Source: an uncultured Candidatus Berkelbacteria bacterium | Lineage (GTDB): Bacteria > Patescibacteriota > UBA1384 > 2-12-FULL-50-11 | Length of the DNA: 60,512 bases | Direction of reading: 5' to 3' | Assembly: GCA_903839975.1 (NCBI GenBank) | Contig: CAIMEH010000027.1 | Location: 1 to 60,512 of the forward strand | Made by a program: the position numbers and the translations under genes | Shown: piece by piece, positions 1-60,512 of the stretch | How the letters are laid out: each line of letters starts with the position of its first letter | Position numbering within the stretch: position 1 is the first letter of the stretch | The notes under the pieces: generated by a model | The model's database searches: none | Seen by the model: only the letters and a program-made list of their open reading frames with translations | What the model was told of the DNA's origin: nothing

Positions 1-74
1 AGAAGGTCCCAAGGGTTTGGCTGTTCGCCAATTAAAAGGGTACGCGAGCTGGGTTCAGAACGTCGCGAGACAGT
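1..74 (+). rRNA. rrl: 23S rRNA, exon upstream of intron (domain V, truncated by window start)
   Basis: Matches conserved 23S PTC sequence GGTCCCAAGGGT...GAGCTGGGTTCAGAACGTCGCGAGACAGT, ending at the base equivalent to E. coli U2604. Confidence 0.97.
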
Positions 75-917
75 AGAATGTGCTGTCTAACGCAGCTAGT
101 TTTAGAACTAGTTGCTCTAACTGCTTGAACAACAGTTAGCTAAATTTGGCTAAATGCTGGAAACTCTGAGTATCTTGTACTACTTGTGTTACGATGGTCC
201 TAATGACCATCTTTCGCAGTGAAAATGTACCAAGTGCAGACAATCAGCAGGAAAGGCCTCAAGGCATTAATCCATGGTATATTTCGGGATTTGTTGACGG
301 CGAAGGAACGTTTCACGTTTCTTTTGCCAGACGCACAGATCTGCCCAAAAAGTGGGCAATAATTCCGGAATTCCACGTATCGCAAGACTTTGCTCGGTCG
401 TCTGTGCTCGAAGAGATTAAAACTTCCTTTGATTGCGGGCAGATTAAGCAAAATCACCGCGGTAAATCTAACGATTCAACCTACGTTTTCGTAGTGCGAA
501 ATCGCCAAGATCTGATAAATAAAATAATTCCATTTTTCGACCGATATCCGATGCGCTCATCAAAGCAGAAAGACTTTTTAGTCTTTGCCCAGATTGTGGC
601 GCTGATGGAGAATGGTTATCACCGCTCGGAAAAGGGCTTCAGGGAAATTACCTGGAAAGCTTTTCAAATGAACGGTGGTGGCAAGTATCGTAAACGAAAG
701 ATGGCGGAAATTCTTGAGGAATCCTCAGAGACTATATGCCAGAATGTGCAGGATTAAAACACGCACATAAGATATAGTCCGGACTGCATGGCGACATGCA
801 GACCCCACAGAAATGTTGGGGCGCCACGAAACTAATTTTGTGGTTTTCTCGGCCGTTGCCGAGACGAAAGGTTACAATCACGTAGCAGTGATCATGTGCC
901 TGGTAAGTAACAGATCG
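75..917 (+). mobile_element. Group I intron in 23S rRNA (insertion equivalent to E. coli 2604/2605)
   Basis: Removal restores GAGACAGT|TCGGTCC. P1: AGACAGT pairs with GCTGTCT (82-88) with U.G at the splice site. Core motifs P (AATGCTGGAAA 153-163), Q (AATCAGCAGG 242-251), R (TCAGAGACTATA 725-736), S (AAGATATAGTCC 769-780). Terminal G917. Confidence 0.93.
194..757 (+). CDS. Intron-encoded single-motif LAGLIDADG homing endonuclease
   Basis: WYISGFVDGEGTF motif, FHVSQ, IIPFFDRYPMRSSKQKDF typical of single-motif LAGLIDADG enzymes; inside the intron. Confidence 0.92.
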   Translation: MVLMTIFRSENVPSADNQQERPQGINPWYISGFVDGEGTFHVSFARRTDLPKKWAIIPEFHVSQDFARSSVLEEIKTSFDCGQIKQNHRGKSNDSTYVFVVRNRQDLINKIIPFFDRYPMRSSKQKDFLVFAQIVALMENGYHRSEKGFREITWKAFQMNGGGKYRKRKMAEILEESSETICQNVQD

Positions 918-1198
<281 letters not shown>

Positions 1199-1330
1199 CT
1201 CTTTTTTGCCAACCTACGTGTTCGCACGTAGATTTCTAGGCAGAAAAGAGAAGACAAAAAATGCTGAGGAAGAGATATCTTCAACTGCGGCTTGGAACAA
1301 CAAAATTTACTTAGAGATAAGAGGTGAATC

Positions 1331-1621
1331 ATGCCACTATTCGTCGTCGTTAGTAACCAGAATTCAAATCTTGTTACGAATCCGAACTCGTTAACCAAAG
1401 ACGACCTTGCTTCGTCTGTTTACGTCGCTGATACGCCAGATGATGCGTATCGACAGTATATAGAATCTATGGGATTTCGACACCGTACCGGGTCGCCTGA
1501 GTATGAAAGCCAGAGGATTTGGATTGAAGTTTATGAATTCGTTTCTAGGCTCTCACTTTCTCGAGTTGGTACGCCTGCCGAACTCTATGAGGCCAGCGTC
1601 CCCGACAAGTCTCCCGCATGA
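1331..1621 (+). CDS. Hypothetical protein in 23S-5S spacer
   Basis: 96-aa ORF with GAGGTG Shine-Dalgarno 5 nt upstream of ATG. Confidence 0.6.
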   Translation: MPLFVVVSNQNSNLVTNPNSLTKDDLASSVYVADTPDDAYRQYIESMGFRHRTGSPEYESQRIWIEVYEFVSRLSLSRVGTPAELYEASVPDKSPA

Positions 1622-1688
1622 ACTATTGGCCGTTTGTGAGAGAAACGGCCCTTCATCTCTGAGTAAATTTATATTTTGTGTTTTGTGC

Positions 1689-2001
1689 GTTGGTGCTTTA
1701 TGCGAGCATCGATGCAATTTGCAGTTTTAATGTTGGTGTCTTATGCGAAATGGGTACACCTCTTCCCATACCGAACAGAGCAGTTAAGCGTTTCAGCACC
1801 TAGGATACTCGAGGCTAACAGCCTCCGGGAAAGCGGGCCGACGCCAACATTAAGTCTACAAATGCACACCTCTTCACATCGCGACGTAACGCAGTGTAGG
1901 AGCGAACGACCGAAGGAAGATACCGAACAGAGCAGTTAAGCGTCTCAGCACCTAGGATACTCGAGGCTAACAGCCTCCGGGAAAGCGGGCCGGCGCCAAC
2001 A
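1689..2001 (+). pseudogene. Outer, interrupted 5S rRNA copy (5' piece 1689-1706; 3' piece 1866-2001 with 44-nt insert 1876-1919) enclosing the intact 5S
   Basis: GTTGGTGCTTTATGCGAG matches the 5S 5' end; 1866-1875 plus 1920-2001 are near-identical to the 5S 3' part; differences from the inner copy are compensatory between the two outer pieces. Confidence 0.85.
1731..1849 (+). rRNA. rrf: 5S rRNA (intact inner copy)
   Basis: 119 nt; helix I TGTTGGTGTC/GACGCCAACA; conserved CCCATACCGAAC and AGTTAAG. Confidence 0.93.
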
Positions 2002-2015
2002 CTTAGAACACAAAG

Positions 2016-2046
2016 AAAAAGTCCCATTAACTTGGGGCTTTTTTTG
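2016..2046 (+). terminator. Intrinsic terminator of rRNA operon
   Basis: AAAGTCCCA-loop-TGGGGCTTT followed by T run. Confidence 0.75.
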
Positions 2047-2072
2047 TTGGCGCAAAAAGCTAATATAAGTGT

Positions 2073-2279
2073 ATGGGAAAACGAACACGAGTTATTACGG
2101 CCACCATCGTTGGAATTATTGGTATCGTTACAGTTGCTTTACCGGCTATAGGTGGCAATAGCCTTAACGCCGCCGGCTTACAAGGAACAGGTTTCGACAT
2201 CTCGAAATATCTTGTCTGGGGCGGAATTGCCATCCTAGTTTTTAGCGCCTTACTATTTGTTTCGGCCTCTTCAGATTAA
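2073..2279 (+). CDS. Small two-TM membrane protein
   Basis: 68 aa with two hydrophobic segments. Confidence 0.65.
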   Translation: MGKRTRVITATIVGIIGIVTVALPAIGGNSLNAAGLQGTGFDISKYLVWGGIAILVFSALLFVSASSD

Positions 2280-2854
2280 CGGCTGCTGCCACCTTTAATT
2301 GTGTAGTTTAGCACTAGGCCTGCGTCTATTTCTGCCGGTGTACCAAGGCTAACAGGTATTCTGTCAGGATCTTTTTTATTCTCCAGGGCGGCCATTAGTA
2401 TATAATTGCTATTAGTATTCTCGGCGTAAACGTATCTATTTATTTGTGGTGTGTTAGTTAAATCAGTATCAGTGCAGGCAGATTTTGTAAAATCTTTACT
2501 CTGCTTGGGGTCATCAGGAATTGTGCTCATGTAGTTAGGAGAGAATGTTGGATTGGATGATGGATGTTGACAAGCAAGGAGGCTATTACTACTCAATTGC
2601 CAAGCGGCGTCGAAGACTACTTTGGTGCTTCCGGGAGTAGTGGCGAAAGGAGTGGGGTCGAAGGCCGGGTACGATCTTTGGTCGGCGTAGTATTGACCTA
2701 GAACTGTTTGTATATGTTGCAAGTCAGTTTTGCGGGTGTTATCGCGCGATCTGGCCGAAACAGATGCCCAAGTGAAACTACCAAGGGCGATTAATATTCC
2801 CATAATCGAGATTACTATCAACAGCTCAATTAGTGTGTAAGCCCTTGTCTTCAT
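2276..2854 (-). CDS. Type IV prepilin-like protein (orphan)
   Basis: Class III signal KTRA|YTLIELLIVISIMGIL, RDNTRKTDL helix, IPDDP motif. Confidence 0.88.
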   Translation of the reverse strand: MKTRAYTLIELLIVISIMGILIALGSFTWASVSARSRDNTRKTDLQHIQTVLGQYYADQRSYPAFDPTPFATTPGSTKVVFDAAWQLSSNSLLACQHPSSNPTFSPNYMSTIPDDPKQSKDFTKSACTDTDLTNTPQINRYVYAENTNSNYILMAALENKKDPDRIPVSLGTPAEIDAGLVLNYTIKGGSSR

Positions 2855-2918
2855 ACATCCACATTAACAGTCTCTTGGGCTGGAAGGAATACTATATAAG
2901 TGATTTACTGTTGGTGCG

Positions 2919-3731
2919 ATGCAAAAAACTCTAGCTTTGATTCTAAAAAAACAGAATTTGGGCGAAACCGACCGAATTATGACTATATTCTCGCCGACTC
3001 TCGGAAAAAAAAGAGTAATTGCTAGGGCAGCCAGAAAACCGCTTTCAAAATTGGCTGGCCACTTAGATACCTTTATGGTTTCGCAGATTATGCTAACCGA
3101 CCACGAAGACCTACCAAAAATTACCAGCGCCGTGTTGGTGGAATCGTTTGAAAATATCCGTGGCACATATTCGAATTTAGAGAAAGCTTTTGCAATATCG
3201 AAAATTATTGAACGGGTAATTATCGAAGACGTATCGCAGCAAACAATTTTTCAGATTTCGGTTGATGCACTTGCTAGGCTAAACGACGAAGAGCCGTGGC
3301 ACAATGTTTGGTTGGCGTTCTTGTCGACGCTTACCAGAAATCTTGGCTTAACAACTTCTAATTTTGAGTGCTTGAAATGCCACGAAAAATTGGCCGGCAA
3401 AGGCTATTGGTTAGTAGACGATAGGGGATTTCATTGTCAAAATTGCGGTGCGCCCAGAGCCGACTATGTAACACTGCAGGAAAATTCTATGAAGATGCTG
3501 TATCTAATGCAGAAAAAAAATTATATGATTCAAGGCCAATCAAATAAAAATAATGGCCTTGAAAGTCGACCATATGCGAACTTTCTCAATAACAGCTATG
3601 GCCAATGGTCGGCTATCCGCCAGGTAAATATTCCAGAGAGTGTTGCCAAAGAAGTTGAAGAGGTGTTTTTGCGTGAAATAACAGAGTGGTTTAACAAGCC
3701 GTGGATTGCTTATTCGGGCGTTGAGCGATGA
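2919..3731 (+). CDS. recO: DNA repair protein RecO
   Basis: GETDRIMTIFS...G N-terminus, ARKPLSKLAGHL, CxxC...CxxC zinc finger. Confidence 0.9.
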   Translation: MQKTLALILKKQNLGETDRIMTIFSPTLGKKRVIARAARKPLSKLAGHLDTFMVSQIMLTDHEDLPKITSAVLVESFENIRGTYSNLEKAFAISKIIERVIIEDVSQQTIFQISVDALARLNDEEPWHNVWLAFLSTLTRNLGLTTSNFECLKCHEKLAGKGYWLVDDRGFHCQNCGAPRADYVTLQENSMKMLYLMQKKNYMIQGQSNKNNGLESRPYANFLNNSYGQWSAIRQVNIPESVAKEVEEVFLREITEWFNKPWIAYSGVER

Positions 3732-4819
3732 GAGCCTGGGCAGAGATTGATCGAGCAGTTTTAGTAAGAAATGTTGGCTTCATAAAAAAGGAGGTTGGCT
3801 CAACCGTTGATATTATGGCAATCGTCGGTTCAGATGCTTACGGTCACGGAATTAATGAAGTTGTTAAGGTGATTGATGGTGGGGCTATAGATTCTTATGG
3901 CGTAATTTCGATGAAGGAGGCTTATGCCGTTCGCGAAATTAGTAGTAAGCCAATTTTGGTTATGGGCTATTTAGATACCAAGGAGATAATCGATGCAATT
4001 GAAGAGGATTTTATTGTCAGTTTGTACGACAAAGACCTATTTGCTCAATACGAACGATTTGCTGCCAGGCTGGGTAAGAAACTTCGAATTCAGTTAAAAG
4101 TTGAAACTGGCTTTAATCGGCTGGGAATCAGCGTTGAAGAGACGGTTAATTATTTGAATACGGTACATCTTTTTCCACATTTGAAATTAGAAGGAGTCTA
4201 CTCTCATTTAATAAAATCGGCTGATAAAAATATGCCCAAAGAACAGCTCCAGAAACTTCAAAGTATTTTAGTTGAAGTTGGTGATAAAGTTCCCGATGTG
4301 CCAATTCATCTAGCCAGCAGCAACTCGCTTGGAAAAAATAAAGAGAGTTATTTAGATATGGTTCGGGTTGGCCAGGCAATCTATGGTTTAGATGAGGTTT
4401 TACCAGGTATTGAACAGGCAATGACCTGTAAGTCGGTAGTGGCTCAAGTTAAGCAAATTTCAAAAGGTGAAGGTGTTAGTTACGGACACTTATATATTGC
4501 GCCCAAAGATATGCAAGTTGCCATTATTTCCATCGGCTACGCTGATGGTTTGTCGCAATCGTTTTTCGAAAAAATAGAGGTCTTAATTCAAGGCAAAAAA
4601 GTGCCGATTGTTGGCCAAATCTGTATGAATAATATTATCGCTGACGTAACTGGTATAGAGGTACATCGAAGCGAAGAAGTGGTAATTACTGGTTCGCAGA
4701 AAGATAAAAGTGGTCAAGTCGCCAATATAAGATTAGCAGACTTGTCGAAGGCATGTGGAATTAGCACTTACGAGATTGCTTCTCATTTTGGTTCTTGTTT
4801 GCCAAAAATTTACAACTAG
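3728..4819 (+). CDS. alr: Alanine racemase homologue (PLP-binding Lys apparently absent)
   Basis: AWAEID, AYGHG, KVETGFNRLG, VSYG, IGYADG motifs; canonical VVKANAYGHG reads IVGSDAYGHG. Confidence 0.85.
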   Translation: MRAWAEIDRAVLVRNVGFIKKEVGSTVDIMAIVGSDAYGHGINEVVKVIDGGAIDSYGVISMKEAYAVREISSKPILVMGYLDTKEIIDAIEEDFIVSLYDKDLFAQYERFAARLGKKLRIQLKVETGFNRLGISVEETVNYLNTVHLFPHLKLEGVYSHLIKSADKNMPKEQLQKLQSILVEVGDKVPDVPIHLASSNSLGKNKESYLDMVRVGQAIYGLDEVLPGIEQAMTCKSVVAQVKQISKGEGVSYGHLYIAPKDMQVAIISIGYADGLSQSFFEKIEVLIQGKKVPIVGQICMNNIIADVTGIEVHRSEEVVITGSQKDKSGQVANIRLADLSKACGISTYEIASHFGSCLPKIYN

Positions 4820-4833
4820 GTCATTATTAAATT

Positions 4834-5796
4834 ATGGACGAGGGGAACCAAACAACTACACCTGTAAGCACAAATAATAACGCTTTGCCAAACGCAAACC
4901 AGCCGTTGGAAACACCGTCTGCTTTAGTTGTACCAATAACATCGGCTCCAGATCCAGCAGTGCTAGACTCATCGCCGTTGTCGATGCCACCAACCTTAGA
5001 TGTACCAGTAACAACTCCAACTCCAGCAGCTCAGGCACCAGCAGTTCCGGCGACGCCAGCCGTTGTAAACCCCCTTGCAGAACCTACTTTGGTTATTCCA
5101 GAGAGCGATGTTAAGCAAGCCACTAAAGATGAAGTCTCACCAATTGAGCAAGTAGACCAAACCAAACTGTCGGAAGAAGTGGAAGTGCTTAATGGTGAGG
5201 TTAAGGCCTTAGAAGATCGAATCGACAAGATGGTCAACTCCGATAAGCCAGTTAATACCGGCGCTGACATTTTTGAAGATAAACCAGCCGAAGATTCTTC
5301 AATTGCGCCAAAAGTTCCTGAGCCAGAGAAGAAAAAAGACGCAGGTTCTAGTGTACCAATTAAAACAAGCTCGAATATGCCCTTAAACGATATCTACCCA
5401 AAACGTAACGAAGCGGCAATTCCAAATTCCACCGCCGACGTTAAAGCTGAAGTCGCCGAAGATCACGAAGAATCCGTTATTGGCATGATCGGTGAAGTTG
5501 TTGGTACTATCGGCATATTCCTGTTTATAATGTTGGCATTATCGCCGGTCTATAAAAGCGTTTTCTCCAGTTCTTCCTGGGATGCAGTTAAATTAATTGG
5601 TTGGTTAACTGCACTTGCCAGCTTATTCATTGGCTTTATTCTATCGCTTTTCAGCCGTGGCAAATGGGCGACGAAAATTTTGCTGCTTATTTTTATGCTT
5701 CTGGCTTTGGTAATGTTCTTGGGCATTAACGGCAGCGATAGTCTTAAAACTACCATCGACGGTCTCACCGGTGGATACCTTTCTTACTTACGTTAA
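4834..5796 (+). CDS. Hypothetical membrane protein (Pro/Thr-rich N-terminus, short coiled coil, 3 C-terminal TM helices)
   Basis: Composition and hydrophobicity of translation. Confidence 0.75.
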   Translation: MDEGNQTTTPVSTNNNALPNANQPLETPSALVVPITSAPDPAVLDSSPLSMPPTLDVPVTTPTPAAQAPAVPATPAVVNPLAEPTLVIPESDVKQATKDEVSPIEQVDQTKLSEEVEVLNGEVKALEDRIDKMVNSDKPVNTGADIFEDKPAEDSSIAPKVPEPEKKKDAGSSVPIKTSSNMPLNDIYPKRNEAAIPNSTADVKAEVAEDHEESVIGMIGEVVGTIGIFLFIMLALSPVYKSVFSSSSWDAVKLIGWLTALASLFIGFILSLFSRGKWATKILLLIFMLLALVMFLGINGSDSLKTTIDGLTGGYLSYLR

Positions 5797-5837
5797 TCTT
5801 TCTAGAGTTTAAGCTGTTTTTCGGGTAACATATTCTT

Positions 5838-7151
5838 ATGGTTGATCAGAAGGATTTAAAGGCAAATCTAGATTTCGAAAAATTTGTCTCGTGGGCTAAA
5901 CGTCGAGGTGTTATCTGGCCGTCTTCTGATATCTACGGCGGCCTAAGTAACTCTTACGACTACGGTCCAGTTGGTGTGGAGATGAAAAATCGCCTCAAAC
6001 AGGTTTGGTGGCGCTCGATGGTCCATGAGCGCGACGACATTGTTGGTTTAGATTCGGCAATTATTCTTAATCCCAAGGTTTGGGAGGCTTCCGGCCATAC
6101 CGGCGAGGGCTTTACCGATCCGATGGTGGAAGATTTAGTTACTCACAAACGTTATCGCCAGGATCAACTCACTGACCCAACTAAAAGTCCTGACGGCAAT
6201 CCGCTCTCGGAGGCTAAAAATTTCAATATATTAATGAAGACCTTTATCGGTCCGGTAGAAGATACTGCCGCCACCGCTTACCTGCGCGGCGAAACCGCCC
6301 AAGGTATTTTTATTAACTTTAAGCAGATCGTAGAGGTTTCGCGACAGAAAGTTCCGTTTGGAATTGCTCAGATCGGTAAATCTTTCCGCAACGAGATCAC
6401 TCCTGGTAATTTCACTTTCCGGACTCGTGAGTTCGAACAGATGGAGCTGGAGTTCTTTGTCAAAAAAGAAGAGGCAGAGGAGTGGTATCAGAAATGGATC
6501 GAGGCACGTTTCCAGTGGTATCTAGACCTGGGCATCAATAAAGACAATCTACGTCTCTACAAGCATCCTAAGGCCAAGCTGGCTCATTACTCAAAGGGTA
6601 CGACCGATATCGAATACAAATTCCCGTGGGGTTGGGGTGAGCTGGAGGGTATCGCCAACCGCTCCGACTGGGATCTAACTCAACATCAAAAACATTCCGG
6701 CAAGGACATGTCTATTTTCGACGAGGAAACCAAAGAACGATTTATTCCTTGGGTTATCGAGCCATCCGGTGGTGTCGACCGAGCCTTGCTGGCGATATTA
6801 ATCGATGCTTGGCAATGTTTCGAGAAAGGTCGCAAAGAAGAAGGTGAAGAAGAAACGATACTGTCGATAACGCCCAAATTGGCTGCCTTTGATGCCGCCG
6901 TACTACCTCTAATTAAAAAAGAACCACTTATAGAAAAAGCCAGAGAGCTAGTTAAGAAACTACGTGCTGAAGGTAAAAATATTTTCTACGATGAATCCGG
7001 CTCGATTGGTCGCCGCTACCGCCGCCAAGACGAGATAGGTACCCCAGTTTGCTATACGGTAGATTTTCAATCAGTAGAAGATGGTTCCGACAAGGGCACA
7101 GTTACTGCTCGTGACCGAGATACTATGGAACAAAAGCGCGTAACGCTCTAG
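5838..7151 (+). CDS. glyQS: Glycine--tRNA ligase (alpha2 type)
   Basis: YDYGPVG, LRGETAQGIF, FRNEITP, FRTREFEQME, SIGRRYRRQDEIGTP. Confidence 0.96.
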   Translation: MVDQKDLKANLDFEKFVSWAKRRGVIWPSSDIYGGLSNSYDYGPVGVEMKNRLKQVWWRSMVHERDDIVGLDSAIILNPKVWEASGHTGEGFTDPMVEDLVTHKRYRQDQLTDPTKSPDGNPLSEAKNFNILMKTFIGPVEDTAATAYLRGETAQGIFINFKQIVEVSRQKVPFGIAQIGKSFRNEITPGNFTFRTREFEQMELEFFVKKEEAEEWYQKWIEARFQWYLDLGINKDNLRLYKHPKAKLAHYSKGTTDIEYKFPWGWGELEGIANRSDWDLTQHQKHSGKDMSIFDEETKERFIPWVIEPSGGVDRALLAILIDAWQCFEKGRKEEGEEETILSITPKLAAFDAAVLPLIKKEPLIEKARELVKKLRAEGKNIFYDESGSIGRRYRRQDEIGTPVCYTVDFQSVEDGSDKGTVTARDRDTMEQKRVTL

Positions 7152-7157
7152 TTTATC

Positions 7158-7326
7158 TCGTTGTAATTACTTCCGGTTTCGCTATGAGAAGCGAGCTGGC
7201 GCAGCTTCGAACGGAAGGCGCAAGAAAAGTTATGATATTTTAAACTTTTTGCTGCGCCGAGCGCCTTATAATGCCAACAGGTTAAAAACCTGATTTTTCG
7301 TTGTATTGATAATAAATTTCATTGTA
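7158..7326. repeat. Repeat family C copy 1 (TCGTTGTA pairs around CAGGTTAAAAACCTG), interrupted by family B element
   Basis: Direct repeat of 7930-8022; AACAGGTTAAAAACCTGATTTTT(T)CGTTGTA shared. Confidence 0.75.
7184..7263 (+). repeat. Repeat family B copy 1 (hairpin mini-element)
   Basis: TTCGAACGGAAGGCGC...GCGCCGAGCG also at 34456-34536 (-) and 49761-49821 (+). Confidence 0.85.
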
Positions 7327-7353
7327 AACACTTTTTACCCGTTCCACGGGCAG

Positions 7354-7503
7354 TTTTTTGCAAAGGGTAGGGCTTCAGAGTCTTGAAGGCCAGCCCTTCC
7401 CTCTGCACTCCCACCTGGCCGTCGCCGCCACAGGCGTAAAGAGAAAATCCTGGCAAAATTTCCAACATTGAACTGTCGGCCAGTAGAAATTTTTTGGATT
7501 TTC
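7354..7503 (-). repeat. Repeat family A copy 1 (~150-bp structured element)
   Basis: Reverse complement of core GGCCG(T/A)CAGTTCAATGTTGGAAATTTTGCCAGGATTTTC found at 8337 and 45313. Confidence 0.9.
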
Positions 7504-7585
7504 AATTCTATAAAGCCAAACTCTTGAAATCTGCAGAGAGAGAGTTAGATGGGGTTAATCACGAGTATTAGTTAAGGAGGCTTAA

Positions 7586-7870
7586 ATGGGAGTTGAACAA
7601 GGTGGTCCATCGATGGAAGACATGGGGCTGGATAAAGAAGCTAAGGAAATAAATCCAAAGCCCGTTGAGCTTACGCAAGATCAGAGAGACTTGCTGCTGC
7701 GCGGCGCTGAAGATCCTGATGTACAAAAATTGATCGAAGAGAAAGGGATAGCTGTTGGGGAGGGTAACCAGTTAGTTTCAGTTGACGGCAAAGAGTTCTC
7801 GATCAATACCAGCCCGGAGGATTTTGGCGTAAGGGTCGTTGAAGAAGCAAAAAATCCCAACATTCAGTAA
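7586..7870 (+). CDS. Small acidic hypothetical protein
   Basis: 94 aa, TAAGGAGG SD, own terminator. Confidence 0.8.
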   Translation: MGVEQGGPSMEDMGLDKEAKEINPKPVELTQDQRDLLLRGAEDPDVQKLIEEKGIAVGEGNQLVSVDGKEFSINTSPEDFGVRVVEEAKNPNIQ

Positions 7871-7891
7871 TATAGGTTGTTGGTAATACTA

Positions 7892-7920
7892 GACCGGCCA
7901 TCTTTTTGGCCGGTTTTTTT
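7892..7920 (+). terminator. Intrinsic terminator
   Basis: ACCGGCCA-loop-TGGCCGGT plus T run. Confidence 0.85.
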
Positions 7921-7929
7921 GTTTGCGAC

Positions 7930-8022
7930 TCGTTGTAATCATTACGGACTTCGTTGTATTGACTTGATTTAACAGGTTAAAAACCTGATTTTTTCGTTGT
8001 ACTCACTTTCACTTTCGATGTA
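7930..8022. repeat. Repeat family C copy 2 (uninterrupted)
   Basis: TCG(T/A)TGTA at 7930, 7951, 7994, 8015 flanking CAGGTTAAAAACCTG. Confidence 0.75.
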
Positions 8023-8042
8023 ACGGCTTTTTTGGGATATGG

Positions 8043-8275
8043 AAAGGGCCCGGTCGATACTTCGACTCGGGCCCAAAAGGGGGATTTCGCACAGGATCAT
8101 CGCCTGTCGGTCACTTACATATAAATGAGGTCTTTCCGGGTTAGTGAAGTAACAAGTTTCCCGGCCTCTTAAAGAAGATTTCGCATAGGAATCTTTCCTA
8201 TCGGCTGTTTACCCAAATAATAGGATGCTCCCAGGGATTTGAAACAGCAAGTAACCCCAGGTCCTTTAAACTAAC
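8043..8275 (-). ncRNA. Candidate structured ncRNA with two 28-nt repeated modules
   Basis: Minus-strand promoter TTGACA-17-GATAAT (8310-8282), no ORF, several stems, GC-rich 3' hairpin 8046-8074. Confidence 0.5.
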
Positions 8276-8336
8276 AAAAGAATTATCGCATATTTAATGC
8301 TGTTTGTCAATGGTCTAAGCCTGGTTTTTACCAACC

Positions 8337-8496
8337 GAAAATCCCAGAAATTTCCGTTGGCCGTCAGTTCAATGTTGGAAATTTTGCCAGGATTTTCACC
8401 ACGCCCCTGCGGGAAGCGTGCAGGGTAGGGAGTGTGAGGGTGTAGGGGCTGCCTCGCAATTAAGCCCCTCACCCTCACAAAAAGGGTGCTTGCACA
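8337..8496 (+). repeat. Repeat family A copy 2
   Basis: ~40-bp core identical to 45313 copy; shared AAAGGGTGCTTGCACA end. Confidence 0.9.
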
Positions 8497-8578
8497 TGAA
8501 TCAATGCCTTAATCTCCAAAACATTTGATAGCGACGTAACGGAGTGAGGAGCTTTCAAAGCCCTTAATTTCGTGGGGC

Positions 8579-8653
8579 TTGACAAGCCTTTATTAGAACC
8601 GTAGTGTAACAACAGCAAGTGGAGAGAAGTGGTGAAATGTGGGGAAAAGTGGA
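8579..8653 (+). promoter_or_regulatory. dcw promoter with four MraZ-type boxes
   Basis: TTGACA-17-TAGTGT; GTGG at 8619, 8629, 8639, 8649 (exact 10-bp period), as known for MraZ operators. Confidence 0.8.
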
Positions 8654-8731
8654 TAACCCCTGTGGAAAACACTCAACTGCCTGCGGAGGGAACAATGTTA
8701 GACGCAATATACAAGGAGAAGAACACAACAA

Positions 8732-9163
8732 ATGTTAATCGGGGAGTATCAGCACAGTATCGATACCAAGGGCAGAGTCGCCGTGCCGGCCAAGTTCCGA
8801 ACGGAGCTAGGCTCATCCGCGATTGTTACCAAGGGACTCGACTCGTGCCTGTTCTTATATCCTAAAGGTGAATGGGAAGTAATGGCTAACAAACTCGCAA
8901 ATTTACCGGTGTCCAGTTCTAATGCTCGTTCGTTTGCTCGACTGATGTTGAGCGGAGCGATGGAAGTGGAGATCGATAAACAAGGTCGTGCCTTATTGCC
9001 AAGCTACCTGCGTGAGTACGCAGGTTTAAATGGTGAAACAATAATGGCCGGCGTCTATAATCGTGTCGAAATATGGGATAAAAAAGCGTGGAAAGACTAC
9101 TCGAAGACCGCGGAAGCGAACTCTTCGGCTACGGCAGAAACGCTAACGGAGTGGGAGATATAA
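8732..9163 (+). CDS. mraZ: Transcriptional regulator MraZ
   Basis: MLIGEYQHSIDTKGR, DKQGR, RVEIWD. Confidence 0.96.
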   Translation: MLIGEYQHSIDTKGRVAVPAKFRTELGSSAIVTKGLDSCLFLYPKGEWEVMANKLANLPVSSSNARSFARLMLSGAMEVEIDKQGRALLPSYLREYAGLNGETIMAGVYNRVEIWDKKAWKDYSKTAEANSSATAETLTEWEI

Positions 9164-9321
9164 TGCTAGACAAACTGATTATTGCCTTACTGTCTTTCTT
9201 TCAATCTGTTGCCCGACCGGAACTGGCCTTACAGCCAGCCCGGATTAATACTATTGGTACCAGCGGCGGGGGAATCTCTAAACGGGCTTCCCAAGCTAGG
9301 TTTTTGAAATTTATTTCATGA
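9163..9321 (+). CDS. Putative 52-aa peptide translationally coupled to mraZ
   Basis: TAATG stop/start overlap with mraZ, GGGAG upstream, hydrophobic N-terminus. Confidence 0.45.
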   Translation: MLDKLIIALLSFFQSVARPELALQPARINTIGTSGGGISKRASQARFLKFIS

Positions 9322-9458
9322 AGTGAATTTGGGTCGTTTGTTGGGATTTGTCTTAGCTTAGAAATTTGCGAGGACGCCATGCCCGGCAAACATCCGTTGA
9401 AATAGATCTCCCTGCCGTTTGGCCAAATATAATTGTAAGGAACGTACATAAAAAACAA

Positions 9459-10307
9459 ATGTTAAAAGTCACTAAACACCAAAGCATCTTAGTTAAAGAA
9501 GTAATCGAGGCACTCAAACCAGTTTCTGGCGAGACGTATCTTGATGCAACCTTTGGCGGCGGCGGCCACACCAGGGCAATCCTGGAGGCGAGCGCGCCAG
9601 ATGGCAAGGTGGTAGCACTTGATCGTGACAGTTCAACAGAGGAATTTGCAGCCGGGCTTAAGGAGGAGTTCGGGGAACGCTTCGACTATCGTGCAATTTC
9701 CTACATAGAGATGTCTAAATTGGGTGTGAAATTTGACGGAATAATGTTCGACTTGGGTCTGTCGGCTGATCAGCTTGAAGCGAGCGGGAGGGGCTTCAGC
9801 TTTCAGAAGAAGGACGAACCATTAGACTTGCGATTCGATGACTCGCACGGGCAGACGGCAGCAGAGTTTCTGCGTCAGTCGCCGTTAAACGAGCTCGAGA
9901 GAGTTTTCCGGGATTATGCCGAGGATCGTTACTGGAAAGCCCTAGCACGCAAGATTATGGAGCTAAGAAGAATTACACCTGTAAGGACCGTCAGGGACTT
10001 CATTACCCAGGTTGGCAACGAGAACCCAAAGGTTCTGGCGCCGTTATTCCAGGGTTTGCGAATCGAAGTGAACGATGAGCTTGGCGGCCTAAAAAGAGGC
10101 TTAGCCGCGGCATCGGAGTCACTCAAACCAGGTGGCAGGTTAGCAGTAATTACTTTTCACTCTTTGGAAGATCGAATAGTGAAAGAGTTTATGCGAAACG
10201 GCGAGTTCGAGCTCATAAACAAAAAGCCGATATCACCAAGCGAAGAAGAAGTTCGAAGTAACCCACGCAGTCGCAGCGCCAAGTTACGAGCCGGCAGACG
10301 GATTTAA
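9459..10307 (+). CDS. rsmH: 16S rRNA m4C1402 methyltransferase RsmH
   Basis: DATFGGGGH, DLGLS, RGFSF, FHSLEDRIVK, NPRSRSAKLR; start moved to ATG 9459. Confidence 0.95.
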   Translation: MLKVTKHQSILVKEVIEALKPVSGETYLDATFGGGGHTRAILEASAPDGKVVALDRDSSTEEFAAGLKEEFGERFDYRAISYIEMSKLGVKFDGIMFDLGLSADQLEASGRGFSFQKKDEPLDLRFDDSHGQTAAEFLRQSPLNELERVFRDYAEDRYWKALARKIMELRRITPVRTVRDFITQVGNENPKVLAPLFQGLRIEVNDELGGLKRGLAAASESLKPGGRLAVITFHSLEDRIVKEFMRNGEFELINKKPISPSEEEVRSNPRSRSAKLRAGRRI

Positions 10308-10339
10308 ATTCCTGATCCCAAATATTTGGGGCAAGGACA

Positions 10340-10711
10340 TTGAATCTAAATCATTTCAGGAGGGGAATGCCATTAAGACACCAGCAAAATCTACATCGAC
10401 GACAGGTCTACAAAACAGGATCCAGCTTTAGTATTGGACCAACAACCGCCCGTTATTTGATACTAATTTTGCTAGCAGTTTTTTCTTTGATGTTCTTAAT
10501 CGAATCGGCACAAGGTTCAGATAGTTTAATTCAGCTACGCAATCTAAACGGTCAAAAAGACAGTATTAATAAAGACCTACAGACCCTTCAAGTTAATGCC
10601 AGTCGTTTACAGTCGCTTCAATCGCTTAGTACTTCAGCTGCCAGCCAGGGCTTAGTGCCTTTGGACAGCTCGGTCGATACAATTACAGTTGCACCTACGG
10701 CTGCTAAGTAA
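10340..10711 (+). CDS. FtsL-like cell division protein
   Basis: Basic N-terminus, single TM, coiled coil; between rsmH and ftsI. Confidence 0.65.
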   Translation: MNLNHFRRGMPLRHQQNLHRRQVYKTGSSFSIGPTTARYLILILLAVFSLMFLIESAQGSDSLIQLRNLNGQKDSINKDLQTLQVNASRLQSLQSLSTSAASQGLVPLDSSVDTITVAPTAAK

Positions 10712-12408
10712 TGGCCGGAAAGGTCCATGTTGAGCGTGTCACAGTTTTATACCTGTTGATATTCTTTGTCACTGGGCTTTTTGTTTTCTTTCTATTTCAG
10801 AAACAAATCTTGGATTACGCCCAGTATTCGGCGGCAGCCAAAGCCCAAACAACCTCAACTACGCCACAGCCTGCTGCTCGCGGCCGGATTTTAGCTCACG
10901 ACAAGGCTGGCAATGTTTACACGTTGGCGGTTAGTAGCTGGGAGTATCAACTGCAAATATCACCACGACAGGTTAAGAATAAACAGAATTTGGTTAATTT
11001 ATTAAAGGTAGATATTCCGACACTTGATACTAACGCTGTTCTTGCCGCTATAAATAATAATAATGTTTATATTCCGCCGGTAATGTCTGGCCTGGATGCC
11101 ACAACTGCCGAAAAAATAACCAGCAAGGGTTATTCTGGAGTATTTATGGTTCCGGTTTTAGCTAGAATCTACCCAGACGGCGCCAACACGGCACCGCAGA
11201 TTATCGGTTTCGTCGGTGGCGATGGCGCAGGTAAATATGGCGTAGAGGCCACCTACAACGACCAACTAGTCGGAAAATCCGGTGACACTACAGCATTACG
11301 CGACTCGTTGGGTGGGTTGATTAGTGTTCTTGGCGGAGCACAACCACAAGCTGGTGATGACGTTACCTTAACCATCGACTATAACCTGCAATTCGAGGTG
11401 GAAACGGTGCTTAAAAGCGCGATTACTAAGTTCCAAGCCGATTCCGGCTCTGTAATTGTAATGGATCCAAAAACTGGTGCGATTCTGGCCGATGCCGGTC
11501 AGCCAAATTTCGATCCAAATGATACTTCTAAGATTACTGGTGCGGATTTATATAAATTAACAGATCCGAATGCTAGTTTAACCTACGAGCCAGGAAGTGT
11601 GATTAAGCCGATTACGATGGCGATGGCTTTGGATTTAGGGGTTGTAACCACTGACACACAGCATAACGCTGGTGGCTCGGTCACAATTTTAGGGCACGAG
11701 ATTAAGAACGCCTTAAACAAAAACTACGGTAATGAAACCTTGAGTGAGATTATTCAGAACTCAGATAATGTTCAGATGTCTTGGATTAGTAGTTTAATGC
11801 AGCCTGCTCAGCAGCGAGATTATCTTTCGAAGTTTGGTATCGGTAAAAAAACTGGGGTTGATTTAGTTGGTGAGCAGACCGGAAGTCTACCTGATATAAA
11901 AAACTGGAATGCTTTATTGCAGGCAACCGCTGCTTTTGGACAGGGTATCTCGACCACAGTTATGCAATTAGCCACCGACTACTCCGTCTTTGCTAACGGT
12001 GGCAAAACTGTGACGCCGCATGTAGTTGACCATTATGTTGATGCCAATGGCAGTACAACAAGTATTACCGAACCGGCTGGAACGCAAATTCTGAAACCAG
12101 AGACGGTCACGGCGGTCGATTCAATGTTGGTTAATACCGTTAATCTTGGTGAAGGTAAAAAAGCTGGCGTTGCTGGAATGCAGGTGGCTGGTAAAACTGG
12201 AACAGCCCAGGTTCCAGATCCAAAAGGTGGATATGACCCGACAAAAAGTATCGGTTCTTTCGCTGGTTATTTCCCGGCGGGTAATCCACAATTTGTGATG
12301 GTGGTGCGCTTAGACAACCCTAAAACTGTTAACTTTGCCGAATCTTCAGCTGCCCCAACTTTTGGTGAGATTGCGGCTTGGATGACGAATTACTACGGCC
12401 TTAAATAG
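10711..12408 (+). CDS. ftsI: Class B penicillin-binding protein (FtsI-like)
   Basis: N-terminal TM, RGRI, SxxK (SVIK), SDN, KTG; dcw position. Confidence 0.88.
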   Translation: MAGKVHVERVTVLYLLIFFVTGLFVFFLFQKQILDYAQYSAAAKAQTTSTTPQPAARGRILAHDKAGNVYTLAVSSWEYQLQISPRQVKNKQNLVNLLKVDIPTLDTNAVLAAINNNNVYIPPVMSGLDATTAEKITSKGYSGVFMVPVLARIYPDGANTAPQIIGFVGGDGAGKYGVEATYNDQLVGKSGDTTALRDSLGGLISVLGGAQPQAGDDVTLTIDYNLQFEVETVLKSAITKFQADSGSVIVMDPKTGAILADAGQPNFDPNDTSKITGADLYKLTDPNASLTYEPGSVIKPITMAMALDLGVVTTDTQHNAGGSVTILGHEIKNALNKNYGNETLSEIIQNSDNVQMSWISSLMQPAQQRDYLSKFGIGKKTGVDLVGEQTGSLPDIKNWNALLQATAAFGQGISTTVMQLATDYSVFANGGKTVTPHVVDHYVDANGSTTSITEPAGTQILKPETVTAVDSMLVNTVNLGEGKKAGVAGMQVAGKTGTAQVPDPKGGYDPTKSIGSFAGYFPAGNPQFVMVVRLDNPKTVNFAESSAAPTFGEIAAWMTNYYGLK

Positions 12409-13012
12409 CTAGAGTTTTCTTAGCAAGAAAGCTTAAATAAGTTCTTGAACGTGGCTTAACATTTCCTAACTCTAGTATTTGGAATTTCTCTTGCTTGAGA
12501 ATTTTTTCTAGCTCGTCCACTTGATAATAACAGAACAGTCTGGTTCCGTTATCTTTAATTCCAGGAAGATTTTCCAGATACTCTTCGCCATTGCCTTCAA
12601 TCATGCCCAAAACCATTGCGCCGTCATTTTTCAAAACTCGCCAGATTTCTTTTAGGGCTTTGCTAATTTCTTTTCTAGGAAGATGGAGTAGGGAGGTATA
12701 GGCCCAGACGCTATCAAAAGTTTCTTTCTCGAAAGGCAATTTCATTAAATCGGCATGCGAGGTTTCAAAGCCTTTTTCCTGACAGATTTTAAGCATGCTT
12801 GCGGAAGCATCTAAGCATATTATTTCATGACCTAGTTCTCTAAGAATCTCTGCATCTCGTCCTGGTCCCGAGCCGATATCTAATATTTTTTCGCCGGCAA
12901 TACCTGAAAATTTATTGATAAAATCCCTAGGGAAGTCTCGCCAAAAGTTTGCTGTTTGGTCGTCGTACTGCTGAAAATAGGTGTCGTAAGTCGAGACTGT
13001 AAGCTGGTCCAT
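12401..13012 (-). CDS. Class I SAM-dependent methyltransferase
   Basis: ILDIGSGPG motif I, LPFEKETFDSV, SLLHL. Confidence 0.9.
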   Translation of the reverse strand: MDQLTVSTYDTYFQQYDDQTANFWRDFPRDFINKFSGIAGEKILDIGSGPGRDAEILRELGHEIICLDASASMLKICQEKGFETSHADLMKLPFEKETFDSVWAYTSLLHLPRKEISKALKEIWRVLKNDGAMVLGMIEGNGEEYLENLPGIKDNGTRLFCYYQVDELEKILKQEKFQILELGNVKPRSRTYLSFLAKKTLAI

Positions 13013-13068
13013 CGCTGGTATCTTAACATATTCTTTCAGTTAGGAGACAAAGTTGTTAAACTTAAGGC

Positions 13069-14211
13069 ATGAAAAAAATTCGGGAGAAGATACTGTGGTG
13101 GGCGGCTAAAAGGCGAATCGCCAAATATCACTGCAAGATTATTGCTGTTGGTGGTGCTATGGCCAAGACTTCGACGAAGAAGGCGATCGGCACAGTGATG
13201 GAATTGGCATATCCCGGTCAAGTAAAAGTTGGCTACGGCAATTTGAACTCGCTTTTGGGCGTGCCACTCTCGATACTGGGTTTTGAGATTGATTTTTACG
13301 AACAAAAAGTTGGGCTCTGGCAGTGGTTCGTAATTCTGATAAAAGCAATTTGGCGCGGATTATTCTTAAAGCTACCAAGATATTTAGTTCTGGAGTACGG
13401 CACCGACAAGCCAGATGATATTAAACAAATAACCGAGCAGCTGCGTCCGGATATTGGCGTAATGACGATTGTTGGCCCGGCGCATTTAGCAAACTATCCA
13501 TCGGTCGAGGCTATGGTTAAGGACGAGGGCTATCTAGCCGAGTCCGTCAAAGAAGACGGTATGTTGTTAGTTAATTCTTCCGACCAATACCTAACCGAAC
13601 ATCATCAGCGCACCAAAGCCCGGGTGGTAAACGTGGTCTGCTCGCTCGAGGAAATTGCGATTAAATTTATGGAAGCCCTGGCGCGCGAGTTAAAAATTGA
13701 CGAGGGGATAATTACTAAAGCTCGCGAGCAGTTTAGTCCGCCAGCGCGCCGATTTAACTACGAAAAACTAAATGGCATAAATCTGCTGGACGATTCGTAC
13801 AACGCTTCGCCGTTAGCGATTCGGGCGGCGTTACATTTATTGAAAAAAATGCCCGGCCGTAAGGTGGCAATTCTCGGCGATATGCGTGAACTTGGCGACT
13901 ACAGTGCTGGTTATCACAAAGAAATCGGTGCATATGCCAAAACCATGGCTGATTTGGTGATTGCTGTTGGTCCGGAGGCCAAAGAATACGGCGCCGAAAA
14001 ATGGTTTGAAAATTCCGAGAACGCATCTAAAAAAATCTTGGCAGATCTTCGCAACGGGGATAGTGTACTTGTAAAAGGTTCAAAATCTGTTCATATGGAA
14101 CTAGTGACAAAAATAATAAGGGGCGCGTATGCGCCATTATGCCTCTCGGATAAGCCGGAGGATATAAGAGAAAACTACGGAGGAATAAATGGATCTAGCA
14201 ACAGCCAGTAA
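13069..14211 (+). CDS. murF: MurF-like Mur ligase (short form)
   Basis: NLNSLLGVPLS, DDSYNASP, ILGDMRELG, VLVKGS; precedes mraY. Confidence 0.82.
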   Translation: MKKIREKILWWAAKRRIAKYHCKIIAVGGAMAKTSTKKAIGTVMELAYPGQVKVGYGNLNSLLGVPLSILGFEIDFYEQKVGLWQWFVILIKAIWRGLFLKLPRYLVLEYGTDKPDDIKQITEQLRPDIGVMTIVGPAHLANYPSVEAMVKDEGYLAESVKEDGMLLVNSSDQYLTEHHQRTKARVVNVVCSLEEIAIKFMEALARELKIDEGIITKAREQFSPPARRFNYEKLNGINLLDDSYNASPLAIRAALHLLKKMPGRKVAILGDMRELGDYSAGYHKEIGAYAKTMADLVIAVGPEAKEYGAEKWFENSENASKKILADLRNGDSVLVKGSKSVHMELVTKIIRGAYAPLCLSDKPEDIRENYGGINGSSNSQ

Positions 14212-15211
14212 CTTCGCACTCGCAAAAACATTTTGGTTGGCCAGCTTGGCCTTCTTGGTTGCAATTCTTTGGACGCCATTATTCACCGACTTTTTATACA
14301 AAAATCGTCTAGGCAAAAGAATTCGTCAAACCGGTTTCGACGAGAAAAAAGCCCCAATTTTCTATGCCTTGCACAAACACAAAGAGAATACGCCAACAAT
14401 GGGTGGCCTATTGATATGGGTAACCGTTGCCGTAATCACCGTACTTATGAATCTATCGCGTTCCCAAACTTGGCTACCATTATTTGCCTTAGTTGCCACC
14501 GGTGTCGTTGGTGGAATTGACGATCTGTTCAATATTATGGGTATCGGACCAAACCGTGGTGGATTACGCTTCCGATCTAAGCTACTTCTATATCTTGCTA
14601 TTGCCGCCATTGGAGTATACTGGTTCTACTCCAAGCTTGGGTTCAATATTATGAGCATTCCAGGTTTTGGACAGGTTCAGATTGGTGCATGGTATGTTCC
14701 ACTGTTCTTATTGGTTATCGTTTACACCACTTTTGCTGCTAACGAGACAGATGGTCTGGACGGCTTGCTTGCAGGTACGATGGCCAGCTCATTTGCTGCT
14801 TTCGGCATTATCGCGCTATTACAGGGCAAAGTTGAATTAGCTGCCTTCTGTGGCACAATTCTTGGTTCGCTTTTGGCTTTCTTGTGGTTCAATATCTACC
14901 CCGCCCGATTCTTTATGGGCGATACCGGGGCGATGGCTTTAGGAATGACGCTCGGTGTATTGGCCTTTCTTACTAATACAGTGATTTTACTGCCGCTGAT
15001 TGCCTTGGTGCCTTACCTTGAAGGCTTGTCGGCGATTATCCAAATTGGTTCCAAGAAACTCAGGGGAGGTAAGAAGGTATTCTTGTCGGCGCCAATCCAC
15101 CATCACTTCCAGGCGATTGGTTGGCCAGAACCAAAGATTACGATGCGTTTTTGGATTATCTCCGCTGTCTCATCGATGCTAGGACTTTTTGTCTACATCA
15201 TTAGTCGATAA
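14189..15211 (+). CDS. mraY: Phospho-MurNAc-pentapeptide transferase
   Basis: TPTMGG, DD, NETDGLDGL, FMGDTG, APIHHHF. Confidence 0.96.
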   Translation: MDLATASNFALAKTFWLASLAFLVAILWTPLFTDFLYKNRLGKRIRQTGFDEKKAPIFYALHKHKENTPTMGGLLIWVTVAVITVLMNLSRSQTWLPLFALVATGVVGGIDDLFNIMGIGPNRGGLRFRSKLLLYLAIAAIGVYWFYSKLGFNIMSIPGFGQVQIGAWYVPLFLLVIVYTTFAANETDGLDGLLAGTMASSFAAFGIIALLQGKVELAAFCGTILGSLLAFLWFNIYPARFFMGDTGAMALGMTLGVLAFLTNTVILLPLIALVPYLEGLSAIIQIGSKKLRGGKKVFLSAPIHHHFQAIGWPEPKITMRFWIISAVSSMLGLFVYIISR

Positions 15212-15249
15212 ACTTCTAAAACTGGTTTGTTTCTGGGATACTGAGGTTA

Positions 15250-16638
15250 ATGTTGCTATCGATTTTTGCTGGCAAGAAAGTAGGACTTCTAGGTGCCGGA
15301 ATGGAGAATCTGGCACTTTTACCGTTTCTTAAAGAGGCCGGGTCGGAGATTACTGTTTGTGATAAAGCCGACCAAGAAACTCTGTCCAAAAGAATTAACG
15401 ATTCATCAATTTCCTTAAGATCCGGCGAAAACTATTTGGATAATCTTGGTGATTTTGACACTGTATTCCGAATTCCGGGAATGCCGGTTCGTGAAGTTCA
15501 AGCAAAAATCGCCAAATTAGACAAAAAACCAGAGACTAGCTCAGCCATCGATTTATTTATGGAAGTTTGTCCGTGCCCAATAATCGGCGTGACTGGAACA
15601 AAAGGCAAGGGAACAACAAGTACACTAATTGCCGCTGCGTTGAAGCAGGTAAATAAACACGTTTTTGTCGGTGCTAACATTGCTAGGCCTGTATTTGAAT
15701 TTATCGACGAGCTTACAAAAGATAGTATCGTTATCTTGGAGCTTTCCAGTTTTCAACTAGAAGACATAAAACATAGCCCACATATTGCGGTGATTTTGCC
15801 GGTAACGGAAGACCATCTTCAGCCACTATCAGAAATCAGTCCAAATTATCATTTGAATCTTGGTGAGTATGTTAGTGCCAAAGCCCAATTAACAGCATTT
15901 CAGGGGCCGACTGACTTGTTGGTTTATGCACTCGACTCACCAACAACCAAAGAAATCGCCGACAACAGTAACGCCAGACGAATCGGCGTGGGAAGAAATC
16001 CAAAAGCGGATTTAACTGTTTCGATTGATGGCAAAATTTCGGAAAATGGTCATCAGCTTATGGATTTAGCCAAGACTGGTCTGCGCGGCGAGCACGTATT
16101 TCTTGATGCAGCTTTGGCTGTGGCTATAGGACGTGAATTCGGTGTAACCGAAGAGCAGATGGAAGAAGCTTTCTCACATTACGAAACCTTGCCTCATCGC
16201 CTCCAAACTATCGGCAAATTTAACGACGTTACATATATAGACGACTCTTACGCCACGGCGCCCGATGCGGCTATGGCTGCCATCAAGGCTTTTAATGGGC
16301 CAGTTATTTGGATTGGCGGAGGTTCTAAAAAAGGTGCTTCATTCGATGATTTAGCTAGAATTATTAAAGAAAGTCATATTAAGTTAGTCATTCTACTTGG
16401 TGAAGAAGCTGATAGGCTAAAGCAGACACTAGGAGATCACGGTTTTGATCGACCAATTATTAAAGTTAGCCAACTTGTATCTGCAGTTGAGGAGGCCAGA
16501 AGAAGGGCAGTGAAGGGCGATACGGTTTTGTTATCGCCGGCTTGTGCCAGTAAGGATATGTTTAAAAACGCAGCCGAACGTGGCGAGATTTTCACTAAGG
16601 CCGTTCTCGAGGGGAAAGATGGCGGCATTTCAGTTTAA
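15250..16638 (+). CDS. murD: UDP-MurNAc-L-Ala--D-Glu ligase
   Basis: GVTGTKGKGTTS, ELSSFQL, HRLQ, LLSPACAS. Confidence 0.94.
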   Translation: MLLSIFAGKKVGLLGAGMENLALLPFLKEAGSEITVCDKADQETLSKRINDSSISLRSGENYLDNLGDFDTVFRIPGMPVREVQAKIAKLDKKPETSSAIDLFMEVCPCPIIGVTGTKGKGTTSTLIAAALKQVNKHVFVGANIARPVFEFIDELTKDSIVILELSSFQLEDIKHSPHIAVILPVTEDHLQPLSEISPNYHLNLGEYVSAKAQLTAFQGPTDLLVYALDSPTTKEIADNSNARRIGVGRNPKADLTVSIDGKISENGHQLMDLAKTGLRGEHVFLDAALAVAIGREFGVTEEQMEEAFSHYETLPHRLQTIGKFNDVTYIDDSYATAPDAAMAAIKAFNGPVIWIGGGSKKGASFDDLARIIKESHIKLVILLGEEADRLKQTLGDHGFDRPIIKVSQLVSAVEEARRRAVKGDTVLLSPACASKDMFKNAAERGEIFTKAVLEGKDGGISV

Positions 16639-16679
16639 ATTACGCCGAAAAATACATTTCTACGAAAGGCTTTTTCTTC

Positions 16680-17795
16680 ATGGAAAATAATAGATTCAAG
16701 TTGAGAAGAAAAATTGACACTAGCATCCCGACTGTCGGGCTAATTTTGTCGCTTTTTGGCTTAGTTATGGTTTTGTCTGCCTCACAATTTTCAGCGGCTG
16801 AAACTTACGGGTCGCCGTACTATTTCTTCGGACGACAGTTAGTTGCATGGTTGCTTGGGCTAGTGGTTTTTTATTATTACTTAAAAATTCCTCTGGAAAA
16901 ATTATACGGTCAACGCTCCTTGTATCTCTATGTGTCGCTTTTTATGCTCGTGATTGTTATTGCTTTCAGTCCGAGAATTGCAGCAGTTCATCGATGGATT
17001 AACCTCGGATTTTTTCAATTTCAACCTGCTGAATTTGCTAAATTATTTCTAACGATATATTTTGCGGGCTGGTTTGCCGCCAAAGCGGAAAATATTCAAA
17101 GTTTTACAAAAGGCGTTTTACCGTTCTTGGCAATTTTGGCGGCAGTGGCTGGCCTAATAATTATCGAGCCAGATATGGGAACTATGTTGGTGGTAGTGGC
17201 GCTATCGATGATTATGTTTTACGCTGCCAAAGCCAAATTATTTCACATACTTGGGATTGTAATCGTCGGTGTTTTGGCAATAGTTTCGTTAATTTATATC
17301 GCCCCATATCGAGCTGCCAGACTCGAGTCTTTCTTGGGAAAGGGTAGTGGAACACAGGATACACTTGGTTCCGCCTATCAAACCAATCAAGCATTGATTG
17401 CGATCGGTAGCGGTGGTTGGTGGGGAGAGGGTTTTGGCCAGGGCTTAAGTAAATATTCGTATCTGCCTGAATCGCACACTGACTCAATTTTTGCCGTTGT
17501 AGCCGAGGAACTTGGCTTTCTTCGGACCTTGTTAGTGGTGCTAGCTTACGTTTTTATCGCCTGGCGCGGTTATCAAATTTCCCAAAAAGCCAATAGTAAA
17601 TTTGCTCAACTTCTTGCGGTGGGATTGTCGTCTGCAATAATCGTACAAGCGCTTATAAATATCGGTGGGCTGCTGAGTGTTATACCACTAACCGGCGTGC
17701 CGCTACCGTTTGTAAGCTACGGTGGCTCGTCTATGGTTGTTTGTTTGGGGATGTTAGGGTTACTTACAAACGTATCTCGAGAAACAGTGGATTAA
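16680..17795 (+). CDS. ftsW: SEDS peptidoglycan polymerase FtsW
   Basis: RWINLG, QPAEFAK, PESHTDSIF, GVPLPFVSYGGSS. Confidence 0.93.
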   Translation: MENNRFKLRRKIDTSIPTVGLILSLFGLVMVLSASQFSAAETYGSPYYFFGRQLVAWLLGLVVFYYYLKIPLEKLYGQRSLYLYVSLFMLVIVIAFSPRIAAVHRWINLGFFQFQPAEFAKLFLTIYFAGWFAAKAENIQSFTKGVLPFLAILAAVAGLIIIEPDMGTMLVVVALSMIMFYAAKAKLFHILGIVIVGVLAIVSLIYIAPYRAARLESFLGKGSGTQDTLGSAYQTNQALIAIGSGGWWGEGFGQGLSKYSYLPESHTDSIFAVVAEELGFLRTLLVVLAYVFIAWRGYQISQKANSKFAQLLAVGLSSAIIVQALINIGGLLSVIPLTGVPLPFVSYGGSSMVVCLGMLGLLTNVSRETVD

Positions 17796-17824
17796 ACTCC
17801 CCGAACCTGTTATATATAAATGAA

Positions 17825-18934
17825 ATGACAGAGAATACGCAAAAACCTGTAATTCTAGTCGGTGGAGGTACCGGTGGCCATATTATGCCGCTAATTGCTA
17901 TCGCCGAAGAGATGAATGCCAGAAAAATTCCATTTATCTACGTTGGTGGTAAAGAGAGTCGGGAGGAGAAAATGGTTAAGGATCTCGGTTGGCAATTTGT
18001 TGGTATCGATGCCGGCAAATGGCGTCGCGAAACTGGACTAAAAAGCATTTGGCTTAATATGGGCGACGGTTTTAAAGTTATTGCCGGATTTTTCCAATCT
18101 GTAAAAATACTTAGGCAATCAAAGGCTGAAGTCGTCTTTAGTAAGGGCGGTTTCGTTGCCTTGCCAATGGTTTATGCTGCCAAGTTTCTAAAAGTTCGTT
18201 TAATTATTCACGAATCAGATGTATATATGGGTCTGACGAACAAGCTTTCCGCCAGATTTGCTGATAAGGTTTTGACGGCATTTGATCCAAAAGTTTTTTC
18301 CAACTCTGATGAGCGTTATATTCAAGTAGGAATTCCGATAAGAAAAAGTTTGCGTGCTGCCGCTGATTTGAAGGCGCCAGCAAAAAATAGACCAGTTCTG
18401 CTGGTAATGGGCGGAATCCAGGGAGCGATGGCGATAAATAATTACATAAAACAAACTCTCCCAGAATTAGTTAAGAAATACGACGTTGTTCACAGTGTAG
18501 GCGAACAAAATTTTGCGCTTTTTAAGACTGCTCGTGAGTCATTGAAGAAAACTGATCAAGCACACTATAAGCCTTATTCGTTTATAGATCGCGAGTTATC
18601 GTATTACTACCAAACAGCAGATCTTATTATTAGTCGAGCAAGTGCCACGGTAATTGCCGAAGGGGCGTTATTCGGCAAAACAATGTATTTAATTCCGCTA
18701 CCGACTTCAGCTGGCAATCACCAGGTACTAAACGCCAAGTACTTAGCCGAGGCCAATGCCGTGGAATATCGCGAACAGTACCAGCTATCTGGAGAAAAAG
18801 TTTTAGCTGATGTGAACGAGCTAATATCTAATCCAGACAAGATGAAGCAGCTCGGCAGCAATTTGCGTAACTACTTTAATGAGAATAAAACTATAGAGAC
18901 AATCATGGAGATAATACTAAATGGCAAAAGCTAA
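17825..18934 (+). CDS. murG: MurG glycosyltransferase
   Basis: GGGTGGH, KGGFVALP, HESD, HQVLNA; start moved to ATG 17825. Confidence 0.93.
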   Translation: MTENTQKPVILVGGGTGGHIMPLIAIAEEMNARKIPFIYVGGKESREEKMVKDLGWQFVGIDAGKWRRETGLKSIWLNMGDGFKVIAGFFQSVKILRQSKAEVVFSKGGFVALPMVYAAKFLKVRLIIHESDVYMGLTNKLSARFADKVLTAFDPKVFSNSDERYIQVGIPIRKSLRAAADLKAPAKNRPVLLVMGGIQGAMAINNYIKQTLPELVKKYDVVHSVGEQNFALFKTARESLKKTDQAHYKPYSFIDRELSYYYQTADLIISRASATVIAEGALFGKTMYLIPLPTSAGNHQVLNAKYLAEANAVEYREQYQLSGEKVLADVNELISNPDKMKQLGSNLRNYFNENKTIETIMEIILNGKS

Positions 18935-20321
18935 ACCCGAGCCAAAGTCCATATATTTTGTTGGAATCAAAGGAGTGGCAATGGCTGGTATGGCGGTTAT
19001 GGCTACTCAGCTAGGTTACGAGGTAAAGGGTAGCGATACCGCCGAAACATTTCCAACCGATGAGATGCTCGATCATCATAAAATTGAATATTTCGAAGGA
19101 TTTAATGCCGATCACTTAAAATACAAACCAGACCTAGTAGTTATCTCTGCGGCTTACGGTTTAACTAATCCAGAAGTGAAAGCAGCCAAAAATTTGCGAC
19201 TAACAACCTTATCGCAATCGGATCTTCTAGGAAAGTTCATGGAAAAATTTGAAGGTATTGGCGTGGCTGGAGTCCATGGCAAGACAACAACATCGGCAAT
19301 GCTAACATTAATTCTAAAAGACGCAGGTTTTAGCCCAAGCTATATGATTGGTACCGGATCTGTTTCCGGGCTAGAAGATGCTGCTCATATTGGCGATGGT
19401 CAATTTTTTGTGGCTGAAGCCGACGAGTATAGAAAGTCCGATTTAGTAAATACGCCAAAATTCTTAGATCTTCCACTTCAGCACGTTATTATTACCAGCA
19501 TCGAACTCGATCATCCAGACGTCTATGCTACTGCCGAGCAGGTTTACAATGTTTTCTATCAGCTTTCAGCTAAAATTCCACGTGGCGGCAATATTATTGC
19601 CTGTGCCGATTGGCCGCTAGTTCGCCGGCTTATCAGTCGCCGAGCCGACCGACCTTGTTTAACATATGGTTTCGATCAAAGCGCTAACTACCAAATTGTT
19701 GATTTTGAAGAAGGTAAAGAAGTTACATTCAAACTTAAAAATGGCGAAGAAACTTATGGGCCATTTAAGCTGAAATTGCCCGGCAAGCATAATGCTCTTA
19801 ATGCTGCCGCTGCTGCTTTAATGGCAAATAAACTGGGGGTTTCGTGGGAAGTAATAATTAAATCATTGTCCGACTTTGTTGGTGCGAAACGTCGTTTTGA
19901 ATTTTTGGGTGAATTTAACGGTGCTGAAGTTTACGACGATTACGCCCATCATCCCACAGCCTTAACTTACCTATTAGATTCGGCTCACCGAAGGTTCGAG
20001 GGCAAAAGAATTGTATTGGTTTTCCAGCCGCATACTTATAGCCGAACTGGCAAACTTTTGAAGGAATTTGCTCAAAGTCTAAAAACAGCCGACAAATTAA
20101 TTTTGCTAAATATCTGGGCCTCGGCAAGAGAGAAGAGCGGCTACGTTACAATTAAAGATCTTATCGATGAGACTAAAAAATATAATCCCCACGTTGAATA
20201 TCGCCCAACTTTAACTGAAGTCGCCACCTACTTAAAAAGTTTTGTTACCGAGAAAGATGTAGTTTTACTAGTAGGAGCGGGCGATGTCTACAAAGTTTAC
20301 GACCAACTCGCTTCAGAGTAA
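18921..20321 (+). CDS. murC: UDP-MurNAc--L-Ala ligase
   Basis: GIKGVAM, GVHGKTTT, EADEY, DDYAHHP, FQPHTYSRT. Confidence 0.95.
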   Translation: MAKAKPEPKSIYFVGIKGVAMAGMAVMATQLGYEVKGSDTAETFPTDEMLDHHKIEYFEGFNADHLKYKPDLVVISAAYGLTNPEVKAAKNLRLTTLSQSDLLGKFMEKFEGIGVAGVHGKTTTSAMLTLILKDAGFSPSYMIGTGSVSGLEDAAHIGDGQFFVAEADEYRKSDLVNTPKFLDLPLQHVIITSIELDHPDVYATAEQVYNVFYQLSAKIPRGGNIIACADWPLVRRLISRRADRPCLTYGFDQSANYQIVDFEEGKEVTFKLKNGEETYGPFKLKLPGKHNALNAAAAALMANKLGVSWEVIIKSLSDFVGAKRRFEFLGEFNGAEVYDDYAHHPTALTYLLDSAHRRFEGKRIVLVFQPHTYSRTGKLLKEFAQSLKTADKLILLNIWASAREKSGYVTIKDLIDETKKYNPHVEYRPTLTEVATYLKSFVTEKDVVLLVGAGDVYKVYDQLASE

Positions 20322-21273
20322 TCCGCTTTCGGACAAGCTCCGAGAGATTTTTGATGAAGATCGCTATTTCCGCCACGAAAATATCGGCAAGTATTTAATT
20401 AATGGTCTCGGCGGTACGGCCGAACATTTAGTTCTGGCTCAAAATACCGGCGACTTAGTAGAGGCTGCTAAGGCGGCTATCGCTAATAAAAAACCATATA
20501 TCGTTATTGCTCACGGGACTGGATCGTTAGTTAGCGAGATCGGATTTCCGGGTTTGGTAATAATCAATCAAACTACCAATATGGTATTTCCGCCCGACAA
20601 AAGTGAGGCGATTGTCGATTCCGGAGTTAGTAATTCAGAGCTGGTAAATTTATTGGCAAGTCGCGGTTACGGCGGCTTAGAATTTTTAGCTGGAATTCCT
20701 GGAACGATTGGCGGCGCAGTTGCTACCGGGGCCGAAAGGCATGGCCAAAAAGTATTGAGCTACGTTAAGGAAATAATTTTGTTTATGCCCGAAAAAGAAG
20801 ATGGCAAAGTTATGACTATTAAAACCAGCGAGCTGCCAAAACGAGATAATAAATTGCTTTTTAGTTCATTTGAAAGCCCGCCGATAATCTTAGGTGTAAG
20901 GCTACAGCTGGCCAAAATTACCGAGCCGGAGATAATGCGGCGGTTAAAACTTGTTCGCAAGGAAATAGACGTCAGGAATACTTTTGGCCGATTTGGTCAT
21001 TATCTCTACCCTGAAATTATTTCTCACGACATTTCTCTAAAAGACTTAATGAGATTACCGCTGCCAAAAGGAATTAAAATTGATCACAAAAATCCGGATA
21101 TTCTTTATTATTCACAAATAAATACGCCGGGGGAGATTCGCCAAGCAATCGAAGCAGTTGGCGATTTCATGCGCCAAAACGGCTGCACTCTTGAACAAGC
21201 AATAGTTTATCTGGGATACTGGCCAAGCAGGGAGGAAAATTCAACAGACTCGACGGACACCGAAAGTTTTTAA
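20284..21273 (+). CDS. murB: Divergent MurB homologue
   Basis: GLEFLAGIPGTIGGA FAD-domain motif, follows murC; C-terminal catalytic motifs not recognisable. Confidence 0.75.
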   Translation: MSTKFTTNSLQSNPLSDKLREIFDEDRYFRHENIGKYLINGLGGTAEHLVLAQNTGDLVEAAKAAIANKKPYIVIAHGTGSLVSEIGFPGLVIINQTTNMVFPPDKSEAIVDSGVSNSELVNLLASRGYGGLEFLAGIPGTIGGAVATGAERHGQKVLSYVKEIILFMPEKEDGKVMTIKTSELPKRDNKLLFSSFESPPIILGVRLQLAKITEPEIMRRLKLVRKEIDVRNTFGRFGHYLYPEIISHDISLKDLMRLPLPKGIKIDHKNPDILYYSQINTPGEIRQAIEAVGDFMRQNGCTLEQAIVYLGYWPSREENSTDSTDTESF

Positions 21274-21325
21274 TTCCAACTACCGGCCACCAAAGAAGAT
21301 CGATTGGAGCCAGTATAAATCGTTA

Positions 21326-22024
21326 ATGCCTTTGGTTTGGCTACTGATAATTGTTGTTGTGGTTTACGGTATCTTCCACTTGCCATTTTTTTCTATAAAA
21401 CAGGTTCAGATAATCGGCAACGCCAACAGTTCTACGGTTACTTCGCTTGATAGTTTGATAGGTACCACAATTTTCTCACACTCGGTAACTACCAATATCG
21501 ATCACATAAAAAACGCCGACTTAACTATCGACACTTTGGATTGTAGAAAGGGGATACCAAGCACTCTTCGCTGTACGGTTACGTATCGCTCACCGTCGAT
21601 CATTTGGAAACGTGGCGACAATCAATTTTTGGTTGATAGCGACGGCTTTGTCTACGCGCCCAAAATCGCTGATAGCACAGTACTAATGGTTGATGACCGA
21701 ACTCAGCTTGATGTAAAAGTTGGCACAACGGTAGCCGATTCGGATATTATAGGCGCCTATCAAAGCATTAAAGACGAACTAACAAAACGTGGATTTACGG
21801 TCACTAATTTATTTGTAGCCGATGCCTTGCAGCAAGTTGGCGCCATCGTTACTGGTAATGACACCCTAAACTGGCATCCAGCTACGCCAATTAATTTTCT
21901 GTTGGTAACCAGCTATCCAATCTCGTCACAGGCCGATATTCTACAGACAACCGTCCAAACAAAAGCCCCACAGATCACCAATCGAGTTGACGTACGTGTG
22001 CCTGGTTACGTATACATTAAGTAA
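21326..22024 (+). CDS. FtsQ/DivIB-like protein (true start may be upstream)
   Basis: N-terminal TM, POTRA-like FFSIKQVQIIG, C-terminal VDVRVPG; dcw position. Confidence 0.72.
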   Translation: MPLVWLLIIVVVVYGIFHLPFFSIKQVQIIGNANSSTVTSLDSLIGTTIFSHSVTTNIDHIKNADLTIDTLDCRKGIPSTLRCTVTYRSPSIIWKRGDNQFLVDSDGFVYAPKIADSTVLMVDDRTQLDVKVGTTVADSDIIGAYQSIKDELTKRGFTVTNLFVADALQQVGAIVTGNDTLNWHPATPINFLLVTSYPISSQADILQTTVQTKAPQITNRVDVRVPGYVYIK

Positions 22025-23664
22025 TGCCAGCTAAGTGGACGGTTGCCGAGCGTCAGAGCGACGATTTACTTGAACATCTCTGTTTATTGCGTGGTTTTAA
22101 TTCGAAGAATTTAGAACCCAATTATGAAACGCAGCTACATGATCCGTATCTTCTGCCGGATATGAAAAAAGCAGTTGATCTGATCAAGCAGGCCAAGAAA
22201 GAGAAGTGGCCAACGATAATATTCGGCGATTACGATGCTGATGGCACGCCGGCTTCAGTGGTCTTGTCGACGATTTGCAAGCGTTTAGAGATTCCGTTTG
22301 AAGTTGTCCTGCCGACACGCTCTGAAGGCTACGGGCTAACCAAAGAGGCGATTGAAAAATTACCAACCAATACCAAACTACTTATTACGGTGGATACTGG
22401 TGTCACCGCAGTTAATGAAATAAAGCTGGCAAAAGAAAAAGACATAAAAGTAATTGTCCTCGACCACCACCTACCCAAGGATAAATTGCCAATCGCCGAT
22501 GCGCTTGTTGATCCGTTCGTTCCCGGCAGTAAGTATCCGTTCAACGGTCTCTGTGGCTGCGCCTTGGCCTACAAGTTGGCCGTAGCGCTAGCCAAAGAAT
22601 TCCCGGCGGAGATAACCGAAGCCTTTCAGAAATGGCTCTTGGATCTAGTGGCAATCTCGACGGTGGCTGATATGATGCCGATCGTCGACGAGAATCGCAC
22701 GCTGGTGCATTTCGGCTTGCAAGTGATGAGCCATAACCGCCGGCCAGGGCTACGGGCTTTATTTGAACAAGCGGCCCTAAAAAGCGACTCGCTCTCATCG
22801 GGAAATTTGGGTTTTGCGATTGGCCCAAGGTTAAACGCCGCTGGCCGAATGGGCGATAACCGCCCGGCCTACGAACTACTATTTGCCGAAGATTATATCG
22901 AGGCGGGGAAGTGGGCGTTAGAAGTTGAAAAAGCCAACTGGAAACGTCAGCAATTAGTCGAAAAAGTTTTGGCAGAAGTCGAAAAAGTAGTTTTTACTCA
23001 AAACAAAGAAGACGACAGATGTTTGGTGGTGGTGGGTGACGACTGGCCAAGTGGCGTGCTCGGCTTAGCCGCCGGCAAACTTACCGGCAAATATTTCCGT
23101 CCATCAATCGTCCTAACTAAAAGAGGTGATTCGCTTTCTGGTAGCGCTAGATCAATTGGCGAGTATTCAATTATAGATGGCCTAACTAGCCAGGAAAGAT
23201 TCCTAGAGAGATTTGGTGGCCACAATCAAGCCGCTGGCGTAAGTTTACTTACCGCAAACTTGCCAAAATTTGTAGATGGCCTTAAGGCGCACGCCGCGAC
23301 GATTCTTTCGCTGGAAGATCTAGTGCCAACGTATAAAGCCGATGCGGTTTTGCGCAGCGACGAGATCGGTCTAAAGACTGCTGAGATGCTAGAAAAATTA
23401 GAACCGTTTGGACTGCAAAATAACCAACCACTTTTTGTCATTGAAGGCGTGAAATTAGGTAAACCAAAACCGATGGGCAAGAACGGCGATCATCTAAAAT
23501 GGTTCGGCAAAAAAGATCAAACTGAACTGGAAATTGTTGGTTTTGGTATGAATAAAAGATTCACCGAAAATCCACTCGAAACGGCTGACTTGCTTGGCAA
23601 TATCGAAGCCAATCGCTGGAACGGCACTACTCGCTTGCAAATGAAGCTTGTGGACTATAGATAA
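22024..23664 (+). CDS. recJ: ssDNA exonuclease RecJ
   Basis: GDYDADG, DHH, PRLNAAGR, GSARS, GGHNQAAG. Confidence 0.95.
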   Translation: MPAKWTVAERQSDDLLEHLCLLRGFNSKNLEPNYETQLHDPYLLPDMKKAVDLIKQAKKEKWPTIIFGDYDADGTPASVVLSTICKRLEIPFEVVLPTRSEGYGLTKEAIEKLPTNTKLLITVDTGVTAVNEIKLAKEKDIKVIVLDHHLPKDKLPIADALVDPFVPGSKYPFNGLCGCALAYKLAVALAKEFPAEITEAFQKWLLDLVAISTVADMMPIVDENRTLVHFGLQVMSHNRRPGLRALFEQAALKSDSLSSGNLGFAIGPRLNAAGRMGDNRPAYELLFAEDYIEAGKWALEVEKANWKRQQLVEKVLAEVEKVVFTQNKEDDRCLVVVGDDWPSGVLGLAAGKLTGKYFRPSIVLTKRGDSLSGSARSIGEYSIIDGLTSQERFLERFGGHNQAAGVSLLTANLPKFVDGLKAHAATILSLEDLVPTYKADAVLRSDEIGLKTAEMLEKLEPFGLQNNQPLFVIEGVKLGKPKPMGKNGDHLKWFGKKDQTELEIVGFGMNKRFTENPLETADLLGNIEANRWNGTTRLQMKLVDYR

Positions 23665-23975
23665 CGAAAAATCCGGCCGTACCTAATGGTCGTGCCGGAG
23701 TATTATTGTTGAGCAAGTACTACCTGCCTTCCTCGTCTCAACTACTGTTCAGGCCTAGATCGCTTTGTGATCTTACCACACTTCCTAGGGGAGTGAGGCC
23801 AGTTTTGTTTAGCGCACACAGTTTAGTGCGTTCTGGGGCTTTTCCAAGTACAGCGGATCCTACCTAGTAGCAACCACTTTGGGTCACACCCCTCTCGGGG
23901 CTCTCGTTCACGAGAGTTTACTAGTCTTGTTCCGTGTTACCTATGCAGGCAGTGAGAAGTCTTTTTATAATGTGC
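23665..23975 (-). ncRNA. Candidate ~300-nt structured ncRNA with own promoter and terminator
   Basis: TTGACA-17-CATAAT (24010-23982), terminator CCGGC...GCCGG+TTTTT (23666-23698), nested stems, no ORF. Confidence 0.6.
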
Positions 23976-24053
23976 GGGATTATTATGGCATATTTTGTAA
24001 TAAATGTCAATACTTACTTGTCATTTTTTTACGTTAATGGCATGTTAATTTTA

Positions 24054-25358
24054 ATGGCAAAGGCAAAGTCACATTTTGTATGCAATAGTTGCGGGGCTAA
24101 TTTTACCCAGTGGTCGGGCAAGTGTCCGGTTTGCGGTGAGTGGAATACGATCACTGAAGAAGTACCGGAAGAGATTATTGCTGCTAGCCGAAGCGGGGAG
24201 AGCGATGCCAAACCAGTTGAGCTACTTAAAGTTTCTCAGTTGCCAACCCAAAACGCTAAACGACTGAAAACTGGCATGGAGGAGTTTGACCGAATTTTGG
24301 GGAGCGATGATCCCGGCATTGTGGCTGGCTCGATTATTTTAATGGCCGGAAATCCGGGTGTCGGCAAAAGTACGCTCTTGCTCCAAGTAGCCAGCACAAT
24401 CAAAGACGCCTTGTATTTTTCCGCCGAAGAATCTTTGGAGCAGATACGTATGCGAGCCTACCGCTTAGGCATCGAAAAATCCGGTTTTCGGTTAGCCTCG
24501 GAAAGAAATTTAAATAAAATTATCGCCACTATCAAGGCAGAAAAGCCTTCATTTGTGGTAATCGACTCGATTCAAACAGTTTACGACGACACAATTACTG
24601 GCACGCCTGGTTCACTGATTCAAGTTCGTGATAACTGCTGGCGATTACAGCAACTGGCCAAAATTACCGGCGTGGCAATTCTGGTAGTCGGCCACGTTAC
24701 CAAAGAAGGTGTGGTGGCTGGCCCACGAGTAATGGAACACCTAGTTGATGCCGTAATGTATCTGGAGGGCGAGAAACGAACTGGTTTGCGCTTACTTCGC
24801 TGCGACAAAAACCGTTTCGGCTCCACCGAAGAAGTTGGCATCTGGCAGCTAACTAGCAAGGGCTACCTGCCGGTCAAGGACCCGGGTACGCTCTTCGCCC
24901 AGCTCGTAACCGAAAATATCCCCGGCCGGGCCTTAGCGATAGCTATAGAGGGCAGCAGGGCGTTTGTGGTGGAGATCCAGGCGCTGGTGGCCAAGACTTC
25001 GTTCGGTTATCCGAAACGAACGGCCCAGGGAATAGATACAAATCGCTTAGCATTGTTGCTAGCTGTTTTAGAGAACCAGCTCGGACTAAAATTCAGCGAG
25101 TACGATGTTTATATAAATGTCGTCGGTGGATTTACCCTAAAAGATCCAGGAACAGATTTGGCAGTAGCTGCGGCAGTAATCTCCGGCCTAACCAGAAAAC
25201 CATTAGACAATAAATTGATTCTCGTCGGCGAAATCGGCTTGCTCGGTGAGGTTCGCCCAGCATTAGAACACTTGAAGCGCGTTAAAGAAGCTAAAAGATT
25301 AAACTACGAAACCAATCGTGGCATTCGGACACTTCAAGATTTGAAGAAATTGTTCTAA
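24054..25358 (+). CDS. radA: DNA repair protein RadA/Sms
   Basis: C4 zinc finger, GNPGVGKST, KNRFG, Lon-like C-terminus; start moved to ATG 24054. Confidence 0.96.
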   Translation: MAKAKSHFVCNSCGANFTQWSGKCPVCGEWNTITEEVPEEIIAASRSGESDAKPVELLKVSQLPTQNAKRLKTGMEEFDRILGSDDPGIVAGSIILMAGNPGVGKSTLLLQVASTIKDALYFSAEESLEQIRMRAYRLGIEKSGFRLASERNLNKIIATIKAEKPSFVVIDSIQTVYDDTITGTPGSLIQVRDNCWRLQQLAKITGVAILVVGHVTKEGVVAGPRVMEHLVDAVMYLEGEKRTGLRLLRCDKNRFGSTEEVGIWQLTSKGYLPVKDPGTLFAQLVTENIPGRALAIAIEGSRAFVVEIQALVAKTSFGYPKRTAQGIDTNRLALLLAVLENQLGLKFSEYDVYINVVGGFTLKDPGTDLAVAAAVISGLTRKPLDNKLILVGEIGLLGEVRPALEHLKRVKEAKRLNYETNRGIRTLQDLKKLF

Positions 25359-25375
25359 TTTTTTGCCCGCGCTAG

Positions 25376-25987
25376 TTAGCGCGGGCAGGTGAGCTGAGCA
25401 AAATACTCAACTATTTCAGGCCAGTTTAGTCTTGGTATATCAGGGCTTAAATCGCCCAACAGACATTCGTTCCACTTATGACGGAAGCAGATTGGTTTTA
25501 TCGTTGGGTGATCCCAGTCGATGAATTCATGTGGATTGTCATCGATTAACGCAATTGCTCCAATTTCATTAGCGATGTCTATCTTCGATCTCATGCCAAG
25601 ATTGCCATACGGGTTGCCACTACCGCTTGCGTAGATAACACGGTAATCCTTATGGTATCTGCTTAGCCAAACTTCGGCTGGCTCGTCAAAGATTTGGTTA
25701 CGGGAAGTGGTGATAACTATTTCGTAGTCTCTCTCGAGGATTGATGAGTTCTCGAGAGACCCTTCGATAGGGTTAGTGTTTTGACAGATACGGTGACGAA
25801 TAGTTGAATTGTTGATTATCAAATCGAACTTTGATTTTTCTAAGCCAAGGCCGATGAGAATATCGTGGTCGGTATTATCTTCTACTCTAAATTTAGTTCC
25901 AAACATTGAGTTGTAGGTAAGAACAAGTTGTTCAAACCAATGAGAATAAACACCGTCCATATCACAGGCGATTATTGGTTTTTGCAA
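25376..25987 (-). CDS. HAD-superfamily hydrolase, 5'(3')-deoxyribonucleotidase-like
   Basis: DMDGV motif I, TSR motif II, K, IDD motif IV. Confidence 0.8.
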   Translation of the reverse strand: MQKPIIACDMDGVYSHWFEQLVLTYNSMFGTKFRVEDNTDHDILIGLGLEKSKFDLIINNSTIRHRICQNTNPIEGSLENSSILERDYEIVITTSRNQIFDEPAEVWLSRYHKDYRVIYASGSGNPYGNLGMRSKIDIANEIGAIALIDDNPHEFIDWDHPTIKPICFRHKWNECLLGDLSPDIPRLNWPEIVEYFAQLTCPR

Positions 25988-26048
25988 GGTACGTCTTCCT
26001 CCTGAAAAGATTCCCTAGATTGTAACTGGCAAGTGTCGTATTCGCAAA

Positions 26049-28910
26049 TTACGGTGCGGTCAGGACTACGGTGACGCCAGATGATTCGTTGCCGGAAGTA
26101 TCTACAGATTTAGCAATAAAACGATAGGCAGTGCCAGAGGTTAGCCCTGAAATAACAGTGCTTTGGCCGGGAGCGGGAATAGTAACGGTGTTAACTAAAG
26201 AATTGTTACTATCTTTATAGATATAAATTTTTACCAAACTGAAATCTGAGTTGTTTGGGTTGGTCCAGCTTAAGCTTACTTTACCGCTACCAGGTCCGGT
26301 GTTGCCGGCATAGCCAGTAATGTTATTTGGAGGCGTAATATCTGTGGAGGTGTTTACAGTAATCTGGGTAGACGAGGTTGATCCGTTATTACTGGTGACC
26401 GTAGCTGAGATTATATGTGATCCAGCTGAAAGATTGGCGGAGTTGTAGCTTGTTGCGTAAGGGGCGCTGGTTACTGTGGCTATCGAGACATTATCGATAT
26501 AGAACTGGACACTGGCAACACCGCTTGGCGCTGAAGCGCTTGCGTTAATATTGAATGTACCATTTACTGTCGATCCACCCGACGGTGAGGTAATCGCCAC
26601 CGTTGGTTCGGTCGAAGCATCGGCGCTGCACTTAGCGGTCGGTGGGGCATTGTTGAGTCCGTTAGCTGCTGCCCAAGCCCGAACTGGATTCTCCCAGTTT
26701 GGATTGTTTGGCATCTCGGAGTGAACGTAAGCGTAGGTCACAATCGTTGCCAGGGCGTCAGGAATACTACTGTCGGCTAGTAAACCATTTTCCTTACAGA
26801 CACGTACTTGCTGGTGAACGTCGTCGGAAGCGGTTGGCACCTGCCAGCTGGCAAAAATATCGGTGGTTACATCGGAACCAGGTACTGGAAGTTTATTCGA
26901 AAGCTTATCGACGGTCACGGTTTGAATTCCTGGTGGCTGAGTAAAGTTAGCGGCTGGTTTGCCGTTTTCAAGATTGGTCATAATATCGCGCCACAACGGA
27001 GCAGCGGCGACGGCACCGATCGATTTATTTTTCATGCTGGAGTTGTCGTGGTTACCAGCCCAAACAGCAGTGACGTAATCTGGTGTATAGCCAACAGTCC
27101 AAGCATCGCGATAGTCGTTGGAGGTTCCAGTCTTGGTAGCCGATGGTCGGCCAGTTAACGACAGCATTCCCAAAACGTTGGCAAATTCTGGTTTTTTAGC
27201 ATTAAGGTCGGCTAAGACGTTGGTAATCTCGTAGGCAATCTGAGGATCGAGCACCTGTTTGCCTTGCGGTGGAGTGGTATTGTCGATAATTGTTTTGCCG
27301 CTGGTATCGGTCATTTTTAGAACTGGTGAGATTGGTACCAGAACGCCGTTGTTGGCGAACACGCCATATGCCCCAGCCATCTCCAAAGGAGTTACTGAGC
27401 CACTACCAAGAGCTAGCGACAGGCCGTAACTGTCAGCGCTTTGTAGGGTAGTTATACCCAAATCTTGGGCGGTTTTCAGGACGTTATCGACTCCAGAAAT
27501 GCCAGTGGCTTTTACGGCAGGGATGTTGAGTGAGTTACCCAAAGCTTGGCGAATTGTTAGCGGACCATGATAAGTTCCGTCGTAGTTTACAGGTATATAA
27601 CCGCCGCCAAAATCAGTTTTTAAGTCGAATAATGTGCTGGCAGGATCGTAGGGGCCCTTAAATAATGTGGCGTAGTCGATTGGTTTAAACGACGAACCTG
27701 GCTGGTGTCCGGCGGTGGTGACGTTGAAGGTACCAAAGCCTGGTTGGTAGTAGTTGATAGAGCCAACCATCACTAAAATCTGGCCGGTTTTAGGATCGAT
27801 TGAAACGGCACCAGCATCATCGGCACCAGCTCGTTTTAAGGTTGCGCCGGCTTCGGTGGCCATATTTGCTTCAGCTAATTTTTGCTGAGCGAGATCGAGA
27901 GTGGTCGTAACGGAAAAACCGCCTTGCTCAACTTTCTGCTCGGCCAAAGTGGCGTCACCAAGCTGTTGGGTAAAGTAATCTACTAGCCATTGCTTAACGT
28001 ATAACACGAAATGCGGTGCGGTAATCGATGCACTTTGGGGTTGAACAGTTAGGGCATCTTTTTTAGCAACGTCTGCCTGGGCTTGAGTGATATAACCAAG
28101 CTGAGCCATCGAATCAAGGGCGTAGTTACGACGAGTTAGAAGGGCATCGGTATGAGCACCGTAAGGCGACAGTGTACTTGGAGCCTGAGGTAAGGCAGCC
28201 AAGGTAGCGGCCTGTGACAAAGTTAAATCTTTGGCCTGTTTGCCGAAGTAGGCTTCACTGGCGGCTTCGATACCGTAGTTATTGCCGCCGTAACCAATTT
28301 CATTCAAGTACATATCCAGAATCTGTTGCTTACTATAAAGAGCATCAACCTCAACTGCCAAAATCACTTCTTTGATTTTACGGATGTAGTTTTTGTTGGT
28401 GTCGTTTAAAATTGCTAAACGAACGTACTGTTGGGTAATTGTAGAACCACCCTGAGCTTTACTGCCGCGGAATACGTCTACATATATAGAGCGAATAATT
28501 CCTTTGATATCGACGCCGGGATTGTTATAGAAAGTTCGATCTTCGAGGGAGATTGTTGCCTGTTTAGCGATATCGGGAATTTGGTTGTCGTCAATAATAA
28601 TTCTCTTCTCGGCACCGGAAATGGTGTAGAGTTCCTGGCCGTTGCGGTCGTAGAGTCTGGTAGAGCCGGCTTGAGTTAGGCTTTTTATCTTGCCCGGTGT
28701 TGGCAAATCTTTGGCGAACCAAGCAAAAAGAAAGATAGCAATTATCAGAAAGCTACCGAAACCCCAAAGGCAAATTTTGCCAAACTGCTTCCAGTTCCAC
28801 TTAAATTTTTTCGGGTGCGAAAAAAGACTTTTCTGAATTTTGGTTAGATTAACAGGATTAGAAAAAGGGGACTTGAAGCGAAATTTAAACCGAAACGGCT
28901 TTTTGAACAT
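26049..28910 (-). CDS. Class A penicillin-binding protein with C-terminal Ig-like and FN3-like domains
   Basis: EDRTFY, GGSTITQQ, RKIKE (transglycosylase); SSFK, SLN, KTG (transpeptidase); beta-rich Ser/Thr tail. Confidence 0.93.
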   Translation of the reverse strand: MFKKPFRFKFRFKSPFSNPVNLTKIQKSLFSHPKKFKWNWKQFGKICLWGFGSFLIIAIFLFAWFAKDLPTPGKIKSLTQAGSTRLYDRNGQELYTISGAEKRIIIDDNQIPDIAKQATISLEDRTFYNNPGVDIKGIIRSIYVDVFRGSKAQGGSTITQQYVRLAILNDTNKNYIRKIKEVILAVEVDALYSKQQILDMYLNEIGYGGNNYGIEAASEAYFGKQAKDLTLSQAATLAALPQAPSTLSPYGAHTDALLTRRNYALDSMAQLGYITQAQADVAKKDALTVQPQSASITAPHFVLYVKQWLVDYFTQQLGDATLAEQKVEQGGFSVTTTLDLAQQKLAEANMATEAGATLKRAGADDAGAVSIDPKTGQILVMVGSINYYQPGFGTFNVTTAGHQPGSSFKPIDYATLFKGPYDPASTLFDLKTDFGGGYIPVNYDGTYHGPLTIRQALGNSLNIPAVKATGISGVDNVLKTAQDLGITTLQSADSYGLSLALGSGSVTPLEMAGAYGVFANNGVLVPISPVLKMTDTSGKTIIDNTTPPQGKQVLDPQIAYEITNVLADLNAKKPEFANVLGMLSLTGRPSATKTGTSNDYRDAWTVGYTPDYVTAVWAGNHDNSSMKNKSIGAVAAAPLWRDIMTNLENGKPAANFTQPPGIQTVTVDKLSNKLPVPGSDVTTDIFASWQVPTASDDVHQQVRVCKENGLLADSSIPDALATIVTYAYVHSEMPNNPNWENPVRAWAAANGLNNAPPTAKCSADASTEPTVAITSPSGGSTVNGTFNINASASAPSGVASVQFYIDNVSIATVTSAPYATSYNSANLSAGSHIISATVTSNNGSTSSTQITVNTSTDITPPNNITGYAGNTGPGSGKVSLSWTNPNNSDFSLVKIYIYKDSNNSLVNTVTIPAPGQSTVISGLTSGTAYRFIAKSVDTSGNESSGVTVVLTAP

Positions 28911-28991
28911 TGTCTGTAATATCTATTGTAACAGTTTTTTGCCGTTTTTCGTCAAGTTGGACACCGGGTTCCAACAGGGTATACTCGATTT

Positions 28992-30164
28992 ATGACACTA
29001 AGTATGGACGACATCCTTAAGGGAACCCAGGAAGTTTTAACCAAAGAAGATCTGCAGAAGATGCTTGCTAGTGGCAAGCCGTTAAATGTAAAGCTTGGGG
29101 TTGACCCAACCTCGGCCGATCTTCATCTTGGCCACGCTGTGGTTCTGCGCAAGTTGAAACAATTCCAAGAAGCCGGACATCAAGTATATTTAGTTATCGG
29201 CGATTTCACCGCCAGTATCGGCGATCCAGCTGGAGTTAATAAAACACGGCCAGTTCTAACCGAATCGGAGATTCGTCACCATATGCAAACCTACGTCGAT
29301 CAAGCCGAAAAAATTTTGGATATGGAAAAAACTCATATTGTTTACAACTCTGAGTGGCTAAAAACTATGAACTTTAGCCAATTTCTTCAATATGCAATGC
29401 AAATTTCAGTCAATCAGTTAGTTGAACGTGAAGATTTTGGTAATCGGCTGAAAGAAAATCAGTCAGTTGGTCTACATGAGTTTATCTATCCAGTTGTCCA
29501 GGGAATTGACTCAGTATTTCTGAAAGCCGACATCGAAATCGGTGGCTTCGACCAACTCTTAAATATGTTAACCGGCCGCGACTTACAGCGAAAACTTGGG
29601 ATGCAACCACAGGTAGTTGTCTCAATGAAAGCTCTTATTGGTACCGACGGCGAGGTTAAAATGAGCAAGAGCAAGGGCAATTACATTGGCATTACAGAGA
29701 ACGCAAACCAGATGTTCGGCAAATTAATGCGCATTCCCGACAAACTTATCGACGAGTACGCCGACAGCCACGAGATTGATATGCGAGCGGCACCAAAAGA
29801 TCCACGAAACCGCAAGGCATATATGGCTAGGGCGATGGTAGAGATTTACAACGGCACCGGCGACGCCGACAAAGCTATGGAAGGTTTCGACCAAACATTT
29901 AAAAACAAAACTGTCAGCGAAGATCTGATTATTAAAGTTGGTTTTGACGATCGCGACCTAACCTTAATACAGGCCGTAACTCAGTCGGATAGTGTCTCGT
30001 CATCAGAAGCCCGCCGTCTTATCGAGCAGAATGCCATTAAAGTTGACGAAAAAGTAATGGAAAATCCGCTAGAAAAGATTCACCTCGGCCATAAAGGCGT
30101 CCGACTTCAGGTGGGCAAGCATCGCTTCTTTGAGCTACACTTTAAAGAAGATGCAGAAAAGTAG
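28992..30164 (+). CDS. tyrS: Tyrosine--tRNA ligase
   Basis: GVDPTSADLHLGH, KMSKS, C-terminal S4-like domain. Confidence 0.95.
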   Translation: MTLSMDDILKGTQEVLTKEDLQKMLASGKPLNVKLGVDPTSADLHLGHAVVLRKLKQFQEAGHQVYLVIGDFTASIGDPAGVNKTRPVLTESEIRHHMQTYVDQAEKILDMEKTHIVYNSEWLKTMNFSQFLQYAMQISVNQLVEREDFGNRLKENQSVGLHEFIYPVVQGIDSVFLKADIEIGGFDQLLNMLTGRDLQRKLGMQPQVVVSMKALIGTDGEVKMSKSKGNYIGITENANQMFGKLMRIPDKLIDEYADSHEIDMRAAPKDPRNRKAYMARAMVEIYNGTGDADKAMEGFDQTFKNKTVSEDLIIKVGFDDRDLTLIQAVTQSDSVSSSEARRLIEQNAIKVDEKVMENPLEKIHLGHKGVRLQVGKHRFFELHFKEDAEK

Positions 30165-30729
30165 GGCATTTACCTTGATTGAGTCGTTGACGGTAATTTC
30201 GATTATTGGAATTCTTACAGCCCTAACTATTTATGGTCTTGCTCAAATTAGGTCGCGAGCTAGGGACACCGAAAGAAAGTCGGATTTATTCGTAATTAGC
30301 CAAGGATTCGAGTCAAGGAAACTAGACAAAACATGTAACAATACTGGCCAATATTCGAACGTAAATATTGATGGCGTTAAAACAGCAATTTCTAATTGGG
30401 CCGATACACAACTATTAATTACCGCGAGTAACGAACTAAATTCTTGCTCAGGTTCTTTTGTATCAGCTTATTTATCCTCGATACCTAAAGATCCGTCACC
30501 AGGATATCTCTACTACTACAATCTGTCGCCGGATCTAACTCACTATAGGTTGGCAGCTAGCTTAGAGGTTGCAACAGACTCTGCGACGATAAGCGGTCAA
30601 ACCTGCCAGGTTCAAAGTGATATCTGGACTAAAGATCCTTACAAAGGTCAGTCATATTTTTGTAGCACAGATTCTGGCAGACAAATTCCACTAGGTAGTC
30701 GGCCGTACAATTATTACATTGGTCAGTAG
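30151..30729 (+). CDS. Type IV prepilin-like protein (orphan)
   Basis: SRA|FTLIESL signal, RDTERKSDL, IPKDP; start at ATG 30151. Confidence 0.85.
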   Translation: MQKSRAFTLIESLTVISIIGILTALTIYGLAQIRSRARDTERKSDLFVISQGFESRKLDKTCNNTGQYSNVNIDGVKTAISNWADTQLLITASNELNSCSGSFVSAYLSSIPKDPSPGYLYYYNLSPDLTHYRLAASLEVATDSATISGQTCQVQSDIWTKDPYKGQSYFCSTDSGRQIPLGSRPYNYYIGQ

Positions 30730-30794
30730 CCATTGGCAGCTGTTTCGTGGTTTGGTATTATGTAATTACATCAGTTACTCAGGAAAAATTTTGA

Positions 30795-32417
30795 ATGGTA
30801 AAAGGACAGTTACATCAAGTCGTTAGACAATCTTATTTGAAAGCGGTCGGATCAGAACCGCCGAAATTTGTGATAGAACCAGCCAAACATCGGATGTTCG
30901 GCGATTTCTCGACTAACATTGCAATGGTATCTTGCCAGGAAAGTGGCGAAAATGCGGTAATTTTCGCTCAAAAAATTGTTCAACAGCTCGAAGAAACGAA
31001 AGTTTTTCGCTCAGTTTCCGTAACTACACCAGGTTTTATTAATTTCACCGTCACCGACGAATATATTATCGAGTTTGTTCGCAACGTTATCGGATCGCCA
31101 GAAGCTTTTGGTCGCAGCGATTTAGGCAAAGAAATTCGTGTTTTAATCGAGTACGTTTCTGCTAACCCAACTGGGCCATTAACTTTGGCCAACGGTCGCG
31201 GCGCCTTCGTCGGCGAGTCAATTGCTAAAGTCTTGGAACTCTACGGTTGCACAGTTATGCGCGAGTTTTACGTCAATGACCAAGGCAGTCAGGTTCGCCA
31301 ACTTGGTCACACCTTATTGCATCCAGAAGATCCAGAGAAACAGTACGCCGGTAAATACATTGACGACTTGCGCAAACGCATTAAAGAAAAAGACGAGCAA
31401 GAAGCCGGCGAAAAAGCAGTGGTAATTATTATGGAAGAGATGATTAAGCCAACGTTGAAATCTATCGGTATTGAATTTCATCAGTATTTTTCCGAGAAAT
31501 CTTTGCATCAGACCGGTGTTTATAAAAAAGCTATGGACCTGCTTAAGCTCGGTGGCTATACCTACGAAGCCGATGGCGCTACCTGGGTTTCAACGACTCG
31601 TTTCGGCGACTCGGAAGATCGCGTTATCTTGCGCAGCGACGGCACGCCGTCTTATTTCGCTAACGACATCGCTTACCACAGCTACAAATTACAGCGCGGT
31701 TACCATCGTTTAATTAACGTGCTCGGTGCCGACCATTTCCAGTACACCCGCCAAATGAATATGATTGTCGAAGGCATTTTGCGCGATAAGTTTATGTGGG
31801 GCGGCAAGCTCGACTGGGTTGTGACTCAGATTGTCAGATTATTTGCCAACGGCGAAGAGATAAAGATGTCTAAACGTGCTGGTACCTATATTCCGCTCGA
31901 TGAAGTCTTGGAAGAGGTTGGGCCAGATGTGACAAGATTCTTATTCTTAAGTAAATCTGTGGACACTCACTTAGACTTTAATTTTGATATCGCTAAATCT
32001 AACTCTAGTCAGAATCCAGTTTTCTACATTCAGTACGCCTACGCCCGTATCTCCTCGATCTTCCGCCAGTTCTCTAAAGAGGACGACTTCGTTATCCCAG
32101 AAAAGATTATGATAACCAGCCCGATCGAACGTCAGCTATTACTTAGAATTATGCAGTTCCCAGATTTAGTGGAGGAGATCGCTGGCGATCTGCAAGTTCA
32201 CAAGCTCACGCATTACGCTACCGGTCTAGCAACCTGTTTACATTCGTTCTACGAGAATCTCCGTGTTCAAGGCGAAGCCCCAGAGATCGCCCAGTCACGT
32301 CTGGCGATTCTTAAGGCCACCAGTATTACGATTAAAAAAACTTTAGATTTGATTGGAATTACCGCTCCATCCCGGATGGTAAAAAACGACGAAAAAGCCC
32401 CTACAACGAACTCGTGA
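30795..32417 (+). CDS. argS: Arginine--tRNA ligase
   Basis: EYVSANPTGPL, GADH, KMSKRAG, YIQYAYARI. Confidence 0.95.
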   Translation: MVKGQLHQVVRQSYLKAVGSEPPKFVIEPAKHRMFGDFSTNIAMVSCQESGENAVIFAQKIVQQLEETKVFRSVSVTTPGFINFTVTDEYIIEFVRNVIGSPEAFGRSDLGKEIRVLIEYVSANPTGPLTLANGRGAFVGESIAKVLELYGCTVMREFYVNDQGSQVRQLGHTLLHPEDPEKQYAGKYIDDLRKRIKEKDEQEAGEKAVVIIMEEMIKPTLKSIGIEFHQYFSEKSLHQTGVYKKAMDLLKLGGYTYEADGATWVSTTRFGDSEDRVILRSDGTPSYFANDIAYHSYKLQRGYHRLINVLGADHFQYTRQMNMIVEGILRDKFMWGGKLDWVVTQIVRLFANGEEIKMSKRAGTYIPLDEVLEEVGPDVTRFLFLSKSVDTHLDFNFDIAKSNSSQNPVFYIQYAYARISSIFRQFSKEDDFVIPEKIMITSPIERQLLLRIMQFPDLVEEIAGDLQVHKLTHYATGLATCLHSFYENLRVQGEAPEIAQSRLAILKATSITIKKTLDLIGITAPSRMVKNDEKAPTTNS

Positions 32418-32424
32418 TCAACTA

Positions 32425-34302
32425 TTAAGGGAGTTGGTAGATATTTGTTCCAGCACAGATGTAGACAATGGCGCCGTCGCTAGTAATGTCGGTGATTGGG
32501 TCGTTAGTAACGAGGATTTTTGTCTGTTGCAAAGTGCCTTGAAGATTGAAGTACGAGATCTCGCGGCCGTCGGCGACGATAATTGCTGTGCTAGTAACAG
32601 TAACTTTTGCTTGTGGGCTGAAGGTTGTTTTGGCGTTCAAAATCTTATCAGCTTTGCCTTTTTGAGCCTGGGCGATTGAGGTTGGCGTAATTAAATTAAT
32701 CGTGCCGTTAACATCCCAGTCGACAAAACTTGTGCCAGTTCCAGCAGCAGAGGTGGCATAAGCGGCAGGCGTGCCGATAGCGTTGGTGAAACTAGTAATC
32801 TTACTAATTGCGCCGGTTGCTGGTTGCAATATATAAACATTAGCGCCGTATTTTTTTAGATATTTAATGCCAGTATTAAAGCCGGTTGGCAGCGGCATAG
32901 TAATTGGCTGAGCGACGGCGGTGCCATCGAAATGGAGAATATTGCCGTTTTTATCACTGACTAGAATATTAGTTTTAGACAGGGCAGCTATACTGACGGC
33001 ATTGGGAATTAGGGTAGTTTGGGTAGCTTTAGCAAGATTGGCGCCGGTGCCACTCCAAAGCTGACCGGTACTATCCAAAGTGAATAATGTCGCGTCTTTA
33101 GCGCTGAAGTCTACCAACGAAACAGGAGATGTGAAAGTGGAAGTGGCGGTAGATGTTGGAATAATCGTTAAACTTGCTTGGGTAGCTAGGACGCTGAGCT
33201 GACTTAGATCGGTGGTGGATAATTTCTGATAATTATCGGCGGTTAAATTTTGATTAAGTGAGCTAATAATCTCGGCGGCAGTCTTGCTGGAAAGATCGCT
33301 GACAAAACTATTATTGCTTGTAGCTGCTGTAGTAGGGGAAGAATGATGGCGCATCTTGAAACCAATAACAACTCCCACAACTACTACCAAACCGATTAGG
33401 CCGTATATAACTCGTTTGTCTCTTATGAGCGAACCAAAAAAGCCAAAATTAATTCTTTGTAAAACTTTGGCTGAGTTAGCTTTGTATTCGTTAATAACTG
33501 GCGAGTCGAAATCTGGTGTAATTTCAGGTTTGGGCACCGGTTTTTCTTCCGGTTTGGAGAATTTGAATTTTGGCATACTAAACTTTGGTACAGCGAATTT
33601 AGGCAGTGAAATAGGTGTGCGCGATTCCAATTCGTCTAAATTAATTGTAGTTGTAGTTGATTCGCCTTCGGAGAGCCTAACAATATTCCCGGTTAAATTA
33701 TTGCCGTTAGCTAAGGCAATCTGTTCCTTAACTAATGTTGTTAGCTGTTCTTCGTCGCAATTTTTTAGTTTGGCCGGGTCGATAGCGCGCAAAATTCCAG
33801 AAAGGTCTTTGTTGACGTAAAAGATCCAATCTTTTTTACTGAGGCCGCCGGAGGTGACTGTGGAAAATTCACTAAGGTCGTCGTCTTTGCTTCGGGGTGC
33901 AATATTGCTGAGCTTGCCGTCACGAAGTAGTAAAATTTTGGCCGAGCCGATGGTGGAAAAATAAACCTCGCTGCCGGCGTGAATCGATAGGATACACGAG
34001 ATTGGGGAATCAACTTTTTGGTTAGCGGCAAATAATTGTTTATTAAGGCTTTTTAAGGAGTCTTCGAAGCGAGTTAGAATCGACTGATGAGTACTGCGGC
34101 TAAAAAATCTAGCAAAATTTTGAGCCAGGGTGGCGCCGATCTCGCGAGCAGGGTGCCAACGGCTGATTATCTCAACAGTGGAGAAAAGGGTAATGGTCTG
34201 ACCGTTGTGCTCCAAATTTCCGGTCTGACTGGAAATGTATCGGTCTATTGGCCGCTCTTTTTGAGTGAGAACAATGTTTGTCAGACCAATTGGAGTGTCC
34301 AT
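32425..34302 (-). CDS. Hypothetical membrane protein (PP2C-like N-terminal fold, central TM, beta-rich C-terminus)
   Basis: YFSTIGSAKILLLRDGKL resembles PP2C-like strands; TM near aa 298-315; domain calls are inference. Confidence 0.65.
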   Translation of the reverse strand: MDTPIGLTNIVLTQKERPIDRYISSQTGNLEHNGQTITLFSTVEIISRWHPAREIGATLAQNFARFFSRSTHQSILTRFEDSLKSLNKQLFAANQKVDSPISCILSIHAGSEVYFSTIGSAKILLLRDGKLSNIAPRSKDDDLSEFSTVTSGGLSKKDWIFYVNKDLSGILRAIDPAKLKNCDEEQLTTLVKEQIALANGNNLTGNIVRLSEGESTTTTINLDELESRTPISLPKFAVPKFSMPKFKFSKPEEKPVPKPEITPDFDSPVINEYKANSAKVLQRINFGFFGSLIRDKRVIYGLIGLVVVVGVVIGFKMRHHSSPTTAATSNNSFVSDLSSKTAAEIISSLNQNLTADNYQKLSTTDLSQLSVLATQASLTIIPTSTATSTFTSPVSLVDFSAKDATLFTLDSTGQLWSGTGANLAKATQTTLIPNAVSIAALSKTNILVSDKNGNILHFDGTAVAQPITMPLPTGFNTGIKYLKKYGANVYILQPATGAISKITSFTNAIGTPAAYATSAAGTGTSFVDWDVNGTINLITPTSIAQAQKGKADKILNAKTTFSPQAKVTVTSTAIIVADGREISYFNLQGTLQQTKILVTNDPITDITSDGAIVYICAGTNIYQLP

Positions 34303-34354
34303 TTAGTACTTACAGTTAATTCATACCGTTTTCAGGAATCCAAAGCAAGAAGCT

Positions 34355-34430
34355 TGGTCGGGCTGACTGGATTTGAACCAGCGACCTCATGCACCCCATG
34401 CATGCGCGCTACCAACTGCGCTACAGCCCG
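34355..34430 (-). tRNA. tRNA-Pro(GGG)
   Basis: Full cloverleaf, anticodon loop ATGGGGT, encoded CCA. Confidence 0.95.
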
Positions 34431-34455
34431 ATGTAGAGTGCTTAGTCCTGCGCTA

Positions 34456-34536
34456 TCGCTCGGCGCTGCAAAATGCTAAATAAATTATGGCATTTTTCGC
34501 GCCTTCCGTTCGAACCTACGCTCGCTCGGTTCTCAT
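34456..34536 (-). repeat. Repeat family B copy 2, inserted in a tRNA 5' remnant
   Basis: ATGAGAACCGAGC...TTCGAACGGAAGGCGC...GCGCCGAGCGA between CAGGGTGTAGCTTAGTTG (34554-34537) and TAGCGC. Confidence 0.8.
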
Positions 34537-34557
34537 CAACTAAGCTACACCCTGCAT

Positions 34558-34775
34558 GCTTTGCAGGTCGAAGTAAAACTGAAGCCCAACTACTAACCTC
34601 AAAGTAAAGCGTCGCCCAGATTTTAACCGAACTTAGCTAACAAAAACGAGGCAGAGCGGGATCCTTTTGGAGCAACCACGGTTGCCCCAGATCTTAGAAT
34701 CGTGACGATTCTAAGCCCATCGGGTAGAACCCAAAAGTAAAGTTTGTGGTTCAGTTTTAAGTGACGCTGCAAAGC
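34558..34775 (-). ncRNA. Candidate 218-nt structured RNA (6S-like closing stem)
   Basis: Ends pair GCTTTGCAG/CTGCAAAGC and TAAAACTGAA/TTCAGTTTTA; internal hairpins; a G.U pair favours the minus strand. Confidence 0.5.
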
Positions 34776-34784
34776 TCTTAGATT

Positions 34785-35417
34785 TTAGCGGTTCAGTAAG
34801 AATAGTGCCAGTTGCTGGCTCCAGTTGGCGATAGGAGTAATTAAGAAAAAGAAAATTACTAACAATATCCCAAGCGAAACCATTGGATTCCCAGTAATGA
34901 CAAAGTAGGTTTCTTCCGGCAAAACCAGTCGCAATACTCTTGATCCGTCTAGTGGCGGCACCGGAATAAGATTAAAGAACATCAAGAAGATGTTTATGTA
35001 TATCGCAAAGTAGAAAGCCGAACCGAGAACACTGTCGATTGATAAGTGTGCAGATCGAACAATTACGGAAATAATAATTGCAAAGATTAGATTGCTCATC
35101 GGTCCGGCAATTGCGGCCTGAAAACCGTGCCAACGTGGGTTGGAGAAGTTGCGTTCATCGATTGGTACTGGTTTGCCCCAGCCAAAAACCGGCAATCCTA
35201 GACCTAAGGTATTTAAGAATATTAAGCATACTAATAATGTAGTGCCGATATTGTCCCAATGCTTGATTGGGTTTATGGTCATTCGGCCTTCGAGGCGGGC
35301 AGTTGGATCGCCAAACAAATTTGCTACCCAAGCGTGGGCGAACTCGTGAACCGAGAGGCTAAGCAAAACTACAGCGATAATTATTAGGGCTTCGATGATT
35401 GCGGACGCGATGTTCAT
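34785..35417 (-). CDS. Site-2 protease (peptidase M50)
   Basis: HEFAH, AGPMSN, NLIPVPPLDG. Confidence 0.93.
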   Translation of the reverse strand: MNIASAIIEALIIIAVVLLSLSVHEFAHAWVANLFGDPTARLEGRMTINPIKHWDNIGTTLLVCLIFLNTLGLGLPVFGWGKPVPIDERNFSNPRWHGFQAAIAGPMSNLIFAIIISVIVRSAHLSIDSVLGSAFYFAIYINIFLMFFNLIPVPPLDGSRVLRLVLPEETYFVITGNPMVSLGILLVIFFFLITPIANWSQQLALFLLNR

Positions 35418-35580
35418 GTTGAATATTGACCAGGTTTATTGTATTATTATACTACTTACGATCTAACGAAGTTAGAAGTGAGTGGTATAACCACGACTTA
35501 TACATTTATAACATATATAATAGCTAAGTTGTGTATTGATCTCACAGTAAGAAATATATAACTAAAAAGATAAATATTCC

Positions 35581-35757
35581 ATGAAAAGAAGCGAAATGTA
35601 CTGCCAGCTCTGCGGAAAAACTCCTCAGAAAGGCTATAACCGACCAAAATCATTACATGCCACCAAGCGGCTGATTTTACCGAATCTACAAAAATGGAAC
35701 GGTATTTATATCTGTAATCGTTGCCGCAAAACTTTGAAACTAAAAGCGGTTGCGTAA
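35581..35757 (+). CDS. rpmB: 50S ribosomal protein L28 (not in ORF track; start could be 35596)
   Basis: CQLCGKTPQKGYNRPKSLHATKRLILPNLQ...ICNRCRKTL. Confidence 0.9.
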   Translation: MKRSEMYCQLCGKTPQKGYNRPKSLHATKRLILPNLQKWNGIYICNRCRKTLKLKAVA

Positions 35758-35770
35758 ATAAAATTTAAAC

Positions 35771-35807
35771 AAAAGAAAAATCCGGACACCGTCCGGATTT
35801 TTCTTTT
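35771..35807. terminator. Bidirectional intrinsic terminator
   Basis: AAAAGAAAAATCCGGAC-ACC-GTCCGGATTTTTCTTTT between convergent genes. Confidence 0.88.
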
Positions 35808-35818
35808 AACTTATATTT

Positions 35819-36106
35819 TTACACGGCTTGTTTCTGGAGAAACTTCTCTTCGAAGCACTTTTTACAGAAGATTTCGGCTTCAGGATCGCTAGGTTTAAAC
35901 ATAGCTTCGCCGATTTGTTTGCAGTTTGAGCAGGTAATTTTGAAGTATTCGGCTTCGACTTTTTGGCGGTTGTTTTTGCGGCAGTCTTTGCAGCGGGTAG
36001 GTTTATTGTTAAAACCTTTCTTGGCGAAAAACTCTTGTTCGCCGGCGGCCCAAATAAACTCTTTGCCACAATCCTTACACACCAATGTCTTATCCTGAAA
36101 TTCCAT
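35819..36106 (-). CDS. Zinc-ribbon protein (zf-trcl plus CxxC-x17-CxxC type)
   Basis: MEFQDKTLVCKDCGKEF...EQEFF...PTRCKDCR; CSNC...CKKC; start at ATG 36106. Confidence 0.88.
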   Translation of the reverse strand: MEFQDKTLVCKDCGKEFIWAAGEQEFFAKKGFNNKPTRCKDCRKNNRQKVEAEYFKITCSNCKQIGEAMFKPSDPEAEIFCKKCFEEKFLQKQAV

Positions 36107-36176
36107 TAAAAATAGTGTACCAGTATTCACATATTCGCACAATTGCTGAGGTGTGATTTTCTTGTACAATGCCATC

Positions 36177-36797
36177 ATGCTGCAGTTTTTGCCTGGACGT
36201 TCGTATCTGTATTCAGCCGAAATTACTCCAAACGAGCTTCCGGATATAAAAGTCGACCAGATCGACCTGATTTCAGTAGATTTAGGCGAGATGGCGGTGA
36301 AAGATTTGCGCACACTCATTAGTACTGCTCAAGAGAAGCCGTTCGGCGAAAATCGCTTATTATGGCTGCGTAACGCGGTGGATTTAAGTGATGTTGTCCA
36401 AAATACCTTATTAAAAATTATCGAAGAGCCACCGGCCCAGCTAATTATTGTTGTTCAAGCCAGCTCGGCCGACGACTTGTTGCCGACGCTGCGTTCCAGA
36501 CTTCATTTTGTAAACTCAGCCACTGACGAAACAGTCTTCGAGGAAGTTTTTCCTGCATCAGTTTCTGAGCTCGATAAAACATTACGGGGGATAAAAGAGC
36601 GCGCAGAACTGGTAAAATTAATATCTATGGAGCTTTCATATTTAAAGAAAAAAATGCTCGAGCAGCCCTCTAAAGAGGTTAGTTCTAAGATTAGTTTGCT
36701 GCTAAAAACTATTACTAGATTAAAACAAAACTGTAACCAGAAATTGGCAATCGACTCACTCCTGTTGCACTGGTTCGAGGATTCAGGTAAAGCATAA
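36177..36797 (+). CDS. holB: DNA polymerase III delta-prime-like protein (short)
   Basis: QNTLLKIIEEPP and LLPTLRSRL clamp-loader motifs. Confidence 0.75.
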   Translation: MLQFLPGRSYLYSAEITPNELPDIKVDQIDLISVDLGEMAVKDLRTLISTAQEKPFGENRLLWLRNAVDLSDVVQNTLLKIIEEPPAQLIIVVQASSADDLLPTLRSRLHFVNSATDETVFEEVFPASVSELDKTLRGIKERAELVKLISMELSYLKKKMLEQPSKEVSSKISLLLKTITRLKQNCNQKLAIDSLLLHWFEDSGKA

Positions 36798-36800
36798 ATA

Positions 36801-37469
36801 ATGTGGACACAGATAATTTTCTTTGCGGCGGTGGCACTGGTAATAATATTGCTGCTTCGTCATGCGGCCACTTCCAAACAGGGAATAAGCGCAGTTAGCG
36901 AAGGCGCCAAGGGCGCAGTTTCGGGAATTGGAAAGTTTTTCGGTACTGTTCCAGGTATTTTAGGAAACCTATTACACTCAACTAGGAAATTTGCCCCCAA
37001 AATTCAGCTGCCAAAAAGAACTAATCGCGACCTTTCACCAACACATATTTCTACCGATGAGCGCACAAACCAAGAAGGTCACAAGTTTTGGCAAGAAGAG
37101 GCGATGAGCGAAAAACTTGATCTGAGTTCGCATTTCGAAGAAGGCGAAATATTGTATAAAGCTGGCAAGTTGGATGAGGCGGAGCAGTATTTCTTGAAAG
37201 CCGCTTCTAACAACCCAGGAGACTCTAAAATTTATGCCCGACTCGGGTTGTTGTATTTACAGACAAAAAGTTACTCGGACGCAATCGAATCGTTAAAGGT
37301 GGCGACGAAGCTGGACAAGTACAATCCAAGCCGCCATTACAACCTTTCGTTGGCCTACTGGGGCAATAAAGACATCCAAAAAGCTATCTCTAGTGTTCGT
37401 GAGGCTATAACTCTTGATCCTGTAACGCCGAAATACCGCCAACTGCTCGAGCAATTACTTAACGGCTAA
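36801..37469 (+). CDS. Membrane-anchored TPR protein
   Basis: N-terminal TM, three TPR-like repeats at C-terminus. Confidence 0.85.
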   Translation: MWTQIIFFAAVALVIILLLRHAATSKQGISAVSEGAKGAVSGIGKFFGTVPGILGNLLHSTRKFAPKIQLPKRTNRDLSPTHISTDERTNQEGHKFWQEEAMSEKLDLSSHFEEGEILYKAGKLDEAEQYFLKAASNNPGDSKIYARLGLLYLQTKSYSDAIESLKVATKLDKYNPSRHYNLSLAYWGNKDIQKAISSVREAITLDPVTPKYRQLLEQLLNG

Positions 37470-37477
37470 ATTATTTG

Positions 37478-37561
37478 TGCTGGGGGTAGGATTCGAACCT
37501 ACGAAGACACAAGGCCAGCAGATTTACAGTCTGCCCTCGTTGACCGCTTGAGTACCCCAGC
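37478..37561 (-). tRNA. tRNA-Tyr(GTA)
   Basis: Cloverleaf with long variable arm, loop CTGTAAA. Confidence 0.95.
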
Positions 37562-37574
37562 ATAATACGAACAG

Positions 37575-37646
37575 AGCCACCTGTCGGATTTGGACCGACG
37601 ACCTGCTGTTTACAAAACAGCTGCTCTACCACTGAGCTAAGGTGGC
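37575..37646 (-). tRNA. tRNA-Thr(TGT)
   Basis: Cloverleaf, loop TTTGTAA; T-loop TCCAAAT. Confidence 0.93.
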
Positions 37647-37772
37647 ACACGTTGGTCAAATACTCCGACCTAACTTTACTATTTTACCGCAATTCTGCCT
37701 TAAAAAGAAGAATCTGCTTTGCTTCTAGGGCCTTATAAATTACACTTATTTTTGTTAAAATTGTTCTGTTAT

Positions 37773-37844
<72 letters not shown>

Positions 37845-37892
37845 CAAGAATCGTAGACATAACAGAGAAAAGAAGCTAAAATATAAAAACAG

Positions 37893-38057
37893 ATGGCAAA
37901 GAAAACAGCGCGCGACCGCATCACAATGGAATGTAGTGTTTGCAAAGAGCGCAATTATTACTCAGAAAAGAACAAAACCAACACGCCAACGCGTTTAGAG
38001 TTGAACAGGTTTTGTAAACGTTGCCGAAAAGCCACTCCTCATAAAGAGACTAAATAA
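37893..38057 (+). CDS. rpmG: 50S ribosomal protein L33 (not in ORF track)
   Basis: [28 protein letters not shown]...[21 protein letters not shown]. Confidence 0.95.
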
Positions 38058-38075
38058 TTAATTATTACCAATAAT

Positions 38076-38101
38076 GAAAAGCGGCCAACTGGCCGCTTTT
38101 C
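38076..38101 (+). terminator. Intrinsic terminator after rpmG
   Basis: AAAAGCGGCC-AACT-GGCCGCTTTT. Confidence 0.8.
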
Positions 38102-38153
38102 TTGTCGACTGGTTAGGTAATAATTGGTAAACTATATGAGTTAGTTAACTTAT

Positions 38154-38467
38154 AGGGGCGTAGCTCAGTGGGCCGAAGCGGTAACGAGAACTAAACTGCT
38201 TTAGTTCGAGTCGCTGAGGCGGGCGAAAGTATGTTGCATACTTGCAACACTTAAGTCCCGGAAGAGCATATTAATTTAGTGACAAATGCAGGGGCGTAGC
38301 TCAGTGGTAGAGCATCGGTCTCCAAAACCGAGTGTCGCAGGTTCGATCCCTGTCGCCCCTGCATTTGTCATTCAATAGTCTCCAAAACCGTAGGTCGCAG
38401 GTTAGATAGCGACGTAGCGAAGTGGCGGAGCTATCCGGAACGAAGTGAAGGATCCCTGTCGCCCCTG
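38154..38467 (+). pseudogene. Outer, triply interrupted tRNA-Trp copy enclosing the intact tRNA-Trp
   Basis: Pieces 38154-38171, 38263-38269, 38378-38403 and 38451-38467 are collinear and make up nearly a whole tRNA-Trp(CCA). Confidence 0.85.
38290..38361 (+). tRNA. tRNA-Trp(CCA), intact inner copy
   Basis: Canonical 72-nt cloverleaf, loop CTCCAAA. Confidence 0.96.
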
Positions 38468-38468
38468 C

Positions 38469-38505
38469 AAAAAGAAAGTCGCCCTATTTGGGCGTTTTTC
38501 TTTTT
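38469..38505 (+). terminator. Intrinsic terminator after tRNA-Trp locus
   Basis: CGCCC-TATTT-GGGCG plus T-rich tail. Confidence 0.75.
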
Positions 38506-38575
38506 ACTCCCTGTCTTGTTGACAGTCCGTATTGCCGCCAAGTACAGTAAATATATAACGAAATAAGGAGGGGGA

Positions 38576-39220
38576 GTGGAACAAGATCGAGGTTATCCGG
38601 CTTCACAGCCGACGCCAGCTATGCAAAATCCGCAGGTCGTAAGACCGGCGTATACTCGTGGTCCAGAGAAAGAGGGCATCTCTTCTGTTGGCGAGGTCTC
38701 TCAACCATTAGATACCTTCGGTATGATTATTTTCTTCGTGGTTTTATTACAAGTTGGTTTAATGATTGGTCTTAACCTTTACCAGAAGAGTCGAGTTAAC
38801 ACGATTACGACCGATCTACAGACAAAGCAAGCTCAACTGGCCTCACCAACATATACAGCCTTAAATACCCAAGTAAATGATGTCCTGGCAGGTCAGCAAA
38901 AACTGGAGATTATCTTAAATTCTAAACTCAGTTGGGCTACTTTTTACAGTACGTTAGACGCCGTAACGCCTAAAAATGTCCGTTTAACCTCAATGGCAAT
39001 TAACTCCGACGGAACTTTCAAAGCTGACGGCGAAACAGCCACTTTGTCTAGCTTGGCCGAAGCTATTGCTGCTTGGCGTGATGGCACATCGGCCACACCA
39101 ACACCTTTCTCAGCTATAAATCTTACCAATAACGGCTATACCAGCACTGGTGCAGCTAGACGAGTAACCTTTTCCATAACCGGACAGATCAATTTAAACA
39201 AACTACACGTACAACAATGA
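38576..39220 (+). CDS. PilN-like pilus assembly protein
   Basis: TM, coiled coil, W...L...TPKNVRLTSM pattern; precedes pilO. Confidence 0.75.
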   Translation: MEQDRGYPASQPTPAMQNPQVVRPAYTRGPEKEGISSVGEVSQPLDTFGMIIFFVVLLQVGLMIGLNLYQKSRVNTITTDLQTKQAQLASPTYTALNTQVNDVLAGQQKLEIILNSKLSWATFYSTLDAVTPKNVRLTSMAINSDGTFKADGETATLSSLAEAIAAWRDGTSATPTPFSAINLTNNGYTSTGAARRVTFSITGQINLNKLHVQQ

Positions 39221-39750
39221 ATATACGATCTCACTTAGGAATGTTACTACTGCTGGTTGCGGCTATCGGTTGGTTTGCGGTAGTTAAGCCACAATTAAGC
39301 ACCTATTCCGACGAAACTCTTCAAGTAAAAACCAAAGCAGCCGAATTGGATTCGTACAATCAACGAATTAGCGACCTTCAAACAATTCAAAACGCTGGCA
39401 GCTCGGTTCAAAATGTGTTGAAAGAGATGTACTTAGCGATGCCAAAAACCTCCCAAATTCCAGAAGTTTTGGTGATGATTGAAAGTGTTGCCAGTAACAG
39501 CGGGGTAGTCTTGAACGGAATTAATGTTGGTAGTACTGCTTCGTCAAGCTCAACTACAGCTGGTGCAGTTTCTCAAGTTCCAGTCTCGGTTTCGTTCTCG
39601 GGTAATTTAACAAGTGTTGTCAATTTTCTTAACGCCATTAATAATAATATCCGAACAGCCACAGTTAACAGTCAAACAATGACTTCAGATCAAAGTGGTA
39701 ACTTGTCGGTTACAATGCAGCTCGGGATAGTCTATCAAGGGGGCAACTAA
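39217..39750 (+). CDS. pilO: Type IV pilus assembly protein PilO
   Basis: TM, coiled coil, AMPKTSQIPEVL, VSFSGNLTSVVNFL. Confidence 0.8.
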   Translation: MNIRSHLGMLLLLVAAIGWFAVVKPQLSTYSDETLQVKTKAAELDSYNQRISDLQTIQNAGSSVQNVLKEMYLAMPKTSQIPEVLVMIESVASNSGVVLNGINVGSTASSSSTTAGAVSQVPVSVSFSGNLTSVVNFLNAINNNIRTATVNSQTMTSDQSGNLSVTMQLGIVYQGGN

Positions 39751-39751
39751 T

Positions 39752-40021
39752 ATGAATACAGTTAAACGTTTACAGCTATATATCGGAATTGGACTTCTGG
39801 TAGTTGTGATCGGCCTTTTCTTGTACTCGTTTGTTACAAGTATGCCTTCAGCAACAACTGTCAGCCAAAATGCCAAGCCGTTACCAGCAATACCGGCCGA
39901 TTTATTCTCGAGTAGTAATGCAGTAACTGGAGCTCTGGGTAAATTGAACGTTCCGTTAAATGTGCCCGTAACGGTTGACCCATCAACACTCGGTCGAAGT
40001 AATATATTCCAGAACTTTTAA
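39752..40021 (+). CDS. Small membrane-anchored pilus-associated protein
   Basis: N-terminal TM, C-terminal GRSNIF; between pilO and pilB. Confidence 0.65.
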   Translation: MNTVKRLQLYIGIGLLVVVIGLFLYSFVTSMPSATTVSQNAKPLPAIPADLFSSSNAVTGALGKLNVPLNVPVTVDPSTLGRSNIFQNF

Positions 40022-40024
40022 TGA

Positions 40025-42379
40025 ATGACTCCACAAGTTACTCCGGCACCAGCTCAAAATATTAGTCGGGCGTTTCTTGAATCCTTGATTGCCAAAGGAT
40101 TGATCAAAGATGGTTTTAGACAAGTTTTATCTGGCCGGGATTTACCTGATATTCAGGATTACTTACTTACGAAACAGCTTTTATCCAAAGAACAGATTAA
40201 TCAAGAGCTAGCGGCTTTATTCGGCCTAACATATATTCACCTTACCGGCAGAACAATTCCACCGGCAGCATTATCTATTCTTCCGATAGAAGTGGCCAAA
40301 CAATTTAAGATGGTTCCGTATGATCTACAAGGACTGGATTTATATTTAGCAGTGGCCGAGCCAGCCAATCTCCAGGGCGGAGCGCCCAAAGCTATCGCAG
40401 CTATCAGACAAGAGAAAGGTTTAAGGCTTCATTTAGCAGTTGCGCCAATTGAAGAAATAAACGAAGTTCTTTCAGCCGAAAGCAAACCCGCAACACCGCA
40501 ACCCCCACTCGTAGAAAGCCAACCAGTACCGTCACAGAGTGTTGGCGATTCTGAGAACGTTCAGTCTCTAAATAAAAAAGATCTAATTAACGAAGTTGAA
40601 CCAAGGGATAAGCCTATCGACCTAACCACAATTCAAATACCCAAAGAAACTCTCAATAAAATTCCTTATGAGGTAGCCAAAAAATATAGCATTATTGTTT
40701 TTGGCACCGAGCAGCCAAAGAGCAATCTTGAAGTGCCGATGATAAAAGTGGCAATCGTTAATTTTGCCGATAATCACGTTCGCGAGATTTTGGCCTACAT
40801 CGAACAGCGAAATAAAGTTTTAATCGATCGCTACTCTACTACCAAAGAATCGTTTGAAGCGGCCCTGAAAGGTTACGGACAGCCAGCTATGCCAATTACT
40901 CCAGCACCGAGCCAGCCAATTCCACGACCACCAGAAACTTCGGATACAGCTGTGGCAACTGTTTCAACGCAGTCGAGACCATTAGAAAGCCCAACAGAGG
41001 GTCTAGCTATTTCAGCTGCCGAGATGACCAATAAGCCAACCAGCGTAACAGACGAAACCCCAACAGTAATGTCTAATCAAAACCAGCGAGACTTGGAGGA
41101 CGAGGACATCGTCAAAGATCTGCCAAACAAAATTAATTCCGTTGAAGATTTGGCGGTAGTCTATAAGAGTGGGATTGTGCCACAGATTGTGGCCGCAACT
41201 ATTCTGTTGGGCGTAAAAATGCGTGCCAGCGATGTTCATATTGAAGCCAGCAAAGAGGAAGTAAGAATCCGCTATCGAATCGACGGTATTCTACACGATG
41301 TCATCCGCGTTCCAGCTTTTCTACATGCGCCGTTAATCTCACGTATAAAAATTCTCTCCAAGATGAAGATCGACGAGCAGCGAATACCACAGGATGGCCG
41401 TTTCGATGTTGTGGTAGAGAAGCGCCAAGTTGACGTTCGTGTTTCCACTATGCCAACAGTTCATGGCGAAAAGATTGTAATGCGACTTTTGGATAAAAGT
41501 AGCGGAATAATGTCGCTGGAGCAATTAGGAGTAACTGGCAGTAACTTCGATGTTTTAATTAAAAATGTTAATAAACCTTATGGTGTGATTTTATCAACTG
41601 GTCCAACCGGATCTGGTAAATCCACCACGCTTTACGCTATCCTTACCCGTATTAGCAAGCCAGGCGTAAACATTGTTACGTTGGAAGATCCAGTTGAATA
41701 TGAACTTCCGGGTATCAACCAAGCTCAGGTTAAACCACAGATTGGTTTCACTTTTGCCGAAGGTCTGCGCTCGGTTTTGCGCCAAGATCCAAACATTATT
41801 ATGGTTGGCGAAATTCGTGACCTGGAAACTGCCGCAATGTCTACTCACGCCGCCCTAACTGGTCACCTAGTCCTTTCCACATTGCACACCAACGATGCTT
41901 CTGGCGCCTTGCCTCGTCTTATCGATATGGGCGTGGAACCGTTCCTAATCACATCTTCGATTAACTGCGTTATCGGTCAACGTTTGGTGCGCCGTGTCTG
42001 TGAGAGTTGCCGCGAGCCAGAAGTAATTCCTGAAGCAGTAAAGAATTTTGTTAAGAAAGAGCTGAGCGAGATTCCTTCCGGCCAGCTTAAAGATCTCGAT
42101 TTAGAGAAGATGGTTTTCTATCATGGTCGAGGTTGTCCAAACTGTAATAACGGCTATCAGGGTCGTATCGGTATCTTCGAAGTTCTGCCAATGACCGAGA
42201 ACATCGAAGAGTTGGCAGTTAAAAAAGCCCCAGCTAGCGAACTGCGTCGCCAGGCCATTAAAGATGGCATGATGACTATGGTTCAGGATGGTTTTATTAA
42301 GGCTCTAAAGGGTATTACTACTGTTGACGAGGTTATGCGGGTGACGACTACTTCATACAAAGAGGTGCCCGAGGTCTAG
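40025..42379 (+). CDS. pilB: Pilus assembly ATPase PilB/GspE
   Basis: Two N-terminal GSPII-like domains, ASDVHIE, GPTGSGKST, LRQDPNIIMVGEIRD, tetracysteine motif. Confidence 0.93.
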   Translation: MTPQVTPAPAQNISRAFLESLIAKGLIKDGFRQVLSGRDLPDIQDYLLTKQLLSKEQINQELAALFGLTYIHLTGRTIPPAALSILPIEVAKQFKMVPYDLQGLDLYLAVAEPANLQGGAPKAIAAIRQEKGLRLHLAVAPIEEINEVLSAESKPATPQPPLVESQPVPSQSVGDSENVQSLNKKDLINEVEPRDKPIDLTTIQIPKETLNKIPYEVAKKYSIIVFGTEQPKSNLEVPMIKVAIVNFADNHVREILAYIEQRNKVLIDRYSTTKESFEAALKGYGQPAMPITPAPSQPIPRPPETSDTAVATVSTQSRPLESPTEGLAISAAEMTNKPTSVTDETPTVMSNQNQRDLEDEDIVKDLPNKINSVEDLAVVYKSGIVPQIVAATILLGVKMRASDVHIEASKEEVRIRYRIDGILHDVIRVPAFLHAPLISRIKILSKMKIDEQRIPQDGRFDVVVEKRQVDVRVSTMPTVHGEKIVMRLLDKSSGIMSLEQLGVTGSNFDVLIKNVNKPYGVILSTGPTGSGKSTTLYAILTRISKPGVNIVTLEDPVEYELPGINQAQVKPQIGFTFAEGLRSVLRQDPNIIMVGEIRDLETAAMSTHAALTGHLVLSTLHTNDASGALPRLIDMGVEPFLITSSINCVIGQRLVRRVCESCREPEVIPEAVKNFVKKELSEIPSGQLKDLDLEKMVFYHGRGCPNCNNGYQGRIGIFEVLPMTENIEELAVKKAPASELRRQAIKDGMMTMVQDGFIKALKGITTVDEVMRVTTTSYKEVPEV

Positions 42380-42429
42380 CGATGAAAACGATTACTGTGT
42401 AACGTAAAAAGAAGAGGGGAGAATATACA

Positions 42430-43497
42430 ATGGCCGAAGCAATGACAACCCAAATGAAGGAGCTGCTAGATATCGCAATTGAAAAGAATGCGAGCGATCT
42501 TCACGTAACCAACGGCTTACCGGCGATGATCCGTATCGACGGCAGACTAATTCCAGTACCAGGTGCGGCCGTTATTACCCCTGAAACTTCGGAACGACTT
42601 TTAATGAGTATTATGACCACCGAGCAGGTGGAGCGTTTAAATCAGCGTCGTGAGCTAGATTTCTCCTTTGGCTATCAAAAGATGCGTTTCCGAACCAATG
42701 CTTTCTATCAAAAAGGTAGTTTAAGTGCCGCCCTTCGTCTAATTCCAATGGCTATCAAAACAATGGAGCAACTAGGTGTCCCACCAATTCTGGAGCGCTT
42801 TGCAGAGCCAAGCCAAGGTTTTGTAATTATTACCGGCCCAACTGGTCACGGAAAAACCACCACATTAGCCGCCCTTATCCAGAGTATTAACGTGAAACGT
42901 GCTGAACATATTATTACTATCGAAGATCCTATCGAGTATGTCTTTGAGCACAGCAAATCAATTATCGTTCAGCGTGAAGTTGGCTCCGACACCAACTCGT
43001 TTAGTCGTGCTCTGCGTAGCGCCCTTCGTGAAGATCCAAACGTTGTTCTGGTCGGTGAGATGCGTGATTTGGAAACAATCGAAGCTGCTCTAACCTTAGC
43101 CGAAACCGGTCACTTAGTTTTTACTACATTGCACACCAACTCCGCTTCCCAAACCGCCGACCGTATTATTGATGTTTTCCCACCACACCAGCAGGAACAG
43201 GTACGAATGCAGCTAGCTAATGTTTTACTTGGTGTTGTTTCACAAAGATTACTGCCAAGAGTTCAGGGTGGGCGAGTTCTGGCCAGCGAAATTATGATTG
43301 CTAACTCGGCAGTTAGAAACACTATTCGCGAAGGCAAAACTCATCAGCTACCAAACATTATCCAAACCTCAGCATCGGAAGGCATGATCTCGCTAGACAA
43401 GGTTCTAGCCGAGCTTGTTAGCCGCGGCGACATCACTATTGATACGGCTCTTACTTGGGCGCTTGATCCAAAAGCCTTCAAGATGATGGTGTATTAG
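42430..43497 (+). CDS. pilT: Retraction ATPase PilT
   Basis: ASDLH, GPTGHGKTT, LREDPNVVLVGEMRD, AVRNTIRE. Confidence 0.94.
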   Translation: MAEAMTTQMKELLDIAIEKNASDLHVTNGLPAMIRIDGRLIPVPGAAVITPETSERLLMSIMTTEQVERLNQRRELDFSFGYQKMRFRTNAFYQKGSLSAALRLIPMAIKTMEQLGVPPILERFAEPSQGFVIITGPTGHGKTTTLAALIQSINVKRAEHIITIEDPIEYVFEHSKSIIVQREVGSDTNSFSRALRSALREDPNVVLVGEMRDLETIEAALTLAETGHLVFTTLHTNSASQTADRIIDVFPPHQQEQVRMQLANVLLGVVSQRLLPRVQGGRVLASEIMIANSAVRNTIREGKTHQLPNIIQTSASEGMISLDKVLAELVSRGDITIDTALTWALDPKAFKMMVY

Positions 43498-43498
43498 C

Positions 43499-44569
43499 AT
43501 GGCCAAAAAAAGCTACTCGTTAAATATTTTTAACCGAGTCTCGCCGCAAGAGCGAGCATTTATTGCCCGCCAGATGGCGGTAATGCTCGATGCCGGCTTG
43601 CCATTAGTTCAAGCAGTCCAGTCTTTAAGTGAGCAAACTCAAAATCCAGTTGTTCAGCAAGCATTAACGGAATTAACCGAGGATCTGGAAAACGGCTACA
43701 CACTATCCGATGCCGCCAAAAAACATCCAAAACTTTTCAATCATATCTTTATTTCAGTGGTCGCAGCCGGTGAAGCATCTGGAAAGCTTGATGTTGGTTT
43801 GAATCTGTTAGCTGATGAGCTCGAGCGCGACAACAGTTTCCGAGGCCGAGTTGTTGGCGCAATGCTTTATCCAGGATTTATAGTGGTGGCAATGATTGCT
43901 GTCGGAATTATTATGGTTACTAAGATTGTGCCAGCTCTTGAGGCAGTTTTTAAAGAATCGGGTGCTTCATTGCCATGGACAACGCAGTTGGTTGTTACTA
44001 TTACTAACAGTTTAATTAACTTTTGGTACATCTATATACTAGTTATCGGTATTATTATTTACTTATTTACCCGACTTCTGGCGAGCGATGATGGCGCTAG
44101 GGCATTCAACAACTTTTTATTCAAACTTCCGGCAATTGGGCCTCTTTATACTAATTTGGAGATGGCTAGGTTAACTAGAATCCTGGGAATTATGATTGAG
44201 GCTGGTGTGCCGATAATTCAATCGCTTGACTCAGTGGCATTAGTATTGGATTCAGTGGTTTTTCGTGAAACCCTAATTGCCACCGCTAGAAATGTAGAAC
44301 GTGGCGCGCCAATATCACAGACTTTAGCCAAATACGATCAGTTCCCAAGAACAGTAACCCAGATGGTTGCGGTCGGGGAGAAGACTGGAAAATTAGAAGA
44401 AGTATTGGCAAAGCTAGCCGACTACTACGAAACCCAAACTGACCAAGCTACAAAAAACTTTGCGGCGCTTATTGAGCCGGTTATCTTTGTTATCGTCGGC
44501 CTCGGCGTAGCTTTTCTAGTTTTCTCTATTATTGTGCCAATCTACAACCTCTCCGGCGTTATCAAATAA
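43499..44569 (+). CDS. pilC: Platform protein PilC/GspF
   Basis: AGLPL, GEASGKLD, AMLYP, GEKTGKLE, IEP. Confidence 0.92.
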   Translation: MAKKSYSLNIFNRVSPQERAFIARQMAVMLDAGLPLVQAVQSLSEQTQNPVVQQALTELTEDLENGYTLSDAAKKHPKLFNHIFISVVAAGEASGKLDVGLNLLADELERDNSFRGRVVGAMLYPGFIVVAMIAVGIIMVTKIVPALEAVFKESGASLPWTTQLVVTITNSLINFWYIYILVIGIIIYLFTRLLASDDGARAFNNFLFKLPAIGPLYTNLEMARLTRILGIMIEAGVPIIQSLDSVALVLDSVVFRETLIATARNVERGAPISQTLAKYDQFPRTVTQMVAVGEKTGKLEEVLAKLADYYETQTDQATKNFAALIEPVIFVIVGLGVAFLVFSIIVPIYNLSGVIK

Positions 44570-44706
44570 TTTGTCCAAACTTGACACTTGAGCCCATCTG
44601 CGGTGAGATGGGTATATAGCTTTCACCCTACCTTTTGGAGAGGGGCAGATGTGAGTCTGTTAGGGTCGACGAAAGTTTAAAAATATTTTTCCTTCGAAGG
44701 AGAAAA

Positions 44707-45237
44707 ATGAAATTACACAAAATGATGAAAAAAGGGTTTACGCTTATTGAGCTTTTGGTGGTTATCGCCATCATCGGTATCTTGGCATCTTTGATTATTG
44801 TCTCGCTAAACGGGGCACGAACCAAGGCTTCAGATACTCAGCTCAAGAATAATGCCCGAAACGTTGACACAGCCCTAGCACAATATGCTACGGATAATAA
44901 TAGTAACTATCCAAACAGTATAACCGCAGGAGAGGTGTCCACTGCTCTCTCAACACCTTTAACCAGCTATCTAAGCTCGGCTAATGTTTACGCACATCCA
45001 AAGACAGACGCAAAGTATGTATCGGACGCCGCTTCCTTGAGCACGAAATACTTACAGGTCTGGGGTTTGCAGACTAAAACCGACACAGTTGTTACTTCTG
45101 CTAATGGAACTTATCAGTTAGCTGCAAGTGGCACCATTGTGCAAAATACTCTAACTATTGCTGGTATTGCGACCGGCGAGGGTACTTCCACGCCTTACCC
45201 ATATGGTCTTGCGTTTGTGACCTACGGTCCACAGTAA
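44707..45237 (+). CDS. Type IV pilin (probable major pilin)
   Basis: KKG|FTLIELLVVIAIIGILA; TTGACA at 44581, GAAGGAG SD, own terminator. Confidence 0.9.
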   Translation: MKLHKMMKKGFTLIELLVVIAIIGILASLIIVSLNGARTKASDTQLKNNARNVDTALAQYATDNNSNYPNSITAGEVSTALSTPLTSYLSSANVYAHPKTDAKYVSDAASLSTKYLQVWGLQTKTDTVVTSANGTYQLAASGTIVQNTLTIAGIATGEGTSTPYPYGLAFVTYGPQ

Positions 45238-45261
45238 AAATTAGTCAAAGACAAAATAATT

Positions 45262-45287
45262 AAGGGGGCTGCTGTTGCAGCCTCTTT
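45262..45287 (+). terminator. Intrinsic terminator after pilin
   Basis: AAGGGGGCTGC-TGTT-GCAGCCTCTTT. Confidence 0.75.
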
Positions 45288-45312
45288 GATGTTGTTCGAA
45301 TATTTTAAAATC

Positions 45313-45474
45313 GAAAATCCCAAAAATTTCTATTGGCCGTCAGTTCAATGTTGGAAATTTTGCCAGGATTTTCACAATACGCCTGTGGCGGCGTGCGGGG
45401 GTACGGGTCGCAAGGGCCTAGGGGGTCGCCTCAAGACTAGACCCCCTGGCCTTTGCAGAAAGGGTGCTTGCACA
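45313..45474 (+). repeat. Repeat family A copy 3
   Basis: Core identical to 8337 copy; covarying GC hairpin. Confidence 0.9.
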
Positions 45475-45527
45475 GATAATATTTGTATTTATTAGAGTTC
45501 TATCAAGTCTTTTGGTACAGTAAATAT

Positions 45528-46310
45528 ATGGTACTTGAGGGAACGATCGCCTTTATCTTCGGGTTGGTCTACGGCTCATTCTTGAACGTGGTAATCCTAC
45601 GTCTAGACGAGTGGAAAACTATCCTTTACGACCGCTCTCATTGCCCAAACTGTAAAAACGACCTGATGTGGTACGACCTAATCCCGGTTATAAGCTACGC
45701 GTCTTTAGGTGGAAAGTGCCGCTACTGTAAAAAACCAATCTCGGGGCAATATCCAATGGTTGAAATACTTACAGCTGTGCTAGTAACGCTAGGCTATTTC
45801 TTGGTATTCACAAGTAACTGGCCACTATGGCGCGAGATTGTAGCTTTTGCGCTACTCATTCTGGCACTTGGCTCAATTATGACAATTCTCTGGCAAGATT
45901 TACGGGAGATGATGATTCCAGATAGTATCTCATACGCGTTACTATTTTTTGCCATCCTGTTTTCTTGGGCCTTTACCGGCGATTTTCTAAAGACCATCTA
46001 CGGTGGCCTGGTTGGCTTCTTGCCGATTGCATTGCTGGTATATCCTAGTCGTGGCAAATGGATGGGGGAGGGTGATGTAAAACTAGCGACCGCTCTTGGT
46101 TTGCTTGTTGGTTTTCCTTCGGCCGCTGTATTTATGGTTATGGCATTCTTTAGTGGTGGTTTATACGGTGCCATCGCTTTAATCGCTAAAAAAGCCAAAC
46201 TCAAAACGGCGGTACCATTTGCTCCATTTCTAATTTTCGGTGCACTAATAGCGCTATTTTGGGGCAAGGATTTGGTCAACTGGTACTTGGCATTTGCCCT
46301 GGGGCAATAA
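45528..46310 (+). CDS. pilD: Prepilin peptidase
   Basis: GSFLNVV, RSHCPNC, GKCRYC, MGEGDVKL, VPFAPFL. Confidence 0.94.
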   Translation: MVLEGTIAFIFGLVYGSFLNVVILRLDEWKTILYDRSHCPNCKNDLMWYDLIPVISYASLGGKCRYCKKPISGQYPMVEILTAVLVTLGYFLVFTSNWPLWREIVAFALLILALGSIMTILWQDLREMMIPDSISYALLFFAILFSWAFTGDFLKTIYGGLVGFLPIALLVYPSRGKWMGEGDVKLATALGLLVGFPSAAVFMVMAFFSGGLYGAIALIAKKAKLKTAVPFAPFLIFGALIALFWGKDLVNWYLAFALGQ

Positions 46311-46901
46311 ATGATTCGTAGGGGTTTTACACTCGTTGAGCTGCTGGTTACTATATCGATAATCGGATTACTTACAGGTTTGTTTATTCCGGCCGTAAAT
46401 CGCTCACTCACTAACAATAATATCGCCAACGACGCTGAACTTTTGGGCTCAAAAATCGAATCCGCTAGATTACTAGCGGGATCCACTCAGCAATTCGATC
46501 AAACAACTGGTGCCATCGGCTATTATGGTATTTTTATCTCCCCAGCTAATAACGCTGCCTTTTATATCGTTAGGCTAACAGGAGTTGCCGGAAGCCTGTC
46601 TTTCGATACAAATAATTGTGACGTAAATGTGGTTAAAAATCAGGTTAGTGCCGGCTCTGGATCGTGCATCGTTGAGACTGTAAAACTTACAAACGGCGTA
46701 ACTATTACTCCAGCTAACTTCCAACCCGACTCAACTAATCCATTTATTATATTCAAAACACCTACGCAACTTATTTATTCGGTTAACGGCGACAGCGCGA
46801 TTGCGCCAGTTTCTAACTGGGAGATTGATTTGAAAACCAGCACCAAAACTGCCAGAGTAATAGTAGATATGGTTTCGGCAAAAACAAACGTAACCTACTA
46901 A
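46311..46901 (+). CDS. Minor pilin
   Basis: RRG|FTLVELL signal. Confidence 0.87.
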   Translation: MIRRGFTLVELLVTISIIGLLTGLFIPAVNRSLTNNNIANDAELLGSKIESARLLAGSTQQFDQTTGAIGYYGIFISPANNAAFYIVRLTGVAGSLSFDTNNCDVNVVKNQVSAGSGSCIVETVKLTNGVTITPANFQPDSTNPFIIFKTPTQLIYSVNGDSAIAPVSNWEIDLKTSTKTARVIVDMVSAKTNVTY

Positions 46902-46903
46902 AA

Positions 46904-47656
46904 ATGCAAAAGAGGGGATTCACACTACTTGAAGTTCTAATTGCCGGAGGCGTCTTATTTATTGTATCATCAGCTGTTGTTGGGCTTAGTAACGCTATTG
47001 TTCAAGGTACGAGCACTACCAGCGATACGGCTCAAACTAGTCTCTGGGCTCAAGAAGGGTTGGAGTTAGTTGGAAAAATCCGTGATGATAACGTAACAGC
47101 CAATAGAACCTGGTTGGATGCCTCAACCGATCCATCTGTTTACGGTTGGTACTACTTAAAACAAGTTCCAGATCCGGCAGATAATACTAAAACAACCTGG
47201 ACGTTGCAGAAAACTAGCTTATTCGGATCGACGGCAAATTTAAGCGATATTTATAGCCAAGGGGTTAATAGCAGTATAGGTGCCGCCCTAAATAGTCAAA
47301 ACGCAAATCAAAACCTTGTCGGCTATCGCTTAATTTGTATTGAGGCCTACGGCGCGAACGACACTAGTGCAGATAGTACTCTTGCCTCCTGTAATAACTC
47401 CAACCAAAATGATGGCTTTAGGAATATTACCAATATCACGGGATGTCAGGTTGCTGGCAGTACTTCGAACGCAAACGATACTTATTGTCAGCTAACCCAA
47501 GGTAGTTTAACTCTTGACGGCAGTAGTACTTTTGTCCCACCTGGCAATGCCTTAAAAGTTCGGTCTGTAATTGTCTGGCAGAATGGAACTTCGTTCAAAG
47601 ATTTTGATTTGAGCTCAGTCTTAACAAACTGGCGTATACCAGGGAGTGGAGTTTGA
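46904..47656 (+). CDS. Minor pilin (PilV-like position)
   Basis: KRG|FTLLEVLIA, AQEGLELV. Confidence 0.85.
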   Translation: MQKRGFTLLEVLIAGGVLFIVSSAVVGLSNAIVQGTSTTSDTAQTSLWAQEGLELVGKIRDDNVTANRTWLDASTDPSVYGWYYLKQVPDPADNTKTTWTLQKTSLFGSTANLSDIYSQGVNSSIGAALNSQNANQNLVGYRLICIEAYGANDTSADSTLASCNNSNQNDGFRNITNITGCQVAGSTSNANDTYCQLTQGSLTLDGSSTFVPPGNALKVRSVIVWQNGTSFKDFDLSSVLTNWRIPGSGV

Positions 47657-48330
47657 TGAAAGGTTTTACCTTGCTTGAGCTCTTAGTGTCGGTGACTATT
47701 TTTGCAGGAATAATTATTTTATCTATGGCGGTTTTTGCAAGAACAATTAGTTCTTCAGCTAGGGCAAATAATACCAGGCAGAAAACTGAAGCTGCCAGAT
47801 CGATCTCCGATCAGATTTCTGGTGATTTTCGCTATGTCTCAACAACAAAGGATATTACCGTTGGATTCGGTTGTCCGGCACCGGCAACAAATGAAAAATG
47901 GTTCGGCTACTGCTATGGCTCTTTTTCTACCGGTTTAGTGTCGTCCGATGGCCTGTTCATGCTATTAAAATACCCAGGACAAGACGCAGATACTTACACA
48001 GCTAGAACCTATTACTTTGACGGTGTTAACAATATTTTTATGGGAGAGGCGGGAGTTGGGCACGAATGCAAACTTTCACTATCAAATTGTCAGCCAACAG
48101 CCTCAACCTCGACGGCCGGATTGCTATCCTCGTCTTATTGGATCGATCACCCAGCTGGAACTCAGATCTTCTCTGGGCAGGGTCAGACTACTACTGGGTC
48201 TGGTTTTCTTAATCTAGTCTTAACCATAAAACCAAACAACACACTAGCTCACTGTAGTGGCGCCGGTAGCGTTGATATTGGCACATGCTATTCATTAAAC
48301 AGTACACTAGTACCTGGAGGGCTTAACTGA
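47653..48330 (+). CDS. Minor pilin (PilW-like position)
   Basis: KG|FTLLELLVSV. Confidence 0.85.
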   Translation: MMKGFTLLELLVSVTIFAGIIILSMAVFARTISSSARANNTRQKTEAARSISDQISGDFRYVSTTKDITVGFGCPAPATNEKWFGYCYGSFSTGLVSSDGLFMLLKYPGQDADTYTARTYYFDGVNNIFMGEAGVGHECKLSLSNCQPTASTSTAGLLSSSYWIDHPAGTQIFSGQGQTTTGSGFLNLVLTIKPNNTLAHCSGAGSVDIGTCYSLNSTLVPGGLN

Positions 48331-49280
48331 TGAAAAAAGGTAGTAGTCTAATCTTGGTAATGTTAGTTATTTCAAGCGTGATAACCGTAATTGTTGGCGC
48401 ACAAAGAATTGCTTTAGTGCAGTTTCAGCAGGCCGGTCAGAGCGATGACAATGTTCAAGCATATTCGGCAGCGAAAGCCGGCATCGAAGATGGGCTCTTA
48501 CGTTTCCGCTACAATAAAAACGCTGCAACCTCAGACGGTAAATCGTATCGTTTCGATCTGAAAACAGGCAGCTCTAGTGGTGAGGTTACTAATAATACCA
48601 AAGTCACCACAACAAATGACCAGATTTATGATCTTAAAATGGTCTACAAAACAAACAAAACCAGCAGTATTAGCGATTCGGGTGTATTTACTCCGGACCC
48701 TAACTTAACCATCTCTGATACCTCCGGCGTCGGCGTCAATAATGGTTTCCTAGAGTTGTCTGGCTTTGGCACAACGCAATACTATCTAAATGCACAATTT
48801 CGTTTTGTTAATCCAGGAACAAATACCGACTGTAATGTGGTAAGTTCTGTTCCGCCATTTGTGGAGATCCAGCAGGTTAATAAGAACATAACCTCGCAGG
48901 GTAGTAACTCAGTCAATGTCCAAGCGACTATCAACCTAGCAACGCATCGATTCGACTCTTCTGCCAGTGGCAATTTCACCATCAACCCAACCGGTTTTAC
49001 AACTACATCAATAAGATTCCGGTCGTACTACTGCGACGTCCAGTATGGTTTTTCGGCCACTACCAGCAATAACGACACCAAACCAAGTACGTCAGGCGTT
49101 GGCTTTAACGATGTCTCTACTACAATTACCGCCACAGGTTACTATGGCCAGTCACAGCGAACTTTACTCGCTTCAGTAGATCGAAATACCGGTCGTTTAA
49201 TTAGCATCTACGACTTCACTGCATATGCTGGAGGTGGTACTGCCGGTCCTGGCAGTGGAAATATCAACGTTGCTCCGTAG
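48330..49280 (+). CDS. Minor pilin (PilX/GspK-like, no Glu5)
   Basis: KKG|SSLILVML, AYSAAKAGIEDG. Confidence 0.8.
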   Translation: MKKGSSLILVMLVISSVITVIVGAQRIALVQFQQAGQSDDNVQAYSAAKAGIEDGLLRFRYNKNAATSDGKSYRFDLKTGSSSGEVTNNTKVTTTNDQIYDLKMVYKTNKTSSISDSGVFTPDPNLTISDTSGVGVNNGFLELSGFGTTQYYLNAQFRFVNPGTNTDCNVVSSVPPFVEIQQVNKNITSQGSNSVNVQATINLATHRFDSSASGNFTINPTGFTTTSIRFRSYYCDVQYGFSATTSNNDTKPSTSGVGFNDVSTTITATGYYGQSQRTLLASVDRNTGRLISIYDFTAYAGGGTAGPGSGNINVAP

Positions 49281-49314
49281 ACAAAAAAGCTTTTGTTTGG
49301 CATATTGCTAAAGC

Positions 49315-49749
49315 ATGATAGAGATTAATATTCATACCGATGGCGCTTCTCGAGGAAATCCAGGCAAAGCGGCAATTGCTTATGTTATTGAAGGTTTGCC
49401 GAGTGGCAAAGTTGAATTTGCCGAAACTATCGGCGAGACTACCAATAATCAGGCCGAGTACCAAGCGTTGGTGCGCGCACTAACTAACCTGTCTGAATTC
49501 TCACCATCCAACTACGAGATTAACTGCTACGCCGACAGTGAACTGATGGTTAAACAATTAAACGGCGAGTATCGGGTGAAAGATGCCTTACTTCGTCCGC
49601 ATTTTCAAGCTATTCAAGATATAGTTAAGGATTTCAAGAAACTCGGAAATAATTTTACCTTTATCGCCGTAAGGCGAGCCGAAAACAAACGGGCCGACGA
49701 ACTCGGCAATATGGCTCTGGACGATGAGAAGCGTCAAGAAATTCATTGA
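49315..49749 (+). CDS. rnhA: Ribonuclease HI family protein
   Basis: TDGASRGNPG, TNNQAEY, DSELMVKQLNGEY, NKRADEL. Confidence 0.92.
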   Translation: MIEINIHTDGASRGNPGKAAIAYVIEGLPSGKVEFAETIGETTNNQAEYQALVRALTNLSEFSPSNYEINCYADSELMVKQLNGEYRVKDALLRPHFQAIQDIVKDFKKLGNNFTFIAVRRAENKRADELGNMALDDEKRQEIH

Positions 49750-49760
49750 TAATGAATTTT

Positions 49761-49821
49761 AGCTTCGAACGGAAGGCGCGAAAAATTGTAAAATTCATCA
49801 CAATTTTACAGCGCCGAGCGA
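49761..49821 (+). repeat. Repeat family B copy 3
   Basis: AGCTTCGAACGGAAGGCGC-AT-rich hairpin-GCGCCGAGCGA. Confidence 0.85.
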
Positions 49822-49832
49822 TATAAATAACG

Positions 49833-50945
49833 ATGAAGAAATTTTTTAGTCTGCCCATTGACTGGGTGACGCTTTTTATCCCGATTCTACTAACTATCAC
49901 CGGCCTTATTACTATATATACAATTACCTATACCGAGCACGGCACCTCGATTGCGCTCAATCAATTAGTTTTTGGTGTTATTGGCTTGGTCGCGATGGCC
50001 GTATTAATGTTCTCCGATTACCGTTTCTGGAAATCCTGGGCCAATTTACTTTTCGTAGTTGGAATTCTATTACTTCTACCACTTCTACCATTTTGGGCTA
50101 GTAAATTACCGTTTGTCTTGAAAGTTTACGGCGCCCATCGTTGGTTGAATTTAGGTTTTTTCCAACTTCAGTCGGCTGAGATATTTAAGATTATCGCTGC
50201 CGTATTTTCGGCCAGATATATCTCCGATAAAGTTGGCAAATTAAAGTGGCATCAGTCACTATTGTTCCTTTTTCTATCGTTCTTCTCATTCGCACTTATT
50301 TTGCTGCAGCCCGACTTAGGAACGGCCGCTACGGTACTTGTAATGATGTTTGGCGTCTATTTAGCGGCTCGACCGTCTTGGAAGGTTCTCGCGGTCGTTG
50401 TGATTGTGTTGGCGATTGCAGCACCACTAGCCTGGAGACAGCTAAAGCCGTACCAGATTAAGCGGGTGGAAACTTTTATGAACCCAGCCAGCGATCCGCA
50501 GGGGACTGGCTATAATGTGAAACAATCAATTATCGCCGTAGGCAGTGGCGGCTTGTATGGCAAAGGTTTTGGCCAGGGAACACAAACGGTACTAAATTTT
50601 TTACCAGTGCCACACGCCGACTTTATCTTTGCCGGTTTTGCCGAAGCCACCGGCTTTATCGGTTCCTCGGTTTTAATCGCGCTTTACGGGGTTCTTATCT
50701 ATCGGGCAATTAGTATTGCCCAAAGCTCTACCGATAAATTTGGCGAACTTTTAGCTATCTCGATTGCGGCCAAATTCTCGTTTCAAGCGGTGGTTCACAT
50801 CGGAATGAATGTTGGTATTTTACCTGTTACTGGAATCCCGCTACCGTTTATGTCATATGGTGGAACGGCACTGGTTATTGATTTAGCATGCATTGGCTTG
50901 CTTGAAAGTATCTACATTCGGCATAAAAAAGGCTTTTTCGAGTAA
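49833..50945 (+). CDS. rodA: SEDS protein RodA
   Basis: GAHRWL, QPDLGTA, PHADFIF, GIPLPFMSYGG; second SEDS gene outside dcw. Confidence 0.88.
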   Translation: MKKFFSLPIDWVTLFIPILLTITGLITIYTITYTEHGTSIALNQLVFGVIGLVAMAVLMFSDYRFWKSWANLLFVVGILLLLPLLPFWASKLPFVLKVYGAHRWLNLGFFQLQSAEIFKIIAAVFSARYISDKVGKLKWHQSLLFLFLSFFSFALILLQPDLGTAATVLVMMFGVYLAARPSWKVLAVVVIVLAIAAPLAWRQLKPYQIKRVETFMNPASDPQGTGYNVKQSIIAVGSGGLYGKGFGQGTQTVLNFLPVPHADFIFAGFAEATGFIGSSVLIALYGVLIYRAISIAQSSTDKFGELLAISIAAKFSFQAVVHIGMNVGILPVTGIPLPFMSYGGTALVIDLACIGLLESIYIRHKKGFFE

Positions 50946-51012
50946 TCCTATTTTTTACCCATATTCAGGTTGACGCTAACAGGAATATTTTGTACAATAA
51001 CATCTGTTAAAC

Positions 51013-51438
51013 ATGACTAACGAACTAAATACTAAAAAACTTACAGGTATTATCGACAAAGACGAGCAGACTCGTCGTAATAGCCCGACGGCTATTATCG
51101 AATTGGGCGGCAAGCAGCACATTGTTTCTAATGGCGCCAAAGTTGTAGTTAATCGCTTAAAGAACGAAGAAGGCGAAACTATTACCGCTAAAGATATGCT
51201 TGGTGGTGCAGATATTCAGCTCAAAGTTGTTAGCCATATGCTCGGCAAAAAAATTAACGGACTAAAATTCAAAAGCAAAGTTCGCTACACTCGTCACTAC
51301 GGTCACCGTCAGCAGCTAACTACCTTAGAAGTATTAGCCGGCACAGCTCCAAAAGTAGCCGAGGCAAAAATCTCTGAACCAAAAACCGAAAAAGTTGCCA
51401 AAAAGCCTGCCGCTAAAAAAGTAGCTGCCAAGAAGTAA
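51013..51438 (+). CDS. rplU: 50S ribosomal protein L21
   Basis: AIIELGGKQH, GHRQQLT; Lys/Ala-rich tail. Confidence 0.92.
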   Translation: MTNELNTKKLTGIIDKDEQTRRNSPTAIIELGGKQHIVSNGAKVVVNRLKNEEGETITAKDMLGGADIQLKVVSHMLGKKINGLKFKSKVRYTRHYGHRQQLTTLEVLAGTAPKVAEAKISEPKTEKVAKKPAAKKVAAKK

Positions 51439-51629
51439 TGATTAAAACAGTCATTAACTTTTTCAAGTCCATAGTCGACGAAGCCAAAAAAGTTGTTTGG
51501 CCAAACCGCGATACCGTTACCCGTCACAGCGTCATGGTTATTATTACTGTCGTCATCTCAATTCTAGCTGTTGCCGGAATCGATTATGTATTTCAAAAAC
51601 TGTTACTATTAACATTAAATCAAGGGTAA
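51438..51629 (+). CDS. secE: Preprotein translocase SecE
   Basis: EAKKVVWP motif plus single TM; precedes nusG. Confidence 0.93.
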   Translation: MIKTVINFFKSIVDEAKKVVWPNRDTVTRHSVMVIITVVISILAVAGIDYVFQKLLLLTLNQG

Positions 51630-51632
51630 AAA

Positions 51633-52214
51633 ATGGCAGACGAATTTGACAAAATTGAAGATAAACAGCCCGACGTAAACCGCCAAACAGGTCAGGCTGG
51701 TTGGTATGTTATTCATACCTACGCCGGTTACGAAGATCAAGTTGCCGAAAACTTGTTGCAGCGCGCTGCTACATTACACCTAAAAGATTTTATCTTTGAG
51801 GTTATTGTTCCAAAAGAAAAACAAGTTGAAATTAAAAATGGCAAGCGTAAAGTCGTTGAAAAACGCAGCTACCCAGGTTATGTCTTCGTTAATATGATTG
51901 TTACCGACGAATCTTGGTATGTTGTCCGCAATACTCCAAGCGTTACTGGTTTCTTAGGTTCAGGCGTTCGCCCAACTCCGATTCCACAATCTGAAGTTGA
52001 TTCGATCAAAGCCAAGATGGCCAGCGACGAGCCAGAGCACACAGTCGATTTGCAGATCTCTGACTTGGTTCGCATTAGCGATGGCCCACTTAAGGGTTAC
52101 GAAGGTAAAATCACCGAAGTTGACGCCCTCAAAGGTAAAATTAAAGTTTCAGTCTCCATGTTTGGCCGCGAAACTCCAGTCAGTCTCGATTTCCTACAAG
52201 TAAAGAAAATTTAA
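51633..52214 (+). CDS. nusG: Transcription factor NusG
   Basis: WYVIHTYAGYE, YPGYVFV, KOW domain MFGRETPV. Confidence 0.96.
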   Translation: MADEFDKIEDKQPDVNRQTGQAGWYVIHTYAGYEDQVAENLLQRAATLHLKDFIFEVIVPKEKQVEIKNGKRKVVEKRSYPGYVFVNMIVTDESWYVVRNTPSVTGFLGSGVRPTPIPQSEVDSIKAKMASDEPEHTVDLQISDLVRISDGPLKGYEGKITEVDALKGKIKVSVSMFGRETPVSLDFLQVKKI

Positions 52215-52226
52215 CAGAAAACCACA

Positions 52227-52652
52227 ATGGCAAAAAAGATTAAAACAATTATTAAGTTACAAGCTCCAGCCGGCAAAGCTACGCCAGGCCAGCAGATTGG
52301 TACTGCCCTCGGACCCCACGGCGTAAATATGATGGACTTCATTACCCAGTTCAACGAGAAGACTCGTGAGATGGGCGACAACATCATTCCAGTTGAGATT
52401 ACTGTCTACGAAGACCGTTCATTTACTTTTATCACCAAAACTCCACCAGCCGCCAACCAGCTGATGAAAGCTGCCGGTTTGGAAAAAGGTTCAGCCACAC
52501 CAAGAAAAGAAAAAATTGGTAAGGTCACCAAAGATCAGATTCGCGCCATTGCCGAGAACAAGATGCCAGATTTAAATGCTCGCACAGTTGAGCAAGCTAT
52601 GAAGATCATCGAAGGTACCGCCAAGTCGATGGGCATTGAAGTAGAGAAATAA
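52227..52652 (+). CDS. rplK: 50S ribosomal protein L11
   Basis: [30 protein letters not shown]. Confidence 0.97.
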
Positions 52653-52671
52653 ATAATTAAATAAAAAGAAG

Positions 52672-52702
52672 AAGCGGACAGGCAATTGCCTGTCCGCTTT
52701 TT
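52672..52702. terminator. Terminator between convergent rplK and HIT gene
   Basis: Perfect palindrome AAGCGGACAGGCAATTGCCTGTCCGCTT plus T run. Confidence 0.85.
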
Positions 52703-52717
52703 AGATCGTGATTCTTT

Positions 52718-53158
52718 TTATCTTAAAGCCCTTTTTAGAGATTCATAGATCGACCACATAATGTCGTCCGACACCTTGAACTCCTTGTCGTACGGGGCGT
52801 AGTTCTTTCCCCAGTTTTTGTCAGTGAACGTGCAAATGCTTTCTACGATTCTCGCAGTCTTGTAGCGAGGGATAACGTGCACGTGGACATGATGGTTGTG
52901 ACTTTCCAGGTTACCAAGAGCCGCCCAATTATAGAGATCGGGTTTCCATTTGGTGTATTTATCCATAACAACCCTATACTGTCTGCCAATCTCAAAAAGT
53001 TCAGCCCTTTCTTCGTTGGTTATGTCCATCAAGTCGTTGATATTGTCTCGTTTTAGCCATATATAGACCCTACCAAGATAATACTGATTCTCATGAAGGT
53101 AAAGGTCCCAGTATCTGTAGGACTTAAGTTTGTAACGTTCGTAATCTTGCGATGCCAT
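52718..53158 (-). CDS. HIT family hydrolase
   Basis: HVHVHVIPR histidine triad; GGAGG SD. Confidence 0.9.
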   Translation of the reverse strand: MASQDYERYKLKSYRYWDLYLHENQYYLGRVYIWLKRDNINDLMDITNEERAELFEIGRQYRVVMDKYTKWKPDLYNWAALGNLESHNHHVHVHVIPRYKTARIVESICTFTDKNWGKNYAPYDKEFKVSDDIMWSIYESLKRALR

Positions 53159-53473
53159 TTTCGCCTCCAGGAAGCATTATACCAGTAAAAATTTTAAGAA
53201 AAAGGAAAAAGCTCCGGATTACTCCAGAGCCTTTTCCAAATTCTCCCGTCACACTCACTATCCAGCGTTAGCCTTTGCAACGGCCGAAATTTGTAGGGCC
53301 GGTGATAGTGTTGCGCGGAATACGGAAACATCTTTCAAGATACTTTCGTAAACCGAGAATTACCTTAACTTTTGTCAAAGCTTTGTGAATTTATCCACTG
53401 CTCACGCAGGGGAAAATTAACTTTTGCTGTAACTATTGTTACGCAAAAGATAAATTATCATAATATAGAAATC

Positions 53474-54565
53474 ATGTCAAGAGTTTCGCAGTGGTTTTCC
53501 GATATAACAACAGAGGAAATTGTTAGTTTCGCCAGCGTTGAATATTTAACTCCTGTGTATTTGCACAAAATTTTTAGAAGTTTTGACAATTTTAAGTCTG
53601 TTTTAAAAGCTTCGGAGAAGCAGTTGCTTGATCACGGCGTGCCACCTGATTTATCTAAACAGATCTTGAAACGCCCAAAAGACGTTACTAAGCAACTGAA
53701 ACTAATGAAGCAATTCGATATAAATGTTATAAAGTTGTGCGATTCAGAATATCCTGCACTACTTAAACATATTGACGACCCGCCATTATGGCTATTTTAC
53801 AGGGGGAGCTTAGAAAGTTTAAAGCAAAAATGCCTAACAGTTGTTGGTACACGCAAGCCCAGCACCTACGCTCTAGCGGCAATGGAACATCTTTTCGTAT
53901 CAGATTTGATGAGTAACGTTACTACTTTATCCGGTTTGGCTTACGGCGTTGATAAAAAGGCTCACGAGCTATCCTTGAAAAGCGGCGGAACCACCGTCGC
54001 CGTCTTGGCCGGCGGTCTAGATTGTATCTACCCCAGTGCTCATATCCATTTGGCGGAGAAAATAATCGAAACTGGTGGTGCGCTAATAAGCGAGTATCCG
54101 CCGCTTTCCACGCCCGAGCCGTATCGCTTCCCAATTCGCAACCGCATTATCGCCGGCCTATCGCCACTAACGGTTATCGTTGAAGCTAAAATAAAATCTG
54201 GCACTATGACCACCGCCAAATCGGCCGTAGATTATAATCGCGATATTATGTCTTTGCCTGGCGACATAAATCGCCCGGCAGCTGAAGGTCCAAATATGTT
54301 AATAAAAAAGGGCGCCATGCTGCTTGATAGCCCCGACGATTTGCTGCAGTACTACAATATAAAAAGCAGCAAAGTTGCCCAGCAGGTTGACAAACAGGGT
54401 AGTGAGCTTCTAAACTTACTCACTGACGACCCTAAAACAGTGGATCAACTGGTGTCAGTTACTGGCGAGGGGATCGATATAGTTTTATCAAAATTAACAG
54501 AGCTTGAGCTCGTTGGATTGGTTTACCAAATTTCAGCAGGCTGTTATAGCGCCAACAAAAAGTAA
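53474..54565 (+). CDS. dprA: DNA-processing protein DprA
   Basis: VGTRKPS, SGLAYGVD, FPIRNRIIAGLS, C-terminal winged helix; start moved to ATG 53474. Confidence 0.94.
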   Translation: MSRVSQWFSDITTEEIVSFASVEYLTPVYLHKIFRSFDNFKSVLKASEKQLLDHGVPPDLSKQILKRPKDVTKQLKLMKQFDINVIKLCDSEYPALLKHIDDPPLWLFYRGSLESLKQKCLTVVGTRKPSTYALAAMEHLFVSDLMSNVTTLSGLAYGVDKKAHELSLKSGGTTVAVLAGGLDCIYPSAHIHLAEKIIETGGALISEYPPLSTPEPYRFPIRNRIIAGLSPLTVIVEAKIKSGTMTTAKSAVDYNRDIMSLPGDINRPAAEGPNMLIKKGAMLLDSPDDLLQYYNIKSSKVAQQVDKQGSELLNLLTDDPKTVDQLVSVTGEGIDIVLSKLTELELVGLVYQISAGCYSANKK

Positions 54566-56767
54566 ATGCCAAAAAAATTAGTAATTGTGGAGTCTCCAGC
54601 TAAAGCTAAAACAATTAGCCAATATCTCGGTGCTGGTTTTGTAGTTCGGGCCTCGTTCGGCCATGTTCGCGACCTGCCAAAAAGTAAACTTGGAATCGAC
54701 GTGGACGATCATTTTAAAGTTGATTATCAATCTATTCCCAAAGCCAAAAAAGTTCTAACCGAACTCCGCAAAGAGTTAAAAGACAGCACCGAACTATTTC
54801 TGGCGCCTGACCCGGATAGAGAAGGGGAGGCCATCGCTTGGCATCTGGCCGCCGAACTGAAACCGAAAGTGCCGATGCACCGCGTCAGTTTCTCGGAAAT
54901 TACCAAAACCGCCGTCCAAAATGCTATAGAAAATCCCCGCGAGCTCGATAAAGATCTAATCGATGCTCAACAGGCTCGCCGAATTCTAGACCGTCTTGTT
55001 GGCTACAAATTATCACCACTGCTTTGGAAGAAAGTTTATCGTGGTCTGTCGGCTGGCCGAGTTCAGTCTGTCGCGGTTCGCTTAATCGTTGAACGTGAAC
55101 GTGAGATTCGCGCATTTATAGTTCGCGAGTTCTGGACGCTCGATGCCATCGCCAAAGCCAAGGCAGGAGACTTCAAGGCATTTGTTGTTAAAGACGGCTC
55201 AGCCGAAAAGCTAGAGCTGGAAAGTAAAGCTGAAGTCGATAAAATTGCCAGGCAGCTTGAGTTTGCCAAATTTAATGTGGAAAAAATCGTCGAGACAGAA
55301 TCGCAGCTTCGACCGTATCCACCGTTGATCACTTCTACCTTGCAGCAGATGGCGGCTCGTGTTTGTGGCTTCTCCGCCAAGCGAACTATGAAAATTGCCC
55401 AGGACCTCTACGAGGGTATGGACGTAGGTAGCGGCTCGCACGGTTTAATCACCTATATGCGTACCGACTCGTACAATATTGCCAACATCGCTCGCCAAGA
55501 GGCCGAAGCCACCATTAACAAAACTTACGGCGCCAAATATCTGCCAGAAAAACCAAACTTCTTCGGTAAAAAAGTTAAAGGCGCTCAAGAGGCGCATGAA
55601 GCCATTCGTCCAACCGACTTCAATTTCACACCTGAAATGGCCAATGCCAAGCTCGACAAAGAGCACGCCAAACTTTATACGGTTATCTATCGAGCCGCTA
55701 TTGCCTCGATGATGACGCCGGCCCAAGTAAAATCCACTGCCGTTACCGTTGGTAGCGACAAAAACGTAAACTTGCTCGCTCGTGGCCGAGAATTAGTCTT
55801 TGATGGCTTTCTGAAAGTTTTCCCAGACTCCGAAGAGCGTTTTGAAGCACTACCAAAGATGGAGCAGAGTGAAAAAATTACTATTAAGAAGCTCGAACCA
55901 ACTCAGCACTTCACCGAACCGCCTGCCAGATACTCTGAAGCCACTTTAGTTAAAGAGCTGGAGAAGCGTGGCATCGGCCGTCCGTCCACTTACGCGCCAA
56001 TTATGAGTACAATCGTAGATCGCGGTTACACCGTTAAACAAGCCGGCCGTTTCGTACCCCAAGACGTGGCTGAAGTCGTCACCGACTTATTAGTAGCTAA
56101 CTTCCCGCAGATTGTTGATTACGACTTCACTGCCAAATTAGAAGACGAGCTCGACGATATCGCCGATGGCAATAATACCTACGAAGCAGTTCTGCAAGAA
56201 TTTTACGGCCCGTTCTCGAAACTTTTAGAAGAAAAAGAAAAAACTATCGAGCGTAAAGATTTGGTAGAAGAGGCTACCGATCAAGTCTGTCCAAAATGTG
56301 GCAAACCGTTAGTAATAAAACTCGGAAGATTCGGTAAATATTATCGTTGCTCCGGTTACCCAGATTGCGACCATACCGCACCGATGGAGAATACAATCAG
56401 TGTAGAAGAACAGAAACAGATAGACGAGATTACTAAAGAAAAATGCCCAGACTGTGGCGGCGAACTAAAGATGAAGCAGAGTCGCTTCGGGAAATTCGTT
56501 GGCTGCTCCAACTATCCAAAATGTAAGTACACCAAATCAATCGAGGTCAAAGCCGAGGCCAAATGTCCTAACTGTGGCAAAGATCTGGTGCGCAAAAATA
56601 CTCGCCGCGGGAAACCTTTCTGGGGCTGTAGCGGCTATCCAAAATGCAAAACTGCTTTCTGGGACGAGCCAACCAATGAAAAATGCCCGCTTTGCGGCAA
56701 CTTAATGCTAAAGAGAAAATCCGGCCTTGTTTGTAGCCAGTGTAAGCACGAAGCCGAAAAGTCCTAA
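54566..56767 (+). CDS. topA: DNA topoisomerase I
   Basis: VESPAKAKTI, DPDREGE, SAGRVQS, ITYMRTDS, C-terminal C4 zinc ribbons. Confidence 0.97.
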   Translation: MPKKLVIVESPAKAKTISQYLGAGFVVRASFGHVRDLPKSKLGIDVDDHFKVDYQSIPKAKKVLTELRKELKDSTELFLAPDPDREGEAIAWHLAAELKPKVPMHRVSFSEITKTAVQNAIENPRELDKDLIDAQQARRILDRLVGYKLSPLLWKKVYRGLSAGRVQSVAVRLIVEREREIRAFIVREFWTLDAIAKAKAGDFKAFVVKDGSAEKLELESKAEVDKIARQLEFAKFNVEKIVETESQLRPYPPLITSTLQQMAARVCGFSAKRTMKIAQDLYEGMDVGSGSHGLITYMRTDSYNIANIARQEAEATINKTYGAKYLPEKPNFFGKKVKGAQEAHEAIRPTDFNFTPEMANAKLDKEHAKLYTVIYRAAIASMMTPAQVKSTAVTVGSDKNVNLLARGRELVFDGFLKVFPDSEERFEALPKMEQSEKITIKKLEPTQHFTEPPARYSEATLVKELEKRGIGRPSTYAPIMSTIVDRGYTVKQAGRFVPQDVAEVVTDLLVANFPQIVDYDFTAKLEDELDDIADGNNTYEAVLQEFYGPFSKLLEEKEKTIERKDLVEEATDQVCPKCGKPLVIKLGRFGKYYRCSGYPDCDHTAPMENTISVEEQKQIDEITKEKCPDCGGELKMKQSRFGKFVGCSNYPKCKYTKSIEVKAEAKCPNCGKDLVRKNTRRGKPFWGCSGYPKCKTAFWDEPTNEKCPLCGNLMLKRKSGLVCSQCKHEAEKS

Positions 56768-56830
56768 GTAAAGTAATAAAAAAGCCGAATAACACAATTG
56801 TTATCCGGGCTCTTGTTGAGGATATTAGTC

Positions 56831-56995
56831 CTAGACTTTGATGTTGAGCTTTCTAAGAAGCTCCTCAAAAGTCTCGGAATCTTTTTCGTCAGGTTTGGGT
56901 GGATAAGGAGGCGTTTTCTCGCCAACCTCTTTACCCTCTGGATAGCGACCAAGCTCGCTCGTTCCAGGATTACGTCGAATGTTAAATTCTCTCAC
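56831..56995 (-). CDS. Putative 54-aa hypothetical protein (not in ORF track)
   Basis: GTG-started frame VREFNIRRNPGTSELGRYPEGKEVGEKTPPYPPKPDEKDSETFEELLRKLNIKV, followed by terminator-like hairpin 56778-56812. Confidence 0.45.
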   Translation of the reverse strand: MREFNIRRNPGTSELGRYPEGKEVGEKTPPYPPKPDEKDSETFEELLRKLNIKV

Positions 56996-57076
56996 AATGC
57001 GTACATGCTAGCAGGTTTTAACTAATAAGTCAATTACTTGGAGCAATATTTTTTACCTGGTATATTCACTAAGCAG

Positions 57077-57709
57077 ATGAAAAAGATTCTCCCAAAATCC
57101 ATCGAACGGCTTTCTGAGGTTTTAAGCTCACTTCCTGGCATTGGCCCAAAAACCGCCAACCGCTTAACTTTCTACCTACTTAGCCGTAACGACGATGATC
57201 TCAAAAAATACGGCGCTGCCTTTTCCGAGTTGAAAGACAACCTCACAACTTGCTCCACTTGTTTCATCGTGGCTGAATCCGATCCGTGCGAGATCTGTCG
57301 CGATAAAGATCGTGTTCAGAACAAGATTGCTGTCGTCGAAGAAACCCTCGACGTCCTAGCATTAGAGAAAGCCCGCTTTGATGGCCGATACCATGTTTTA
57401 GGTGGACAAATCTCTCCAATTAATAACGTCGGGGTAGGGGATTTGAAAATCTCTGAGTTGTTGAAACGTCTAGAGACAGGCGACATCAATGAGATTATTT
57501 TAGCTACCGACCCATCGCTTGAGGGTGAGGCGACCGCACTATATATTGATGAGCAAGTCCAGCAGCTGATAAAAGACGGTAAGATCGATGAAGTTTCCGT
57601 CACCAGATTGGCTCGCGGGCTGCCAGTAGGGGGAGATCTTGAATACGCCGATGAGTTAACATTGTCACGAGCCCTAGAAGGTCGTCGCTCGTACGGTTCA
57701 CAAAAGTGA
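57077..57709 (+). CDS. recR: Recombination mediator RecR
   Basis: LPGIGPKTA HhH, C4 zinc finger, YHVLGG, EGEATA, LEYADELTL. Confidence 0.96.
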   Translation: MKKILPKSIERLSEVLSSLPGIGPKTANRLTFYLLSRNDDDLKKYGAAFSELKDNLTTCSTCFIVAESDPCEICRDKDRVQNKIAVVEETLDVLALEKARFDGRYHVLGGQISPINNVGVGDLKISELLKRLETGDINEIILATDPSLEGEATALYIDEQVQQLIKDGKIDEVSVTRLARGLPVGGDLEYADELTLSRALEGRRSYGSQK

Positions 57710-57748
57710 CCCTTGACGACGTTCAATTAGTTTAAGAAAATTATACAA

Positions 57749-58051
57749 ATGCCAAAGAAAGATATTCAAACAACCGAAGAGCGCTACGTCTGCGAAGAAT
57801 GTGGCACCGAAGTTCCAACAGCTGAAGAAGTCTGTCCAAACTGTGGCGCGCCATTGGAAAAATTTGGCGATCATCCCGGAGTCGTTGAAGAAGAAGACGA
57901 TGTAATGGATCTCAGCGACGAGGCCTTGCATAAAGGGCTTCCAAGCGAAGAAGACGATGGAGCTCCGCTGTCGTTAGAGGCGTTGCGAGAAGAGGAAGAC
58001 AGCGACGACGAATTGGACGCTTACGAAAAGGGCCAAAACGACGGGGAGTAG
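57749..58051 (+). CDS. Small zinc-ribbon protein with acidic tail
   Basis: CEECG...CPNCG; Asp/Glu-rich C-terminus. Confidence 0.8.
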   Translation: MPKKDIQTTEERYVCEECGTEVPTAEEVCPNCGAPLEKFGDHPGVVEEEDDVMDLSDEALHKGLPSEEDDGAPLSLEALREEEDSDDELDAYEKGQNDGE

Positions 58052-58092
58052 GTCCTCTTTCTAACTAGCAAAAAAAATATACAATTACGGTA

Positions 58093-59430
58093 ATGCCGTT
58101 TGAAATATACAATACTTTATCGAGCAAAAAAGAAGAGTTTAAAAGCATAGAACCGAATAAAGTCGGGATGTATGTTTGTGGCCCGACAGTTTACGATTAC
58201 GACCATGTCGGCCACGCTAGAACTTATCTCAGTTTCGACCTATTGAACCGCTTTTTACGGTTTCTAGACTACCAGGTTAAGTATATCCAGAACATAACCG
58301 ATGTCGGCCACTTGGCTAATGACGCCGAAGTAGGAACAGATAAGATTCAACAAAAGGCCCAGGATTCTGGCCAGTCTGTCAAGCAGGTTATTGAGCATTA
58401 TACCGAGGCACATCTGAAGGATATGGAAGCTTTGAATATTATCATGCCAGATAACTTCCCGAAAGCCTCAGAGCATATTGCCGATATTATCGAGTTTATT
58501 AAGGGTCTAACAGAGAAGAATATGGCATATGTTACTAGCCAGAATAACGTCTATTTCTCGGTTTCTAAGGATATGGATTACGGTAAATTAAGTCATCGTA
58601 ACCTAGCAGAGATAATCACTGGTACAAGGGTAGACTCCGCCGCCGATAAGCGTTCGCCGGCCGATTTTGCCCTGTGGAAATCCTCACCAGTTACAGTTAG
58701 CGACTACACCTGGGAATCTCCTTGGGGTAGAGGCTATCCTGGGTGGCATATAGAGTGTTCGGCAATGAGCCGTAAATACCTAGGTGATACCTTTGATATT
58801 CATGGTTCGGCCATTGAACATGTTTTCCCGCATCACGAGAATGAGATTGCTCAAAGTGAGAGTTTAACAGGTGTAGAGATGGCACATTACTGGGTACATT
58901 CAGGAATGCTTACAACTCATGGACAGAAGATGAGTAAATCATTTCACAACCAAGTTACAGTTCAAGATGCCTTAAAAACATATACTAATAACGAGTTACG
59001 TTTAGCTTTTTATCAAACCCATTACAGAAAGCCATTTGATTACACGAAAGAGTCACTTGAACAGGGTGTTTCACTCCGTCACAAGCTATTTTCAGGTAAC
59101 GACTTACTACCAGAAAAGACCGACCAACAGGTTTGGCAGGGGATTATCGACGCCTTAAACGACGATCTTGATACCAGTAAAGCCCTCCAGCTATGGGGCG
59201 AGAATGCTAAACTTGTTTCCAGAGAAGATACTGGCAAACTATTTGAGATATTCGGACTGGTTTACAAACCTATTACAGAGAACGAAAAAGCTTCCGAACT
59301 TGCCAAGGATCGTGATGCCGCCCGTGCGTCGCAAGACTTCTTAACCGCAGATAATCGAAAAGCCGAGTTGATACAAATGGGCTACGAAGTTTTGGATACG
59401 CCAAACGGCACTGTTTACGTTCCACGCTAA
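58093..59430 (+). CDS. cysS: Cysteine--tRNA ligase
   Basis: CGPTVY, HVGH, GWHIECS, FPHHENE, KMSKS. Confidence 0.96.
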   Translation: MPFEIYNTLSSKKEEFKSIEPNKVGMYVCGPTVYDYDHVGHARTYLSFDLLNRFLRFLDYQVKYIQNITDVGHLANDAEVGTDKIQQKAQDSGQSVKQVIEHYTEAHLKDMEALNIIMPDNFPKASEHIADIIEFIKGLTEKNMAYVTSQNNVYFSVSKDMDYGKLSHRNLAEIITGTRVDSAADKRSPADFALWKSSPVTVSDYTWESPWGRGYPGWHIECSAMSRKYLGDTFDIHGSAIEHVFPHHENEIAQSESLTGVEMAHYWVHSGMLTTHGQKMSKSFHNQVTVQDALKTYTNNELRLAFYQTHYRKPFDYTKESLEQGVSLRHKLFSGNDLLPEKTDQQVWQGIIDALNDDLDTSKALQLWGENAKLVSREDTGKLFEIFGLVYKPITENEKASELAKDRDAARASQDFLTADNRKAELIQMGYEVLDTPNGTVYVPR

Positions 59431-59454
59431 ACCCAAAAATACGTGCTCAATTCC

Positions 59455-59483
59455 TTGACTTTTTGAATGGCATATGCTATTAT
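59455..59483 (+). promoter_or_regulatory. Sigma70-type promoter with extended -10
   Basis: TTGACT-17-TATTAT preceded by TG. Confidence 0.7.
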
Positions 59484-59489
59484 CCAACA

Positions 59490-60512
59490 GCACCGTAAAA
59501 ACGTGCCGCGACTATGAGGGTAGTTGCCTAAAGAGCGCCCCCCGAAAGTAGTTAACTTTAACATCAGAGCCCGTCACACAACTGTTCCGCATTTCTACGC
59601 GACAAGCTTTGACATAAAAATAAAGACCACATTATATATTCATCGGCATTGCCGTATTTGTCTTTGTATTTTTATCCTCATTGCTTACTAGTTCGATTTT
59701 CGAAACAGTTTCGTGCCGGGCTCAATCTTCACTGCTCACAAATAATTGTGATAAGTGAAGATGACAGAAGCAAAGATGCTTGTGTCATTCTAAAATTCGC
59801 CAAAACGACTTCATGAACGTAACGGAGGACTGTAATGTTATAACTTTGAAGCCCCACCCTGCCTGTCCGGCTCTGCCGGACAGGAGCTCCTCATTGCTCA
59901 CGAACGCACTTTTAATACTGCGCCTTTACGGCGCGGAAAAATTTTCGTGAGCAGCGAGGAGTGACATTAGGAGGAGCTCATGCTAATTTTGCTAATTAAG
60001 GATCTTTCCCCGACAGGGGAGATGATTGTCATAGTCGGATCCGTAATTATTGTAATGTTCCTAACAAGGAACCTCGACAAGAAACGTAAGTAGTATCGTC
60101 CGGCCAAGTGTGCACCTAGACATTTGGCCAATTCCTTATTGTTCATGAAGAAATTCGTGAGCAGAGAGGAGTAGAATCCAGTTTGCCAAAATAGGAGGGA
60201 AAAATTGGTAAATATGTATGAGTTGGTTTTGGCCAGCGTTCGTGCTGGTCAATAATCCTTTGTCTCCGGTAAAGAGACAAAGGTTTCGGCTTCTTTTGTG
60301 AAGCCTAAGTACGAAAAAGCCTCGTGGCGGGAACTAAATTTCCGCAACGACGGAGATCGCCAGATCCTCAGGAGTCGGGCGATTCGTGTTGCTCGTCGCA
60401 AGCGCGAGCTTGCGTTCTAATCTATTTGGTCAGTCATGCGCATATATTGTCTGCGTGGCTGACCAGTCCAAACAGACTCATTTCTAACGAGGAGTGACTC
60501 TGAAGGATTTAA
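59490..60512 (+). ncRNA. Long, densely structured RNA region with repeated hairpin and small ORFs (runs off window)
   Basis: More than 12 stem-loops, long-range helix 59567/59723, four copies of a TCCTCATTGCTCACGAA-like arm, no ORF of 60 aa or more. Confidence 0.6.
59980..60093 (+). CDS. Putative 37-aa hydrophobic peptide with basic C-terminus
   Basis: AGGAGG SD; MLILLIKDLSPTGEMIVIVGSVIIVMFLTRNLDKKRK. Confidence 0.55.
   Translation: MLILLIKDLSPTGEMIVIVGSVIIVMFLTRNLDKKRK

Follow-up and report, generated by a model that had tools for sequence, protein, structure and literature searches.

Some integrative elements, upon insertion, copy the 3' portion of the tRNA or tmRNA gene that they enter. 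The 5S rRNA gene is single-copy and essential in the reduced genomes considered here, where it is used as a marker presumed to be inherited vertically; automated annotation expects one clean 5S hit per genome. Researchers have described 5S remnants with insertions downstream of a normal 5S gene in two other bacterial families (Stepanov and Fox 2021; PMC7812874); in the available text of that paper the remnants are read as pseudogenes, homologous recombination with functional genes is suggested as possible, and database entries "with internal duplication" are said to have been discarded. Expanded 5S rRNAs have been reported from Halococcus, Thermoanaerobacterales, and others (PMC7812874; PMC7530397, as far as their available text goes). 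In bacteria of the kind studied here, rRNA genes are interrupted by extra DNA (Tsurumaki et al. 2022, 2024; PMC9297842, PMC11270868), and according to the available text of PMC11270868, none of 645 CPR 5S genes carried an insertion of at least 100 bp.

The locus described here shares something with each of these systems and differs from all of them. Like the remnants of PMC7812874, it contains a 5S-like sequence with large insertions beside a normal 5S gene at the end of an rRNA operon; however, those remnants, in the available description, are found downstream of the normal gene, with a terminator in front of each and with one end or both missing, whereas the present remnant encloses the functional gene, keeps both of its ends, which are paired, and has no terminator between the two copies. 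The word "nested" is absent from the available text of PMC7812874, and the discarded entries with internal duplication may be cases like this one. The outer copy also resembles the expanded 5S rRNAs, as the available texts present them, in having extra helices that branch from an otherwise canonical 5S core. Those molecules, though, serve as the cell's functional 5S and have inserts other than 5S genes, while the outer copy here holds a normal 5S inside and has lost conserved core loop bases. The Tsurumaki cases, as far as the available text describes them, are matched by an insertion with a LAGLIDADG gene in the 23S rRNA gene of the same operon, whereas what interrupts the 5S gene is no intron and lacks an endonuclease gene, being instead another copy of that very gene. 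According to its available text, the screen of PMC11270868 started from covariance-model hits, which return only the inner gene at this locus. As in tRNA and tmRNA integration, a partial copy of the gene's 3' part stands displaced behind an intact RNA gene, but the nest has no integrase, its spacers measure only tens of bases, and its displaced pieces include one from the 5' end. A published description of a 5S gene inside a 5S gene was not found in the full-text literature, a search that left supplements aside. We consider it likely that a complete pre-5S unit was inserted into a resident 5S gene and took over its function, and that the outer copy is a co-transcribed, decaying remnant of the resident.

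The window, which is the whole analysed stretch of 60,512 nucleotides, is the first 60.5 kb of one contig in a 680-kb genome of 34 contigs that is about 90% complete; among the matches listed, the genomes of phylum-level relatives measure 0.4-2.1 Mb, mostly below 1.4 Mb, and these sizes suggest a bacterium of the CPR/Patescibacteria kind. It begins on the plus strand with the 3' end of a 23S rRNA gene that is truncated by the contig start (1-1200; Rfam RF02541, 228.8 bits, model 2557-2925), in which the final 369 model positions are aligned and 846 bases are left unaligned. The unaligned bases form an 846-nt insertion at 63-913, near model position 2625, which encodes a LAGLIDADG endonuclease in the ORF 194-757 (Pfam LAGLIDADG_1, 1.2e-23) and is the usual CPR-type rRNA intron or insertion. 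The 23S-5S spacer contains a plus-strand ORF of 96 amino acids from the ORF list (1331-1621), for which no Pfam family was found at E<=0.01, followed by a hairpin at 1628-1650 (-12.7 kcal/mol, z -2.6, by folding). Because the 23S trailer up to about 1300 is similar to that of the related genome G003, where the 5S gene comes directly after it, the ORF looks like a spacer insertion. A motif like CTTCATCTCTGAGTAAATT lies upstream of the 5S leader in several members of the family.

Rfam and nhmmer agree that the sole complete 5S gene of the genome is the inner copy, which lies on the plus strand at 1732-1849 (RF00001, 68.8 bits against a gathering score of 38, model 1-120). It belongs to RF00001 by its full length, its score above the gathering threshold, and the 31 of 34 model pairs that are canonical. 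Its left flank (1707-1731, plus strand) is the leader and its right flank (1850-1865, plus strand) the trailer of an inner pre-5S unit: in the fold of 1668-2016, bases 1713-1731 pair with 1850-1866, and the duplex has a z-score of -2.9. An initial reading made from the letters alone, hereafter the sequence-only reading, had taken these flanks for inverted repeats bounding a cassette. The pairing itself stood, but the flanks are not the ends of a mobile element. When the 20 nt on either side of the 5S gene were compared with shuffled sequences in 76 genomes of the host's class, flank pairing gave a z-score below -2 in 71 of them, with a median of -5. The inverted-repeat flanks are thus the normal leader/trailer stem of pre-5S RNA, and the inserted DNA is therefore a full pre-5S unit rather than a transposon. 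A blastn-short search of the genome revealed no second copy of the inner flanks, and so neither a donor nor a repeat family.

Two further features of these flanks deserve mention. A perfect 10-nt palindrome, GCATCGATGC, coincides with the left junction (1706-1715), where the outer 5' piece gives way to the inserted unit, and may be a trace of the joining mechanism; the filler at the equivalent place in the nested locus L049 is made up of two small hairpins that are complementary to each other. The 5S trailer arm is directly followed by a T-run in many genomes of the class, and the extended helix I stem may double as the operon terminator there. The inner unit of several nested alleles brings such a T-run along, which could halt transcription ahead of the outer 3' piece.

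The outer copy is distributed over both sides of this unit, all on the plus strand. Its leader (1675-1688) is followed by 5S positions 1-18 at 1689-1706, comprising the 5' strand of helix I, loop A, and the start of helix II, as located by a 17-nt self-BLAST match and position mapping. Beyond the inner unit, ATG at 1862-1864 can be read as outer positions 19-21, or AAATG at 1860-1864 as positions 17-21. A single C (1865) then stands in place of the GGT of loop B, and positions 25-34, the 5' strand of helix III, follow at 1866-1875 and are identical to the inner copy. In loop C, a 44-nt insert (1876-1919) replaces CC; it has no second copy in the genome (blastn-short) and no significant fold (z -0.55). 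Positions 37-118 occupy 1920-2001 (97.6% identity to the inner copy over 82 nt; nhmmer E=1e-15). The outer trailer (2002-2014) pairs with the outer leader (duplex -10.7 kcal/mol, z -1.6) and overlaps a terminator hairpin at 2014-2045 (-16.7 kcal/mol, z -4.2) with a T-run to 2047; this hairpin came from folding, and a consensus terminator scan of 1150-2350 called nothing. The target gene has lost a few bases at most. The elements named in the sequence-only reading are therefore all present to within 1 nt, the inner 5S being placed at 1732-1849 by Rfam.

When the inserts are left out and ATG is read as positions 19-21, the joined outer copy keeps 113 of 118 positions, and it differs from the inner copy only at positions 8, 9, 18, 61, and 110, where it has C8, U9, G18, C61, and G110 in place of U8, C9, A18, U61, and A110; the two bodies are 96% identical. 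The pairs 8:110 and 18:61 are double compensatory changes, and the change at position 9 turns a G-C pair into G-U. In a simulation, the probability that both 3' differences would fall opposite changed 5' bases with pairing restored was about 1e-4. This result, together with an uninterrupted allele in public contigs (below), bears out the earlier claim that the scattered outer pieces belong to one gene. The claim that this gene has its own extended stem was borne out as well, by the minimum-energy fold of 1668-2016 (-108.8 kcal/mol, z -2.4), in which two long stems are nested: the outer leader and trailer (1675-1687 with 2002-2014) and outer helix I enclose everything else, and the inner flanks continue inner helix I as one uninterrupted helix. 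Outer helix I pairs at 9 of 9 positions in all seven of seven nested loci, but cross-pairings between outer and inner strands also score 6-9 of 9, so this pairing is no proof of selection on the outer stem.

Such preservation raises the question of whether the outer copy still works as an expanded or trimmed 5S, with its inserts tolerated or removed as in the 16S and 23S rRNA of these bacteria, so that the cell would have two 5S species. Both partners are present in all 34 model pairs, of which 31 are canonical, as many as in the inner copy; the differences are all structurally neutral, the interruptions fall in loops B and C and in helix II, which could accommodate a side branch, and expanded 5S rRNAs are known in other bacteria according to the available text of PMC7812874. 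We nevertheless regard a working outer copy as improbable. The conserved CC of loop C is lost and the GGT of loop B is reduced to C, the 44-nt insert does not fold stably, no intron family was recognized in 1200-2100, and the outer copies of relatives lose whole helix strands or persist as a probable vestige (G002). The comparison by covariance model that the sequence-only reading had proposed gave a result for one copy only: the inner gene scores 68.8 bits, whereas the contiguous outer region fails as an RF00001 match, cmscan making no 5S call even at E<=10. With three interruptions, in helix II, loop B, and loop C, and an intact allele in a relative, the outer copy fits the class of 5S pseudogene remnants of Stepanov and Fox (2021). 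From the two small loop lesions and the analogy with the relatives we infer that it has lost its function, although it is much less decayed than theirs and every one of its helices can still form.

The junctions were compared with assembled contigs of public runs aligned to the locus. A 151-nt contig of run X4 equals 1722-1872 with 0 differences and extends from the inner gene across the right flank into the beginning of the outer 3' part. A 272-nt contig of run X2 corresponds to 1843-2106 with 10 differences and contains the right flank, the insert-bearing outer part, and the terminator, so that a variant strain appears to carry the nest too. Because runs X1, X2, and X4 come from one study that possibly includes the source sample, while X3 comes from another, the support from the former is perhaps not independent. 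The junctions to which the sequence-only reading had pointed are thus spanned in part: X4 covers the right one, whereas the left one (1707-1721) is covered by the assembly itself and by no independent contig. At 1993, X2 has A for G, which is the inner-type base, and it shows changes and small insertions in the outer trailer (2002-2007); the base at 1993 may reflect gene conversion between the inner and outer copies, and it would break outer pair 8 unless the 5' piece of X2 differs too.

Could the nest be an assembly artefact, in which the 5S alleles of two strains were chained into one contig? The genome is assembled in 34 contigs, related alleles co-occur in public runs, the left junction is the one without an independent contig, and exact 20-mers across each junction had 0 matches in JGI metagenome contigs, a search that would miss near-exact relatives. 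However, neither the junction sequences nor the flanks nor the 44-nt insert have a second occurrence in the genome, and at the left junction the two alleles offer no shared stretch through which they could be chained; the X4 contig links the inner gene to the outer 3' part through the right flank, the X2 variant has the flank together with the insert-bearing part, and the layout recurs in 14-16 other assemblies, one of which is a single-contig genome (G038). We consider an artefact very unlikely.

The X3 contigs present what we read, from their sequence, as the empty site. One of them matches 1629-1706 with 4 differences and continues directly at 1750, which is 5S position 19. In the second, CTCTTCCC is directly joined to 1920-2046 with 0 differences, and the 44-nt insert that X2 contains is missing. 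Taken together, the two contigs amount to a 5S without interruption that has the outer leader and trailer and, at 8, 9, 18, 61, and 110, the outer-type bases. When its parts are joined by coordinates, the allele takes a canonical 5S fold (-39.0 kcal/mol, compared with -36.7 kcal/mol for the inner copy), and its helix II is perfectly paired with the outer 3' strand. Since the homology on the left ends at position 18, a recombinant of inner and outer copies is an unlikely source of this helix II. The X3 allele would then represent the resident gene, still intact in a close relative, of which the outer copy is the interrupted form. The central claim of the sequence-only reading, that a whole 5S unit was inserted into its own homologue, is supported by this allele, by the junction contig X4, and by a sequence comparison in which the inner leader and trailer are unlike the outer ones. 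The last point also upholds the claim that a tandem duplication does not account for the layout.

The arrangement is not singular. We collected the 5S loci of 78 genomes of the class (30 + 8 + 40), which make up nearly all of its genomes that gave a hit, leaving out six genomes and one second contig, and searched within 350 nt of each full gene for further pieces (E<=0.05) with a 5S profile built from class genes. The screen for split 5S matches around a full one, which had been suggested beforehand, detected extra collinear pieces around an intact 5S in 14 of 78 class genomes, or about one in five (16 with the weaker calls L011 and L025, which come from self-BLAST); one more row, L070, was dropped as a coordinate error. 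All 19 pieces are collinear and on the strand of the gene, the 8 with a 5' part being upstream and the 11 with a 3' part downstream. In an Rfam scan of the loci of eight relatives, each had exactly one 5S above the gathering score. The resident genes were split at three or more different sites, for the window has 18|19, L005 has 16|49, and most others are split at about 48-61|56-74, with about 58|62-68 as the usual site. In the window, region 27-58 is found on the right of the inner gene, but in G013 on its left, so that the insertion event of the window was separate from that of G013. The outer copies of the relatives contain up to four short G+C-rich inserts and have suffered deletions and losses of helix strands, and in G002 and G010 just a probable vestige upstream is left; by their sequence, they look unconstrained.

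The relatives also indicate which copy came first. For nested genomes G013 and G009, which belong to the family of the window's host, same-genus relatives (G015 and G012) have a single 5S gene at the same locus. The leader, ends, and trailer of these single genes match the outer copies of G013 and G009, and they have their own matching helix II. The inner copies of G013 and G009 are of a different 5S type, one that other genera have as their only 5S. Eight genomes of the families f38, f39, and f41 contain a distinct 5S lineage, and in five of the eight it is the inner copy inside the common type; the two lineages cut across genera and families. Although G013 and G009 belong to different genera, their nested alleles can be aligned over the full length, right junction included, and share a 33-nt insert in the outer 3' part, while the outer ends resemble the same-genus relatives. 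At the level of sequence, this pattern fits a nested allele moved by homologous recombination, or a site-specific event. In the window, a closely related donor or later gene conversion would explain the combination of 96% identical bodies with unrelated flanks.

These comparisons bear on a further explanation, in which the inner copy is the original and two independent partial tandem duplications produced the leader with the 5' end on one side and the 3' part with the trailer on the other. Such duplications would likewise yield upstream 5' pieces and downstream 3' pieces, L005 and L050 have identical inner and outer leaders, and four cases are one-sided (L012, L082, L090, and L095). However, recent self-duplication would leave the inner and outer flanks identical, and those of the window differ. 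The X3 empty-site allele has the outer leader, outer-type bases, and outer trailer, and it is the outer rather than the inner alleles of G013 and G009 that match the single gene and flanks of the same genus. Moreover, the pieces abut in the window (18|19) and do not overlap in any of the six two-sided cases. Paired partial duplications seem to us a poor candidate for these reasons, and insertion of a pre-5S unit into a resident gene remains the preferred reading.

Several other candidates were rejected. A transposon or IS with terminal repeats is at odds with a cassette that consists of the 5S unit only and has no room for a transposase, and with flanks that are single-copy and form a generic pre-5S stem; no clear target-site duplication was found at the cassette. 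A group I or group II intron or a homing-endonuclease insertion was dismissed as no intron family appeared at E<=10 in 1200-2100, and the neighbouring spacer ORF has no Pfam family. A tandem 5S duplication does not yield the order of 5' piece, full gene, and 3' piece with unlike flanks, which also differs from the plain tandem pair of G231 (below). An att duplication by an integrase was rejected in view of the missing integrase and element body and of the 5' piece, which is displaced as well.

We propose that the resident 5S gene was split after position 18 by about 155-160 bp of DNA comprising a leader arm, a 5S gene, and a trailer arm. Neither a T-run nor a hairpin lies between the inner gene and the outer 3' part, and one transcript would span both outer parts with the inner unit between them and end at the hairpin and T-run at 2014-2047. 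In this RNA, the outer leader and trailer with outer helix I would close the whole, and the inner leader and trailer with inner helix I would form a second long stem. Double-strand-specific processing, as presumed for every 5S of the class, would cut the inner stem and release the inner 5S for the ribosome, and the outer halves, which are without some loop-B and loop-C bases, would be discarded as by-products. Landing in a transcribed resident gene would be survivable, since the processing stem comes with the incoming unit. The outer copy could then gather short inserts and deletions and fade, so that the resident 5S would be replaced, a course that appears to have been taken repeatedly within the class. 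As to how the unit entered, it might have been foreign or copied pre-5S DNA captured at a break, or an already nested allele might have spread by homologous recombination through the outer halves; the palindrome on the left junction and the hairpin fillers of relatives give, at most, a hint of repair synthesis.

The recurrent layout points to an undescribed way of replacing an essential 5S gene. If the route is recurrent, even a core RNA gene would undergo turnover by insertion, probably with exchange between lineages, which would account for odd 5S fragments in such genomes and for the survey that found no 5S insertions of at least 100 bp. A bolder proposal, which we hold only tentatively and think somewhat doubtful, is that the pre-5S unit is a self-targeting, horizontally moving cassette that prefers a site at about positions 58-68, replaces the resident function, and spreads between genera by homologous recombination via the split halves. 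If true, this would be for RNA genes what homing is for introns, except that the insert holds no endonuclease. The five marker bases that separate the two copies would make the processing of the pre-5S stem readable by RNA-seq in bacteria in which few ribosome-biogenesis factors are known.

Outside the class, a phylum BLAST with the 5S of the window over 401 genomes returned adjacent double matches confined to the class, except for G231, which has a plain tandem 5S pair. No nested 5S was seen among about 90 hit-bearing genomes outside the class, which is a weak negative because the screen sees only pieces of the conserved core. A collection-wide pattern for short-range 3' duplications was too degenerate to inform on distribution. 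One of its 120 or more matches lies near a 5S gene, at 1989-2174 of L111 (a Treponema sp. MAG), where the motif pair overlaps the 3' end of the 5S and the stretch just downstream, possibly a 3' partial duplicate outside the CPR.

Some minor features of the relatives were also recorded. The inserts in the outer 3' pieces of L050, L051, and L091, and also of L090, L093, and L095, are short and G+C-rich, and motifs such as CYTGTCC...CGAAGC...GG and GCTGAAGC, as well as direct 11-nt repeats, recur in the outer copies. A similar insert at about 5S position 70, between GCCGA and TGG, occurs in three families (f41, f39, and f34) and is either old and shared or a small site-specific element. In the L005 locus (genome G031) the leader and 5' piece are repeated, and an N run separates the copies about 300 nt ahead of the 5S, so the number of upstream repeats in this assembly is uncertain. 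In genome G025 (C28:6945-7078), a 5S match of 134 nt (68.1 bits) is about 17 nt longer than the others and is possibly an expanded 5S. In the window itself, the genes directly downstream of the locus, at 2276-3731, encode RecO and, on the minus strand, a pilin-like protein that bears an N-terminal methylation motif; these are ordinary genes, and DNA uptake and recombination are both relevant to a possible exchange of 5S alleles.

Follow-up and report, generated by a model that had tools for sequence, protein, structure and literature searches.

Two RNA genes nested within split copies of themselves

In the 60.5-kb window (the whole stretch of DNA analysed here), both the 5S rRNA gene and the tRNA-Trp gene are present as a complete gene nested within a split copy of itself (Table 1). 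The inner genes are intact and bounded by an inverted repeat at both loci, and the pieces of the outer copy, which we call the shell, abut at one point per gene, between nt 18 and 19 of the 5S and between nt 26 and 27 of the tRNA. The distal (3') piece of each shell carries one copy of a short module, c1 in the 5S and c2 in the tRNA-Trp, and the working genes are uninterrupted; shell sequence beside the module copies is 88-100% identical to the inner genes, mostly 97-100%. A sequence-only reading of this DNA had described a mini-element that 'interrupts' an 'outer' 5S and an 'outer' tRNA-Trp. The word 'outer' is literally apt, each shell having a 5' fragment upstream of the complete inner gene as well as its 3' piece, while 'interrupts' holds for the outer split copies and not for the working genes, both intact inside. 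That reading gave little weight to the interrupted copies being redundant shells around intact genes, a circumstance that changes what the insert can mean. Standard annotation would miss the nested arrangement because only the inner genes get called. No shell fragments were found by short-word BLAST around the other four tRNAs of the window. As a separate observation, tRNA-like debris is suspected upstream of tRNA-Pro, though unconfirmed.

Table 1. Features of the nested 5S and tRNA-Trp loci and of the third module copy, in window coordinates
Feature	Position	Strand	Remarks
Outer 5S shell, 5' fragment (5S nt 1-18)	1689-1706	+	15/18 identical to inner nt 1-18
Left flank of inner 5S cassette, inverted-repeat arm	1707-1731	+	Pairs with 1850-1864 in locus fold
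Inner complete 5S rRNA gene	1732-1849	+	Rfam RF00001, 68.8 bits, model positions 1-120
Right flank of inner 5S cassette, second inverted-repeat arm	1850-1864	+	Folds against 1707-1731
Outer 5S shell resumes, 5' strand of helix III	1865-1875	+	1866-1875 = 5S nt 25-34, 10/10
Copy c1, 44 nt	1876-1919	+	Loop C of outer 5S; hairpin part 1877-1907, then purine-rich tail; 41.7 bits
Outer 5S shell, 3' part (5S nt 37-118)	1920-2001	+	80/82 identical to inner gene; repeat family D1
Hairpin then T run after outer 5S, likely terminator	2020-2045	+	By eye; terminator scan made no call
10-nt string equal to tRNA-Trp anticodon loop region	8513-8522	+	tRNA-Trp nt 30-39, 10/10; a few bases upstream of c3 stem
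Copy c3, hairpin part only	8524-8559	+	Upstream of mraZ (8732-9163); repeat family D11; stem of 9 positions, one mismatch
Outer tRNA-Trp shell, 5' fragment (acceptor 5' strand, D arm to G18 G19)	38154-38171	+	18/18 = inner nt 1-18
Insert A, ~90 nt, in D loop of outer tRNA	38172-38262	+	Two hairpins; the first contains a pair of symmetric GA/GA internal loops
Outer tRNA shell, 3' strand of D stem and nt 26	38263-38269	+	By reading; used in in-silico join
Left flank of inner tRNA cassette, inverted-repeat arm extending acceptor stem	38270-38289	+	Cassette fold
Inner complete tRNA-Trp (CCA)	38290-38362	+	Rfam, 70.5 bits; ARAGORN
Right flank of inner tRNA cassette, second inverted-repeat arm	38363-38374	+	Cassette fold
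Outer tRNA shell: own anticodon arm, variable region, T-stem 5' strand	38375-38403	+	38378-38403 vs inner nt 29-54: 23/26
Copy c2, 47 nt	38404-38450	+	T loop of outer tRNA-Trp; hairpin part 38405-38435, then tail; 44.0 bits
Outer tRNA shell: rest of T loop, T-stem 3' strand, acceptor 3' strand	38451-38468	+	18/18 = inner nt 56-73
Terminator-like hairpin with T run after outer tRNA	38480-38494	+	Terminator scan

The second 5S copy is collinear with the inner gene apart from its 44-nt insert, with the 5' part of the gene lying upstream. Outer and inner 5S differ at five positions, all of them pairing-preserving (U8-A111 to C-G, A18-U61 to G-C, C9-G to U-G) and leaving helices I and II preserved; the three differences within the 5' fragment have pairing partners in the outer 3' part (111 for nt 8, 61 for nt 18, and a wobble at nt 9). 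Loop B of the outer copy is shortened. Judging from sequence, the inner and outer copies would derive from diverged alleles. By hand count in the D1 pair, 8 of the 13 bases following the inner gene match those following the outer gene. The fold of the whole 5S locus has a z-score of -0.94, and a terminator scan of 1150-2300 called no site anywhere. The 9-mer ACAAATGCA occurs three times in the window: one occurrence (1858-1866) lies across the 3' end of the right 5S flank and another (38282-38290) in the left tRNA flank, with its complement at 38360-38368 on the right side of that cassette.

The outer tRNA-Trp has three interruptions, c2 and two more. With all three removed in silico, the cloverleaf is restored and ARAGORN calls a tRNA-Trp(CCA), one that lacks U20, C56 and two anticodon-stem bases. 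Insert A folds strongly (-36.4 kcal/mol, z -4.01, equalled by none of 200 shuffles) and has no second copy in the window. The fold of the tRNA cassette (38270-38378) has an energy of -49.5 kcal/mol (z -7.91), and the locus as a whole forms a nested fold with the outer acceptor stem at its base (z -5.55, 0 of 100 shuffles). Here a terminator-like site is called only after the outer 3' end. No such site is called between an inner gene and its outer 3' piece, which makes co-transcription of the two likely.

A module shared by the two shells

The inserts c1 and c2 are homologous, diverged copies of one module of ~45 nt. They agree at 34 of the 47 aligned positions (72%) and differ at 13, with an alignment score reached by none of 5000 mononucleotide shuffles; the sequence-only reading, which had placed the same element in both outer genes, was right as to its coordinates and sequences. 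The tails taken alone are more weakly related (score reached in 129 of 5000 shuffles). A 23-nt pattern common to both copies has exactly two matches in the window even when three mismatches are permitted, against 0.02 expected by chance, and two or more matches arose in 0 of 100 shuffled sequences.

The same reading had staked its element on the existence of further copies, to be sought with a covariance model of the two, and one such copy exists. A model built from c1 and c2 only and scanned over the window recovers c3 upstream of mraZ, at 8527-8556 (29.4 bits, E 1.1e-4), with the next match in the window at E 0.44; a fuzzy motif scan of the window gave nothing credible besides c1, c2 and c3. 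The third copy is a mosaic that joins a 10-mer of the tRNA-Trp anticodon loop to the hairpin and lacks the 16 nt of tRNA shell that would separate the two, and it is the only copy bracketed by a direct repeat (7-8 nt). Given the anticodon-loop bases upstream of it, c3 probably derives from the tRNA shell and did not insert independently, in which case only two independent insertion events remain.

We give next to no credence to chance resemblance or an assembly artefact. The shuffle test, the pattern count and the E-value of c3 all place the similarity far above chance, and a mis-joined bubble would not give unique spacers, pairing-preserving differences and flanking inverted repeats. An artefact was considered since collapsed strain variants can yield tandem near-identical repeats; no supporting point was found. 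An 11-nt identity between c1 and 23S rRNA (E 3.4) is taken as chance.

At each locus the module has displaced one or two C residues, as the sequence-only reading had it: c1 stands in place of two C in loop C of the outer 5S, and c2 in place of C56 in the T loop of the outer tRNA-Trp. The insertion targets are alike in sequence, TTCGATCC in the T loop and TTCCCATACC in loop C. The bases preceding the hairpin in the three copies are AGAT, ACAT and TGAT (representing two independent events, with ambiguous junctions), and GAT stands directly 5' of the hairpin in both c2 and c3. All three copies lie on the + strand, which is the transcribed strand of their surroundings. Neither c1 nor c2 has terminal inverted repeats, and any target duplication is ambiguous and 2-3 nt at most, so that the terminal repeats and fixed-length duplications of a MITE are not seen in them.

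These junctions bear on the idea that the inserts, the embedded units and c3 are patches copied from abundant structured RNAs or nearby DNA during break repair or retro-insertion, at breaks in heavily transcribed RNA genes and with no self-propagating element involved. The loss of one or two bases with each insertion is what such patching would leave, the embedded units do copy the very genes that host them, the partial match of the bases following the two 5S copies is suggestive, and the mosaic structure and direct repeat of c3 fit well. We nonetheless consider this unlikely: the divergence of c1 from c2 argues against recent copying from one template, the presence of the same module at two loci is left unexplained, and none of the 57 ORFs scanned in the window encodes a polymerase-domain reverse transcriptase, the ORF at 49315-49749 matching RNase_H and the RNase-H-like RVT_3 only.

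It is also worth considering introns of archaeal type, spliced at bulge-helix-bulge motifs and transposed between RNA genes. Archaeal tRNA introns occur at non-canonical positions and transpose between tRNA genes, transposed bulge-helix-bulge introns are described for tRNA genes of Thermoproteales, and some archaeal tRNA genes carry three interruptions. The likeness is evident in related short sequences in the D loop and T loop, in several interruptions per tRNA gene, in one short sequence shared by two different RNA genes at non-canonical positions, and in the restoration of the cloverleaf once all three interruptions are taken out. In contrast to archaeal introns, the inserts here lie in a bacterium (the window encodes MraZ, Mur ligases, FtsW, RecO/RecR and bL21), the split tRNA gene harbours a second, intact copy of itself, a 5S gene is affected as well, and removal of the inserts leaves the loops of the outer copies 1-2 nt short. 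Bulge-helix-bulge splicing was rejected, as four of the five junctions, those of c1 and c2 included, have no motif with both cuts in bulges: within 8 nt of the junctions, c1, insert A and the 5S cassette lack one altogether, c2 has only an off-register candidate, and the tRNA cassette has one weak candidate that is no better than chance. No splicing endonuclease was found among the 57 ORFs scanned in the window, and this origin, largely refuted, seems scarcely tenable.

Structure of the module

The first ~31 nt of the module can form a hairpin with a stem of 4-9 bp around a conserved purine-rich interior of 18-19 nt, and the short stem, tandem G-A/G-A pairs adjoining it and GNA triloop proposed in the sequence-only reading are all possible. 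Two further properties claimed there fared less well. The stem was said to covary, yet compensatory change is limited to one pair (C-G versus A-T), and 159 of 500 shuffles of the three-copy alignment do equally well; the model-based alignment was used here, MAFFT having put the single gap wrongly. The hairpin was also likened to stable ssDNA hairpins, yet its DNA folding z-scores are unremarkable on either strand (-0.35 to -1.66) and it is the interior that is kept among the three copies while the stem varies. RNA folding of the inserts is likewise unexceptional (z -0.84, -1.65 and -2.11), and structural support for the hairpin is weak. Each copy forms one hairpin and not two subterminal ones.

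Two mutually incompatible folds of the interior, one in kink-turn order and one a straight helix, fit about equally. Compensatory change is seen in one of nine or one of twelve pairs, with 159 or 158 of 500 shuffles equalling it, and the straight fold pairs 74.3% of cells against 88.9% for its competitor. In the kink-turn reading the three pairs of the capped helix are invariant across copies and the element order is present in c1 and c2, c3 having a 2-nt rather than a 3-nt bulge; a weak fourth model match at 35454-35483 favours the straight helix. Kink-turns are exemplified by the U4 snRNA 5' stem-loop and by box C'/D' K-loops, and the module shares with them the succession of a stem, tandem G-A/A-G pairs, three bulged nucleotides in the 3' strand and, last, a short capped helix. 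It differs in that the capped helix consists of C-G and two G-U pairs only, in the shorter bulge of c3, and in being equally well fitted by the straight fold.

These observations raise the possibility, less probable than the origin favoured below yet a serious rival to it, that the hairpin is a putative protein-binding motif carried on tRNA-like and 5S-like scaffolds and that the shells are working RNAs. The hairpin might then resemble a kink-turn, or else run as a straight, irregular helix that contains tandem G-A pairs and is capped by a GNA triloop, and the outer pieces might either stay paired as a two-piece particle after excision of the inner gene or scaffold its processing or stabilisation. 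Conservation of the interior over a varying stem would fit, as would the succession of stem, G-A, C-G-U, 6-nt loop, G-U-G, 3-nt bulge (2 nt in c3), G-A and stem, which we take to be kink-turn order on our own reading of the nomenclature. So would the location of all copies on the transcribed strand, the strong folds of insert A and of the tRNA locus, the retention of helices I and II through all five 5S differences, and the placement of terminator-like sites only after the outer 3' ends (by scan at the tRNA, by eye at the 5S). Moreover, insert A and c2 leave the outer tRNA at positions 20 and 56, and in tRNA these two positions meet at the elbow. Against working shells stand the scarcity of compensatory change, the two rival folds of the interior, the ordinary folding of the inserts and of the whole 5S locus, the bases missing from the outer tRNA and the shortened loop B of the outer 5S. 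No L7Ae-family protein is found among the 57 ORFs scanned in the window, and the pairing-preserving differences are equally well explained by divergence of alleles before nesting.

Relatives of the module and candidate enzymes

A scan of the whole window against Rfam 15 at gathering thresholds returned the inner genes and 23S rRNA only, leaving the inserts unmatched; scans by E-value of the c2 and c3 regions, taken up to 10, returned nothing beyond weak, unrelated matches, and a scan by E-value of the region upstream of tRNA-Pro gave nothing for these inserts. Membership of a known RNA family was dismissed on these grounds. In a MAFFT alignment c2 fell on the acceptor and D arm of the tRNA, hinting at a likeness to a tRNA 5' part; the resemblance is insignificant by shuffle test (equalled by 116 of 3000 shuffles for c2, 947 for c1 and 1770 for c3) and was rejected.

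Beyond the window, an exact-pattern scan of 185,579 species genomes found 16 loci, all in records of 52-74% G+C and none in a record titled as a candidate-phyla lineage. Fifteen of the 16 have 0-2 closing pairs and one has four. These loci were judged to be chance matches, with no credible copy in other genomes; as the scan demanded the exact pattern it passes over diverged copies, and the source genome is not among the matched records. Phage and plasmid collections yielded generic tRNA-Trp and 5S similarity only, with no record covering 80% of either locus.

REP/IS200-like mobilisation by an HUH nuclease had been raised in the sequence-only reading, which proposed looking for a co-occurring TnpA/RAYT nuclease. 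Spelled out, the module would be a REP-like or IS200/IS605-derived ssDNA hairpin on which an HUH (Y1) nuclease acts in trans, placing it 3' of a short target. The search for such an enzyme came back empty: no transposase, RAYT, Y1, integrase or polymerase-type reverse transcriptase is encoded by any of the 57 ORFs scanned in the 60.5-kb window (Pfam, E<=1e-5). A 96-aa ORF in the 23S-5S spacer was considered as a mobilising enzyme and set aside (no Pfam match at E<=1; Atlas scores <=0.86). REP/BIME sequences with their RAYT, and hairpin mini-elements derived from IS200/IS605, are short strand-specific palindromes, and like the module they are repeated in the genome without terminal inverted repeats. 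The strand-specific, G-A-rich interior, the GAT just 5' of the hairpin in c2 and c3 and the want of a clear target duplication would suit such an element, as would the shared orientation of the three copies, given that GC skew of the + strand is positive over 1-35 kb and that a single-strand bias presumably fits one-strand insertion at a replication fork, as for IS200/IS605-type elements. The module departs from these systems in its conserved interior and variable stem, in its one hairpin with an unstructured tail where a left-end and right-end pair would be expected, and in the location of two of the three copies inside RNA-gene remnants and not between genes. The 60.5 kb of the window hold three copies, 72% identical and all on the + strand; over a genome, many copies dispersed in both orientations or set in paired clusters would be expected of such an element. 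The departures listed, the low identity of the copies, the ordinary DNA folding, the short closing stems (at most four pairs) of the loci in other genomes and the lack of a nuclease gene in the window make HUH mobilisation quite improbable.

A proposed origin of the nested loci

The reading that we favour, at a probability of roughly 0.4, is that the module was inserted at the DNA level, is tolerated because the shells are redundant, and is specific to this lineage. As a first step, a whole gene unit of an allele that had diverged slightly would have entered the resident gene at a single point (nt 18/19 of the 5S, nt 26/27 of the tRNA), and the resident copy would thereby have become redundant. 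The module would then have entered as DNA, either inserted or copied in as a templated patch where the DNA had broken, at the similar targets in the T loop and loop C and at a cost of one or two bases per entry, and it would persist because the inner gene supplies the function.

Several observations sit uneasily with this proposal. Copies only 72% identical within shell sequence that is 88-100% identical to the inner genes mean that recent insertion would need several diverged sources, none of which is seen. A conserved interior with a variable stem is typical of RNA motifs that bind proteins and not of young mobile DNA, and the orientation of all three copies in the direction of surrounding transcription likewise counts against insertion, as do the missing terminal inverted repeats, the ambiguous duplication and the lack of an enzyme among the 57 ORFs. 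The strong structure of insert A, another interruption of the outer tRNA, also speaks against it. Finally, some 190 and 250 nt of dead sequence in highly expressed operons would be odd if, as we infer, the genome is small and streamlined.

It is tempting, though on balance improbable, to regard a gene within its own split copy as an undescribed bacterial architecture and not as debris, comprising either working two-piece RNAs decorated with the module and other structured inserts, or processing scaffolds that present a protein-binding hairpin, or else the footprints of a selfish cassette. In the latter version, the cassette would invade essential single-copy RNA genes and spare its host by carrying a full replacement of the target. 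Partial tRNA repeats at the ends of integrated elements are attachment-site scars, and the loci resemble these in that part of the tRNA gene is directly repeated close to the intact gene. They differ in that 5' and 3' fragments are both present, abut at one point and lie 15-25 nt from the intact gene, in the lack of an integrase in the window, and in the same layout at a 5S gene. If it is the module that is mobile, it would be a small element that favours T-loop-like stretches of structured RNA genes, and it would come to notice only where the insertion is taken up by a redundant gene copy.

Were the shells functional, on the other hand, there would be bacteria with multiply interrupted, two-piece tRNA-like and 5S-like RNAs bearing a shared protein-binding hairpin, a feature hitherto linked with archaea. 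A complete tRNA inside a larger structured transcript is also found in GOLLD, a large ornate RNA carrying embedded tRNAs, whereas the RNA around the inner tRNA-Trp is that very tRNA in split form and has no Rfam match. Intervening sequences of bacterial rRNA, which are excised by RNase III without re-ligation, provide a further parallel. Either way, the 5S and tRNA-Trp genes each lie nested in a split copy of themselves, and the accessible portions of the literature (including PMC9297842) describe neither nested 5S or tRNA genes nor the module hairpin. The 5S rRNA of Halococcus morrhuae carries a large insertion (PMC7530397), and this insertion and the rRNA intervening sequences are alike in adding stem-loops at rRNA loops with the rest of the fold compatible. 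Those insertions lie in a sole working gene copy, whereas the host copy here is split by a whole embedded gene and the module is also found in a tRNA. A stem-loop in place of an rRNA loop is what c1 forms in loop C, though in a split outer copy.

Nested 5S rRNA and tRNA-Trp genes

The RNA genes called in the window by Rfam and ARAGORN comprise the 3' portion of a bacterial 23S rRNA gene, one 5S rRNA gene and five tRNAs, tRNA-Trp among them. The complete 5S gene is immediately followed by a further 5S copy that lacks its 5' end: BLAST within the window aligns 1866-1875 with 5S nt 25-34 (10/10 identical) and 1920-2001 with nt 37-118 (80/82), a match that a repeat search also lists as family D1, and the 44 nt between the two aligned segments (copy c1 of the module discussed below) occupy the place of two C of loop C. 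A partial copy spanning the anticodon loop through the 3' end likewise follows the complete tRNA-Trp, with 38378-38403 (23/26 identical) and 38451-38468 (18/18) separated by 47 nt (copy c2) in the place of C56 of the T loop. The sequence-only reading had described just such inserts, replacing one or two C in conserved loops, and was correct in this.

Features of the two nested loci and matches to the covariance model of the module
Feature	Position	Strand	Basis
Complete 5S rRNA gene	1732-1849	+	Rfam, 68.8 bits; sole 5S called by Rfam
Complete tRNA-Trp	38290-38362	+	Rfam, ARAGORN
Module copy c1	1876-1919	+	Covariance model, 41.7 bits
Module copy c2	38404-38450	+	Covariance model, 44.0 bits
Module copy c3	8527-8556	+	Covariance model, 29.4 bits, E 1.1e-4

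Nucleotides 1-18 of each gene are also repeated upstream of the complete copy, at 1689-1706 for 5S (15/18 identical) and at 38154-38171 for tRNA-Trp (18/18), with the 3' strand of the outer tRNA's D stem, together with its nt 26, coming ~90 nt after the latter piece. Outer fragments therefore stand on both sides of each complete gene, and both loci are nested in the same order: the outer 5' piece and a short flank precede the complete inner gene, after which come a second short flank and the outer 3' piece. The pieces of each outer copy, or shell, meet at a single gene point (5S nt 18/19; tRNA nt 26/27). The flanks, which with the inner gene form what we call a cassette, are inverted repeats prolonging the terminal helix of that gene; for the tRNA cassette (38270-38378) the folding energy is -49.5 kcal/mol (z -7.91), and the 5S flanks pair with each other in the predicted fold of the locus. 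All three occurrences of the 9-mer ACAAATGCA in the window are at cassette edges.

The outer tRNA is interrupted three times, by an insert in the D loop (insert A, 38172-38262), by the inner-tRNA cassette and by c2. When all three are removed in silico, ARAGORN calls a 72-nt tRNA-Trp(CCA); an alternative join, keeping one base more and dropping three, gave no call. In the predicted fold of the whole tRNA locus, the outer acceptor stem closes the nested structure (z -5.55); the predicted fold of the whole 5S locus is unexceptional (z -0.94). A terminator scan of the tRNA locus found a terminator-like site 3' of the outer tRNA end and none between the inner gene and the outer piece; 3' of the outer 5S, a hairpin and T run are visible by eye only and were missed by the scan.

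Judged by their sequences, outer and inner copies would be diverged alleles. All five differences between the 5S copies, read by eye against the Rfam structure line, are pairing-neutral, with U8-A111 of the inner gene becoming C-G, A18-U61 becoming G-C and C9-G becoming U-G. The outer tRNA has an anticodon stem of its own (A27-U43 instead of U27-A43), which argues that its 5' and 3' pieces were joined as one former gene. Pairing-neutral differences would be expected if both alleles were functional, in related lineages, and equally if selection still acts on the shell. The observation is genuine, and the nesting, its stranger aspect, makes it more unusual than the sequence-only reading suggested. 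The literature accessible to our search yielded no account of the module hairpin or of nesting in 5S or tRNA genes, and the accessible portion of PMC9297842 describes insertions in this group for 16S and 23S genes only, none for 5S.

A module shared by the outer copies

The proposal that one ~45-nt mini-element interrupts both outer genes is borne out by the alignment of c1 with c2, in which 34/47 positions are identical and whose score was reached by none of 5000 shuffles; the tails alone are weaker (129/5000). A 23-nt pattern common to both has two occurrences in the window, even when three mismatches are tolerated (0.02 expected). The likeness is therefore real and beyond chance. A repeat search of the window grouped a third site with these two as one family, D11, and a covariance model trained only on c1 and c2, as the sequence-only reading had proposed, and run on the whole window with filters off, recovered it as c3; the next best match reached 14.9 bits (E 0.44). 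This third copy, upstream of mraZ (8732-9163), is the hairpin part only, and its stem is longer, at 9 positions with one mismatch. A few bases 5' of the stem, a string of 10 nt repeats the anticodon loop region of tRNA-Trp without mismatch; c3 is thus most likely the descendant of a tRNA-shell copy shortened by 16 nt, not a separate insertion.

By eye, a putative direct repeat of 7-8 nt (8507-8514 / 8561-8569) flanks c3 and the anticodon-loop-like string, enclosing a unit of ~46 nt, equal in size to c1 and c2. The 14.9-bit match (35454-35483) falls in a hairpin with a 12-bp stem upstream of a small ORF (35448-35489), whose interior partly matches the module; a GAA triloop caps the perfect 6-bp stem of its inner part. 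The hairpin is perhaps a distant relative, perhaps unrelated.

The three copies consist of a stem of 4, 6 or 9 pairs around a near-invariant interior of 18-19 nt, for which two folds are possible. In fold (a), G-A and C-G-U/G-U-G across a 6-nt loop are followed by a bulge, of 3 nt in c1 and c2 and of 2 nt in c3, and by G-A, an order that we take to be that of a kink-turn; fold (b) is a straight irregular helix with the tandem G-A pairs and GNA triloop proposed in the sequence-only reading. Fold (b) pairs 74.3% of cells in the three-copy, model-based alignment, against 88.9% for fold (a). The covarying stem of the sequence-only reading amounts, in either fold, to a single compensatory pair, matched in 159 or 158 of 500 shuffles. 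Folding energies are ordinary, both as RNA (z -0.84, -1.65 and -2.11) and as DNA on either strand, and the predicted hairpin is plausible, not demonstrated. Insert A is strongly folded (z -4.01) and has no further copy in the window by BLAST; its fold includes two symmetric GA/GA internal loops, and so the same 'grammar' as in the module recurs.

Rfam has no family for the module, either in the whole-window scan or in scans around c2 and c3. A MAFFT alignment suggested c2 as a tRNA 5' part, a likeness that was not significant in a shuffle test and was rejected. Archaeal-type splicing is nearly excluded: no bulge-helix-bulge motif brackets c1 or c2 in a junction motif search, and the gene content by Pfam is bacterial (MraZ, Mur ligases, FtsW, RecO, RecR, bL21). 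An exact-pattern scan of 185,579 species genomes, which misses diverged copies and did not have the source genome itself among its matches, returned 16 loci, all in records of 52-74% G+C and 15 of them with 0-2 closing pairs; we take these as chance. In phage and plasmid collections the only similarity was generic, to tRNA and 5S. This window is thus the one known source of the module, any diverged copies elsewhere being invisible to the exact pattern.

Origin of the nesting and the module

We favour, tentatively (probability about 0.4), an origin of both nesting and module at the DNA level. A complete gene unit of a slightly diverged allele would have inserted at a single point of the resident gene, leaving the latter redundant; two similar targets, TTCGATCC and TTCCCATACC, would then have received the module, losing one or two bases, and the module would persist because the inner gene does the work. 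Four points count against this origin: the copies are only 72% identical, whereas the adjoining shell mostly shares 97-100% identity with the inner gene; conservation falls on the interior of the module, not on its stem; every copy lies on the transcribed strand; and an enzyme, terminal repeats and a clear target duplication were not found. The same points favour the main rival, a functional RNA module carried on working shells, which we nevertheless consider rather unlikely. Templated patching during repair seems to us improbable. The HUH mobilisation suggested by the sequence-only reading is more doubtful still; the TnpA/RAYT nuclease that was to accompany it is missing from the 57 window ORFs scanned, in which Pfam likewise detects no transposase, integrase or polymerase-type reverse transcriptase. 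Two Pfam matches may be relevant: a LAGLIDADG endonuclease encoded within the 23S insertion, and an RNase H protein with an additional match to the RNase-H-like RVT_3 family. An artefact, like splicing, is nearly excluded.

Neighbouring features

Within the 23S rRNA 3' part (window 1-1200), the Rfam model skips an 846-nt stretch, presumably an intron with a homing endonuclease, in which ORF 194-757 encodes the LAGLIDADG domain (E 1.2e-23). This intron suggests membership of the organism in the candidate phyla radiation. The 530-nt 23S-5S spacer holds a 96-aa ORF of no assigned family (1331-1621; no Pfam match at E<=1, Atlas scores <=0.86) bracketed by a 16-nt inverted repeat (1303-1318 / 1655-1670, 15/16 matching); this unit (1303-1670) is another inverted-repeat-bounded unit inside the rRNA operon.

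A repeat of ~170 nt, at most 89% identical, lies upstream of mraZ (8318-8500), where it stops ~25 nt before c3, and upstream of a prepilin peptidase gene (45294-45478). It forms two predicted hairpins, in which 7 of 46 predicted pairs are kept by changes on both sides, and the copy scanned (8200-8760) has no Rfam match. Just upstream of mraZ (8617-8665), four or five direct AAGTGG repeats, seen by eye at a spacing of ~10 nt, resemble MraZ operator boxes. The best promoter-like site of this region (8282-8310, minus strand; TTGACA, 17 nt, GATAAT with TG; 11/12 matching) points leftwards, facing the ORF-poor stretch 7900-8280 with several short repeats.

Upstream of tRNA-Pro, the minus strand of 34440-34570 carries tRNA-like pieces with no Rfam call at E<=10. 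Their start resembles an acceptor and D arm, and 12 nt match the T arm of tRNA-Tyr; they could be the remains of another disrupted tRNA gene.

Follow-up and report, generated by a model that had tools for sequence, protein, structure and literature searches.

Why the only tRNA-Trp gene of a bacterium should lie inside the remains of another tRNA-Trp gene is the question raised by this locus. In the window (the whole stretch of DNA that was analysed, 60,512 nucleotides), the sole tRNA-Trp gene (38290-38361) is enclosed by a near-complete, older tRNA-Trp in collinear pieces, which is broken at three points: in the D-loop by 91 nt, in the anticodon stem by a block of 108 nt that carries the intact gene, and in the T-loop by 47 nt. 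The genome concerned (G000; its relatives are labelled G001, G003 and so on) belongs to the Patescibacteria and measures about 0.68 Mb; tRNA-Trp occurs once among the 41 tRNAs found. The features of this nest (38154-38468) and its surroundings are:

38125..38133, + strand: putative extended -10 box, TGGTAAACT, preceding the outer gene, read from the sequence
38154..38171, + strand: positions 1-18 of the outer (displaced, resident) tRNA-Trp, 18/18 identical to the inner gene
38172..38262, + strand: A element, a structured insert of 91 nt in the D-loop of the outer copy (covariance model R1, 119.8 bits)
38263..38269, + strand: outer tRNA-Trp, 3' strand of the D-stem to position 27, AGAGCAT
38270..38289, + strand: left flank of the cassette, with inverted-repeat arm TGACAAATGC at 38280-38289 and one of the genomic copies of ACAAATGCA
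38290..38361, + strand: inner, intact tRNA-Trp(CCA) (ARAGORN; Rfam 70.5 bits), the sole tRNA-Trp in the whole-genome tRNA lists
38362..38377, + strand: right flank of the cassette; inverted-repeat arm GCATTTGTCA is 38361-38370, its first base being the discriminator
38378..38403, + strand: outer tRNA-Trp, positions about 29-54 (anticodon loop, variable region, 5' strand of the T-stem), 23/26 (88.5%) identical to the inner gene
38404..38450, + strand: B element, an insert of 47 nt in the outer T-loop (profile built from T-loop inserts, nhmmer E 1.7e-7)
38451..38468, + strand: outer tRNA-Trp, positions 56-73, 18/18 identical to the inner gene
38480..38504, + strand: terminator-like hairpin and T run, 3' of the outer 3' end

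A nested layout had been proposed in the initial annotation, and all Trp pieces were recovered where it had placed them, as judged by the matches of the outer pieces to the inner gene and by ARAGORN and Rfam. The inverted repeat that it had described is likewise exact: TGACAAATGC (38280-38289) and GCATTTGTCA (38361-38370) are 10-nt complements without mismatch and lengthen the inner acceptor stem. The resident tRNA-Trp gene has received, in its anticodon stem, a complete, promoterless cassette made up of tRNA-Trp and short flanks that form this inverted repeat; the resident gene is left only as collinear remnants on either side, and the inner gene is now the sole tRNA-Trp. The variable region of the outer copy, ACCGTAGGTC, is the form found in the tRNA-Trp of G003. 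Folding of the RNA from 38154 to 38468 gave -123.8 kcal/mol (z -4.8 versus shuffles), with the inner cloverleaf seated on the extended stem and the outer ends still pairing together. Removal of the inserts in silico, a check suggested in the initial annotation, succeeded in part: the minimal join by coordinates (69 nt) was not called a tRNA, and three joins of 73 nt that keep one or two boundary bases were all called, two as tRNA-Trp(CCA) and the third as a tRNA of undetermined type. The outer gene is therefore near-complete, but not perfectly so.

The box TGGTAAACT is presumed to be the promoter of the whole Trp nest. Similar boxes (GGTAAAAT and GGTAGAAT) are located 5' of the outer 5' fragments at other nested loci, and a simple consensus promoter scan called no promoter at 38125..38133. 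A type IV pilus gene cluster adjoins the Trp locus. Searches for relatives of a PilO-like ORF near the locus gave none; a PilB search gave 80 loci with only eight tRNAs within them, none of which is nested, so that synteny is not kept and this set is uninformative on the spread of the nest.

The same layout had been reported for the 5S rRNA gene of this window, and it proved to be real:

1687..1713, + strand: 5' part of the outer 5S rRNA, diverged (by eye against the inner 5S; ends approximate)
1714..1866, + strand: inserted 5S cassette, with left flank 1714-1731, intact 5S 1732-1849 and right flank 1850-1866 ending in ACAAATGCA
1867..2001, + strand: 3' part of the outer 5S rRNA, with CACCTCTTC at 1867-1875, a B-like insert of 44 nt at 1876-1919, and then 1920-2001

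The inner 5S scores 68.8 bits with Rfam, the flanks of its cassette are roughly complementary and lengthen helix I, and the outer part at 1920-2001 is 97.6% identical to positions 37-118 of the inner gene. The 44-nt insert shows a weak match to the B profile (E 0.7). The motif ACAAATGCA, which had been noticed at both loci, is present in three copies genome-wide, all three at the flanks of the inner tRNA-Trp and the inner 5S. Nests of 5S rRNA were also found in G013 and G009. The 23S gene of the window holds a group I intron with a LAGLIDADG ORF.

Self-fragments lie beside about 16 of the 41 tRNA genes of G000, in addition to 5S, and beside about one third of the tRNAs of two single-contig relatives. 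The figure for G000 consists of 14 genes with an exact flank self-match of at least 10 nt, plus tRNA-Val(GAC), counted for its A element, and tRNA-Glu(TTC), counted for its B element. These self-fragments exceed chance, as judged by exact same-strand matches of tRNAs in their own 300-nt flanks versus mismatched tRNA/flank pairs. Self-matches of at least 15 nt were found for 12/41 genes versus 14/1640 mismatched pairs in G000, for 13/47 versus 40/2162 in G001, and for 10/43 versus 60/1806 in G038, a member of another family of the same class. The fragments are collinear with the tRNA; among the matches of at least 10 nt in G000, all seven upstream matches derive from positions 1-20, and nine of the ten downstream matches begin in the T-loop region, the tenth in the anticodon loop. 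Complements of at least 10 nt between leader and trailer are restricted to the central nests, i.e. two of 41 genes in G000 (Trp and Cys; 2/1640 in mismatched pairs) and one of 47 in G001 (Ile; 0/2162).

The stem sequence is different in each cassette, and cassettes within one genome have end or junction motifs in common. Stretches of 15-29 nt in outer fragments frequently match the inner gene at 100%, also in cases of differing lineages; at other loci the fragments are truncated or diverged. Fold-back copies adjoin many outer fragments, and the junctions are irregular. G003 and G008, members of different genera, likewise have a Trp nest with an A element, and assemblies from three other genera show this architecture at the same locus. 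The same process has acted on 5S rRNA and on about one third of the tRNA genes, in G000 as well as in relatives, in some cases repeatedly and with onion-like layers. This genome- and lineage-wide pattern, covering tRNAs and 5S, fits the second option of the initial annotation, self-targeting RNA-gene cassettes that work through a general mechanism.

Comparison of alleles between close relatives indicates that the outer copy is the resident allele of the lineage and the inner copy the incoming one. The sole tRNA-Ile(GAT) of G000 shares its GCGAGTA acceptor type with the outer copy in G001, and the inner tRNA-Ile of G001 is of the GGGCGTA type, seated in the anticodon loop with a 4-nt duplication; duplication at the insertion (GATA) was seen in one instance. 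Similarly, the outer tRNA-Trp of G018 is the allele that stands intact and alone in its congener G017, and the inner tRNA-Trp of G018 is 97% identical to that of G000. At Val-CAC and Ile-GAT, both strands of the inner acceptor stem are foreign. Layering is evident in the Trp locus of G013, with two successive 3' fragments, and in the Phe and Lys loci of G001, with serial 3' fragments that in Lys each have a separate terminator. The outer Trp of G003 has lost its anticodon loop. Divergence between G000 and G001 did not differ significantly between nested and other tRNAs (0.832 versus 0.853, p 0.24).

The inserts in the outer copies fall into families, A and B, that recur in displaced copies of many other tRNA genes, at the same two sites. 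The A element, which always follows the GG of the D-loop, has a consensus of two hairpins, one at each end, with compensatory changes in 16 of 32 pairs (seven sequences). It was matched 29 times in 11 of the 19 family genomes. Twenty-two of these matches adjoin an intact tRNA (21 with the tRNA 9-166 nt downstream, one with the tRNA immediately upstream), and the remaining seven are low-scoring and located elsewhere. TRNA-linked A elements with a readable context are located in displaced copies, and none of the 22 is in a sole functional gene. The tree of these 22 elements is mostly unresolved, but the four copies of G008 and three from G000 and G006 form one clade (support 91/81), which weakly hints at spread or homogenisation within a genome. 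A-like modules also occur within another hairpin RNA of relatives. In G001, displaced copies of tRNA-Glu, Lys, Trp and Ser have relatives of the B element in their T-loops, and several 3' fragments are separated from the intact gene by just a B element and a short spacer. Searches of Rfam gave no known RNA family for A, B, the A-like loci of relatives or window positions 7800-9300, and no intron family in 37400-38700 at E values up to 10. Insert families differ from one bacterial family to another. Some nests that look fresh lack the recognised A and B families: the tRNA-Ile nest of G001 has none in its D- or T-loop, and the G038 nest has only a short, unclassified insert in the D-arm. At the Trp nest, G008 has A and no T-loop insert, and G000 and G003 have different T-loop inserts; the T-loop inserts therefore postdate the nest.

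LAGLIDADG-fold ORFs abutting tRNA genes, which the initial annotation had not foreseen, were found in this family. Such ORFs include C11 13212-13889 and C2 45232-45909. A double-motif LAGLIDADG ORF (C7 4456-5106) lies directly 3' of the nested tRNA-Leu(CAG) in G000 and scores 28.6 bits with Pfam LAGLIDADG_3 (cut-off 22.5) by hmmscan of the ORF, although a whole-genome PF14528 scan missed it; it is absent in G001, whose two Leu genes are separated by 16 nt. A family combining an HTH with a LAGLIDADG fold gave 34 matches in 12 of the 19 genomes, and 23 of the 30 ORFs examined end between -108 and +30 nt from the start of a same-strand tRNA. The E-G of the motif is invariant in eight sequences of this family. 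Its predicted structure (pLDDT 84) best matches LAGLIDADG endonucleases and WhiA, with modest Z scores of 7.2-4.1 (below 8) that were obtained from the wider structural aligner only, since Foldseek against PDB gave no match; WhiA is a non-nuclease regulator that has the same fold. Within the window no endonuclease gene is located inside or adjoining the Trp or 5S nest. G001 has no member of the HTH-LAGLIDADG family despite its many nests, and the ORF-plus-tRNA modules at Ala-GGC and Gln-TTG in G000 are not surrounded by outer fragments, save for one 10-nt match 613 nt downstream.

Among the enzymes named in the initial annotation, Y1/HUH transposases (PF01797) had no match in G000, G001, G003 and G008, and two matches in G018; reverse transcriptases are present in G000 and absent in G001, which has many nests; and G000 has a single tyrosine recombinase (Phage_integrase, C13:35372-35893), far from the nested loci. 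The splicing endonuclease and RtcB profiles (PF01974, PF01139) gave no match in the 90%-complete genome, in which controls do respond. Integrase, Y1 transposase, splicing endonuclease or RtcB: none of these explains the nests.

The best reading of these data is serial self-targeted RNA-gene replacement by promoterless cassettes, possibly endonuclease-driven, and we assign a probability of a little under 0.6 to the locus being an RNA gene layered in this way. Replacement by cassettes, taken by itself, is likely; the endonuclease step is rather less likely than not. Homing-type endonucleases would start the process by making double-strand breaks in conserved parts of RNA genes, the LAGLIDADG-fold ORFs that abut tRNA genes being the candidate cutters, and the break would be repaired with incoming DNA bearing a resistant allele. 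A nested donor could then spread further, because its outer remnants would act as homology arms. Transcription of the nest would run from the resident promoter to the terminator past the outer 3' end, while the extended stem would insulate the inner tRNA and permit its excision, probably by RNase III-type cleavage followed by RNase P and 3' trimming. A and B would be independent, small structured elements that persist only in copies already dispensable. Some observations fit this reading less well. The identity between fragments and inner genes would need ongoing gene conversion or very recent events, and simple homing leaves the fold-back copies and the origin of the cassette-specific stems unexplained. 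Moreover, the structure of A is kept by compensatory change and is common to genera, which could mean a host function and not a parasitic element.

Such a function is central to the proposal that the nest is a functional architecture under selection at the level of the host, in which the outer fragments, A and B together make up a conserved leader/trailer scaffold, or A acts as a separate small RNA, controlling processing, stability or expression of the inner tRNA. The compensatory changes in both hairpins of A (16/32 pairs), its presence at the Trp locus in three genera, the outer ends that still pair in a precursor folding better than shuffles, the identity of outer fragments to the inner gene over 15-29 nt and the A-like modules in another hairpin RNA all agree with it. 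We nevertheless regard it as unlikely, given the patchy distribution (A is absent in 8 of the 19 family genomes) and given that a tRNA may be nested in one member of a closely related pair and plain in the other (Ile in G000/G001, Trp in G017/G018). The outer copy also decays, as in G003 and in the truncated or diverged fragments at other loci; layers accumulate, insert families differ between bacterial families, and inner and outer copies can be different alleles. The last point also agrees with a reading of the nests as recombination scars, formed without a dedicated nuclease when foreign DNA is taken up and tRNA or 5S genes offer the only similar anchors for homology-facilitated illegitimate recombination, so that xenologous copies enter or adjoin the resident gene and leave partial duplicates. 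The adjoining pilus genes, the fold-back copies and irregular junctions resembling repair products, and the nests of G001, which lacks the candidate endonuclease family, would suit this account. We consider it quite improbable, as the breaks cluster tightly in the D-loop, anticodon loop and T-loop, the tRNA-Ile genes of five genera from two families were struck at one and the same loop position, and common end motifs within a genome and matched stems are unexpected from unguided joining.

The first of the two options in the initial annotation was attack by hairpin inserts with rescue by a nested copy, an order of events in which A and B would first have killed a live gene and the cell would have survived only through an intact copy added inside or beside it. 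The positions of A and B coincide exactly with the two loops that are most conserved, each copy bearing A has an intact partner at most 166 nt away, and several 3' fragments are linked to the intact gene through B and a short spacer only. This order is unsupported, and we think it very unlikely: nests exist without recognised A or B families (tRNA-Ile of G001, G038), A was never found in a sole functional gene, the T-loop inserts of the Trp nests came after the nest, and an insert in a single-copy essential gene would need rescue within the same generation. It had also raised two independent integrase-mediated att duplications as a counter-explanation. Repeats of the attL/attR type, left by integration and later loss of an island, would be in keeping with tRNA genes as classic integration sites and with 3' fragments starting from the anticodon loop or T-loop, as stated in PMC9897764 (citing Williams 2002). 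This is highly improbable here: the sole tyrosine recombinase gene is off-locus; spacers are 40-130 nt (91-108 nt in the Trp nest), with no kb-sized element; 5' and middle pieces are present besides the 3' ends; the inner gene is a whole foreign allele and not a hybrid (Val-CAC, Ile); and 5S rRNA is affected as well. Finally, an assembly or binning artefact that merged strain variants might be suspected from the low-coverage metagenome source (depth 2-6), no public contig spanning 38209-38370. Its probability is close to nil, since assemblies of other genera, made independently, and two single-contig genomes show the same layout, the inserts belong to structured families that are conserved, and public contigs match 37874-38194 and 38371-38650 without mismatch, covering both outer junctions.

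Several known systems resemble parts of the replacement process proposed here. SegB of phage T4 (PMC2330249) is reported to be a free-standing homing endonuclease in a tRNA gene cluster that performs intronless homing, cutting the homologous region of a genome without SegB, with nearby tRNA alleles carried over. The present ORFs, as candidate endonuclease genes, are likewise free-standing, patchy in distribution and attached to tRNA genes. However, T4 makes a clean replacement by homologous recombination of co-infecting phages, whereas here a whole gene is nested in its predecessor on a cellular chromosome, the Trp and 5S nests have no endonuclease gene, and cutting is hypothetical. In fungal mitochondria (e.g. 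atp6 in Allomyces), mobile endonuclease ORFs bring along the end of the host gene, and the displaced end becomes a downstream pseudogene. There, too, an essential gene is disrupted by an invader that provides the substitute for the lost part, and the original part persists as a remnant, but only a gene end is supplied and the ORF is kept in the insert; the present cassettes hold a complete RNA gene with its own processing stem, and both old ends remain. Integrative elements in tRNA genes also place a partial tRNA beside an intact one, with breaks in the anticodon loop or T-loop (PMC9897764). In contrast to these elements, the nests have no integrase, island or hybrid gene, include 5' fragments, span tens of bases and extend to 5S as a target.

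Multi-intron, split and permuted tRNA genes are known from archaea and red algae (PMC4090602, PMC3218864, PMC3978253). They can be broken as many as three times, at the D-loop, anticodon and T-loop, and they are the functional copies, spliced at bulge-helix-bulge motifs. Unlike these, the interrupted copy here is redundant and decaying, its middle 'intron' is a complete tRNA, and splicing endonuclease and RtcB were not found; bulge-helix-bulge introns do not fit, as all 22 tRNA-linked A elements adjoin an intact tRNA and the outer Trp of G003 is without an anticodon loop. The rRNA genes of Patescibacteria contain group I introns with LAGLIDADG ORFs. These introns are selfish residents of structural RNA genes in the very organisms considered here, and their endonucleases have the fold of the candidate ORFs. 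Such introns, unlike the present inserts, are removed from the RNA, so that no replacement copy is needed. Group I introns in tRNA genes have a ribozyme core of about 200 nt or more and sit in the anticodon loop; A and B (91 and 47 nt, located in D- and T-loops) fall far below that size and match no Rfam family. A DNA transposon of the MITE type was rejected, since the cassette repeats differ by locus and the GATA duplication was seen once. Integron attC, Xer/dif-type and casposon/CRISPR-like integration were considered because the junctions are palindromic and serial 3' fragments resemble a repeat-spacer array, and were set aside for want of a supporting gene or motif. A literature search, which covered sources other than subscription journals, gave no paper on nested tRNA or 5S genes or on A/B inserts.

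A bolder variant, which we hold to be doubtful, is that A, B and the stem-borne cassettes form a new class of mobile elements that would recognise folded single-stranded tRNA or 5S DNA (or RNA) and insert into the three loops without a known transposase, integrase or reverse transcriptase. The cassettes would then be a natural gene drive that destroys the resident copy, takes over its promoter and brings its own processing stem. A can be compared with IS200/IS605-type single-strand transposons and miniature derivatives of these, which have hairpins close to both ends and enter next to a fixed short target with no duplication, in its hairpin at each end and its position after the D-loop GG; no link to a transposase is known.

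At least two new families of structured elements (A and B) and a tRNA-linked family of LAGLIDADG-fold proteins are defined by this analysis. Horizontal replacement and the pseudo-fragments that accompany it could confound tRNA annotation in Patescibacteria, as well as phylogeny based on tRNA or rRNA. The promoterless RNA gene on a processing stem may serve as a portable expression module. If the replacement reading is true, selfish cassettes turn harmless by carrying a working copy of the gene that they break, which would explain the large differences in tRNA alleles between close relatives and would offer, in bacteria, a concrete and testable case of natural 'break and replace' drive. Essential, single-copy RNA genes of these ultrasmall bacteria would then be repeatedly overwritten, rather than being stable heirlooms.

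The tRNA-Trp nest of the window lies 3' of rpmG (Pfam L33) in the genome G000 (679,703 bases in 34 contigs, 90% complete), of which the window represents one entire contig. The anatomy proposed in the initial annotation, i.e. an intact tRNA-Trp gene inside the pieces of a triply interrupted, displaced outer copy, could be recovered completely at positions 38154-38468.

Features of the tRNA-Trp nest and its flanks (window coordinates, + strand)
38076-38101, terminator-like hairpin of rpmG itself
38154-38171, outer tRNA-Trp, positions 1-18
38172-38262, D-loop insert, 91 nt (insert family A)
38263-38269, outer tRNA-Trp piece AGAGCAT
38270-38377, 108-nt block enclosing the complete tRNA-Trp
38290-38361, inner complete tRNA-Trp (ARAGORN; Rfam 70.5 bits)
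38378-38403, outer tRNA-Trp, positions ~29-54
38404-38450, T-loop insert, 47 nt (insert family B)
38451-38468, outer tRNA-Trp, positions 56-73
38480-38494, terminator-like hairpin 3' of the outer tRNA-Trp end

Identity between the outer pieces and the inner gene amounts to 18/18 (5' piece), 23/26 (middle) and 18/18 (3' piece) positions, and the inner gene is the sole tRNA-Trp in the whole-genome tRNA lists of G000. When the three inserts were removed in silico by their coordinates, the bare 69-nt join gave no tRNA call, but tRNA-Trp(CCA) was called in two of three 73-nt joins that kept one or two boundary bases. Since separate terminator-like hairpins follow rpmG and the outer 3' end, the nest looks like a single transcription unit. 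A type IV pilus cluster (39217-42379), encoding a PilO-like protein and a PilB-type ATPase of 784 aa, is located directly 3' of it; secE-nusG, the usual neighbours of tRNA-Trp, are absent beside the nest in the window.

A like layout had also been claimed for a second, unrelated RNA gene, and the 5S gene of the window bears this out. It consists of an outer 5' part that has diverged, a block enclosing the intact 5S gene (1732-1849), CACCTCTTC, a 44-nt insert and an outer 3' part with 97.6% identity to the inner gene. Nests of 5S genes were also found in the relatives G013 and G009. In the adjacent 23S rRNA (window 1-1200), the 3' 369 model positions are spread over 1200 bases by an insert of ~830 nt (start near position 75) that has the appearance of a group I-type intron encoding a homing endonuclease (LAGLIDADG_1 ORF at 281-598, 85.6 bits). 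The 530-nt spacer between the 23S and the nested 5S genes contains an ORF of unknown kind of about 96 aa (1331-1621).

Judged by flanking self-matches, nesting is a genome-wide and lineage-wide pattern. The scan suggested in the initial annotation found exact same-strand self-matches of at least 10 nt within 300 nt for 14 of the 41 tRNA genes of G000; with Val-GAC (A element) and Glu-TTC (B element), which were recognised through their inserts, the total is about 16 of 41, plus 5S. Matches of at least 15 nt were found to own flanks in 12/41 cases in G000 (versus 14/1640 mismatched tRNA/flank pairs), in 13/47 in G001, of the same family and a single contig of 768,650 bases (versus 40/2162), and in 10/43 in G038, a single contig from another family of the class (versus 60/1806), counts that overlook diverged fragments and include a few cross-matches between neighbouring genes (Leu-CAG/Leu-GAG and Met in G001). 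The self-fragments are collinear, the upstream ones deriving from the tRNA 5' end and the downstream ones beginning mostly in the T-loop, with fewer starts in the anticodon loop. G003 and G008, members of other genera, share the Trp nest together with a homologous insert in the D-loop. The comparisons rest on 19 genomes of the family, and related genomes are not independent.

In the central nests, inverted repeats on either side of the inner gene lengthen its acceptor stem or, for 5S, helix I. Leader/trailer complements that are exact over at least 10 nt occur in 2/41 tRNAs of G000 (Trp, Cys; versus 2/1640 mismatched pairs) and in 1/47 of G001 (Ile; versus 0/2162). The repeat sequence differs in every cassette (inserted gene plus flanks) while pairing is kept, which points to a role as RNA or single strand. 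The 315-nt Trp region is predicted to fold at -123.8 kcal/mol (z -4.8), with the inner cloverleaf on the extended stem. Many outer fragments have their own reverse complement next to them, on the downstream or the upstream side, and these fold-back copies resemble the products of snap-back repair. Cassettes within one genome have end motifs in common: ACAAATGCA, already noticed at the Trp inner flank and the 5S flank, has three occurrences in G000, all at Trp and 5S cassette flanks, and of the three occurrences of TTTTGCAACTTT in G038, two mark right-hand cassette junctions (Trp and Ile). G038 also carries a tandem array of a 33-nt unit (~511763-511860).

Two before/after pairs distinguish the resident from the incoming copy. 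The single plain tRNA-Ile(GAT) gene of G000 has the acceptor type GCGAGTA; in G001 a gene of this type is split in the anticodon loop with a 4-nt duplication, and its halves flank an intact gene of a different type, GGGCGTA. Likewise, G017 has one plain tRNA-Trp gene of the AGGCCCT type, which in its congener G018 lies in pieces around an intact inner gene 97% identical to that of the window. At the level of sequence, these pairs settle that the outer copy is the resident and the inner copy the incomer. Two successive 3' fragments of differing types in G013, series of 3' fragments at both Phe and Lys in G001 (each Lys fragment with its own terminator), and interruption of tRNA-Ile(GAT) at the identical anticodon-loop position in G001, G004, G006, G007, G011 and G038 indicate repeated events. 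G001 also contains a second tRNA with anticodon CCA (632779-632851), possibly a chimera from recombination between tRNA genes, in which the acceptor stem is that of tRNA-Arg genes (GCCCTCG) and the anticodon arm and T-arm are Trp-like.

A covariance model of the A element, built from seven copies, detected 29 sites, spread over 11 of the 19 family genomes (0-5 per genome). Twenty-two adjoin an intact tRNA gene, located 9-166 nt downstream in 21 cases and immediately upstream in one, and most of these interrupt the D-loop of a displaced tRNA copy (Trp, Pro, Ala, Thr, Val, Ile, Asn or Arg); one low-scoring match (51.6 bits, G006) lacks a recognisable D-arm in its surroundings. The remaining seven lie elsewhere and are low-scoring (33-56 bits). 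In the fold predicted by RNAalifold from seven sequences, the D-stem closes two hairpins, and 16 of 32 pairs show compensatory changes; an Rfam search matched no family. B elements (nhmmer profile) occupy the T-loops of displaced copies, namely Glu, Lys, Trp and Ser in G001 and Trp and Glu in G000; the 5S insert matches the profile only weakly (E 0.7), and T-loop inserts of G038 are of a different family. The Ile nest of G001 has neither a D-loop nor a T-loop insert, that of G038 lacks A and the T-loop family of G038 and has just a short unclassified D-arm insert, the Trp nest of G008 has A and an intact T-loop, and the T-loop inserts at the Trp nest differ between G000 and G003; on these grounds, the recognised families evidently arrived after the nest or independently of it. 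In G000, a T-loop insert of about 75 nt lies downstream of each of the divergent genes tRNA-Ser(CGA) and tRNA-Ser(GCT) (C20:17122-18002), with the 3' fragment of the respective gene after it; the two inserts are nearly identical, pointing to recent copying between the loci. A hairpin-rich non-coding stretch of unknown kind in the window (8390-8620), for which no Rfam family was matched, carries a B-like module (8529-8562), and similar hairpins in G001, G004, G008 and G011 carry an A-like module.

All evidence is comparative sequence analysis, and it demonstrates at that level that a whole RNA gene on a stem was inserted into its cognate resident gene, leaving the resident as flanking remnants, that the process recurs, and that A and B hold fixed loop positions in the remnants. 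We propose that the cassette is promoterless and would rely on the promoter of the resident gene and, at Trp, also on its terminator, and that the stem may insulate the inner RNA from its look-alike remnants and offer a double-stranded processing site. The trigger would be a double-strand break made in a conserved part of the gene by a homing-type endonuclease, and repaired from incoming DNA bearing a resistant allele. A nested donor could then home into any plain resident gene, the remnants serving as arms, and A and B would persist solely in dispensable copies.

The putative endonuclease step is the weakest part of this mechanism. No endonuclease gene was found at the Trp or 5S nest in the window, and the HTH-LAGLIDADG family described below is absent from G001. 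The candidates in G000 are:

Candidate endonuclease ORFs of G000 (C, contig)
window 281-598, LAGLIDADG ORF inside the 23S intron
C7:4456-5106, minus strand, free-standing double-motif LAGLIDADG ORF, 217 aa, between tRNA-Leu(CAG) and tRNA-Leu(GAG)
C2:45232-45909, HTH-LAGLIDADG ORF
C11:13212-13892, HTH-LAGLIDADG ORF
C19:32349-32759, HTH-LAGLIDADG ORF
C17:7990-8247, HTH-LAGLIDADG ORF

The C7 ORF directly follows the nested tRNA-Leu(CAG) and is absent from G001, where the Leu genes are 16 nt apart. Members of the HTH-LAGLIDADG family (~205-230 aa; 34 matches in 12 of 19 genomes) combine an N-terminal HTH with a LAGLIDADG-fold domain in a predicted model (pLDDT 84), for which the best alignments are LAGLIDADG endonucleases and WhiA, at modest Z scores (7.2, 6.3, 6.3, 5.6); a Foldseek search with the model gave no match. 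In 23 of 30 ORFs examined the 3' end lies -108 to +30 nt from a same-strand tRNA start (one of the other seven runs off a contig end), and across genera the members of a given subgroup keep to a single tRNA species. Among the enzymes that the initial annotation had envisaged, Y1 transposases were absent from G000, as from G001, G003 and G008, and reverse transcriptase genes numbered two in G000 and none in G001. The former two (C13:50403-51011 and C23:6217-6828, ~350 aa) are possibly diversity-generating retroelements. Neither a tRNA-splicing endonuclease nor RtcB was found in G000 (90% complete). RNase P RNA is present (C11:12411-13128; 718 nt versus a 367-position model), itself enlarged by roughly 350 nt inserted within P12; the tmRNA gene (C5 12441-12992, 552 nt) is also long.

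The strongest rival explanation is a scaffold or leader RNA selected by the host, as the conserved structure of A would suggest; patchy distribution, decay, layering and allele differences argue against it. One order of events offered in the initial annotation, attack by inserts and subsequent rescue by a nested copy, conflicts with the existence of nests in which neither the A nor the B family occurs. Unguided illegitimate recombination would leave the focused break points and shared end motifs unexplained. Of the two scenarios expected to overturn the nested reading, integrase-mediated duplication is contradicted by the location of the single tyrosine recombinase of G000, away from the nests, and an assembly artefact by recurrence of the layout in independent assemblies.

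Insertion of a whole gene into its resident cognate has partial parallels. Mitochondrial endonuclease ORFs, which bring a replacement gene end, are among the closest known systems. Others are intronless homing by free-standing endonucleases, e.g. T4 SegB among tRNA genes (PMC2330249), and att duplications (PMC9897764). None of the three is known to leave an entire gene, with its processing stem, enclosed by the remnants of an older copy of itself, on the scale of a third of all tRNA genes plus 5S. A literature search, covering main texts outside subscription journals, found no description of nested tRNA or 5S genes or of the inserts. We file the nests as a variant of selfish gene replacement, with a real chance that they represent a mechanism of a new kind.

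Follow-up and report, generated by a model that had tools for sequence, protein, structure and literature searches.

A putative single-copy leader RNA with a boxA-like site and repeated hairpins in one family of Candidatus Berkelbacteria

The last kilobase of the DNA analysed here (the window, 60,512 nt, contig C27 of the Candidatus Berkelbacteria genome G000) begins with about 80 nt which, judged from the sequence, are a previously undescribed single-copy leader RNA of one Candidatus Berkelbacteria family. The region as a whole, 59490-60512, is best read as an expanded copy of that leader, built like the start of an rRNA operon and placed ahead of an accessory lipid-synthesis gene, a reading that we regard as evenly poised. 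Beyond the first 80 nt and a repeated hairpin, the hairpin-rich sequence is apparently a lineage-specific expansion by insertion and duplication of the hairpin arm. The leader element is not a new class of RNA machine. To our knowledge, bacteria of the candidate phyla radiation are uncultured and their regulatory RNAs are almost unknown. A search of the literature on Berkelbacteria and noncoding RNA found nothing relevant. The features of the region and its promoter are as follows.

59455-59483, plus strand: promoter with TTGACT, a 17-nt spacer containing the palindrome GCATATGC, and a TG-extended -10 element TATTAT; 10 of 12 consensus positions.
59490-59506, plus strand: 5'-terminal hairpin GCAC-CGUAAAAAC-GUGC, from the minimum free energy (MFE) structure.
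59510-59553, plus strand: conserved two-helix stem-loop in the boxB position, with outer helix GACUA/UAGUU and CUAAAGAGC in the apical loop at 59528-59536.
59554-59565, plus strand: boxA-like motif AACUUUAACAUC, single-stranded.
59567-59885, plus strand: lineage-specific insert of about 320 nt, from boxA to the canonical hairpin; folding z -5.3 to -7.3.
59886-59962, plus strand: canonical hairpin 2, copy A, with 5' arm GCUCCUCAUUGCUCACG and 3' arm CGUGAGCAGCGAGGAGU; 16 of 17 paired.
59970-60093, plus strand: GGAGGAG Shine-Dalgarno (SD) site (59970-59976) and a hydrophobic 37-aa ORF (59980-60093) of doubtful coding status.
60102-60129, plus strand: terminator-like hairpin of 10 pairs (5 G-C), followed by a weak U tail.
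60131-60172, plus strand: hairpin 2, copy B, with 5' arm AUUCCUUAUUGUUCAUG and 3' arm CGUGAGCAGAGAGGAGU; 16 of 17 paired.
60193-60255, plus strand: AGGAGGG site and a 16-aa ORF (TTG start at 60205), read from the sequence, coding unsupported.
60254-60465, plus strand: further hairpins at 60254-60286, about 60289-60307 and 60427-60465, from repeats and MFE; z -4.3.
60488-60512, plus strand: third copy of the end of the 3' arm, CGAGGAGUGAC, an exact 11-mer repeat; a GTG at 60494 opens V-T-L-K-D-L and runs off the contig end.

The region had been predicted to be a promoter-driven, hairpin-dense RNA with little coding content, and this description holds. The promoter TTGACT-17-TATTAT is present, with TG before the -10 element. 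Under table 11, 59490-60512 contains no ORF of 60 aa or more, the longest frames reaching 59 aa (minus strand) and 57 aa (plus strand). A protein gene written in another genetic code is rejected, since neither table 25 nor the reading of TAG as Q gives a long frame (the largest, of 144 and 91 aa, are scattered); with table 11 the neighbouring genes give normal reading frames. The folding energy of the plus strand is -392.3 kcal/mol, well beyond the -281.9 +/- 7.4 kcal/mol of 40 dinucleotide shuffles (z = -14.9), and that of the minus strand is -358.6 kcal/mol (z = -11.1). Locally, 200-nt segments between 59591 and 60490 have z from -4.1 to -7.3, with weak values at 59291-59490 (-0.9), 59391-59590 (-0.2) and 59491-59690 (-0.6); the contig background is -46.8 +/- 7.8 kcal/mol on average (80 segments of 200 nt). 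Every stem named in the original prediction is recovered by repeat search and in the MFE structure, including 60102-60129, 60254-60266/60274-60286 and 60427-60439/60453-60465. Within the 320-nt insert, a long-range stem (59567-59589/59701-59723) is accompanied by 59725-59741/59746-59762 and 59862-59871/59875-59884, as well as by a degenerate arm copy at 59675 and a hairpin at about 59763-59788.

The region has no match in Rfam 15 at the gathering threshold. A permissive scan (E <= 10) returned four matches, all far under threshold, to three microRNA models and Lacto-rpoB, and the relatives' loci gave none either, save a tmRNA-like gene elsewhere in locus L014. RNase P RNA and tmRNA are found elsewhere in the genome, on contigs C11 and C5, and 6S RNA gives a 15-bit match only. 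SRP RNA was dropped: RF00169 is found in 0 of 19 family genomes and RF01854 not in G000, a search with the conserved SRP core motif gave nothing convincing, and the loops of the element presumably do not resemble SRP helix 8. Thus, of the "large unknown ncRNA" originally proposed, the non-coding character, the structure beyond chance and the lack of an Rfam family stand, but a single free-standing ncRNA does not, since conservation in relatives is limited to the first 80 nt and the repeated hairpin. The other proposal, a modular array of hairpin and small-ORF units, agrees with what is seen, namely repeated hairpins followed by Shine-Dalgarno sites and tiny ORFs.

The leader element is supported by its distribution and covariation. 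The covariance model R1 matches G000 at 59500-59578 with 61.7 bits. In the order, exactly one match per genome was obtained in 15 of 22 genomes (E <= 0.01): G000 and 14 of the 18 other family genomes, with 0 of 3 in the sister family. At E <= 0.001 across 151 genomes of the class there are 14 matches, in G000 and 13 of the 18 family members, and none in the 132 genomes outside the family. On the alignment of 15 genomes fitted to R1 itself, 85.1% of cells in the stem-loop pair, compared with 61.9 +/- 2.7 in shuffles and 26-47% in slid controls, and 53 cells carry double changes versus 19.9 in shuffles; neither value is reached in any of 500 shuffles. The boxA-like position reads UUAACA in all 15 leader copies and lies 73 nt after the -10 element, immediately 3' of the covarying stem-loop. 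The promoter is conserved to a lesser extent. Its 31-mer is unique in the genome, has BLAST matches of 78-88% identity following cysS in 3 of the 18 family genomes, and occurs with at most 8 mismatches at 8 of 17 loci downstream of cysS, G000 included. The 5'-terminal hairpin of G003, GUUAUG-CUAAAAA-CAUAAC, has an altered stem and a retained loop. Pattern scans for further homologues returned three loci in genome contigs and one in metagenome contigs, all distant and without the long region. Two other ideas were abandoned: a pseudoknot of the conserved loop with boxA, which on inspection reveals no consistent covariation, and a dif or recombination site, suggested by the TTAACA core, which lacks a second arm.

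The likeness to boxA is partial when measured against the consensus GYTCTTTAANA, which PMC5725501 gives for gamma-proteobacteria: G000 agrees at 8 of 11 positions, G004 at 9 and G001 (copy ACTCTTTAACA) at 10, the consensus being from a distant phylum. In the family's own rRNA leaders the motif (Y)UUUAACAA occurs in the 23S leaders of G001, G003 and G010 (3/3; the 23S leader of G000 is absent from the assembly) and is clear in two of three 16S leaders (G001, G010), the 16S leader of G000 having the variant CCUUAAUAACAAGG. In G001 the element's TTTAACAACTTGTTTCC and the 23S leader's TTTAACAAATTGGTTCC are identical at 15 of 17 positions. There are 23 occurrences of the short core CTTTAACA[AT] across the genome, most of them inside genes. 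The genes for NusB and RNase III are adjacent on contig C2 of G000.

The element resembles an rRNA antitermination leader, where boxB, boxA and boxC come before the leader-trailer helix, in being promoter-proximal, in having a stem-loop followed by a single-stranded boxA-like motif that also occurs in the family's 16S and 23S leaders, in the long helix that begins a few nucleotides past boxA, and in belonging to a genome that encodes NusB and RNase III. It differs in several ways. No rRNA lies downstream, no boxC could be identified, and the stem-loop has its own invariant loop, R1 being without a match in rRNA leaders. In the 23S leaders of the three relatives, 27-30 nt of uninterrupted pairing with the 23S trailer begin 3-5 nt past UUAACAA, while the helix just past boxA in the element closes on itself in 14 of 14 relatives, enclosing only a loop (span 40-160 nt) and not a mature RNA. 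A leader of an rRNA gene at this locus is rejected, the 16S gene being on contig C23 and the 23S end at positions 1-1200 of the window, about 56 kb upstream. G003 has the same gene order as G000 for the rRNA genes and the element. The boxA sites of the suhB 5' UTR and of CRISPR-array leaders also stand ahead of long, little-translated transcripts, but those are proteobacterial cases, accounted for by shielding from Rho or by repression of translation, whereas the present family belongs to the candidate phyla radiation and the RNA-binding domain of Rho was found in 0 of its 19 genomes. The best-known role of the boxA complex, the blocking of Rho, therefore cannot apply in this family.

The repeated "17-nt arm" of the original prediction is a long hairpin whose 5' arm is of the CUCC type and whose 3' arm is of the GGAG type (hairpin 2); in G000 it was duplicated and split from boxA by the 320-nt insert. 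Copies of the arm with at most three mismatches do occur at 59675, 59726, 59888 and 60133, and three of the four are paired, as had been noticed: 59726 with 59746-59762, and 59888 and 60133 with the reverse-complement partners at 59944 and 60154, respectively. The copy at 59675 has a degenerate partner only. The recurrence of GAGGAGT corresponds to an exact repeat of CGAGGAGTGAC at 59955 and 60488. All three differences in the 60133 copy are C to T and keep the pairing as G.U, favouring a plus-strand RNA as previously argued; over 59991-60190 the plus strand folds with z -6.0 versus -2.3 for the minus strand. Copy A, which has one A.C mismatch beside a U.G pair, is homologous to the hairpins of G001, G003 and G002, and these show compensatory changes. 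Arm sequences diverge between genomes with pairing kept, for example CTCCAAATAGCTCACGA/TCGTGGGCTGCTTGGAG in G003 versus the arms of G000. In all 14 other genomes a long hairpin begins within 22 nt of UUAACA. An ungapped stem that starts in this interval has at least 14 of 17 pairs in 14/14, at least 15 in 11/14 and 16 in 6/14, as compared to 21%, 8.3% and 1.2%, respectively, of 168 random positions in the same loci.

Hairpin 2 recalls SD-sequestering hairpins and RNA thermometers. Its 3' arm is the Shine-Dalgarno sequence of the next ORF in G005, G010 and G015 and in two further copies in G008, one of them before a plsC-like gene, and the A.C mismatch beside the U.G pair forms a conserved weak point. 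In G000, unlike such hairpins, the true Shine-Dalgarno sites of both small ORFs are external to the arms. There the GTG follows the GAGGAG of the arm without spacing and the 37-aa ORF has its own site outside the arm, so that no SD gating is apparent in G000; among the relatives, 7 of 14 lack a start codon at a usable distance past the 3' arm. With about 17 bp, the stems would be far more stable than those of known RNA thermometers, and they are too stable for unaided opening. The recurrence of the arm is explained by copies of a conserved hairpin that carries ribosome-binding sites in relatives.

Put together, these features suggest a Nus-factor (boxA) leader followed by repeated gating or processing hairpins, a mechanism that we hold at even chances. 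A plus-strand transcript would start at about 59490 from the conserved promoter, the region forming its expanded front part, and would present in order the 5' hairpin, the covarying stem-loop with its invariant loop in the boxB position, and the single-stranded boxA-like site. The latter may load NusB-S10 and other Nus factors onto RNA polymerase. Behind it would follow the CUCC/GGAG-type hairpin, in several copies in G000 and parted from boxA by the insert, which leaves about 1 kb of predicted stable hairpins, SD-like sites and tiny ORFs only. The Nus-modified polymerase could carry transcription across this long untranslated stretch, and the anti-SD:SD hairpins could either hide ribosome-binding sites or act as RNase III cut sites, in both cases gating expression of the cargo that follows. 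The transcript probably extends into the plsC-like acyltransferase gene, whose start would overlap the last arm copy. The analysis defines a new covariation-supported RNA element, limited to one Berkelbacteria family, with a putative Nus/boxA link. A boxA-type leader outside rRNA operons, in a family where Rho was not found, bears on Rho-free roles of the Nus complex, namely processivity through structure, RNA folding and RNase III processing.

Another reading, which we consider rather unlikely, is that the region is a precursor of one or more trans-acting stable small RNAs, from which RNase III excises pieces between arms, e.g., 59905-60153 (arms 59888 and 60154), the small ORFs being irrelevant; the boxA leader and the arms, which resemble a leader-trailer helix, would then function as they do in an rRNA operon. 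In its architecture the element copies the 23S leader, where a processing-type helix comes directly after boxA; pairing of the 5' arm at 59888 is as good with 59944 as with 60154 (89% over 18 nt in both cases); RNase III is encoded; the element is single-copy and family-wide; and a 138-nt tmRNA-like stable RNA lies downstream of it in G002, G010 and G009. However, nothing past hairpin 2 is conserved between genera, the arms close locally over 40-160 nt and not round the cargo in 14 of 14 relatives, and a strain variant lacks 59961-60171.

Still more doubtful is an operon that encodes tiny proteins (37 aa hydrophobic, 16 aa and 13 aa), possibly including a type I toxin-like membrane peptide, in which the upstream anti-SD arm holds off translation. 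AGGAGG-type sites do precede short ORFs, as originally observed, and they are strong and correctly spaced before those of 37 aa (59980-60093) and 16 aa (60205-60255). The 37-aa product combines a single hydrophobic span with a basic tail, and a further pairing of the CUCCUC arms is possible with the start region GGAGGAGCUCAUG (92% between 59881-59892 and 59971-59982). Against this, the 37-aa ORF has no Pfam or PHROGs match and no relative by local tblastn in the genome or in the relatives' loci, it is missing from the variant contig, and the ORFs cover less than 20% of the region. Of the features of a type I toxin-antitoxin system, the hydrophobic ORF and its Shine-Dalgarno site are seen, but there is no antisense promoter above chance: the three promoter-like sites of the region (1.7 +/- 1.5 expected) are all on the plus strand.

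Non-functional debris, i.e., a hairpin-rich spacer without a role left by repeated local duplication, inversion and decay of a hairpin/gene-start junction, appears similarly improbable. It would suit the module alignment, in which likeness is limited to the arms of about 18 nt and an 11-mer, the lost partner of the copy at 59675, and the variation of the region between strains and genera. Most stems are nevertheless unrelated to the arm and yet almost perfect (59862-59884, 60102-60129, 60254-60286), the changes in copy B retain pairing as G.U, and in G008 and G003 the non-coding cargo, too, has strong structure, an indication that RNA structure is under selection at the locus.

A DNA-level element, whether a miniature transposon cluster or a set of integron-like cassette recombination sites with a promoter and hairpin-separated cassettes, is very improbable: the cargo after the leader differs in every genus and the arm repeats appear to mediate deletion or duplication, but the arm does not occur elsewhere in the genome, no integrase or transposase is found nearby (upstream are topA, recR, the gene of a small acidic protein, and cysS), the G.U pairs would become A.C mismatches when read on the opposite DNA strand, and the copies are irregularly spaced (51, 162 and 245 nt). 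Integron cassette arrays share with the region a single promoter followed by variable hairpin-separated cargo; they differ in that here the integrase is lacking, the repeats are not genome-wide, the strand asymmetry points to RNA, and the attC core signature is not seen in the region. A MITE cluster or dispersed repeat is rejected as well, since BLAST of the region against its own genome gives self matches only and the arm and its partner are confined to 59675-60172 apart from two chance-level matches with three mismatches each. The irregular spacing of the arm copies, together with their pairing with inverted partners, excludes a CRISPR array.

Returning to the boxA-type leader, what follows it varies. 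The GTG at 60494 probably opens a plsC-like acyltransferase gene, the remainder of which would be on contig C1 (reverse strand). Synteny suggests that C27 runs on into this gene after about 40-60 nt, the join resting on that synteny and six residues, without overlapping sequence. In the G008 homologue the start is M-T-L, preceded by AGCGAGGAGG, and the alignment with the C1 fragment begins at about residue 19. Only three of the 19 family genomes have the plsC-like gene; in the two besides G000 it is encoded on the strand of the element, 1.8 kb (G008) and 8.6 kb (G001) downstream. Each genus has a different cargo between the leader and the conserved element that comes next. The relatives' downstream ORFs (n=14) yielded one sub-threshold Pfam match, one weak PHROGs match and nothing usable, and no remnant of the relatives' cargo proteins occurs in the region.

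A broader proposal, which we consider speculative and rather unlikely, is that this Rho-less family keeps a second, rRNA-free copy of the rRNA-operon front end as an expression and processing platform for a hypervariable cargo slot. The cargo (orphan genes, the 138-nt tmRNA-like RNA, or hairpins with an accessory acyltransferase) would be transcribed by a Nus-modified polymerase and gated or cut at a portable anti-SD:SD hairpin, whose repeats would drive gain and loss of modules. If true, this would amount to an integron-like cassette system at the RNA level, without an integrase.

The analysis points out a hypervariable locus suitable for comparison between strains. Four DNA runs were assembled into contigs of 2-5x depth, none of which spans 60447-60512. 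A variant contig from run X2, of low depth and 151 nt in length, lacks 59961-60171, i.e., two modules including the 37-aa ORF. This single contig suggests gain or loss of modules at the arm copies.

The region lies between the stop codon of cysS (58093-59430) and the end of contig C27 (60,512 nt), in a genome (G000) of 680 kb and 34 contigs that is 90% complete. The original prediction described a promoter followed by hairpin-dense RNA lacking ORFs of 60 aa or more. A promoter scan found the promoter, an ORF scan bore out the absence of such ORFs, and neither table 25 nor reading TAG as Q opened a long frame there. All the stems named were recovered by repeat search and in the MFE structure. 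Repeat and genome searches located the four copies of a 17-nt arm (59675, 59726, 59888, 60133) and partners for three of them; on inspection, the C-to-U differences of the 60133 copy still pair, as G.U, and G.U pairs bias the region toward the plus strand. The region has no Rfam match, and a genome-wide search found no other copy in G000, i.e., it is unique. The observation stands; its interpretation as a large non-coding RNA or an array of processed hairpin/small-ORF units holds in part. It is best read as a new version of a boxA-type leader, confined to one family and with an unusually expanded hairpin module. Upstream, between recR and cysS, a 100-aa ORF (57749-58051) combines an N-terminal CxxC...CxxC zinc-ribbon-like part with a very acidic tail.

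The predicted folding also exceeds that of 40 dinucleotide shuffles: the 1023-nt plus strand reaches -392.3 kcal/mol vs. -281.9 +/- 7.4 (z = -14.9); for the minus strand, z = -11.1. Between 59591 and 60490 all 200-nt windows have z of -4.1 to -7.3; windows of this size show no unusual folding in the cysS end, the promoter, or the first 100 nt of the presumed transcript. In the related genome G008, the 481 nt ahead of a plsC-like acyltransferase gene are also strongly structured (z = -9.2), and the non-coding cargo (variable DNA behind the leader) of G003 gives z = -4.6.

BLAST against relatives matched the promoter only. Comparison of cysS-downstream DNA from 17 of the 19 family genomes revealed two distinct conserved RNA elements behind the same conserved promoter type. 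The first, the leader, is that of the window and has four parts:

Part 1: 5' hairpin
Part 2: two-helix stem-loop with CUAAAGAGC in its loop
Part 3: single-stranded (C/A)CUUUAACA(A/U)
Part 4: long hairpin (hairpin 2)

R1, a covariance model built on the leader's first 79 nt, matches 15/22 genomes in the order (G000 and 14 of the 18 others of the family; 0/3 in the sister family), with exactly one copy per matched genome. A class-wide sample gave 14 matches in 151 genomes and 0/132 outside the family. The stem-loop covaries: in 15 copies, 85.1% of cells are paired vs. 61.9 +/- 2.7 in shuffles, with 53 double-change cells vs. 19.9, in an alignment that, being fitted to R1, favours the structure somewhat. 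None of 500 shuffles reaches either value, and slid controls pair at 26-47%. Genera whose leader is not behind cysS carry it elsewhere with its own promoter. Several genomes (L014, L015, L019, L022, L053-L055) have an additional short RNA-like unit between promoter and leader: a hairpin carrying YCGGUAG, similar to a tRNA D-loop, and a terminator-like stem with a U run after it; a similar terminator-like hairpin stands immediately 5' of boxA in the family's 23S leaders.

The single-stranded motif looks like boxA in sequence. It agrees with the published gamma-proteobacterial consensus GYTCTTTAANA (PMC5725501) at 10/11 positions in G001, 9/11 in G004, and 8/11 in G000. More telling than this match is its sharing with the family's own rRNA leaders: it is present in 3/3 23S leaders examined and in 2/3 16S leaders, that of G000 being a variant. 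In G001, 15/17 positions across TTTAACAAnTTGnTTCC are identical between this leader and that of 23S. From 3-5 nt past UUAACAA, 27-30 nt pair uninterrupted with the 23S trailer in the three 23S operons, forming the classical leader-trailer helix; in G000 the matching trailer strand is at window ~1277-1301. In the family's 23S leaders this helix comes directly after boxA; in the leader described here, hairpin 2 holds the corresponding position.

In 14/14 other genomes a stem starts no more than 22 nt from UUAACA and has 14 or more of 17 positions paired without gaps; it reaches at least 15 pairs in 11 and 16 in six. Of 168 positions picked at random in these loci, 21%, 8.3%, and 1.2%, respectively, reach these thresholds. 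The arms are CUCC/UCCUC-like (5') and GGAG/GAGGA-like (3'), and the remaining stem varies in sequence among genomes with pairing kept. The repeated arm of the original prediction is hairpin 2. In G000 (plus strand) the module reads:

59567-59885: 320-nt insert separating boxA from hairpin 2, with its own long-range stem and two diverged arm copies (59675, 59726)
59886-59962: hairpin 2, copy A
60131-60172: hairpin 2, copy B
60488: recurrence of the exact 11-mer closing the 3' arm

Copy A is nearest to the hairpins of G001, G003, and G002, sharing with them an A.C mismatch next to a U.G pair and differing by compensatory changes. On module alignment, the G000 modules resemble one another in the arms only.

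NusB (C2:50775-51149) and, just downstream on the same strand, RNase III (51343-51729) are encoded in G000. The Rho RNA-binding domain was found in 0/19 family genomes, a single-contig genome among them, and is either truly missing or too divergent for the model. We assume that Nus factors would load at 59554-59565 and let the polymerase cross a long untranslated hairpin-rich RNA. The gain from this, given that no Rho was found, would lie in processivity through structure, or in an aid to folding or processing, rather than in protection from Rho. The arm hairpins may mask ribosome-binding sites or undergo RNase III cleavage. Published work describes boxA preceding long non-coding RNAs and occurring in non-rRNA leaders (PMC5725501, PMC7862264, PMC10250234); a literature search found no report of such elements in Berkelbacteria. 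Less probable readings of the region are a precursor from which stable RNAs are processed, a small-peptide operon, decaying duplication debris, and a DNA-level cassette system.

Four genomes have a tmRNA-like RNA of ~138 nt (71-75 bits to RF00023, both model ends covered) besides a full-length tmRNA. Its acceptor stem has G.U as third pair, and it also has a T arm and CCA. In three of the four its gene is downstream of the leader; none was found in G000 at threshold.

tmRNA-like RNA and 5S RNA
L014:3297-3435 (G002): tmRNA-like RNA
G010 C1:663142-663279: tmRNA-like RNA
G009 C7:6918-7054: tmRNA-like RNA
G001 C1:671078-671216: tmRNA-like RNA
window 1732-1849: 5S, after 23S

Other stable RNAs of G000 hold large insertions. 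The 23S 3' end (window 1-1200) spans 1200 nt and covers only 369 model positions (2557-2925), so some 800 nt are inserted; likewise, the match to RNase P RNA (C11:12411-13128) has 718 nt vs. a 367-position model. SRP RNA models matched 0/19 family genomes (RF00169) and not G000 (RF01854), the RNA being truly missing or too divergent for them.

In G000, Shine-Dalgarno sites at 59970 and 60193 precede ORFs of 37 and 16 aa; tblastn of the genome and family loci found no relatives of the former. The relatives' next ORFs are mutually unrelated and unlike known families (significant Pfam or PHROGs match in 0/14). In G005, G010, and G015 the following ORF has the 3' arm as its Shine-Dalgarno, and likewise in two additional hairpin 2 copies within the G008 cargo; the other seven genomes have no usable start behind the arm. 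Gating of these sites by the hairpin would suit the relatives better than G000, because there GTG abuts GAGGAG without spacing and the small ORFs have their own exposed sites.

A 151-nt contig of a related strain (run X2, depth 2) lacks the 37-aa ORF and carries the hairpin (window 59888-59960) with 1-nt deletions at three places. Its flanks differ, one being like 59697-59726 and the other like 60172-60200. This suggests that modules 59726-59887 and 59961-60171 are missing in that strain, as if by deletions or duplications between arm copies.

The second conserved element is a structured leader (GUCUCGGCUGGGA..GGGAGAG..apical variable stem..UUUCCCUCCUUCCC..CUGGCUGAGAC, then a secreted protein). 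In G003, G005, G008, and the g3 genomes it comes after the variable cargo, and it stands directly behind cysS in 8/17 loci. It has no Rfam match and precedes signal-peptide proteins that vary among genera.

G000 C1 ~13479-13574, minus strand: second element (also in L013, L017, L020-L028, L062)

In G000 it comes right after a plsC-like gene that is truncated at its 5' side by the end of C1. This gene occurs in only 3/19 family genomes; in the other two it shares the leader's strand and lies farther downstream, by 1.8 kb (G008) and 8.6 kb (G001). The G008 protein starts M-T-L, seven nt past AGCGAGGAGG, the 3' arm of a hairpin 2 copy; the window's last 19 nt read GTG-ACT-CTG-AAG-GAT-TTA (V-T-L-K-D-L) immediately after CGAGGAG, and the C1 fragment aligns to the G008 protein from ~residue 19. 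We therefore infer, by synteny only, that C27 and C1 (reverse strand) are joined across a gap of roughly 40-60 nt, in which case the kilobase of hairpins would be the leader of an accessory plsC-like gene. In L009 and L011, from one organism, the same promoter type is followed by a leader of ~100 nt and then a secreted protein whose GPQGPTGPQG repeats are collagen-like.
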